Positions 1-32,000 of a stretch of 32,000 nucleotides of DNA are shown piece by piece. Under the pieces are notes generated by a model. The model was not told the origin of the DNA. It saw nothing but the letters and a program-made list of their open reading frames with translations, and did no database searches. The DNA comes from Flavobacteriaceae bacterium (GTDB lineage Bacteria > Bacteroidota > Bacteroidia > Flavobacteriales > Flavobacteriaceae): NCBI GenBank assembly GCA_965224465.1, contig OZ245049.1:1830001-1862000 (forward strand), read 5' to 3'. The first letter of the stretch is position 1, and every line of letters starts with the position of its first letter. Made by a program: the position numbers and the translations under genes.

Positions 1-1197
1 CTAACATTAACCATAGATTCTGATTTACAACAATACGGCGAATTATTAATGCATAATAAGCGCGGCGGAATCGTAGCCATAGAACCTGCTACAGGTGAGA
101 TTTTAGCAATGATTACCGCACCCTCCTACGACCCTAACCTAATGGTAGGAAGAGGGCGGTCAAAAAACTCCGTATTATTATTTGGTGACACCATCAACAG
201 GCCTATGTATGACAGAGGTTTACAAGCAATGTACCCGCCAGGATCCCCCTTTAAAATAATCTCTGCGTTGGTTGCATTACAAGAAGGCGTGATTACTACA
301 GAGAGTTATGTAAAATGTTATCACGGTTACAGGTACGGTAGCAGAAGTAAAGCCTTTATGAAATGTCACTGTGGAATGGTTGGAATCCCCGTAAGACTCA
401 ATGAAGCCATCTACAGATCCTGCAATACCTATTTTTCTACTGCATATCGAAAATCTATCGAAAAATACGACACTCCTTCACTAGGTATGGATGCATGGAA
501 CAAGCATGTTACAAGTTTTGGTCTAGGTAATTATTTTGGAAACGACTTATCGGTGGGACAAAAAGGACTCATTCCTAACTCAAAATATTACAAAAAATAT
601 TATCCAAGAGGAGGATGGAGAGCTGTAACTACCATCTCAAATGCGATAGGTCAAGGAGAAATATTAACAACACCTTTACAACTAGCAAACCTTACGGCTA
701 CAGTTGCCAACAGAGGGTTTTACTACACGCCTCATATTGTAAAAAAGATTAAAGACATGAAAGTTGACAAGAAGTTTGTCACAAAAAACTTCACTTCTAT
801 AGATAAAAAATATTTTGATCCAGTTATTGAAGGCCTCTTTAATGTTTTTGAAAACCCAAGAGGAACAGCTAGAGCTTCTAAAGTCTATGGCATAGAAATT
901 TGCGGAAAAACAGGGACTTCAGAAAACTATAAGAAAATTAATGGAGTTCGAACAAAATTAACAGATCACTCCATTTTTATAGCATTTGCTCCTAAAGACA
1001 ACCCTAAAATTGCCTTAGCTGTATTTGTAGAAAATGGATATTGGGGATCTAGATGGGCAGGTCCCATTGCTAGTTTAATGATTGAAAGATATTTGACAGG
1101 AGGAACAAAAAGACCTGCTGTTGAACAAAGAATGATACTTGGAAGTCTGCAACATGAATATGAAAAACAATTAATCCACAAACAAATTGAGAAGTAG
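1..1197 (+). CDS. mrdA: Penicillin-binding protein 2 / peptidoglycan D,D-transpeptidase, C-terminal part (5' end lies upstream of the window)
   Basis: Frame 1 is open from nt 1 (LTLTIDSDLQQYGELL precedes the first Met of ORF 49..1197). The transpeptidase motifs appear in order: SxxK (GSPFK), SxN (RSCNTY), KTG (GKTGTSE). It is followed by an overlapping rodA, the canonical mrdA-rodA pair. Confidence 0.9.
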   Translation, partial: LTLTIDSDLQQYGELLMHNKRGGIVAIEPATGEILAMITAPSYDPNLMVGRGRSKNSVLLFGDTINRPMYDRGLQAMYPPGSPFKIISALVALQEGVITTESYVKCYHGYRYGSRSKAFMKCHCGMVGIPVRLNEAIYRSCNTYFSTAYRKSIEKYDTPSLGMDAWNKHVTSFGLGNYFGNDLSVGQKGLIPNSKYYKKYYPRGGWRAVTTISNAIGQGEILTTPLQLANLTATVANRGFYYTPHIVKKIKDMKVDKKFVTKNFTSIDKKYFDPVIEGLFNVFENPRGTARASKVYGIEICGKTGTSENYKKINGVRTKLTDHSIFIAFAPKDNPKIALAVFVENGYWGSRWAGPIASLMIERYLTGGTKRPAVEQRMILGSLQHEYEKQLIHKQIEK

Positions 1198-2464
1198 AAA
1201 AACAAATGTATTTTCCGGGATTGACTGGCTGTTAATTTTTATCTATCTAAGTCTCGTATTCCTAGGCTGGTTAAATATTTATTCAGTAACCATAACGGAT
1301 GAAGATTTAAGTTTACTAAATTTAACCACAGGGTATGGAAAACAAAGTCTTTGGATTTTGTTATGCTTTCCAATTATCGTAATCGTTTTAATGCTCGATG
1401 TTAAATTCTATGAAAAATTTGGAGCTATTATATACATGGTCGCATTGCTCTCTTTAATCGGTCTTTTTATTTTCGGGAAAAACATAAACGGAGCCACTTC
1501 GTGGTATGCCTTAGGTAGTTTTACGCTCCAACCTTCCGAATTTATGAAGGCAGCAACGGCATTAGCCATGGCAAAATTAGTCAGTGATAAACAATTTAAT
1601 TTAAAAAACCCCAAACAACAATTACAAGCCATTTTAATTTTGGTGTTACCTGCACTTTTAATTACTTTTCAACCAGATCCAGGATCCGCATTGGTATACA
1701 TTTCTTTCTTTCTAGTACTCTATCGTGAAGGTTTACCGATGTACTATATAAGTATAGGAGTTATAGCGATTGTTTTGTTTTTACTAACATTGACTTTTGG
1801 GTCAAGCACTACATCCATAAGCTTATTTCTTCTTTTTATTACGCTCATTATTTATTTATCTATTAAAAGGCAAAAACTTCTTAAACGAGGGTGGCCAGCA
1901 ATAACATTTGTTTACCTTTTAGCTACGCTGTATATTTTTGGTTGTAATTTAGTATTCAACCATGTATTACAGCAACGCCATAGAGATCGATTTAATATTG
2001 TATTGGGACTTACTAAAGACACCAGTAATATTGGGTATAACACAGACCAGGCTATAAAAACTATTGCTTCTGGAGGATTTGAAGGACGTGGTTTTCTACA
2101 AGGAGAACGCACCCAAGGACATTTTGTCCCTGAACAAGACACTGATTATATTTTTACCACTGTAGGAGAAGAATGGGGATTTATCGGAACCACATTTGTA
2201 ATCGTATTATTTATCATATTTTTACTCCGTATCATCACTTTAGCAGACCGTCAAAAAATGAGATTTAGTAGGATTTACGGCTATAGTATTGCTGCAATTT
2301 TCTTTTTTCATTTTGCAATTAACATAGGTATGGTTATAGGATTGCTACCAACTATAGGAATCCCTCTACCCTTTTTTAGTTATGGAGGATCTGGACTTTG
2401 GGGCTTCACATTATTACTCTTTATTTTTATACGATTGGATGCAAATCGGACGTACGAATGGTAA
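1187..2464 (+). CDS. rodA: Rod shape-determining protein RodA (FtsW/RodA/SpoVE family glycosyltransferase)
   Basis: 425-aa polytopic membrane protein with the family C-terminal signature GLLPTIGIPLPFFSYGGSG. It overlaps mrdA by 11 nt. The only in-frame start near the 5' end is TTG at 1187, so the exact start is uncertain. Confidence 0.88.
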   Translation: MRSRKTNVFSGIDWLLIFIYLSLVFLGWLNIYSVTITDEDLSLLNLTTGYGKQSLWILLCFPIIVIVLMLDVKFYEKFGAIIYMVALLSLIGLFIFGKNINGATSWYALGSFTLQPSEFMKAATALAMAKLVSDKQFNLKNPKQQLQAILILVLPALLITFQPDPGSALVYISFFLVLYREGLPMYYISIGVIAIVLFLLTLTFGSSTTSISLFLLFITLIIYLSIKRQKLLKRGWPAITFVYLLATLYIFGCNLVFNHVLQQRHRDRFNIVLGLTKDTSNIGYNTDQAIKTIASGGFEGRGFLQGERTQGHFVPEQDTDYIFTTVGEEWGFIGTTFVIVLFIIFLLRIITLADRQKMRFSRIYGYSIAAIFFFHFAINIGMVIGLLPTIGIPLPFFSYGGSGLWGFTLLLFIFIRLDANRTYEW

Positions 2465-2467
2465 ATA

Positions 2468-2628
2468 ATACCAAATACATTTTCAAGTGACGGTTTAAAT
2501 AAAATTATTTTTTGTTCTAGCTAGGCGGAAAATCTAAGGATAGCCTTTTAGCTATCGTTCTGTTTTTCAACAACGACAGCACGTAGGACAAACTATTTAT
2601 ATCGATTATTTTGGATTGTAGTTGGTAT
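2468..2628 (-). repeat. Copy A of a dispersed about 160-bp intergenic element (inverted relative to copies B, C, D)
   Basis: ATACCAAATACATTTTCAAGTGACGGTTTAAA ... GGATAGC-CTTTTA-GCTATCGTTCTGTTTTTCAAC ... TATATCGATTATTTTGGATTGTAGTTGGTAT. Its reverse complement aligns along its length with 16373-16524, 27950-28123 and 30161-30314. It lies between the convergent rodA and deoR-type genes and starts 2 nt after the rodA stop. Confidence 0.85.
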
Positions 2629-2699
2629 AAGATACTCATTGATCTTAAAATTAAGAATATTTTCTCAAAAAACTAAAAAGTGTAAGCAGCTTTTTTAGC

Positions 2700-3449
2700 T
2701 TACAACAATTTAACATCTGCCTTTAAATAATCTTTTAACGCATCGTCTGACGGGGCTAAGTCAGTAACCAAGGTTGCTATTTTGTTTAAGGGACAAACAG
2801 CATAATTTTGGCGGTCATTTAATTTTGCAGATGTCACTAAAGAAACAACTTTTTCAGAAGAAGCAATCATGGCTTTTTTCACCAAAGAAACTTCATAGCC
2901 AACCTCTGTAATTCCATGGTCAACATCTACACTACTTGCACCTAAGAAGCAGATATCAGCACGTATTTTTGACAAATCCTGAATCACATCAATCCCTACA
3001 GTAACCATCGATTTTTTTTCGATTTTCCCGCCAATAAAAATGGTTTCCACCTCTGGATGCTCTATCAATTGCATGGCAATTGGCAAACTATACGTATAAA
3101 TAGTTACGCGAATATTTTTTGGTATCAACCTAGAAAGCACCAGGTTTGTAGTTCCACCACTGATAATAATCACCATCCCATCTTTAATTAGAGACACTGC
3201 TTTATTGGCAATTATTACTTTTTTATCATGATTAAAAATTACATTTTCGTTATAGTGATATAAACGTTGTATCGTAGAAATAGCTCCACCATGGACTTTG
3301 AGAATCAATCCTTTTCGATCCAATTCATTTAAATCACGCCGAACTGTATCTTCGGACACATTCAACTCCGATGCAAGTTTTTTTGAATTAACTTTTCGAT
3401 GAATTCGAACTTTATCCAAAATAAAATTATGACGCTTATCCTTAACCAT
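2700..3449 (-). CDS. DeoR/GlpR-family transcriptional regulator
   Basis: N-terminal HTH (KKLASELNVSEDTVRRDLNELDRKGLILKVHGGA) plus a DeoR C-terminal sugar-phosphate sensor-like domain. It is divergent from the SSF-murQ-anmK operon. Confidence 0.85.
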   Translation of the reverse strand: MVKDKRHNFILDKVRIHRKVNSKKLASELNVSEDTVRRDLNELDRKGLILKVHGGAISTIQRLYHYNENVIFNHDKKVIIANKAVSLIKDGMVIIISGGTTNLVLSRLIPKNIRVTIYTYSLPIAMQLIEHPEVETIFIGGKIEKKSMVTVGIDVIQDLSKIRADICFLGASSVDVDHGITEVGYEVSLVKKAMIASSEKVVSLVTSAKLNDRQNYAVCPLNKIATLVTDLAPSDDALKDYLKADVKLL

Positions 3450-3462
3450 ACTATAGTATTAG

Positions 3463-3515
3463 TAAACAAATATAGGATATTCCTTTTTATAATTTGTTTA
3501 TTTTAAATAACAAAT
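3463..3515. promoter_or_regulatory. Candidate operator in the divergent deoR / SSF-murQ intergenic region
   Basis: A perfect 9-bp inverted repeat, TAAACAAAT (3463-3471) and ATTTGTTTA (3492-3500), separated by 20 bp. A third related half-site ATAACAAAT lies at 3507-3515. Confidence 0.35.
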
Positions 3516-3551
3516 TCAAATTTAAGTAATAATTTTACGTATATTGTGCCG

Positions 3552-3559
3552 TATATTTG
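3552..3559 (+). promoter_or_regulatory. Candidate Bacteroidota -7 promoter box (TAnnTTTG) for the SSF-murQ-anmK operon
   Basis: TATATTTG sits 48 nt upstream of the ATG at 3607. No clear -33 TTTG was seen. Confidence 0.35.
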
Positions 3560-3606
3560 CAGTATTTATGCTGTTATTGAATTAAAACAAGTAAAACAAC
3601 CAAATT

Positions 3607-5061
3607 ATGAGTCCATTTCTAGTATTTTCAGTTATTGCTTCTTATTTCGCTGTATTAATGCTTATTTCCTATCTCACTTCAAAAAACAGCAGTGATGAAT
3701 CCTACTTTACAGGCGACCGTAAATCTCCATGGGCTTTGGTAGCATTTGGTATGGTTGGAGCCGCCTTATCTGGTGTTACATTTGTATCTATCCCAGGAAT
3801 GGTGAGTAATAATTATTTTTACTACCTACAATTTGTATTTGGAAATGTAGCGGGATACCTATTTATTGTATTTGTTCTAATCCCTATATATTACAAGCTA
3901 AAATTAGTATCGATTTACAGTTATTTAAACAGTCGTTTTGGAAATAATTCTTACAAAACGGGCTCCATGTTTTTTCTAATTTCTCAATCGTTTGGATCAG
4001 CTTTACGTTTATTATTGGCAGCAAAGATTTTACAATTTGCCTTATTTGATGCCTTCCATATTCCATTTTACCTCACTGTAGGATTCATTCTAGTCTTAAT
4101 TTGGTTATACACCAACAAATCAGGAATTAAAACCATTGTTTGGACAGATACTTTGCAAACATTTTTCTTGATTTCTGCTGCAATCATAACAATTATAGTA
4201 ATTAAAAACGAATTAAACTTCACTATTAGTGACACTATAAATGCCATTTCATCACATGAGTATTTTAAAGTATTTAACTGGGATTTTAATTCAGGAAGCA
4301 ACTTTTTTAAACAATTTATTTCTGGTATCCTTATCGCTATTGCAATGATGGGGTTGGATCAGAACATGATGCAAAAAACATTGACTTGTAAAAATTTAAA
4401 AGACGCTCAAAAAAATGCCCTTTCTTTTAGTTTGATACTTGCCATCACCCAATTTCTATTCTTAGGAATGGGGATTATGCTTTATTTGTACGCCGAAGAA
4501 AACGGAATACACTTAGAAATGGAAGATGGGAAATTTATACATACAGACACCTTATTCCCTACCTTATCTCTCAATTACTTCGGTATTTTGGCGAGCATCA
4601 GTTTTATTTTAGGAATAACAGCCGCAGCATTCTCGAGTGTAGATTCGTCTTTAACTGCGTTGACCACCGCTTTTACACACGATTTCTTATCAATAGAGAG
4701 CAAAGATAGCAAGACAAAAAAACAATTAAAGAATCGTGTATTACTTGCTTTTAACATTATTGTATTTCTTATAATCATGGCCTTTTCTAGTAGTACTGGA
4801 GATGTTATATCCATCATATTTAAAGTAGCTGGATACACATACGGACCACTTTTAGGATTGTTTTTACTTGGTATATTCACAAAAATGCAAATTAAAGACA
4901 AGTTCGTACCATATATTTGTATTTTTGCACCTATTGCTACTTACCTATTAAACAATCTATTCTTAGACCTGTTTAACTTTGACCTAGGATTTATGAATAT
5001 ATTTGTAAATGCAATGATTACTATCGTATTGCTAATTTTCGCAAAAAGAACCAATGAATAA
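3607..5061 (+). CDS. Sodium:solute symporter (SSF) family transporter
   Basis: 484-aa protein with about 13 hydrophobic helices and SSF-like sequence. Its stop overlaps the murQ start by 8 nt (ATGAATAA), implying co-translation with murQ. Confidence 0.8.
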   Translation: MSPFLVFSVIASYFAVLMLISYLTSKNSSDESYFTGDRKSPWALVAFGMVGAALSGVTFVSIPGMVSNNYFYYLQFVFGNVAGYLFIVFVLIPIYYKLKLVSIYSYLNSRFGNNSYKTGSMFFLISQSFGSALRLLLAAKILQFALFDAFHIPFYLTVGFILVLIWLYTNKSGIKTIVWTDTLQTFFLISAAIITIIVIKNELNFTISDTINAISSHEYFKVFNWDFNSGSNFFKQFISGILIAIAMMGLDQNMMQKTLTCKNLKDAQKNALSFSLILAITQFLFLGMGIMLYLYAEENGIHLEMEDGKFIHTDTLFPTLSLNYFGILASISFILGITAAAFSSVDSSLTALTTAFTHDFLSIESKDSKTKKQLKNRVLLAFNIIVFLIIMAFSSSTGDVISIIFKVAGYTYGPLLGLFLLGIFTKMQIKDKFVPYICIFAPIATYLLNNLFLDLFNFDLGFMNIFVNAMITIVLLIFAKRTNE

Positions 5062-5869
5062 AAATAAACCAACTACAGAACGTACCTCCAATTACGATCA
5101 TTTAGAAAAAATGACTACGTTCGAACTATTGAGTAATATCAACAAAGAGGACAAAACCATCCCGGCAGCTATTGAAAAATTAATTCCAGAAATTGAGATT
5201 TTAGTAGATGCAATTGTTGATAAAATGAAACTAGGAGGCAGACTATTTTACATAGGAGCAGGCACCAGTGGAAGGCTCGGAGTCTTAGATGCATCTGAGT
5301 GCCCTCCTACTTTTGGAGTCCCAAACGACTGGGTTATAGGATTGATTGCTGGAGGAGATAGCGCATTGAGAATAGCTGTTGAAAACGCAGAAGACAACCC
5401 TTCACAAGCCTTTAAAGATTTGATGGAATTCTCTATCAGTAAAAAAGATGTCTTAATTGGAATTGCCGCATCTGGAACCACTCCTTATGTAATAGGAGGA
5501 CTCAAAGATGCCAATAAAAACGAGATTTTAACCGCGTGTATTACCTGTAGTTCCGAAAGTCCTTTAGCAAAGGTATCAAAACATCCCATTGAAATAATTG
5601 TTGGACCAGAATTCCTAACAGCAAGCACTAGAATGAAGGCAGGAACTGCTCAAAAGCAAGTCTTAAATATGATTTCTACCTCTGTAATGATCAAATTAGG
5701 ACGCGTACATGGAAACAAAATGATAGACATGAAATTGTCTAATACAAAACTAATTGCCCGAGGAGTAAGAATGCTAATGGAGGAATTAACCATCAACGAA
5801 CCAGAAGCCTCTAAATTACTTTTAGAACATAAAAGTGTACGAAAAGCATTAGAATTTAACAAAATATAA
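5054..5869 (+). CDS. murQ: N-acetylmuramic acid 6-phosphate etherase
   Basis: 271-aa SIS-domain protein with the MurQ-typical block GAGTSGRLGVLDASECPPTFG and a C-terminal UBA-like tail. It is adjacent to anmK. Confidence 0.9.
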   Translation: MNKNKPTTERTSNYDHLEKMTTFELLSNINKEDKTIPAAIEKLIPEIEILVDAIVDKMKLGGRLFYIGAGTSGRLGVLDASECPPTFGVPNDWVIGLIAGGDSALRIAVENAEDNPSQAFKDLMEFSISKKDVLIGIAASGTTPYVIGGLKDANKNEILTACITCSSESPLAKVSKHPIEIIVGPEFLTASTRMKAGTAQKQVLNMISTSVMIKLGRVHGNKMIDMKLSNTKLIARGVRMLMEELTINEPEASKLLLEHKSVRKALEFNKI

Positions 5870-5878
5870 GACAAAAAC

Positions 5879-6940
5879 ATGAAGAAATCTACCTATATAA
5901 TAGGCGTTATGAGTGGCACTTCTCTAGACGGAATTGACCTCGCTTATGTAAAAATAAACAAAGACACAACGTACAGTTTTGATATTCTTCATGCAATCAC
6001 CATTCCTTACAGTAAAGAATGGCAGCAGAAACTAAAAAATGCGTTTCATATTTCCGCGGAACAAATCACTAAGTTAGACACAGATTACAGTATATTCCTA
6101 AGTGATATCATTCAAAAATACATTGAAGATCAGAACATTGTAAACATCGATTTAATTGCAACACATGGGCATACGATCTTCCATAACCCTGCAGAAAATT
6201 ACACGTTACAGATTGGGAACACCCCTGCCATAATTAATAAAACAAACATCAAAACAATTTGTGATTTCCGCATCCACGACATTGCTTTAGGAGGTCAGGG
6301 AGCTCCCCTAGTTCCAATTGGAGATATGCTGTTATTTGCTGAATATACCTATTGTTTAAATATTGGTGGTTTTGCCAATATATCACATCAAGAAGGAACG
6401 CAACGATTGGCGTATGACATCTGCCCAACAAACATTGTAATGAATGAGTACATGCGGGAACTGGGGAAGGAATATGACGACAAAGGGCAACTAGCAGCTA
6501 CAGGAACTATAAATACAACATTATTAAAAGAACTAAACGCGCTTCCTTTTTATACCGATAAAAAACCAAAATCATTAGGCTACGAATTTGTAGTTGATGT
6601 TATATTCCCCATACTTAAACGCTCTCAGCTAACTACACCAGACATCCTTAGAACTTATGTAGAACACTGCGCCATTCAAATAGCCAGTAAAACTAACAAC
6701 AACAGTTCTAGCACCTTATTAATTACTGGAGGAGGTGCATTTAATACGTTTTTAATAGCGCGTATACAATACCATACAAAAACAACTATTGTTCTTCCCG
6801 ATACGAGCATTATTAATTATAAAGAAGCCCTCATTTTTGCTTTCCTAGGATATTTAAGAAACAAAAATGAAATTAACTGCTTAAAATCTGTCACTGGAGC
6901 CTCTAAAAACCACAGTGGCGGAATTATTTACACTCTCTAA
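5879..6940 (+). CDS. anmK: Anhydro-N-acetylmuramic acid kinase
   Basis: 353 aa. It has the N-terminal GVMSGTSLDGIDLA motif typical of AnmK (ASKHA fold) and the later GGGAFN motif. It starts 9 nt after murQ. Confidence 0.85.
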   Translation: MKKSTYIIGVMSGTSLDGIDLAYVKINKDTTYSFDILHAITIPYSKEWQQKLKNAFHISAEQITKLDTDYSIFLSDIIQKYIEDQNIVNIDLIATHGHTIFHNPAENYTLQIGNTPAIINKTNIKTICDFRIHDIALGGQGAPLVPIGDMLLFAEYTYCLNIGGFANISHQEGTQRLAYDICPTNIVMNEYMRELGKEYDDKGQLAATGTINTTLLKELNALPFYTDKKPKSLGYEFVVDVIFPILKRSQLTTPDILRTYVEHCAIQIASKTNNNSSSTLLITGGGAFNTFLIARIQYHTKTTIVLPDTSIINYKEALIFAFLGYLRNKNEINCLKSVTGASKNHSGGIIYTL

Positions 6941-6956
6941 TTAAACCTATCCCACA

Positions 6957-9857
6957 ATGAAGGCGATTGAACAATTAAAACAGCAATTTTCTGGAGCTAT
7001 TTACACGGATACGCTCCATACAATTATTTATGCCACAGATGCCTCTGCCTATCGCATGCTTCCAATGGCTGTAGCAATTCCAAAAACAAATGCTGATATT
7101 AAATTATTAATCAAATTTGCAAAAGAAAACAACACAACACTTATTCCAAGAGCTGCAGGAACCTCTTTAGCTGGACAATGTGTAGGTGAAGGGATTGTTG
7201 TAGATATCTCAAAGCATTTTACCAACATTTTATCCTTTGACGAACAAGCAAAAACCATCAGCGTACAACCGGGAGTTATCAGGGACGAATTAAACCTATT
7301 TTTAAAACCTTACGGATTATTTTTTGCCCCCAACACTTCTACAAGTAATCGGTGTATGATAGGCGGTATGGTCGGTAACAACTCTTCAGGAACCACCTCC
7401 ATACAATATGGAGTTACTCGTGATAAAATAGTAGCTCTTAAAACCATTTTAAGTGATGGTTCCGAAGCTATATTTAAAGACATTTCTAAAAACGAATTCA
7501 TACAAAAAACAGCAGGCACAAATTTAGAAAGTCATTTATACAAAAACGTATATGACTTGTTAAACCCTTCTGCCGTACAAAAAGAAATAAGGACAGAATT
7601 CCCTCACAAAAATATTCACAGACGCAACAATGGCTATGCCATAGATACGCTAATTGAAACCGAGTTATTCGAAAATTCAACAACGCTCTTTAACCTAGGA
7701 AAACTCTTGTGCGGTAGTGAAGGTACCTTGGCTTTTACCACAGAAATCACGTTGCTCTTAGACCCATTACCTCCTTCTGAAAACATTCTTATTGCGGCAC
7801 ATTTTACTAGTGTGAACGAAAGTTTAGAAGCGGTAGTAGTAGCTATGAAGCATAATTTATACACCTGTGAAATGATGGATAAAACCATCTTAGACTGTAC
7901 TAAAAACAATAGAGAACAAGTAAAAAATAGGTTTTTTCTAAAGGGTGATCCTGAAGCCATACTAATGCTAGAAATTTGCTGCAATACAAAAGAAGAAGCC
8001 GCAAAAAAAGCAGATGCTTTAATAGAAGAACTACAAAAATTACACTTGGGTTATGCTTTTCCAAAACTATTGGGAGATGACATCAATAAAGTCATAGAAT
8101 TACGTAAAGCAGGACTTGGACTCTTAGGAAACATAGTTGGAGACAAAAAAGCTGTTCCCTGTATTGAAGATACAGCTGTAGCACTCGAAGATTTACCAAA
8201 TTACATTGTAGAATTCACCAAAATGATGGATGATTTTGGACAAAAAGCAGTCTATTACGCCCATGCAGGTGCAGGTGAACTACACTTGAGACCTATTTTG
8301 AATCTAAAAAAGAAAGAAGACGTAGTTCTCTTTAGAGAAATCACCCATAAAACAGCACTTTTAGTTAAAAAATACAATGGATCTTTTAGCGGCGAACACG
8401 GAGACGGAATTGTACGCGCGGAATTTATACCATTGATGATTGGAGAGAAAAACTATGAAATTTTAAGGAAAATTAAATCTATTTTTGATCCAAACAACGT
8501 TTTTAATAAAGGAAAGATCGTCGATGCATTCCCTATGGATAAAAACCTACGTTATGCAGAGAACGCCCCCTCTCCTAACATTGAAACCATTCAGGATTTT
8601 ACGGATAGTTTAGGAATTCTACGCATGGCAGAAAAGTGTAATGGATCTGGTGATTGCAGGAAACTACCAAGCGCAGGAGGAACTATGTGTCCAAGCTATA
8701 GAGCCACCAGAAACGAAAAGGATACCACGCGTGCCAGGGCAAATACACTGCGTGAAGTACTGACAAATTCCACTAAAAAAAATCGTTTTGACAGTCAAGA
8801 ACTCAAAGATATATTTGACCTATGTTTGAGTTGTAAAGCTTGTGCTAGCGAATGCCCTAGTAATGTAGATGTAGCTGCGCTGAAGGCAGAATTCCTATAT
8901 CAATATTACAAAACACACGGTGTACCATTTAGAACAAATATGTTTGCGCATAATGTATTCTGGAACCGTATTGGAAGCCTTGTGCCTAGTCTTACAAATT
9001 TTATTTTAAACACTACGGCATCAAAAAAAGTAATGGGTATCGCAGTTCAAAGGAGCATTCCGGCTTTACAGAAAATAACGCTAAAAAGATGGATTTCCAA
9101 ACATGCTAAAACAACACAAAAGGACAACAGTAAGAACGTGCTCTTATTTTGTGATGAGTTTACCAATTATTACGACACTCCTGTAGGAATAGACACCATT
9201 CAACTTTTGGAAGAATTAGGCTATACAATACACTATAAAAACCACCTTGAAAGCGGACGAAGTTTTATCTCTAAAGGTCTTTTAGGCAAAGCAAAAAAAA
9301 TAGCAGATAAAAACATTCAAATTTTAAAAGCAGCTGTATCTGAAAATATGCCACTCGTAGGAATCGAACCTTCTGCAATCTTAACATTTAGGGACGAATA
9401 CTTACGCCTTTCTGACGACAAAGAAGCTGCAAAAAAAATAGCGGCACACACCTATACCATCGAAGAATTCATAGCATTAGAAATCAAAAAAGGAAACATA
9501 AAAAGCGAGCAATTTACAAGTGATTTTAAAGAAATAAAAATTCACGGTCACTGCCAACAAAAATCATTGAGCAGTGTTGGTCCTACATTCAATATGTTAA
9601 ACCTCCCAAAAAACTATAAGGTGACCATATTAAACACAGGATGCTGTGGAATGGCAGGATCTTTTGGTTACGAGAAAGAGCATTATAAATTAAGCATGCA
9701 AATAGGGGAAGATACATTATTCCCCAAAATAAGAAACACAGATAGCCAAACGCTAATTGCTGCTGCTGGAACCAGTTGTAGACACCAAATTTATGATGGG
9801 ACTAATAAACAGGCACAACACCCTGTAAGTATCTTAAAAAATGCATTACTAAATTAA
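6957..9857 (+). CDS. Fused FAD-linked oxidase / Fe-S / CCG-domain dehydrogenase (GlcD-GlcF-like fusion; YdiJ / Dld-II-like, candidate D-lactate or D-2-hydroxyacid dehydrogenase)
   Basis: 966 aa. It has an N-terminal FAD-binding PCMH-type domain (LIPRAAGTSLAGQCVG), a ferredoxin-type cluster CLSCKACASECP plus a second Cys cluster (CNGSGDCRK...MCPSY), and C-terminal cysteine-rich repeats (FCDEF..., GCCGMAGSFG). It starts 16 nt after anmK. Confidence 0.8.
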   Translation: MKAIEQLKQQFSGAIYTDTLHTIIYATDASAYRMLPMAVAIPKTNADIKLLIKFAKENNTTLIPRAAGTSLAGQCVGEGIVVDISKHFTNILSFDEQAKTISVQPGVIRDELNLFLKPYGLFFAPNTSTSNRCMIGGMVGNNSSGTTSIQYGVTRDKIVALKTILSDGSEAIFKDISKNEFIQKTAGTNLESHLYKNVYDLLNPSAVQKEIRTEFPHKNIHRRNNGYAIDTLIETELFENSTTLFNLGKLLCGSEGTLAFTTEITLLLDPLPPSENILIAAHFTSVNESLEAVVVAMKHNLYTCEMMDKTILDCTKNNREQVKNRFFLKGDPEAILMLEICCNTKEEAAKKADALIEELQKLHLGYAFPKLLGDDINKVIELRKAGLGLLGNIVGDKKAVPCIEDTAVALEDLPNYIVEFTKMMDDFGQKAVYYAHAGAGELHLRPILNLKKKEDVVLFREITHKTALLVKKYNGSFSGEHGDGIVRAEFIPLMIGEKNYEILRKIKSIFDPNNVFNKGKIVDAFPMDKNLRYAENAPSPNIETIQDFTDSLGILRMAEKCNGSGDCRKLPSAGGTMCPSYRATRNEKDTTRARANTLREVLTNSTKKNRFDSQELKDIFDLCLSCKACASECPSNVDVAALKAEFLYQYYKTHGVPFRTNMFAHNVFWNRIGSLVPSLTNFILNTTASKKVMGIAVQRSIPALQKITLKRWISKHAKTTQKDNSKNVLLFCDEFTNYYDTPVGIDTIQLLEELGYTIHYKNHLESGRSFISKGLLGKAKKIADKNIQILKAAVSENMPLVGIEPSAILTFRDEYLRLSDDKEAAKKIAAHTYTIEEFIALEIKKGNIKSEQFTSDFKEIKIHGHCQQKSLSSVGPTFNMLNLPKNYKVTILNTGCCGMAGSFGYEKEHYKLSMQIGEDTLFPKIRNTDSQTLIAAAGTSCRHQIYDGTNKQAQHPVSILKNALLN

Positions 9858-9858
9858 C

Positions 9859-10152
9859 TTATAACTTATCCCCCTCCAAAAACTGAATAATAGAACGTTC
9901 TAAAGCCGCATCTGCAATTACTAAATACATAATATCTGGAGTTTGTACTTCCAGAGCCTCTATGTATTTACCTTTGGCATTTGAGAACCGAACAACATCT
10001 CTAATACCATAGCCATCAGGGAATTTATCCATTAATAATTGCAATATGGTAGGGGTTAATTTTTTATTTTTTACAATAACTCTCTTCATAATATTTTTAA
10101 ATAATTTTATCTTTTTAGATGCTTTTTTAAAGTGGATTAAATTAAAAAACAA
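9859..10152 (-). CDS. Small hypothetical protein (a more likely start is Met-22 at 10089, giving 76 aa)
   Basis: ORF only, with no family recognised. The stop codon is 1 nt from the stop of the convergent dehydrogenase gene. Sequence: MKRVIVKNKKLTPTILQLLMDKFPDGYGIRDVVRFSN... Confidence 0.4.
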   Translation of the reverse strand: MFFNLIHFKKASKKIKLFKNIMKRVIVKNKKLTPTILQLLMDKFPDGYGIRDVVRFSNAKGKYIEALEVQTPDIMYLVIADAALERSIIQFLEGDKL

Positions 10153-10395
10153 TCCTTTACTGGGTCAATTAAAACTCTTAATTTTTATGTTAAAATTATA
10201 AGGGAAATGTCACCGTTTACAGTTGCAATTTATACTTTGAAAAATAATTTTTTAGATGAAAGTAATCAAAATAAACTCACATATCACCTATCCACGAAAT
10301 CAAATATAGAAAAAAAAAGCACTGTTTTAAAAAAAGAGGATAGTATTTTAATTATTTCATTTAAAAAAAAACAAATTCCTTAGAAAATACTCATT

Positions 10396-10423
10396 AAAAA
10401 ACCGAAGATTTCTTCGGTTTTTT
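10396..10423. terminator. Bidirectional rho-independent terminator
   Basis: AAAAA-ACCGAAG-ATTT-CTTCGGT-TTTTT: a 7-bp GC-containing stem flanked by an A-run and a T-run. It lies 19 nt downstream of the rluB stop (minus strand) and 13 nt downstream of a 58-aa plus-strand ORF. Confidence 0.75.
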
Positions 10424-10441
10424 AAAATAAATATAAAAAAT

Positions 10442-11323
10442 CTACATCATGTGTAAATTAATAACTTCTTGTTCCGTTAGAGCTCTATAGTGCCCTCTTG
10501 GTAAATTTTTCTTTGACAAACCAGCAAAGATTACACGGTCTAATTTAACCACACTGTAATTAAAATTTTCAAAAATCTTACGTACGATTCTATTTCTACC
10601 TGAGTGAATTTTTACACCAACTTCTGTTTTAGACTCTCCTGTAATATATGATATATCATCAACAATCACTTTTCTGCCTTCCAACATAAATCCTTCAGCT
10701 ACCTTATGTAAATCCGACATAGCGAATTTTTTATCTAAAGAAGCATGGTAAATTTTCTGTATGTTATGTTTTGGATGCGTCAATTTTTTTGCCAACTCTC
10801 CATCATTTGTAAACAATAATAATCCTGTGGTATTTCTATCTAGCCTTCCTACAGGATAAATACGTTCTTTCGCAGCATTTCTTATCAAATCCATCACTGT
10901 TTTACGACCTCTATCGTCGTCCATAGTTGTGATGTAATTCTTAGGTTTATTTAATAAAATATACCTTTTTTTCTCTTGATTGATTTGTGTATTATCAAAA
11001 CGAACCTCATCCCCTGGCATCACTTGGAAGCCCATTTCTGTCACTACTTTTCCATTCACTGTCGCACTTCCTGCCTTGATAAAAACATCCGCCTCTCTAC
11101 GAGAACAGATTCCTGCATTGGAAATGTATTTATTCAATCGAATCCCATCTCCCTCTTTTTTAACAGGTGCATTTCCTGTAGTTTCTTTTCTAAAATGCTT
11201 TACATTGTTGGGATTCGCGCGGTAATTATTTGTTCTTTTTTTAAAACCTCCTTGACTCGATGGTTTTTTAGATTCATCACCTTTTTGTTGTCGTCCTCTC
11301 GACGATTTATTTGTTGAATTCAT
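10442..11323 (-). CDS. rluB: RsuA/RluB-family rRNA pseudouridine synthase with a basic N-terminal extension
   Basis: S4 domain (IRLNKYISNAGICSRREADVFIKAGSATVNGKVV) followed by the catalytic block PVGRLDRNTTGLLLFTNDG. The first 60 aa or so are a Lys/Arg/Asn-rich low-complexity region. Confidence 0.85.
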   Translation of the reverse strand: MNSTNKSSRGRQQKGDESKKPSSQGGFKKRTNNYRANPNNVKHFRKETTGNAPVKKEGDGIRLNKYISNAGICSRREADVFIKAGSATVNGKVVTEMGFQVMPGDEVRFDNTQINQEKKRYILLNKPKNYITTMDDDRGRKTVMDLIRNAAKERIYPVGRLDRNTTGLLLFTNDGELAKKLTHPKHNIQKIYHASLDKKFAMSDLHKVAEGFMLEGRKVIVDDISYITGESKTEVGVKIHSGRNRIVRKIFENFNYSVVKLDRVIFAGLSKKNLPRGHYRALTEQEVINLHMM

Positions 11324-11401
11324 TTATAAAATTTTGGCAAAAGTACCATTATTTTTTGAGAACTCAAAAGACATCTACATGCTGATTTACAATTCATTAC
11401 T

Positions 11402-12337
11402 TTAAAAATTCAAGATACGGCTAATAAGCACAGAAGAATCGATCAAAGACAAACTAAAAACACCTGCCAACAAAAGCAATTTCAACAATACATGTAGTCT
11501 TAAATACTGTTTTTTAGTACTACTACGCCAAAGCATTACAGTAAACAATACTAAACAAGGAATGCTTGCATAAAAAAAGTAACGCATCCCACCTACATCA
11601 TACACACGTAATAAAAAATAAATAGGATTTAAGGTAAGTATCACTAATAATGTCAATAACATTTTAGTAAAATGTTCTCCATATTTAATAGGTATGGTCT
11701 GATAATTCTGAACAACATCTCCTTTTATTTTCTCCAAATCTTTAACTAATTCTCGAATCAATAAGATAAAAAACAAAAATGATGCATGAACAAAAATAAC
11801 TTCTGAGAAATTTTTATAATACACAAAAACCGCAAAAAATGGTAACAATGCTAAAACTGCAGCAGAAAACATACTCACAAGCGGATACTTCTTCAATTTA
11901 TGAGAATAAAACCAAATAAGAAAAACATACACCGAATAAAAAAAGGCTGCTCTTAAGGAAACAAATACACTAAAAAATACGCCTAAAAAATTAAATAAAA
12001 AATAGATTTTTAGTTTTGTTTTTTGATTTACTAGCGCATCTAACCTTGATTTCTCAGGCCTGTTGATACGATCTGTTTCCGAATCATAAAAATTATTTAT
12101 AATATATCCAGAGGCAACAACACACATGGTCGCAAGTACAATCAGATACAACTGCACATCTAATAAAACATATTTAAGGGATTTTTCAGGAGAAAATATA
12201 AATATAGAAGCCAAGTATTGCGCAATTACTATTAAGAAAATATTATAGCCTCGAACTACCGAAAGCATGCTCAACATCTTATACCAAAAAGGTGCTTTTT
12301 TCTTACTGTTATTTTTAGTTATTTCTAATAAATTCAT
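11402..12337 (-). CDS. UbiA-family aromatic/isoprenoid prenyltransferase (resembles archaeal-type DGGGP synthase-like enzymes; substrate unknown)
   Basis: 311 aa with about 8-9 TM helices. It carries the two Asp-rich UbiA motifs NNFYDSETD (NxxxDxxxD) and KDLEKIKGD. It lies 42 nt downstream of mevalonate kinase on the same strand. Confidence 0.8.
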   Translation of the reverse strand: MNLLEITKNNSKKKAPFWYKMLSMLSVVRGYNIFLIVIAQYLASIFIFSPEKSLKYVLLDVQLYLIVLATMCVVASGYIINNFYDSETDRINRPEKSRLDALVNQKTKLKIYFLFNFLGVFFSVFVSLRAAFFYSVYVFLIWFYSHKLKKYPLVSMFSAAVLALLPFFAVFVYYKNFSEVIFVHASFLFFILLIRELVKDLEKIKGDVVQNYQTIPIKYGEHFTKMLLTLLVILTLNPIYFLLRVYDVGGMRYFFYASIPCLVLFTVMLWRSSTKKQYLRLHVLLKLLLLAGVFSLSLIDSSVLISRILNF

Positions 12338-12379
12338 GACACAACATTATAGAGGTATCTAGAAACTCGAAAATGATTC

Positions 12380-13318
12380 CTAGAAACGGTATACTAATTC
12401 TAATTTATACTCTTTCAATAATATCTTTGTTTTTTCGTAGTTTTCAGTGAATCCTAAAATATACCCGCCTCCTCCAGAGCCACATAATTTTAAATAATAA
12501 TCATTTGTATCAATACCTCGTTGCCATATTTTATGAAAATTCTTAGGAATCATAGGCTCAAAATTAGCCAATACAACTTTGGATAATTTTTTAACATTCC
12601 CCAATAAAGAACTGATATTACCTTTTAGGAAGTCGTCAATACAAGCATCTGTATACACTGTAAATTCTTTACTCAACATATTCCTAAAACCTTCATTTTT
12701 CATCTTATTCATAAAGATATTTACCATCGGCTCTGTCTCTCCAACAATCTCAGAATCTAGTAAAAACACCGCTCCCTGTCCTTGTTGCTGAGAAGGAATC
12801 CCTGCAGGTTCTATATTGTTTTTGGAATTGATCAAAATAGGCAGGCTCAAATAACTATTTAGCGGATCCAATCCAGAACTTTTACCATGAAAATAAGATT
12901 CCATTTGACCAAATACATCTTTTAATTTGAGTAATTTATCTCGTGTCAAATTCTCTAAAACAGTAATTTTATTAAAGGCATATTTATCATAAACAGAAGC
13001 CACTAAAGCCCCTGAACTTCCAACTCCGTAACCTTGAGGTATACTAGAATCAAAGTACATACCTGCTTCTAAATCTTCCTTAAACCGTTTTAAATCAAAC
13101 ACATTCAAAGACAACTCCTTATCCATAAGGTTTTTTAAATACACATAGTACTTTCTTAAATTAGCATTAGATTCTAATGCACTCTCGCTAGAACTACTAC
13201 CATCACACTTTAATGCTCCTTGGTACATATTATACGGAATGGCCAAGCCTTTGGAATCTTTTATAATTCCATATTCTCCGAATAATAATATTTTCGCGTA
13301 AAAGAGAGGTCCTTTCAT
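12380..13318 (-). CDS. mvk: Mevalonate kinase (GHMP kinase family)
   Basis: 312 aa. It has the N-terminal AKILLFGEYG motif, the GHMP motif PQGYGVGSSGALVASV and a C-terminal GSGGGG. It is clustered with mvaD. Confidence 0.75.
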   Translation of the reverse strand: MKGPLFYAKILLFGEYGIIKDSKGLAIPYNMYQGALKCDGSSSSESALESNANLRKYYVYLKNLMDKELSLNVFDLKRFKEDLEAGMYFDSSIPQGYGVGSSGALVASVYDKYAFNKITVLENLTRDKLLKLKDVFGQMESYFHGKSSGLDPLNSYLSLPILINSKNNIEPAGIPSQQQGQGAVFLLDSEIVGETEPMVNIFMNKMKNEGFRNMLSKEFTVYTDACIDDFLKGNISSLLGNVKKLSKVVLANFEPMIPKNFHKIWQRGIDTNDYYLKLCGSGGGGYILGFTENYEKTKILLKEYKLELVYRF

Positions 13319-13394
13319 TTCAATTTTGATGTTAATGTTTTAACAGTACAAATATACTACATTATAACCACATAGAATACAGAAGATTTACTTC

Positions 13395-13967
13395 TTACTC
13401 ATAAGAGCTATCGTAATAAAAGTACTTCCACTCTCCTGTTTTTTTTCCATTTTGATACGTTCCCATGGCTTTTTTCTGACCATCTTTATAGTACTCTATC
13501 CATTCACCATATTCTTCTCCATTTTTATAGAACCCAACAGACAGTTTAGCACCAGACTCATAAAAAGACGTAAAGTCTCCTTTTGCCTTCCCCATTACAT
13601 AATAACGTTCGTTTTTAAGATTTCCAGACTTATAATACATTTTTCGTGGCCCATTTAATTCACCATCCGAATACAATATAGTTTGCTGGACTTTCCCGTT
13701 TTCAAAATACCATTTAATTTCCCCTTCAAAAACCTCAGTATTCAATTCTTTAGATAGCCCTTCCATTCGTTTGGCTCCAGAGGTATAGTAATCCACCAGC
13801 CAGAAACCATTGTTTTTTTTCTCTGGATTGGGTCTGTAATAATAGGCATAATCTTCTGTTGTGACATTCCAATTGGAATCAAACCAAACGGTCTCACCTT
13901 GAGCGAAAAAGAAGTTAACCGATAAAAAAGTAATAAGAACGAGTGTTAATTTGGGAGTTTTCATATC
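13395..13967 (-). CDS. Secreted YwqK-family / MORN-repeat-variant protein
   Basis: Signal peptide MKTPKLTLVLITFLSVNFFFAQ. I chose this Met rather than the ORF-track start at 14006. Repeated G-x-W-x-YY-x-NG-type units are present (GEWIEYYKDGQKKAMGTYQNGKKTGEWKYFY). Confidence 0.75.
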   Translation of the reverse strand, partial: DMKTPKLTLVLITFLSVNFFFAQGETVWFDSNWNVTTEDYAYYYRPNPEKKNNGFWLVDYYTSGAKRMEGLSKELNTEVFEGEIKWYFENGKVQQTILYSDGELNGPRKMYYKSGNLKNERYYVMGKAKGDFTSFYESGAKLSVGFYKNGEEYGEWIEYYKDGQKKAMGTYQNGKKTGEWKYFYYDSSYE

Positions 13968-14059
13968 ATAAAATTTTAGATTAATACTACAAACAACTAT
14001 CCTCAATTTATGTATGTAATCGGTAATTTCTTGATCTATATGAAAATAATTATTGCTTC

Positions 14060-15169
14060 CTATGTTATGGGGTTAAGAGCTCCTATATTCATTTGCACAG
14101 CGCCTTTTCCTGCTCTATCACAAATATAATGTTTTTTTTGACAAAAGCCAACTAACTCTTTCTTAATGAATTCCAAGACTTTGACTTTCTCATTTTCTGG
14201 ATACAACACATGTACATTTGCTCCTGCATCTAAAGTAAAACACACATGTAGTTTTGATTGTTCTCTAAACGCCCAAATTTTTTGAATAATCTCTAAGGTA
14301 TTTGGCTTCATCAATATAAAATAAGGCATACTAGTCATCATCATGGCATGTAATGTCAAAGCTTCACTTTCTACGATTTCAATAAACCGATCCAAGTCAC
14401 CATTTTTAAGCACCGCCAACAGGTCCGACAAATTCTGATTTGCCTGCTCAAATCGCTGCTCAGCAAATGGATGCTGATGCATTAACTGATGCCCTACCGT
14501 ACTTGAAACCACTTTTTCTCCCTTATCTACTAATAAAATAGTATCGTTATATTTTTTAAAAACAGGATGCACTTCTTGACTTAAGGTAATTCCAAACAGG
14601 TTGGAACTTCCTAAAACTTCTTTATGTGCTCCCCAAACGACCAATTCACCTTCAATACTTCTCGCTGCACTTCCAGAACCTAAACGTGCTAAAAAGGAAG
14701 CTTTCTGACTAAAATAATCTTCTTTCATAGAAGGATCCATCAACTTCTCCATGCTCATCAAACACAAAGCAATAGCACTCAATCCACTCGCAGAAGAAGC
14801 AATCCCACTACTATGAGGAAAAGAATTTTCTGAAAAGATCTCAAAATGATAGGATTTTAAAAACGGCATATAGATAAAAATTCGTTCAAAAAAACTAAGA
14901 ATCTTAGGTTTAAAATCTTCTTTTTTCTTCCCTTCAAAAAAAACATCAAAACTAAAATTATCAGCTACAAGCTCTCTTTTTATAAAATGCAAGGTTGTAA
15001 TCGTATGACAAGCATCCAAAGTAAAACTAATAGAAGGATTTTTTGGCAACTGAGGATCACTTTTACCCCAATATTTTACCAAAGCTATATTACTTGGAGA
15101 CTTCCAAGTAAACTGACCTTCCTCTTTAATATCAATTGTTTTTTTAGGGATAAAATTACTGTCCTTCAT
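14060..15169 (-). CDS. mvaD: Diphosphomevalonate decarboxylase
   Basis: 369 aa with SPSNIALVKYWGK near the N-terminus, the GHMP motif PHSSGIASSASGLSA, and FTLDAGANVH near the C-terminus. Confidence 0.88.
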   Translation of the reverse strand: MKDSNFIPKKTIDIKEEGQFTWKSPSNIALVKYWGKSDPQLPKNPSISFTLDACHTITTLHFIKRELVADNFSFDVFFEGKKKEDFKPKILSFFERIFIYMPFLKSYHFEIFSENSFPHSSGIASSASGLSAIALCLMSMEKLMDPSMKEDYFSQKASFLARLGSGSAARSIEGELVVWGAHKEVLGSSNLFGITLSQEVHPVFKKYNDTILLVDKGEKVVSSTVGHQLMHQHPFAEQRFEQANQNLSDLLAVLKNGDLDRFIEIVESEALTLHAMMMTSMPYFILMKPNTLEIIQKIWAFREQSKLHVCFTLDAGANVHVLYPENEKVKVLEFIKKELVGFCQKKHYICDRAGKGAVQMNIGALNPIT

Positions 15170-15255
15170 GTGCTAAATATTTCCAACAAAGATACACGTA
15201 TTTTAACTAATTAAAAATAAAAGACAAAAATGTCTTTTATTAAGGAATAAATAAG

Positions 15256-15263
15256 TATATTTG
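15256..15263 (+). promoter_or_regulatory. Candidate -7 promoter box (TAnnTTTG) for the cupin gene
   Basis: TATATTTG ends 18 nt upstream of the ATG at 15282. Confidence 0.35.
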
Positions 15264-15281
15264 CTCAAGAAGTAGATAAAC

Positions 15282-15623
15282 ATGAAAACAACATCCCTAT
15301 TAAAGGACCTAAGATACGACGACAAGAAACCTGTGATAACCGCTTTATTAGATACTGAAACCTCTAAAGAAGTTCGTGTAGTAATGAAAGCAGGACAAGA
15401 AATGAAAGAACACAAAACCAAATTCCCTATAACTGTTGAAATGTTTGAAGGCACATTAGACTTTGGTGTAATGGGCGATGTATTGCACCTTGTAAAAGGA
15501 GACATACTAGCTTTAGACGCCAATATCCCACACGATTTATCAGCCACAAGCGATAGTATTGTTAGACTTACCTTATCTAAATTAGATACTGTAAACCGTG
15601 TAAAAGATGTTGCCAATAATTAA
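15282..15623 (+). CDS. Small cupin-domain protein
   Basis: 113 aa with a beta-rich cupin-like pattern (KEVRVVMKAGQEMKEHKTKFPITVEMFEGTLDF...GDILALDANIPHDL). It has its own -7 box and a downstream terminator. The 137-aa ORF on the opposite strand was judged spurious. Confidence 0.65.
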   Translation: MKTTSLLKDLRYDDKKPVITALLDTETSKEVRVVMKAGQEMKEHKTKFPITVEMFEGTLDFGVMGDVLHLVKGDILALDANIPHDLSATSDSIVRLTLSKLDTVNRVKDVANN

Positions 15624-15651
15624 CATTTTTAATAAAATTTTCAATTCCTAT

Positions 15652-15681
15652 AAAAACCTTTCATGCATTTGAAAGGTTTTT
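15652..15681 (+). terminator. Rho-independent terminator after the cupin gene
   Basis: AAACCTTTCA-TGCATT-TGAAAGGTTT: a 10-bp perfect stem (15654-15679) preceded by an A-run and followed by T residues. Confidence 0.7.
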
Positions 15682-15688
15682 ATGTATT

Positions 15689-15696
15689 TAAATTTG
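15689..15696 (+). promoter_or_regulatory. Candidate -7 promoter box (TAnnTTTG) for the thiamine pyrophosphokinase gene
   Basis: TAAATTTG lies 44 nt upstream of the ATG at 15740. Confidence 0.3.
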
Positions 15697-15739
15697 TCAT
15701 ATTTTAAAGCAAACAGTAATTTTCAACTACTTTTACCCT

Positions 15740-16345
15740 ATGAAATCAACAGCTGCTTTTATCCTTTTAAACGGAATCCCTCCCCATAAACTCCCTAATT
15801 TAAATAAATACAAACTTGTTTGTGCGGTAGATGGTGCTTACAACCATTTTGTAAAACTTGGAATTGAGCCCGATCTAGTTACTGGAGATTTTGATTCTAT
15901 CGACAACATACCTAGCCATATAGAAACTATAAATACCTACGACCAAAATTTTGCTGATTTCCATAAAACCTTAACTATTTTAAAGGAAAGAGGGTACAAA
16001 AACATAGATGTGTACGGAGGCAGCGGTAAAGAACAAGATCATTTTTTAGGTAATATCAGTACTGCTTTACAATGGAAAGACACGCTTAATCTACGCTTTT
16101 TTGACGATTACGGATGCTATCTTTTTATCGATAAAATAATCCGTAAAACTAATATCAAAGGAAAAATAGTATCCTTAATTCCATTTCCTACAGCTACAGA
16201 GATTTACACAAAAGGACTCCTTTACCCATTACATAATGAATCTCTTACGTTTGGGCAACGCATAGGAACACGAAATACAGCCATTAATAATGATATAGAA
16301 ATTTCTTTTAACGAAGGTGCATTACTGGTCTATTTCGGGAATTAA
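15740..16345 (+). CDS. Thiamine diphosphokinase (thiamine pyrophosphokinase)
   Basis: 201 aa. It has a catalytic-domain motif LVTGDFDSI with DQNFADFHK, followed by a C-terminal thiamine-binding beta domain. Confidence 0.8.
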   Translation: MKSTAAFILLNGIPPHKLPNLNKYKLVCAVDGAYNHFVKLGIEPDLVTGDFDSIDNIPSHIETINTYDQNFADFHKTLTILKERGYKNIDVYGGSGKEQDHFLGNISTALQWKDTLNLRFFDDYGCYLFIDKIIRKTNIKGKIVSLIPFPTATEIYTKGLLYPLHNESLTFGQRIGTRNTAINNDIEISFNEGALLVYFGN

Positions 16346-16372
16346 CACCAACAGCATCAAAGAAAATAAAGA

Positions 16373-16524
16373 ATCAGCAATTACAATCCAAAACAACCGA
16401 TATAAAAAGTTTAGTTCACGTTATCGCGTAATTGAAAAACAGAACGATAGCTATAGCTATCCATCCCTTTTTTGCCTAGCTATAATTCCATTTCTAAACT
16501 GTCACTTAGAAATGTGTTTGGTAT
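16373..16524 (+). repeat. Copy B of the dispersed about 150-bp intergenic element
   Basis: ...CAATTACAATCCAAAACAACCGATATAAAAAG ... TTGAAAAACAGAACGATAGC-TATA-GCTATCC ... GCCTAGCTA ... CATTTCTAAACTGTCACTTAGAAATGTGTTTGGTAT. Its conserved terminal TAATACC (minus-strand reading) supplies the TAA stop of the 16524..17048 gene. Confidence 0.85.
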
Positions 16525-17048
16525 TATTCCTTGTTTTCAATTTTGAGAGACGCTATCAAATTTTTAAAATCTTGCTTTAATGCTCTCATTCCAGCTGTAT
16601 TAATTTTGGCATTGTTTAATATAAAATCATATTTATATATAGCATCTTTGTACCCTTCTGAATAGAAACCAATATGACTTTTATTTTTTTTATGCTTGAT
16701 TTTCACTTCTATCAAGTACCTATCATTTTTTTTAGTGATTTTTAGTTTTTTAAAACCATAAATGGGTATTCCAATCTTTTCTGTAGAAGCATGAGTTTCT
16801 TTTTTTATAAATAGAAAGAGGGTTTTATTAATTTCTCTAATAGAATCTTCTATTATCTGTGATGCGATCAGCTCATCATATTTACAGCTATTCAATTGGT
16901 GGTTTATTGCCTGTATTTTACTTTTTATGTTAGCCCTTAATGTTACTTGATTGGTTTTTGAAATTATTGTTTTCTTTATCCCGCAACTAGTAAAAAAAAC
17001 AATGAGTAATAAAATGAATAAATTATATGTGTTTTTAAAAGTCATCAT
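16524..17048 (-). CDS. Hypothetical lipoprotein
   Basis: 174 aa with a lipoprotein signal peptide and lipobox (LLLIVFFTSC). No family was recognised. It starts 10 nt downstream of the YwqK-like gene, so the two are probably co-transcribed. The region is very AT-rich. Confidence 0.6.
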   Translation of the reverse strand: MMTFKNTYNLFILLLIVFFTSCGIKKTIISKTNQVTLRANIKSKIQAINHQLNSCKYDELIASQIIEDSIREINKTLFLFIKKETHASTEKIGIPIYGFKKLKITKKNDRYLIEVKIKHKKNKSHIGFYSEGYKDAIYKYDFILNNAKINTAGMRALKQDFKNLIASLKIENKE

Positions 17049-17058
17049 TTAATACTAA

Positions 17059-17985
17059 TTATTTTGATTCATATAATTTTAGATTTCCGTCTTTATCTTC
17101 AGCATATCGGTTGTGCTTTTTTTGTATTCCGTTTTCAAATACAAATTCGTCATAATAGTTATACATAGGTTTGTATTCAAAATAACGTCCATCTAGTGGT
17201 TGATTATTTTTATAAGTACAGGCAACCATTTTATTAGTTAAAGGGTTTAACGTTTCATCTAGTATAAGCTGGTCGCTTTTATAGGTCATATTGGCAATTA
17301 GCTTGCCATTGCTATTATAAACCTTCTGAATACCTTCTCTTAAACTATTTTTGTAATATGTATAAACAGTATTATCTAGCAGGTTTAAAACTCTTAAGCC
17401 CTCTATGATTTTATTGTCTTTATAAATACCTAAACCTAACGGTCTTCCTTTAGCGGTTCGCCAATACACCGAATCCATTTCCCTGCCATAAATAATGGTT
17501 TTTAATATGTAATATTGATTTGGAGGGCTGTGTTCTATATCTTTAGTTATGATTCCATTTTTATAAAAGCGTTTTTTAACAACTCCGTTATACACACCGT
17601 TATAAATTTTTCCGTTTTTATATGCTGTGGTGTAATCTATATTTCCGTTTTTTAAGTACACTTTAGTTAAACCATGCAACACACCTTTTCTGTATGTTTC
17701 GGAGTTGGTAATTCCCCCCTGTTTATTATAGAAATTCACCTTCCCTTCCATCGTTTCATTTTCCAAATTAGAAAAATGCCCATCCATTTGTAAAACACCA
17801 TTTATGTAATAGTCTTTTATGTAAAAAAGTGAATCGTTTTTTTTATGAATCGTTCTATAAAAATAAGCTTCTTCTTTCGTTGCTGTTTTCCAGTCTTTAT
17901 CAAAATAAATTTCTGATTGGCTATAAACATTCCTACAAAAGAAGAAAGAGAAAAATGTAATTGTAATTATTCCTAAATGTTTCAT
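17059..17985 (-). CDS. Secreted YwqK-family / MORN-repeat-variant protein
   Basis: 308 aa with signal peptide MKHLGIITITFFSFFFCRNVYSQ. It has multiple degenerate repeats of the YxNG..xG / G.x.YYxNG type (MEGKVNFYNKQGG, LHGLTKVYLKNGN, TAYKNGKIYNG). Confidence 0.7.
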   Translation of the reverse strand: MKHLGIITITFFSFFFCRNVYSQSEIYFDKDWKTATKEEAYFYRTIHKKNDSLFYIKDYYINGVLQMDGHFSNLENETMEGKVNFYNKQGGITNSETYRKGVLHGLTKVYLKNGNIDYTTAYKNGKIYNGVYNGVVKKRFYKNGIITKDIEHSPPNQYYILKTIIYGREMDSVYWRTAKGRPLGLGIYKDNKIIEGLRVLNLLDNTVYTYYKNSLREGIQKVYNSNGKLIANMTYKSDQLILDETLNPLTNKMVACTYKNNQPLDGRYFEYKPMYNYYDEFVFENGIQKKHNRYAEDKDGNLKLYESK

Positions 17986-18257
17986 TTTATTATTTCGCTG
18001 AATTTAAGGTATAAACGCAACTTTTTGGTTAAAAATATTATTCATTACAAATATAGGGCTTTGATATGAACCTCTTTTCCAAGGTTTCTTATTTAATTTC
18101 CCTTTCTCCTATTTTATTACCAGTTCCGTTGGCATTCAAAACAATTTTATTTAGTAAAATAGTACTGAAAAAGCTCTTTGTTAGCAGCCTTTACCACAAA
18201 CGACATTTTAGGTGTTATTCTTTTCACATTTAACATTACAGAAACCCTGTTATTGAG

Positions 18258-18410
18258 AGTAATACATTCCCAAGTGACGGTTTAAAAATGAAATTATTTT
18301 TTAGCGGTTTGATTTTTTTTGCGTGAGGGATAGTAGTGGCATCCTTTTTTGTTTTTTTTACAAAAAAGATATAACGAATAGCCCGACCCTTGGGGCACGC
18401 CCAAATTGTT
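18258..18410 (-). repeat. Copy E, a diverged member of the intergenic element family with a GC-rich patch, next to the 3' end of the RAYT pseudogene
   Basis: The first 45 nt or so (AATACATTCCCAAGTGACGGTTTAAAAATGAAATTATTTTTT) match copy A closely. The interior keeps GCGG, GGATAG and a T-rich tract but is otherwise diverged. It ends in the GC-rich GCCCGACCCTTGGGGCACGCCC (18381-18402), which stands out in this AT-rich DNA. Confidence 0.6.
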
Positions 18411-18421
18411 AATATATTCTA

Positions 18422-19009
18422 TTAATTATCATTTTTATAGAATTTACCCTCGTTCCATTTTTTATTGGGTTGTTGATAATGTGATTGGATGTATTGTGAA
18501 ATGATTCGGTAGTTCTGATGATATGATCAAAATAACGGGATTACCATCCAAAATCTACGTGAATTTTACGGATTTCAAATGTGCATCTTCCTTTGTATCA
18601 CCGAATAATACGGGGAATATTTTTATAAAACATTGGATTATTGTCTCCTGTAATGCTACCAATATTGTTTGTGGTTTTAAGTTATACCAACTACAATCCA
18701 AAATGACGGTTTAGAAATGTATGTGGTATTGGTTCACGTTTTGGGATACGTTTATATCAACACCATCATACATATGATTTGGCATCACCACAAATTTACC
18801 CAATTTCACAAATGGGAAATGTTGCGGTATTTGATTCCAATATTTTTCTGCCATTTCACCTATTGCATTCAATTGCATTTTTTATCAATAATATCTCGAA
18901 AAAAACGCTCGATACTTTGGGTGAAAATGGCAATAAAACACACCGTATTACTTCCATAATCTCAATTTGGATTTCTGGCAGATTCTATACGGTATTTATT
19001 TTTATGTTT
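18422..19009 (-). pseudogene. Decayed REP-associated tyrosine transposase (RAYT; IS200/IS605-like Y1 HUH transposase) pseudogene
   Basis: Manual minus-strand translation gives KNKYRIESARNPN*DYGSNTVCFIAIFTQSIERFFRDIIDKK(fs)MQLNAIGEMAEKYWNQIPQHFPFVKLGKFVVMPNHMYDG...(46-bp insert)...NIPRIIR*YKGRCTFEIRKIHVDFGW*SRYFDHIIRTTESFHNTSNHIINNP(fs)KKWNEGKFYKNDN*. There is no start codon. In-frame stops lie at 18962-18964 (TGA where Trp is expected), 18598-18600 (TGA) and 18541-18543 (TAA). Homopolymer frameshifts occur near 18878-18883 and 18458-18463. The HUH motif has degraded to H-M-Y. Confidence 0.8.
18684..18729. repeat. 46-bp palindromic short unit of the repeat family, inserted inside the RAYT pseudogene
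   Basis: ATACCAACTACAATCCAAAATGACGGTTTAGAAATGTATGTGGTAT. The two halves are imperfect inverted repeats and match the termini of the long elements. The unit interrupts the RAYT reading frame between the HUH region and the IIRGYK region. Confidence 0.75.
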
Positions 19010-19040
19010 TTATAGATTTGCAATATCCCAGCTACGACTC

Positions 19041-19076
19041 CTTTGTAGAGGCGTGATTAATCGCGTCTCTACAAAG
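19041..19076. repeat. Near-perfect 36-nt palindrome overlapping the stop codon of the flavoprotein gene (terminator-like or REP-like hairpin)
   Basis: CTTTGTAGAGGCGTGATTAATCGCGTCTCTACAAAG. All 18 symmetric positions can pair: 16 Watson-Crick pairs plus 2 G-U pairs as RNA (the innermost pairs would stay open as the loop). No T-run follows on either strand. It lies between the flavoprotein gene 3' end and the RAYT pseudogene 5' end. Confidence 0.6.
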
Positions 19077-20277
19077 CCACTGATTGCCCTACAATCCATC
19101 CTCCTGTCCAAGCATTTTGGAAGTTAAATCCACCTGTAATGGCATCAATATTTAATATTTCCCCTGCAAAAAACAAATTTTTATGTAATTTACTTTCAAA
19201 GCGTTTGAAATTAATTTCTTTTAAATCTATCCCTCCTGCAGTTACAAACTCTTCTTTAAACGTGCTTTTTCCGTTCACTCGTAGCTTACACGATATCAAT
19301 TGATTGGCTAACGATTCCAATTCTTTAGCACTTATTTGTGCCCACTGACATTGATCTGGAATGTTTGCCGTTAAGACTAATTTTACCCATAATCGTTTTG
19401 GAATATCCTCAAAAGCAGAACGAATGCTCACGTGCTTTTTAGCCTGTGTTTTCTTTAATTTTCGTAAAACTTCTAAAACATGTTCTTTCCGTTTTGAGAT
19501 CCAATTCACTTCAACATCAAACTGATACCCTTGTTCTTCCAACTTACGTGCTCCCCAAGCAGATAATTTTAATACAGCAGGTCCACTCAAGCCCCAATGT
19601 GTAATTAATAAAGGTCCCGAAGCTTCCATTTTCTGCCCTAAAACTTTTACGGTAGCGTAAGGCACCGACAAGCCAGGGATCCCTTCCAACAAACGATGTT
19701 GAATATTAAAGGTAAACAAAGAAGGCACTGGCTTTACAATGTGATGTTCTAATTTTTCTACCAAATCCCACATTTTGGGAGTACTCCCCGTGGCAATCAA
19801 TAAGTAATCTGCCTTAAAAGAGGCTTCCGATGTTTGAATATTAAAAACATCTCCGTTTTTTAAAACGGACTGCACCCTGTGTTTTTTTAATACTTTTATC
19901 TTGTATTTTTCTACATGCTGTAAAAAACAATCGATAATAGCTTGGGAAGTATTTGCTGCTGGAAACACACGATTGTCATCTTCTATTTTCATTGGAACGC
20001 CGTGATTTTCAAACCACTCCATGGTATCTCCCGTCATAAATTGATGGAAAGGGCCCAATAATTCTTTAGCCCCACGCGGGTAAAATTTAACAAGTTCCTT
20101 TGGTTCAAAACAAGCATGCGTTACATTACATCTTCCACCTCCAGACACTTTTACTTTTTGCAACACGTTTCCGCTTGCCTCCAAAATAGTGATATCCAAC
20201 TCGGGGTTTAATTCCGCTGCGTTAATGGCTGCAAAAAAACCGGCAGCTCCTCCTCCTATAATTACAAATCTTTTCAT
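19069..20277 (-). CDS. NAD(P)/FAD-dependent oxidoreductase, HI0933/BaiN-like flavoprotein family
   Basis: 402 aa with an N-terminal Rossmann motif VIIGGGAAGFFAAINAA and the C-terminal block TAGGIDLKEI...FFAGEILNIDAITGGFNFQNAW typical of HI0933-like proteins. It starts 12 nt after the GYDIA kinase gene. Confidence 0.8.
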   Translation of the reverse strand: MKRFVIIGGGAAGFFAAINAAELNPELDITILEASGNVLQKVKVSGGGRCNVTHACFEPKELVKFYPRGAKELLGPFHQFMTGDTMEWFENHGVPMKIEDDNRVFPAANTSQAIIDCFLQHVEKYKIKVLKKHRVQSVLKNGDVFNIQTSEASFKADYLLIATGSTPKMWDLVEKLEHHIVKPVPSLFTFNIQHRLLEGIPGLSVPYATVKVLGQKMEASGPLLITHWGLSGPAVLKLSAWGARKLEEQGYQFDVEVNWISKRKEHVLEVLRKLKKTQAKKHVSIRSAFEDIPKRLWVKLVLTANIPDQCQWAQISAKELESLANQLISCKLRVNGKSTFKEEFVTAGGIDLKEINFKRFESKLHKNLFFAGEILNIDAITGGFNFQNAWTGGWIVGQSVAL

Positions 20278-20289
20278 CTTATTCTTCTG

Positions 20290-21231
20290 CTATTTGGTAA
20301 GTATCATATCTTTATATGAAACCACCGTTTTAAATCCTTTATTTTTAAAATAAGCAGGGGTTTGTTCATTACCTGTAGCGATTATAAAATCGCCTCCCCA
20401 TGCTCCTAAACTTTTTGTCTGCCCAAAATAATCACTAAACAATAATTCTTGGACAGGCTTGTTTTTTATCACTTGCCCTATAATAGTTTCGTGATCTTTT
20501 AATAATTGTTCAAAGCTAGGCAAATTATCTACAGAAATCATAGCCTTTGTAATGGCATTAATCTCTTGAAAAACCTGAATCAACGCCCCTTCTTTATACT
20601 GTTGATACCTACGAATACCAGCCCTGCTATTTTGTTTTACATTCAAATGTACAAAATACAAACTGTCTTGAAACGAAGGATTAAAATCTACGACTTCAAT
20701 AAAAGGAGTACTGCCATTTCTCTTGTAAAATATTGGGCGATTATTTTGAGCACTCGCAATATCATAACCACTCCCTCCAAAGGTGTTTTCTAACAATTCA
20801 AACGGACTTACCTGCGCCCATTCCGCCACATTATTTATCAATGTAGAAGAACTTCCCAGCCCCCAATCCTGAGCGAACTCAAGAGTTGTTTTTACCAAAA
20901 AACCTTGCTTTGAGTTTAAAAAATCAGCATTTAATTGTCTTGCTTCTACTAAAATTTCCCACAATTTTTCTGCCAAGGTATCTTTAGCTCCATCTTCTTG
21001 AGAATCAAAATCTGCAGAGACCAAACGCAACCTCGGCAATTCAAACGATGCTTTAAACCAACAATTTCCTTGGCTGTCATAACTTTCCCATAACAATACG
21101 GGTTCTTTTAGTTTTTGAATGCATAAATCCTGACCAAAGCGCGTAGGTAAAGAGAGTGCTTTTGCACCATCTAGCACTACATATTCACCTGTCAATAATA
21201 ATTTTCCATGGCTGTAATATCTCTTCAACAT
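20290..21231 (-). CDS. GYDIA-family GHMP kinase (candidate phosphomevalonate kinase analogue)
   Basis: 313 aa. It has N-terminal GKLLLTGEYVVLDGA, the GHMP motif WGLGSSSTL and the eponymous GGSGYDIASAQ motif. It starts 21 nt downstream of the HMG-CoA reductase gene. Confidence 0.8.
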   Translation of the reverse strand: MLKRYYSHGKLLLTGEYVVLDGAKALSLPTRFGQDLCIQKLKEPVLLWESYDSQGNCWFKASFELPRLRLVSADFDSQEDGAKDTLAEKLWEILVEARQLNADFLNSKQGFLVKTTLEFAQDWGLGSSSTLINNVAEWAQVSPFELLENTFGGSGYDIASAQNNRPIFYKRNGSTPFIEVVDFNPSFQDSLYFVHLNVKQNSRAGIRRYQQYKEGALIQVFQEINAITKAMISVDNLPSFEQLLKDHETIIGQVIKNKPVQELLFSDYFGQTKSLGAWGGDFIIATGNEQTPAYFKNKGFKTVVSYKDMILTK

Positions 21232-21252
21232 AAGGGGGTTTTTACTATTAAT

Positions 21253-22569
21253 TTAAACCTTCGTCATTTTCTGATAAGCTTCGACTACGGCGTTATGAGT
21301 CACTGTTTTATTATCAAAATAAGAAATCAAAAACTGTTTCTCCGCTACACTAGCTCCTAATTGCTTAATAATATTGGTCAAATGCATTTTCATATGTCCT
21401 TTTTGAATCCCTGTAGTGGTCAATGCTCTTAAGGCAGCAAAGTTTTGTGCCAAACCAGCCACTGCTACAATCATCATTAATTCTTGCGCCGAAGGGCTTC
21501 CTAGCAACTGTAAACTAAGTTTAGATAAGGGATGTAATCCTGTTAAACCACCAACAGTTCCAACTGCTAACGGAATTTCTATCCAAAACTTAAATATGCC
21601 ATTTTTAATTTCACAGTGCGTCAAGCTTTTATAAGTTCCCGATTTTGCAGCATAGGCATGTGCCCCACTTTCTATGGCTCTAAAATCGTTCCCCGTTGCT
21701 AAAATCACAGCATCTACACCATTCATCACCCCTTTATTATGCGTCACAGCACGGTGAGGTTCAATATCAGCTATCCGGATGGCTTGTTCAAATTTCTGAG
21801 CAAACACTACAGAATTTTCAGCATATAAATCACTTACAGGACAACTTACTTCTGCACGAACCAAACAATTTGGCACATAATTAGACAGAATACTCATGAC
21901 TACAGAAATTTGATCATTCTCAAAGGCATTCGCAATCGCTTCTAGGCAAGTATTGATAAAATTAGCTCCCATACTATCCTTGGTGTCAAAGGTAATATGT
22001 AATTGATAATAATTCGCTAATTCGGAAGTTTTATCCCTTAATTCAATCTCTAAAATACCACCTCCACGCTTGCGCATGTTTTTTGTAATTCCTTCTGTAG
22101 CTTTATATAAATCGGCTTTTTTCTCATTAAAATAAGCGAGGAGCACTTCCTTTTTTTCTTGACACATAAAATGCACCTGACCTATTTTCTCCGTCGCTAT
22201 TACTTCTGCCTTAAACCCGCCCCTTGTACTCCAAAATTTAGCGACTAAAGAAGCCGCTGCTACCACAGAACTCTCTTCCGTTACCATTGGTACGGCGTAG
22301 TCCTTTCCATTGATTTTAAAATTGGGAGCAATGGCAAATGGCATGTAAAAATTACTCAATGTATTTTCTATAAAATCATCGTGTAAATCTTGTAACACCA
22401 CATTTTGATTCCAGTATTGTTTTAAGGTATTTTCAACGTGTATATCATCCTTAAAAAATGTTTTTAACATCCATTGTAATTTTTCTTCTTTTGAGAATTT
22501 TGAAAATCCACTAACTGTTTTTGGCATTATATTATCGTATTTGTAATTTACAAAGGTAATTTTTTCCAA
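21253..22569 (-). CDS. mvaA: Hydroxymethylglutaryl-CoA reductase, class II type (start possibly at Met-15, nt 22527)
   Basis: 438 aa with VPMVTEESSVVAAAS, DSMGANFINT, LAVGTVGG and GIQKGHMKMH blocks characteristic of class II HMGR. Confidence 0.88.
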   Translation of the reverse strand: MEKITFVNYKYDNIMPKTVSGFSKFSKEEKLQWMLKTFFKDDIHVENTLKQYWNQNVVLQDLHDDFIENTLSNFYMPFAIAPNFKINGKDYAVPMVTEESSVVAAASLVAKFWSTRGGFKAEVIATEKIGQVHFMCQEKKEVLLAYFNEKKADLYKATEGITKNMRKRGGGILEIELRDKTSELANYYQLHITFDTKDSMGANFINTCLEAIANAFENDQISVVMSILSNYVPNCLVRAEVSCPVSDLYAENSVVFAQKFEQAIRIADIEPHRAVTHNKGVMNGVDAVILATGNDFRAIESGAHAYAAKSGTYKSLTHCEIKNGIFKFWIEIPLAVGTVGGLTGLHPLSKLSLQLLGSPSAQELMMIVAVAGLAQNFAALRALTTTGIQKGHMKMHLTNIIKQLGASVAEKQFLISYFDNKTVTHNAVVEAYQKMTKV

Positions 22570-22674
22570 CTAAGGATTATTTAATCGAGCCTTTTTTGTT
22601 AAAAAATGATAGAACTCAGTACAAAATTGCTAAAATTTGCTTAAACTTGGCATCCCTTTAACAGATGAACATAA

Positions 22675-24858
22675 ATGAAAAAAATCACAGTACTGCTATT
22701 TGCAATTTCTTTTATAGCAACGGCGCAAAAAAGTGACATTAGCTTAGAAAATATTTGGAATGGAGATTTTAGAACGGAGCGGATGAACGCGCTCAATTCT
22801 ATGAACGGGAATTTTTACACTTTACTCAATTTTGACAGGGAAACTCGTAGTTCTTCCGTAGACAAATACAGTTACGCAACATTAGAAAAAGTAGCCACCA
22901 TTGTGGACAGTAGAGAGTTAGATGCAATTAAATATTTTGAAAATTATACGTTTAACAATAATGAGACAAAACTTATTTTAGGTGTAGATTCAAAACAAAT
23001 TTATAGACACTCTAGCATTGGTGTTTTTTATGTGTACGACATCGCTTCAAAAAAATTGGTTAAAATTGATGAAGCTCCAATACAAGAACCTCTATTTTCT
23101 CCTGACAGTAAAAAAATAGCTTACGCTAAGGGAAATAATATTTACATAAAAAACTTAGAAACAGGCAAAACGTATGCTGTAACTACAGACGGGAAGAAAA
23201 ATTCCATTATCAACGGTATTTGTGATTGGGTGTACGAAGAGGAATTCGCTTTTGTACGTGCCTTTGACTGGAGTGCCGATAGTAAAAATCTAGCTTTTAT
23301 ACGTTTTGATGAATCGGAAGTCCCAACATTTTCTATGAATGTTACAGGAAACAAGTTATACCCAACACAGCAGGTTTTTAAATATCCAAAAGCGGGTGAG
23401 AAAAACTCTGTAGTAAGCTTGCATATTTTTACTGTGAAAAACGCCCAAACCACTAAAATTGATTTAGGTGATTACGAGTATATTCCAAGAATTCAATGGA
23501 CAAAAGACAGCCATATTTTATCTGCTATTACTTTAAATCGTCATCAAAACAATTTAAAACTATTTTTTATTGATACCAATAGTAAGAAAGCAAACGTAAT
23601 ACTGAATGAAACTGACAAGGCGTATATAGACATTAACGACAATTTGACCTTTTTAAAAGACAATAGCTTTATTTGGACTAGTGAAACCGATGGATTTAAT
23701 CATATTTATCATTATAGTAAAACAGGTAAATTAAAAAAACAAATCACCAAAGGGGCCTGGGAAGTCACTAATTTTTACGGTGTAAATGAGGACTCAAAAA
23801 CAGTGTATTACCAATCTGTAGAAGACGGTACTATTAACAGAACCATTTACTCCATTGGATTAAACGGCAAACACAAGAAAAGACTGACCAATGCCTCTGG
23901 AACCAACAATGCATCATTCAGTAAAAATTTAAACTACTTTATCAATACCTTTTCTGATGCCAATACAGCTCCCATATATACTTTACACAACGGAAAAGGG
24001 AAGCTATTAAAAGAGGTTTTGAACAATCAAAAACTACAAAAAAAGCTAAGTTCTTATACTATTTCCAAGAAAGAATTCTTTATACTTACTACAGACCATG
24101 GATCTTTTAATGCATGGATACTAAAACCAAGTAATTTTGATGCTCGTAAAAAGTATCCGTTATTTATGACACAGTATTCTGGGCCAGGATCTCAATCTGT
24201 AAAAAACAGTTGGAACAACTCCAATGATTATTGGTACCAACACTTGGCACAAAAGGGATACATTATAGTTTGTGTTGATGGAAGAGGAACTGGCTTTAAA
24301 GGAGCTGACTTTAAGAAAGTAACTTATTTAAACTTAGTCAAATACGAAACCATTGATCAGATAGATGCTGCAAAAAAATTAGCAAAACGCAGTTATATTG
24401 ATGAAAATCAAATAGGTATTTGGGGGTGGAGTTTTGGAGGCCACATGAGTACTAACTGTTTGATAAAAGGAAGTGACATATTTAAAATGGCGATTGCCGT
24501 AGCACCCGTTACTAGTTGGAGATTTTACGATTCGATATACACAGAGCGGTTTATGCGAACTCCACAAGAAAACCCAAACGGCTATGACGAAAACTCACCG
24601 ATTAATTATGCAGATCAATTAAAAGGTAAATTTTTACTAATTCACGGTTCAGGTGATGACAATGTACATGTACAAAACACCATGCGTTTGACCAATGCGT
24701 TAATTGCAGCAGACATTCCTTTTGACATGGCAATTTATCCAGACCGTACCCATGGAATTTATAAAGGAATAAATACAAGGTTACATTTATATAAAAAAAT
24801 GACTTCGTTTATCGAAGAAAATTTAGGCACTAAGAAAGAAGACAAGATTTCAAAATAA
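22675..24858 (+). CDS. Dipeptidyl-peptidase IV (S9B family serine peptidase), secreted
   Basis: 727 aa with signal peptide MKKITVLLFAISFIATAQ, an N-terminal DPP-IV beta-propeller region, and a C-terminal alpha/beta hydrolase with Ser in GIWGWSFGG, Asp in HGSGDDNVH and His in PDRTHGI. Confidence 0.9.
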   Translation: MKKITVLLFAISFIATAQKSDISLENIWNGDFRTERMNALNSMNGNFYTLLNFDRETRSSSVDKYSYATLEKVATIVDSRELDAIKYFENYTFNNNETKLILGVDSKQIYRHSSIGVFYVYDIASKKLVKIDEAPIQEPLFSPDSKKIAYAKGNNIYIKNLETGKTYAVTTDGKKNSIINGICDWVYEEEFAFVRAFDWSADSKNLAFIRFDESEVPTFSMNVTGNKLYPTQQVFKYPKAGEKNSVVSLHIFTVKNAQTTKIDLGDYEYIPRIQWTKDSHILSAITLNRHQNNLKLFFIDTNSKKANVILNETDKAYIDINDNLTFLKDNSFIWTSETDGFNHIYHYSKTGKLKKQITKGAWEVTNFYGVNEDSKTVYYQSVEDGTINRTIYSIGLNGKHKKRLTNASGTNNASFSKNLNYFINTFSDANTAPIYTLHNGKGKLLKEVLNNQKLQKKLSSYTISKKEFFILTTDHGSFNAWILKPSNFDARKKYPLFMTQYSGPGSQSVKNSWNNSNDYWYQHLAQKGYIIVCVDGRGTGFKGADFKKVTYLNLVKYETIDQIDAAKKLAKRSYIDENQIGIWGWSFGGHMSTNCLIKGSDIFKMAIAVAPVTSWRFYDSIYTERFMRTPQENPNGYDENSPINYADQLKGKFLLIHGSGDDNVHVQNTMRLTNALIAADIPFDMAIYPDRTHGIYKGINTRLHLYKKMTSFIEENLGTKKEDKISK

Positions 24859-24891
24859 GTTAAATCGTTTAAAACTTAATTCACAATTATT

Positions 24892-26373
24892 ATGACTGAA
24901 AATCAAATTCAACAAGGACATCCAAAGGGTCTCTACGTACTATTTATGTCGGAGATGTGGGAGCGTTTCTGTTTTTATGGAATGAGAGGGTTATTAACAC
25001 TCTATTTAATAAAAGTATTATTAATCCAAGGAAACGATTCGTTTTTAATTTACGGAGCCTACACCGCATTGGTTTATTTAGCTCCAGTAATGGGAGGTAA
25101 AATTGCAGATGCAATATTGGGGTATCGGAAAGCAGTGATTTTTGGAGCTATTTTAATGGCTATTGGAGAATTTGTAATTATTGGCGGTGGTGCCGACATG
25201 TTGTTTTGGGGAATGGGATTTCTGATTGTAGGAAACGGGTATTTTAAAGCCAACATTTCTAGTATTGTAGGTAAATTATATGAGAAAGACGACCCGAGAA
25301 GAGATTCTGGATTCACCATTTTTTATATAGGAATTAATGTTGGAGCTTTATTGGCAACCACCATTTGTGTATATGTAGGAGAAACCTATGGGTTCCATTA
25401 CGGATTTGCCTTGGCAGGTTTCGGAATGCTATTAGGACTGGTATTCTTTATGTTGGGAGAAAAACATTATATAGAAAAAGCCTTACCTCCATTTCCTGAG
25501 AAATTAAAAGAAAAAGTATTAGGTTTTTTACCTAAAGAATATGCAGTATATATCGCTTCATTGGCTGTTATCCCTGCAATCTATTATCTTGTAAATCACA
25601 ACGTAATTGTTGGATATGTATTAGCTGTTGTAGCTATCGGAATTATCATCTATTTATTATCCGAAGGTGTTAAAGGAGGAACCGTATTATTACACAGGAT
25701 GATTGCCTTTTTAATCTTATGTAGTTTTAATATTGTATTCTGGGCATTGTTTGAACAAGCAGGAACTTCTTTAACTGTATTTGCCAATAACAATGTAAAT
25801 AGAGATGTTTTAGGATTTACATTAACGGCGGGAAACACACAGTTTTTTAATCCATTATACATCATCATTTTTGGATCTATTTTCTCTATGATGTGGATTA
25901 AACTATCCAAAATCGGAAAAAACCCATCTATTCCTATGAAATTTGGATTGGGGATTGTTCAGTTAGGATTGGGATACTTAGTTATCTTAGCAGGGAACGA
26001 GTTTGCAGACGAATTGTTTAAAGTGCCATTATGGACCTTAGGCTTCTTGTACATGTTACATACCACAGGAGAATTATTCATCTCACCTATCGGATTATCG
26101 ATGGTAACAAAATTGGCACCGTCACATTTAACAGGAACGCTTATGGGAGTTTGGTTCTTATCTTTAGCAGGTTCTAATTATCTTGCAGGTATCTTAGCTA
26201 CCATGACAGGCGGAGAAGGAGAAGGCGGAGAAGTCATACAATTAACAGCAGCAGAAGGGCTGGCAAAATATGTAGATATTTACAGCACCATGGGATACGC
26301 CGCTATCGGTATCGGACTCTGTATCATGATAACTTCACCGTTATTGAATAAATTGTTACACGGTATTAAATAA
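24892..26373 (+). CDS. POT/PTR2-family proton-dependent oligopeptide transporter (paralog 1)
   Basis: 493 aa with the POT signature SEMWERFCFYGMRGLL, the second PTR2 motif FTIFYIGINVGA, and 12 or more TM helices. It starts 33 nt after the DPP-IV gene. Confidence 0.88.
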   Translation: MTENQIQQGHPKGLYVLFMSEMWERFCFYGMRGLLTLYLIKVLLIQGNDSFLIYGAYTALVYLAPVMGGKIADAILGYRKAVIFGAILMAIGEFVIIGGGADMLFWGMGFLIVGNGYFKANISSIVGKLYEKDDPRRDSGFTIFYIGINVGALLATTICVYVGETYGFHYGFALAGFGMLLGLVFFMLGEKHYIEKALPPFPEKLKEKVLGFLPKEYAVYIASLAVIPAIYYLVNHNVIVGYVLAVVAIGIIIYLLSEGVKGGTVLLHRMIAFLILCSFNIVFWALFEQAGTSLTVFANNNVNRDVLGFTLTAGNTQFFNPLYIIIFGSIFSMMWIKLSKIGKNPSIPMKFGLGIVQLGLGYLVILAGNEFADELFKVPLWTLGFLYMLHTTGELFISPIGLSMVTKLAPSHLTGTLMGVWFLSLAGSNYLAGILATMTGGEGEGGEVIQLTAAEGLAKYVDIYSTMGYAAIGIGLCIMITSPLLNKLLHGIK

Positions 26374-26404
26374 TACAATGACTCAATTATAAAAAATAAA
26401 ATCC

Positions 26405-26440
26405 AAAAGCTCATGTAAGAAATTACTTGGGCTTTTTTTT
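26405..26440 (+). terminator. Rho-independent terminator after POT paralog 1
   Basis: AAAA-GCTCATGTA-AGAAAT-TACTTGGGC-TTTTTTTT: a 9-position stem with 7 Watson-Crick pairs, one G-U pair and one mismatch, followed by an 8-T run. Confidence 0.6.
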
Positions 26441-26459
26441 AATCATAAAAACAAATAAA

Positions 26460-27917
26460 ATGAATTTTACATCAGTAATTAAAAAATTTCCGAGAGCATT
26501 TTGGATAGCAAACACCATGGAACTCTTTGAACGATGGGCATGGTATGGTTTATTTGCGGTATTGGCAATCTATTTAACCGCTTCCGTGGACACAGGAGGT
26601 CTTGGATTTTCACAAATAGAAAAAGGTGCCTTAATGGGATCTGTAACTTTTGTTTTATATTTATTACCTATCATAACGGGGGCTCTTGCTGACAGAATTG
26701 GTTATCGTAAAATTTTAATTATCGCTTATTTAATCTTAGGCTCTGGATATTTTATAATGGGGCAGGTTACAGGCTATGCTGTAGTATACGCTTCCTTCTT
26801 ATACATTGCAATTGGAGCCGCTTTATTTAAGCCTGTAATTTCAGCAACCATCACAAAAACTACCACAGATGAGACCTCTTCTATTGGCTTTGGTATTTTT
26901 TACATGATGGTAAATGTAGGTGGATTTTTAGGTCCTATTTTCTCTTCTAAATTGAGAGAAGAATATGGATGGAACATTGTATTTTTGATGGCAACATCCG
27001 CAATTGCAGTAAATTTAATTCTTGTTTTATTCTTTTACAAGGAACCAGAAAGAGAAAAATCTACAGAAAGCTTAGGAACTACATTAAAAACATCGTTAAA
27101 AAACATTGTAGAAGCACTGTCTGATATAAAATTAACACTGTTTTTAATTATCATGGTTGGATTTTGGACCATGTTTAATCAATTATTCTATACGCTCCCT
27201 AATTATATAGAGCAATGGATCAATACAAGTTTATTGTATGATTCCTTAAGCAATATCTCTCCGTATTTATCACAGGCATTTGGAACTAAAGAAGGAACCA
27301 TTGCACCAGAAATGTTTATTGTATTAGATTCTGGATTCATCATATTATTTCAACTTTTAGTTTCTACCGCAGTCATGAAATTAAAACCGTTGAATGGAAT
27401 TATTACAGGTATTCTTATTACTATATTAGGTATTGGACTTTCATTTGCAACAGGAGATGGGATGTATGTAGTTTTAGGGATCTTTATATTCTCTATTGGA
27501 GAAATGGCAAGTTCACCAAAATTCACAGAATATGTTGGTAAGATTGCTCCAAAAGGGAAAGAAGCTTTATACATGGGGACATCATTTTTACCCGTAGCAT
27601 TAGGGAATTTATTTACAGGCTTTTTATCTGGAAATTTATACCAATCTTGGTCAGATAAGCTAACTTTATTACAAGAAGAAGTTGCGAAAAGAGGATTGAA
27701 TATTCAAGAAATTGGAGACACCTTTTCTCAAAATGATTACTATGCTAAAGCAGGAGATTTGATGGGAATGGATCAATTACAACTCACAGAGTTCTTATAC
27801 GCTAACTACAACCCTTCTAAAATATGGATCGTATTTAGTTGTATCGGTGTTGCAACAGTTATTTGCTTATTCTTATACGATAAATTTATTATTCGCAAGG
27901 TTGCTGATAAGGCATAA
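26460..27917 (+). CDS. MFS transporter of the POT-related type (paralog 2, divergent)
   Basis: Start set at ATG 26460 (MNFTSVIKKF...), because the ORF-track TTG start at 26427 lies inside the upstream terminator. It has a degenerate POT motif MELFERWAWYGLFAVL and FGIFYMMVNVGG. Confidence 0.8.
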   Translation: MNFTSVIKKFPRAFWIANTMELFERWAWYGLFAVLAIYLTASVDTGGLGFSQIEKGALMGSVTFVLYLLPIITGALADRIGYRKILIIAYLILGSGYFIMGQVTGYAVVYASFLYIAIGAALFKPVISATITKTTTDETSSIGFGIFYMMVNVGGFLGPIFSSKLREEYGWNIVFLMATSAIAVNLILVLFFYKEPEREKSTESLGTTLKTSLKNIVEALSDIKLTLFLIIMVGFWTMFNQLFYTLPNYIEQWINTSLLYDSLSNISPYLSQAFGTKEGTIAPEMFIVLDSGFIILFQLLVSTAVMKLKPLNGIITGILITILGIGLSFATGDGMYVVLGIFIFSIGEMASSPKFTEYVGKIAPKGKEALYMGTSFLPVALGNLFTGFLSGNLYQSWSDKLTLLQEEVAKRGLNIQEIGDTFSQNDYYAKAGDLMGMDQLQLTEFLYANYNPSKIWIVFSCIGVATVICLFLYDKFIIRKVADKA

Positions 27918-27949
27918 ATTAACAGACCTCTAGTCCCACGGACTCAACC

Positions 27950-28174
27950 TAAAACAATTACAATCCAAAATGACCGATATAAATAGTTTATTTTATGTAC
28001 TAGCGTAGTTGAAAAACAGAACGATAGCGAAGGCTATCCTTAGATTTTCCGCCTAGCTAGAATACCAATTAAAATCCAAAATAATTCTATTTCTAAACCG
28101 TCACTTGGAGATTTAGTTGGTATAACAAAAAATAATACCAATTCTAAACTGTCACTTGGAAATTTAATTGGTAT
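27950..28174 (+). repeat. Copy C, a composite: long element ending in a complete short palindromic unit (28062-28123), plus a second tandem short unit (28135-28174)
   Basis: ACAATTACAATCCAAAATGACCGATATAAATAG ... TTGAAAAACAGAACGATAGC-GAAG-GCTATCCTTAGATTTTCCGCCTAGCTAGA, then ATACCAATTAAAATCCAAAATAATTCTATTTCTAAACCGTCACTTGGAGATTTAGTTGGTAT, then ATACCAATTCTAAACTGTCACTTGGAAATTTAATTGGTAT. Confidence 0.85.
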
Positions 28175-28260
28175 AACAGGTATTTAAAACGTTTCTAAAT
28201 TATTTTAGGAGCGTTTTTTTGTATCTTGCCCTATCAACATTAAACATAAAATTTTCCTAT

Positions 28261-30045
28261 ATGAGTACCTCAAAAAATGAATTTTTCGACAGTAATGTCC
28301 TTGGGCATCCGGCAGGCTTATTTGTCTTGTTTTTTACAGAAATGTGGGAGCGATTTAGCTACTATGGAATGCGTGCATTATTGATCTTATTTTTAATTTC
28401 AAAAATAGAAGATGGCGGTTGGGGCTGGGACAGAGCGGAAGCTGTTTCTCTTTTTGGATGGTATGTAATGCTTGTCTATTTCTTACCTCTTTTAGGAGGA
28501 TGGTTAGCAGACAACAAATGGGGGCATGTAAAAACAATCCTTGTAGGTGCCAGTAGTATTACCGTAGGACATGCAGCCATGGCGGTTGCAGATTTGGATT
28601 TAGGCGTAGATCTTAAATTCTTATTTTATATAGGTATCTTATTAATAATTGTAGGAACGGGACTTTTTAAGCCAAACATGTCCGCAACTGTAGGTAAAAT
28701 GTACCCTGCTAATAGTGACAAGAAAGATGGTGCCTACACCATATTTTACATGGGTGTAAACTCTGGATCTTTTATTGGTATTTTACTTGTAGGTTGGATC
28801 GGAGAAAACTTTAGCTGGAGCTGGGGATTTGGATTGGCTGGTATTTTTATGTTTTTTGGCTTGTTGCAATTCTATTTTGCACGTTCTATTTTTGGAGAGG
28901 CAGCAAACAAACCGCAACCAAAAATATATGAACTATCAGAAGAAGAACAAAAAATACGTGTTCCTTTTACTCAAAAAGACCAAATCTTATTGCTTATTGG
29001 TGGTTTTTTCTCCATTACATGGATTGTAGATGGCTTGTTCTCTGTAGTTACTAGAGGGCAGCATTTTTTGGCGGAACAAGTATTTAGTTTTAACATATTT
29101 AATACAGAAATAGCTGTAGGAATGCCTACATTATTCTTTATCCTATCAATTATTGTCTTTGTTATTTTAGGAAGCAATCGAATTGTACGATTTCAAAAAG
29201 TAGAAAGAGACCGTCTAAAAGTAGTGTTTATCATCGCCTTTTTTGTGATTTTCTTTTGGGCAAGTTTTGAACAAGCAGGAACTTCTATGACCATCTTTGC
29301 AAAAGATTATACCGCAAGAACATTATCAGGAAACTGGAGTCTTTTTTACAAAATAATCGACTTTGTATTGTCTATAGGTCCCATGCTTATCTTGACGGGA
29401 ATTATTTATAAATTGGCACAATCTATTTACAAAAAATACCCGCTAACAATTTTGTTTACAAGCATCAGCTTTGTCATTATTTGGGCACTTGTAATATTTA
29501 GAGTTTATGATAAAATAACTGGAGACTCTACATTGGTAGACACCTCCTGGTTTCAAATATTAAATCCATTTTTCATTATTACATTAGCGCCTTTATTTGC
29601 GAAATTATGGAAGAAATACAGCTTTAGTGCGCCTCAAAAATTTGCGATTGGCTTGTCGTTGCTGGCAGCTGGATTTGGAATGTTGGCATTTGGATCGTTA
29701 AGTATTCCAAACGGAGCAGCCACGGCACAGGTAAGCATGGTTTGGTTAATTTTAGCTTTCTTGTTTCATACCATGGGCGAATTATCCATTTCTCCTGTTG
29801 GTCTATCTTACGTAAGTAAGTTAGCTCCAGCACGTATGTTGGCATTCTTATTTGGTATTTGGTATGTATTTACTGGACTCTCTGGGAAATTAGCCGCTAC
29901 CATGGCAGAACATATGGACGGAATTACAGAAACCACTGGAATGTCTGGATTTTTCTTGATATTTACTATTGTCCCTCTAATTGCAGCAGCTGCTATTCTT
30001 TTATTGAACAAAAAAATCAAGAAAATGATGCATGGGATTAATTAA
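28261..30045 (+). CDS. POT/PTR2-family proton-dependent oligopeptide transporter (paralog 3, long form)
   Basis: Start set at ATG 28261 (MSTSKNEFF...) rather than the TTG at 28219. It has the POT signature TEMWERFSYYGMRALL and YTIFYMGVNSGS, plus a central insertion with two extra TM helices, as in 14-TM bacterial POTs. Confidence 0.88.
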   Translation: MSTSKNEFFDSNVLGHPAGLFVLFFTEMWERFSYYGMRALLILFLISKIEDGGWGWDRAEAVSLFGWYVMLVYFLPLLGGWLADNKWGHVKTILVGASSITVGHAAMAVADLDLGVDLKFLFYIGILLIIVGTGLFKPNMSATVGKMYPANSDKKDGAYTIFYMGVNSGSFIGILLVGWIGENFSWSWGFGLAGIFMFFGLLQFYFARSIFGEAANKPQPKIYELSEEEQKIRVPFTQKDQILLLIGGFFSITWIVDGLFSVVTRGQHFLAEQVFSFNIFNTEIAVGMPTLFFILSIIVFVILGSNRIVRFQKVERDRLKVVFIIAFFVIFFWASFEQAGTSMTIFAKDYTARTLSGNWSLFYKIIDFVLSIGPMLILTGIIYKLAQSIYKKYPLTILFTSISFVIIWALVIFRVYDKITGDSTLVDTSWFQILNPFFIITLAPLFAKLWKKYSFSAPQKFAIGLSLLAAGFGMLAFGSLSIPNGAATAQVSMVWLILAFLFHTMGELSISPVGLSYVSKLAPARMLAFLFGIWYVFTGLSGKLAATMAEHMDGITETTGMSGFFLIFTIVPLIAAAAILLLNKKIKKMMHGIN

Positions 30046-30075
30046 AAAAAACTTAATTTTTTTGAACACATAATT

Positions 30076-30105
30076 AAGACCTAGGATTTCCTAGGTCTTT
30101 TTTTT
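30076..30105 (+). terminator. Rho-independent terminator after POT paralog 3
   Basis: AAGACCTAGG-ATTT-CCTAGGTCTT followed by TTTTTT: a perfect 10-bp stem. Confidence 0.85.
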
Positions 30106-30160
30106 GAAATACACTGATAGCACTTCGCATTGTGCATCTTCTAAATCACAACAAATAAAC

Positions 30161-30314
30161 ACAATTCAAGTACAATCTAAAACAACCGATATAAACAGTT
30201 TATTTTACGCTCTAGCGTTGTAAAAAAAAACAGAACGATATCCATCCATTTTTTACCTGGCTAAAACAAAAAATAAGTCCATTTACTAGCTGTCACTTGG
30301 AAATGTATTGGTAT
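30161..30314 (+). repeat. Copy D of the dispersed intergenic element (internal hairpin deleted)
   Basis: ...CAAGTACAATCTAAAACAACCGATATAAACAG ... AAACAGAACGATATCCATCC ... CATTTACTAGCTGTCACTTGGAAATGTATTGGTAT. It is collinear with copies B and C but lacks the GATAGC/GCTATC stem. Confidence 0.8.
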
Positions 30315-30582
30315 TACTTACTAAAGATTGTAAATCCTCAGGAACTTCAAATCCAAGTTTAATACTCCTTTCACTTAAACATCTCTTATGATTTTGTTTT
30401 TTCAAATTACTTCCGTCACTAAAAAATAACTTTCCTGTCAGATTGTTACTCATTATAAGTCATGAGCCAATTAGTAATGTCAATCGACTCAACCTAAGAC
30501 CAAAAGCATAAACCAATATAATTTCAGTTTATCCAATCACATACATTTCAATAAAAATTTATGACACTCTATAAGTTATTAT

Positions 30583-30590
30583 TATATTTG
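30583..30590 (+). promoter_or_regulatory. Candidate -7 promoter box (TAnnTTTG) for the thioredoxin-like gene
   Basis: TATATTTG lies 64 nt upstream of the ATG at 30654. Confidence 0.3.
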
Positions 30591-30653
30591 GAACACTTTT
30601 TGTAAAGTTTTAAATAAATTACGACAAAATCAACAACATTAAAAACAGAACAG

Positions 30654-31196
30654 ATGAAGAAATTAAGTATCCTTTTTATTTTACTAGTAACTATTAGTAT
30701 CCATGCACAAGAAATAAATTGGATGAGTTTGGAAGACGCCGTAACTGCTCAAAAAACGAATCCTAAAAAAATTATGATAGACGCCTATACCAAATGGTGT
30801 GGCCCTTGTAAAATGCTAGACAAAAATACTTTTCACAATGCAGATGTAGTTGCCTATGTAAATAAGAACTATTACGCTGTAAAATTTGATGCAGAGGGAA
30901 ATAAAGATATAACCTACGAAGGAAATATTTATAAAAACCCAAAATACGATCCAGCAAAAGCAAATAAGAGAAATAGCGGACATCAATTGGCTGCTTATTT
31001 TGGAGTAAGAGCTTACCCTACAATTATCTTTTTAGATACAAAAGCAAAACTAATAGCTCCTATTCCTGGATATCAAAAACCTTCTCAACTAGAAATATAT
31101 TTAAAAATGTTTAACACAGACGCCTACAAAAACATACAATCCAAAGAGGATTATGAAAAATACATGGGTGAATTTGATTACACTTTTAAAGAATAA
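30654..31196 (+). CDS. Secreted thioredoxin-fold protein (thioredoxin family / DUF255-like)
   Basis: 180 aa with signal peptide MKKLSILFILLVTISIHAQ, redox motif WCGPC (YTKWCGPCKML) and a cis-Pro region (VRAYPTIIFLD). Confidence 0.8.
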   Translation: MKKLSILFILLVTISIHAQEINWMSLEDAVTAQKTNPKKIMIDAYTKWCGPCKMLDKNTFHNADVVAYVNKNYYAVKFDAEGNKDITYEGNIYKNPKYDPAKANKRNSGHQLAAYFGVRAYPTIIFLDTKAKLIAPIPGYQKPSQLEIYLKMFNTDAYKNIQSKEDYEKYMGEFDYTFKE

Positions 31197-31198
31197 TT

Positions 31199-32000
31199 CT
31201 ACTCCTTTACTATAAATGCTCCTTTTTTCGACGTGTCGTAAAAAGGAGTTTTTTGTTGTAGACATGTCTGCTCCCATTTCTTTTTTAACGAAGGATAGTT
31301 AGAACCATCAGCAACAATCAAGGCAGGTTTTAAGTTAGCAATTAGCCGTTCCAAATTTATTTTAGGCGATGCTCTAAGCAAAACGATACTCGGGCTCCAC
31401 TTTTTCACATTGTATATTCCTTCCTTAGCTACCACCAAGAGTATTTTGTCTGAAAACAAAAGCAACGAAGGAATCGAATTCGACACAAAAGCTTGTTCTA
31501 TTCCTTGTTTATTTTGATAACTACGCAGTAAAAAACCGGAACGAACATCCATGCTATCCGAAACATAAACATTGAGTTCATATCCACTACGAATCAAAAT
31601 TTTACTTTTCTTATACTCTTGGTAAACAATTAATTCCGATTGTTTTTCTAACACATACTTATGATACAAAAAGCTGAATTGCAATCCAAAAACAAGAAAT
31701 ACCATTGCATAAAATAAACGCCATCTAAACCGATCTATTAAAAAATAAAAAGCAACTAACAAACACAAACTAATCCCTAACTGGATTCCCGAAAAACGAA
31801 TGTGCTGTACTAAAAACAACTCTTGATTACTCACCCAGTTCACAATGGTATTCATATAATAAATCAGGGCAGAAAACACCGATATAAACCATGTAACTGG
31901 AATTCCTAATAAAGCAAAAACAATGGTAAAAACTCCCGTAAATAAAAGCACCGCTAGCATTGGAACAATACACAAATTACTAATTAAAAACAATAAAGGA
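31199..32000 (-). CDS. comEC: ComEC/Rec2-family competence membrane protein, C-terminal part (5' end lies beyond the window)
   Basis: The minus-strand frame stays open to nt 32000. The ORF-track Met at 31993 is a TTG codon inside a longer ORF. There are several TM helices followed by a soluble C-terminal tail (IVADGSNYPSLKKKWEQTCLQQKTPFYDTSKKGAFIV) resembling flavobacterial ComEC C-termini. This was recognised from memory only. Confidence 0.55.
   Translation of the reverse strand, partial: PLLFLISNLCIVPMLAVLLFTGVFTIVFALLGIPVTWFISVFSALIYYMNTIVNWVSNQELFLVQHIRFSGIQLGISLCLLVAFYFLIDRFRWRLFYAMVFLVFGLQFSFLYHKYVLEKQSELIVYQEYKKSKILIRSGYELNVYVSDSMDVRSGFLLRSYQNKQGIEQAFVSNSIPSLLLFSDKILLVVAKEGIYNVKKWSPSIVLLRASPKINLERLIANLKPALIVADGSNYPSLKKKWEQTCLQQKTPFYDTSKKGAFIVKE

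Follow-up and report, generated by a model that had tools for sequence, protein, structure and literature searches.

A probable MITE family inserting at TAA/TTA triplets in uncultured Flavobacteriaceae

Repeats in the window and their genomic context

The DNA analysed here, termed the window throughout, is a 32-kb stretch of a Flavobacteriaceae genome in which short, hairpin-forming repeats are dispersed. It contains four full-length copies (A, B, C and D), a 60-nt derivative nested in copy C, a 44-nt derivative within the pseudogene of a RAYT (REP-associated tyrosine transposase; 18460..19009, − strand), and one 57-nt end fragment (E). The initial annotation had reported repeats at these positions, and both shuffle counts and nhmmer place them well above chance. 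A repeat search of the window recovers the family (rows D1-D3 and I1-I12), and the 23-nt right terminus occurs four times at ≤3 mismatches and the 27-nt left terminus three times, against 0.00 expected for each over 100 shuffles, where chance expectation is based on mononucleotide shuffles and Hamming scans. An nhmmer profile built from A-D scores these four copies at E = 1e-42 to 1e-50, and the same profile finds six near-full-length copies in the Flavobacteriaceae MAGs NORP167 (four) and NORP129 (two) at E = 1e-20 to 1e-47. The whole set analysed amounts to 15 elements, which is a small sample.

Copy A (2469..2627, − strand) is a full-length element: it measures 159 nt, has kept both terminal repeats intact, and is bordered on the + strand by TAA triplets at 2466-2468 and 2628-2630. 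The genes on either side, RodA/FtsW and DeoR, are convergent, and the element sits 4 nt past the RodA stop codon. Copy B (16375..16523, + strand; 149 nt) is a long element whose left terminus has decayed over its first 4 nt (CAGC for TACC); the TTA that flanks it on the right, read as TAA on the − strand, serves as stop codon for the ORF at 16524-17048. Copy C (27952..28173, + strand) is a long element split by a nested insertion, its own parts, 27952-28062 and 28126-28173, totalling 159 nt. The element nested in it, C1 (28063..28122, + strand), is a 60-nt internal-deletion derivative made up of the left 21 nt and the right 39 nt, and its flanking triplets, GAA and TAA, match at two of three positions. 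When C1 and 3 nt are removed, copy C is exactly 159 nt long and the restored junction, GCTAGAACAAAAAAT, is identical to that of copy A; the 3 extra nt left by the nested C1 are in line with a 3-bp duplication. This locus had been described as a long element plus two short units in tandem, of which one stands, as the nested C1, while the supposedly independent unit at 28135-28174 is the right end of copy C itself (28126-28173), separated from the remainder by C1. Copy D (about 30164..30313, + strand) is a long element that has lost its core hairpin and 1 nt of its right terminus by deletion and whose left terminus has decayed; its right flank is TTA.

The two remaining members are found at the RAYT pseudogene. 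Element F (18685..18728, + strand) is a 44-nt deletion derivative consisting of the two termini only, located in the pseudogene between the HUH and Tyr motifs and flanked by TTA and TTG. Fragment E (18256..18312, − strand), which had been taken for a diverged fifth full copy, is the right-end ~57 nt of an element, with its outermost 6 nt decayed, and abuts a Flavo-1 repeat. The Flavo-1 RNA motif (Rfam RF01705; Weinberg et al. 2010, PMC2864571) was detected at 18316..18392 (+ strand) with 63.4 bits against a gathering score of 42, and is a separate dispersed repeat that lies outside the family described here. Both are dispersed, hairpin-forming intergenic repeats of Flavobacteriaceae, and one Flavo-1 copy stands directly against fragment E; however, Flavo-1 copies with 87-90% identity occur at unrelated places in L011 and L012, where they stand 1.7 and 4.8 kb from copies of the family. 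Membership of A-D in Flavo-1 was considered and rejected, as 18316-18392 is the only match in the window, with none for A and C at E ≤ 10 or for B and D at the gathering threshold. A clean match to a described Rfam or IS/MITE family was thus found only for the core of what had been called E, and not for A-D.

Architecture of the element

The canonical element is 159 nt long and is limited by TACC...GGTA, with lengths of 159-160 nt in A, C (cleaned of its insertion), L001, L002 and L017. Its imperfect terminal inverted repeats of about 26 nt read 5′-TACCAATTACAATCCAAAATGACCG... and ...CCGTCACTTGGAAATGTATTTGGTA-3′, and the bounding sequence of the family can also be given as TACCAATTACAATCC...GGTA. 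The inverted-repeat ends proposed in the initial annotation are borne out by 14-21 complementary positions out of 26 in every copy except D (7/26, left end decayed), and the termini of A, L001, L002 and L017 pair with each other when these elements are folded as single-stranded DNA. The right end contains a hairpin, CATTTCTAA-ACCGTCAC-TTGGAAATG, with a 9-bp A+T-rich stem and a CGTC inside the 8-nt loop ACCGTCAC. The core hairpin GATAGC-N4-6-GCTATC was likewise confirmed, as were the variability of its loop and its deletion in D: seven of the nine long copies combine a fixed stem with a free 4-nt spacer, and copy A keeps the stem around a 6-nt spacer.

All elements fall between 44 and 193 nt, below the upper size of about 300-500 bp for a MITE, and have no coding capacity; the sole ORF of ≥80 aa that overlaps an element (16317-16580) is a mechanical read-through spanning copy B and the ends of both flanking genes. 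The derivation of short forms from long ones, also suggested earlier, agrees with their structure, since they are internal-deletion derivatives with a different junction in each. They are 44-73 nt long and hairpin-like, with both ends retained, and some at least are found in clean insertions.

Target site and duplication

In eight copies both flanks read TTA or TAA, and the triplet is identical on the two sides in seven of these, namely TTA/TTA for A, L001, L008 and L018 and TAA/TAA for L002, L017 and L050 (P(≥7 of 8) = 0.035 at a 50% chance of agreement per copy). As an inverted repeat extended outwards would yield TTA...TAA, flanks bearing the same triplet count in favour of a duplication. 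The flanking triplet tends to be uniform within one genome, and the flank tally taken alone leaves a little room for subfamily-specific ends instead of a duplication. The clearest site is L050, where the filled version in NORP167 reads ...GGGTAA, then a 58-nt unit, then TAAAATTTC..., on the stop codon of a thioredoxin-like gene and with TAA on both sides; the empty version, present in the window, NORP150, NORP270 and L052, has a single TAA and no element. The target-site duplication is accordingly of fixed length, 3 bp, with the sequence TAA or TTA, and is imperfect or absent in L011, L021, C1 and F, and in B, C and D, all with decayed left ends.

Other modes of insertion were considered for the same flanks. 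Duplications of 2 bp (TA, IS630-like) and of 5 bp were checked by hand, and neither suits all copies, and a fixed left target without duplication, in the style of IS200/IS605, was rejected because the right-hand triplet varies in step with the left. The siting of copies near gene 3′ ends, pointed out in the initial annotation, is explained by the target being TAA/TTA: in B and L050 the stop codon itself has been duplicated, and in A the duplicated triplet lies one base past the stop.

Presence, absence and spread among relatives

Orthologous spacers differ in whether they carry an element, with sites A, C and D lacking it in relatives and the L050 site filled only in NORP167; such insertion polymorphism had been named at the outset as a mark of mobility. 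For site A, the relatives L054 and L056 have an empty orthologous spacer of 47 or 76 bp; at site C the element is absent in four relatives; and the spacer orthologous to site D is without an element in NORP150, L052 and NORP270. A base-perfect empty site is available at L050 only, the relatives' spacers at A, C and D being too diverged, and the genes of these relatives align at about 81-83% nucleotide identity.

Members of the family were found at unrelated loci in four other uncultured Flavobacteriaceae MAG species, NORP129, NORP150, NORP167 and NORP270. These copies are 79-92% identical to those of the window, and identity between genomes is as high as within a genome; the intergenic DNA around the copies is unalignable between genomes. 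An exact-pattern scan gave at least four copies in NORP167 and at least two in NORP129, such that multiple dispersed copies are seen in the window, in NORP167 and in NORP129. Scanning a genome collection with the right-end pattern returned 22 stretches, of which eight contain recognisable members, all in the four NORP MAGs, the rest having no nhmmer match; the same scan of metagenomes returned 21 stretches with one weak true match only. BLAST searches of plasmid and phage collections gave no match to the family, and two scans of viral contigs gave chance matches only.

Terminal inverted repeats, a 3-bp duplication, presence/absence polymorphism at orthologous sites and a spread over several species are all observed in this family, as is the nested insertion in copy C, and the first four of these bear out the MITE option offered in the initial annotation. 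The repeats are very probably copies of a small non-coding mobile element, a MITE, which is 159 bp at full length and inserts at TAA/TTA triplets. Its type is ordinary, and the family itself appears undescribed.

Alternative explanations

The proximity of the RAYT pseudogene raises the question of whether the repeats belong to it. The pseudogene has a frameshift near the N-terminus, two in-frame stops, an H to Y change in the HUH motif, a Tyr motif altered from YIxNNP to HIINNP, and the F insertion. The reconstructed protein shows weak matches to PDB 4ER8 and NCBIfam REP_Tyr_transpos and yielded 292 matches in a homologue search; a Pfam search of it returned nothing. When 18682-18728 (47 nt) is deleted, the two parts of the frame join up as ...NVNQLKTTNN..., and among removals of F only the 47-nt deletion leaves no stop. 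Since 44 and 47 give the same remainder (2 mod 3), frame restoration as such is compatible with a duplication of either 0 or 3 nt.

One could then propose that the neighbouring RAYT (Y1/HUH) recognises the termini, in single-stranded form, as REP hairpins, with the long form as an inverted REP doublet. Such a proposal draws on the shared features of REP/REPIN systems (Bertels & Rainey; PMC6006769), i.e. short intergenic hairpins, an inverted doublet and collapsed single-hairpin forms, and on the window itself, which has a RAYT pseudogene with E about 150 bp past its 3′ end and F between the HUH and Tyr motifs, where RAYTs of subclass 2.4 hold REP insertions (Quentin et al. 2018, PMC6006769). 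The termini are also able to form a long hairpin in single-stranded DNA folds, and ‘double-foot’ REPs may arise from an inverted dimer by central deletion (PMC6006769). However, the intact homologues P0003, P0013, P0034 and P0001 carry a different, GTAG double-foot REP, being flanked by GTAGAGACGCGATTWATCGCGTCTCTAC, which is carried in frame as VETRLIASL, and the TACC...GGTA family is found in none of them. The RAYTs at L024 and L025 are flanked by, and contain, GTAGAGACGCGATTWATCGCGTCTCTAC-type REPs, the L023 and P0001 proteins share the VETRLIASL insert, and nhmmer detected no TACC...GGTA unit in L023-L025, so that the arrangement expected of a REPtron was not found; with three intact RAYT loci showing a different REP, the RAYT was rejected as mobiliser and is regarded as context only. 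The window pseudogene itself has on its 5′ side the canonical double-foot REP GTAGAGGCGTGATTAATCGCGTCTCTAC (19045..19072, + strand), the repeat type of this RAYT clade, which occurs once in the window, and the clade's own REP reads GTAGAGACGCG..., whereas a conserved GT[AG]G foot is missing from the family: its termini begin TACCAAT, and where A and F have CTAC, the other copies have TTAC, ATAC or TTAA. Single-strand transposition by HUH enzymes (IS200/IS605, TnpA-REP) leaves no target duplication, unlike the 3 bp duplicated here. Furthermore, cognate REP insertions preserve the reading frame (PMC6006769) but F, an ordinary insertion, disrupts it, and no RAYT is present in the 8-kb stretches around copies in other MAGs. 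The REPIN/RAYT link suggested in the initial annotation is thus largely refuted, and we regard it as very improbable.

A role at the RNA level, in which the repeats would be structured small RNAs or cis-regulatory RNAs (e.g. 3′-UTR or terminator modules) kept for their fold and duplicated round the genome, had been raised as well. The intergenic siting near gene 3′ ends, the conserved core hairpin with its variable loop, the hairpins followed by T-rich tracts that appear terminator-like on both strands, the 79-92% conservation of the core across species, and the position of E beside an Rfam ‘sRNA’ motif would all suit it. Against this, the RNAalifold consensus reaches only -3.56 kcal/mol with an unfavourable covariation term of +0.87 and a double change in one pair only, the stems being invariant rather than covarying, and single-strand folds are just 0.9 to 3.8 sd below those of shuffles. 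Rfam gave no match for A or C at E ≤ 10, nor for any of A-D at the gathering threshold in a search of the whole window, core-less derivatives persist and insert, and terminal repeats and target duplications are features of DNA, which makes an RNA family highly improbable. Very unlikely, too, is a MITE by structure whose core palindrome GATAGC-N4-GCTATC has been co-opted, as a protein operator or bidirectional terminator kept by the host. The fixed stem with its free 4-nt spacer in seven of nine long copies, the terminator-like consensus match on both strands, and the position of copy C, which in the window takes the place of the hairpin found after POT2 in relatives, speak for some such function, but D, L021 and all short forms have lost the hairpin and yet keep the element, the stem has 6 bp only, and a consensus match is no proof of function.

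A broader version of co-option would have a stop-codon-seeking MITE moved by a TWA-cutting, ISL2/Harbinger-like transposase new to Bacteroidota, with the core kept as a putative bidirectional terminator or protein-binding site at gene 3′ ends. If true, it would explain the 79-92% identity across species amid unalignable intergenic DNA, and with it comes the possibility that insertion of the MITE is what inactivated the RAYT of this genome; we consider this version unlikely.

Relation to known elements and a proposed mechanism

Prokaryotic MITEs that originate from IS elements have been reviewed (PMC10969869), and the present MITE family shares with them its small size (44-193 nt), lack of coding capacity, terminal inverted repeats, short target duplication, intergenic and dispersed placement, internal-deletion variants and insertion polymorphism. 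It differs in being known only from the window genome and the four NORP MAGs, and in that we infer, rather than observe, its parent IS. Bacteroidetes, Gramella forsetii among them, are reported to contain CGTC-tagged REPs (Di Nocera et al. 2013, PMC3733652), in which a stem of 8-9 bp closes a 4-5-nt loop, CGTC stands unpaired at the foot of the stem, and a CCA tail is present (PMC3733652). The right-end hairpin of the family also has a 9-bp stem and a CGTC, but its CGTC is part of the 8-nt loop and it lacks a CCA tail, so that the family does not qualify as a member.

Among the IS families, the footprint can be compared most directly with IS5 and IS30. PIF/Harbinger elements are defined by 5′-TWA-3′ duplications and are related to bacterial IS5 (PMC4482050), and the 3-bp duplication of an A+T triplet seen here conforms to TWA and is shared with the ISL2 group of IS5 and with PIF/Harbinger and its Tourist-like MITEs, a resemblance in footprint only, as the element is known here without a transposase. 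Elements of the ISL2 group make 2-3-bp duplications (ISfinder classification), and most IS5 groups have GG/GA ends, from which the family termini (TACC...) differ. IS30-family elements combine a 2-3-bp duplication with 20-30-bp repeats, and this footprint suits the family equally well as that of IS5/ISL2.

The mobilising enzyme most likely comes from an IS5-family (ISL2-like) or IS30-family element. A DDE-type transposase acting in trans would bind the terminal repeats and cut the target, a TAA/TTA triplet, with a 3-nt stagger; repair would then leave the triplet on each side of the element. As the common stop codon of this genome, which has 34% G+C, is TAA, and insertions inside genes would be selected against, survivors would pile up at or just past stop codons. 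The short derivatives, which retain both ends, would arise when sequence between the termini is deleted. An autonomous IS with these terminal repeats was sought in about 0.4 Mb of related DNA and in plasmid, phage, viral and metagenome collections and was found in none of them, nor does a second pair of terminal inverted repeats enclose a transposase at any of the loci examined (about 0.4 Mb).

Significance

The family adds a well-bounded MITE, with defined ends, length, target and derivatives, to the little-studied uncultured Flavobacteriaceae of marine and subseafloor origin. Its recognition has a practical value in annotation, where it keeps these repeats from being called sRNAs, REPs or spurious ORFs, and the family can be used as a strain-typing marker and as bait for the partner transposase. 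It also provides a cautionary case, in that a hairpin repeat beside, and even inside, a RAYT gene need not be the REP of that RAYT; here the two could be told apart only through intact relatives and the target-site duplication. Finally, the density of seven insertions in the 32-kb window, versus one copy in 106 kb of syntenic DNA of relatives, hints at an expansion of the family in the 5.24-Mb source genome, which may have reshaped many of its 3′ intergenic regions.

A dispersed repeat family in the window

The existence of a dispersed repeat family, proposed by the initial annotation, is confirmed by repeat searching, shuffle counts and nhmmer E-values, which agree. In a repeat search of the whole window (33.7% G+C), the family came out as a set of direct (D1-D3) and inverted (I1-I12) repeats that link the segments 2468-2629, 16356-16529, 27933-28179, 30145-30320, 18261-18302 and 18675-18719. 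With up to 3 mismatches allowed, four occurrences of the 23-nt right terminus were counted, and three of the 27-nt left terminus, each against 0.00 expected in 100 dinucleotide-preserving shuffles. The long copies A-D, which were aligned together with fragment E using MAFFT, score E = 1e-42 to 1e-50 against an nhmmer profile that was itself made from A-D. All four are intergenic: A (2469-2627, minus strand) lies between convergent RodA/FtsW and DeoR genes, B (16375-16523, plus) between a thiamin pyrophosphokinase gene and an unannotated ORF, C (27952-28173, plus) between two POT-family transporter genes, and D (~30164-30313, plus) between a third POT gene and a thioredoxin-like gene.

Anatomy of the element

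The addition of copies from other genomes sharpened the ends of the element, which starts with TACC and finishes with GGTA. The left terminus reads TACCAATTACAATCCAAAATGACCG and the right one, reverse-complemented, TACCAAATACATTTCCAAGTGACGG; they match at 14-21 of 26 positions per copy, with the exception of D (7/26), whose left end has decayed. Full length is 159 nt in A and in loci L002 and L017 from other genomes, and 160 nt in L001. The core is a palindrome, GATAGC-N4-GCTATC, with an invariant stem and a loop that varies by copy (TAAAAG, TATA, GAAG, TAAG, TAGG, TATG); D has lost it and L021 keeps a truncated form. Short forms retain both termini without the core, and since their junction differs in every case (21 + 39 nt in C1, 24 + 20 in F, 28 + 45 in L018, 30 + 28 in L050 and 43 + 30 in L012) they are independent internal deletions. 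Left and right terminus variants tend to agree within a copy (L002, L021, L008, L011), which suggests co-evolution or mutual correction of the ends. Two long copies, L008 2121-2302 and L011 4828-5020, have a common extra 23-24 nt at the same site, after ...AAATAGTT, and therefore form a subfamily. The L011 copy has a further insert with CCCGACCC, a string also present in the Flavo-1 repeat.

Two of the features initially described were of different composition. Copy C had been read as one long unit and two short ones in tandem; once C1 (28063-28122, 60 nt) and the TAA after it are taken out, precisely 159 nt remain, with a restored junction, GCTAGAACAAAAAAT, identical to that of copy A. C1 is a nested insertion, adding the element and exactly 3 nt, and 28126-28173 is the right end of C itself. 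This right end (28135-28174) is two positions off consensus (ATTCCATTTC to ATACCAATTC), changes that make a near-perfect palindrome (ATACCAATT/AATTGGTAT). Fragment E, taken for a diverged fifth copy, comprises only the last ~57 nt of the right end (18256-18312, minus), the remainder being a Flavo-1 repeat.

Target-site duplication and mobility

Flanks were taken as the base triplets directly outside TACC...GGTA, read in the direction of the element. They are TTA on both sides of A, L001, L008 and L018, and TAA on both sides of L002, L017 and L050, such that seven of the eight copies with both flanks TWA (TAA or TTA) have an identical triplet each side (P(>=7 of 8) = 0.035, taking each side as an independent TTA/TAA coin toss). 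Were the flanks an extension of the inverted repeat, they would read TTA...TAA, unlike those of these seven copies.

Syntenic loci obtained via homologues of the POT3 protein provided filled and empty sites, which agree with the duplication, as do the 3 nt added with the nested C1. In the uncultured Flavobacteriaceae MAG NORP167 (L050), the thioredoxin-like gene has a 58-nt unit exactly at its stop codon (...AAAGGGTAA[TACC...GGTA]TAAAATTTC...), and the same site is empty, with a single TAA, in MAGs NORP150 and NORP270, in L052 and in the window (...AAAGAATAA...). At site C, gene alignments to four relatives end at 27918-27922 and restart at 28174-28181, on either side of the element; at site D, NORP150 and L052 have shorter spacers that lack it; and between RodA and DeoR there are 47 bp in L054 and 76 bp in L056, compared to 235 bp in the window, where the spacer holds A. 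One copy was found among 106 kb of unselected syntenic DNA of relatives, versus seven in the 32-kb window. The reported position of copies at gene 3' ends is explained by the duplicated triplet, which is the TAA stop codon itself in B (16524-16526) and L050 and starts one base past the stop codon in A.

Several other features were seen at these loci. Just upstream of POT3 lies a terminator-like hairpin, AAAACGTTTCTAAATTATTTTAGGAGCGTTTT, with a T-run after it (28186-28217); it is kept in all relatives and marks where homology to them resumes past C. The POT2-POT3 spacer of relatives holds 1-3 copies of another repeat, TTCTCGATACAATTTT...AAAACCACTCGAACTGACG...GAGTGGTTTTTT (L049 2047-3008; L050 120-600; L047 9616-9913; L052 9698-9913), wholly absent from the window, where copy C fills that spacer. 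In NORP167, a Fic/DUF4172 gene (L050 2585-3688) separates POT3 from the thioredoxin-like gene; the window and the other relatives lack it.

Distribution in other genomes

When one genome per GTDB species was scanned with an exact pattern, 22 stretches were found, with recognisable family members in eight, all belonging to four uncultured Flavobacteriaceae MAGs: NORP167 (L001, L008, L011, L021), NORP129 (L002, L017), NORP270 (L012) and NORP150 (L018). The other 14 gave no nhmmer match; six belong to other Flavobacterium or Flavobacteriaceae genomes, and eight to unrelated phyla, about as many as a pattern of 37 bits would hit by chance. Sequence around the eight confirmed loci has nothing in common with the window beyond the element. 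A JGI metagenome scan gave one weak true match only, and the family was not found in plasmid, phage and viral collections. Copies are 79-92% identical in pairs, with values as high across genomes as inside one; orthologous genes of window and relatives share ~81-83% identity, and intergenic DNA cannot be aligned. This pattern may reflect ongoing activity of conserved master copies, transfer among these lineages or constraint acting on the core.

Structured RNA and REPIN alternatives

The initial annotation had also offered a structured RNA or a REPIN-like element. Pointing towards an RNA, the core hairpin is terminator-like on both strands in a simple consensus scan, a lead only. Against it, single-strand DNA folds lie only 0.9-3.8 sd below mononucleotide shuffles, chiefly through terminus-terminus pairing; RNAalifold of nine long copies gave -3.56 kcal/mol with an unfavourable covariation term (+0.87), and a predicted structure limited to the hairpin of the right end plus a single 4-bp stem; and the regions of A and C have no Rfam Flavo-1 match at E<=10. 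The sole Rfam match in the window at gathering thresholds is Flavo-1 at 18316-18392 (63.4 bits), within a unit of ~100 nt (GCGTKAGGGATAG...CCCGACCC..GGGGMACGCCCAAA; window 18316-18410, L011 3022-3097, L012 449-530). This unit is 87-90% identical across three species at unrelated sites, in the manner of a dispersed DNA repeat, and was not found beside three intact RAYT genes. In a published F. psychrophilum transcriptome, Flavo-1 matches are reported as sense or antisense to transcribed regions, with many outside (PMC9723704). Flavo-1 may be a mobile repeat and not an RNA gene.

The REPIN alternative draws on the RAYT pseudogene (18460-19009, minus), identified by homologues and motifs. It has 292 homologues (best E = 7.6e-55, several named RayT by JGI), matches NCBIfam REP_Tyr_transpos below its cut-off (E = 4.4e-9) and weakly matches E. 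coli TnpA-REP (PDB 4ER8). Its motifs NHxH, WQ and YIxNNP fit subclass 2.4 of Quentin et al. (2018, PMC6006769), who describe GT[AG]G REPs of the long or 'double-foot' kind as well as REPs inserted in frame in the HUH-Tyr interval. Four intact relatives carry such an insert, encoding VETRLIASL, which the pseudogene has lost, and the two whose DNA was read are also flanked by GTAGAGACGCGATTWATCGCGTCTCTAC copies; nhmmer did not find the TACC...GGTA unit in three intact-RAYT loci examined. F (18685-18728, 44 nt, TTA/TTG flanks) lies in the variable region used by cognate REP inserts. Deletion of 18682-18728 restores the frame (...NVNQLKTTNN...), and F is therefore an ordinary insertion adding to RAYT decay, alongside a second frameshift, close to the N-terminus, two in-frame stops (IIR*YKG, FGW*SRY) and motif losses (HUH NHMH to NHMY; catalytic YIxNNP to HIINNP). 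REPIN membership is excluded by the target duplication, the RAYT clade's own, different REP and the absent GT[AG]G foot.

A single canonical double-foot REP, GTAG...CTAC (19045-19072; 13-16-bp stem, z = -4.8), lies on the 5' side of the pseudogene and overlaps the stop codon of an HI0933-like gene (19069-20277, minus). Relatives align only from 19074, so the last codons of this gene appear to come from the REP. The 2.7 kb at 16346-19073, containing B, two ORFs (174 and 308 aa, no Pfam match), E, Flavo-1, the pseudogene and the REP, is missing in L047 and L052, which have 116-250 bp between the thiamin pyrophosphokinase gene and the next one, HI0933-like.

Mechanism and significance

A 5'-TWA-3' duplication defines the eukaryotic PIF/Harbinger elements, relatives of bacterial IS5 (PMC4482050); the element described here resembles them in its TWA footprint. 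No autonomous copy was found in the ~0.4 Mb of DNA examined. Among bacterial elements, the ISL2 group (IS5 family) and the IS30 family make 2-3-bp duplications in the ISfinder scheme. The ~26-nt TIRs, fixed 3-bp TAA/TTA duplication, nested insertions and deletion derivatives are the footprint of a DDE transposase acting in trans, an enzyme that we infer from them and that would move the element by cut-and-paste or copy-paste. The MITE reading of the initial annotation is upheld by the TIRs, target duplication, filled and empty sites and nested insertion, and the copies very probably represent a new, well-supported MITE family in a small clade of uncultured Flavobacteriaceae.
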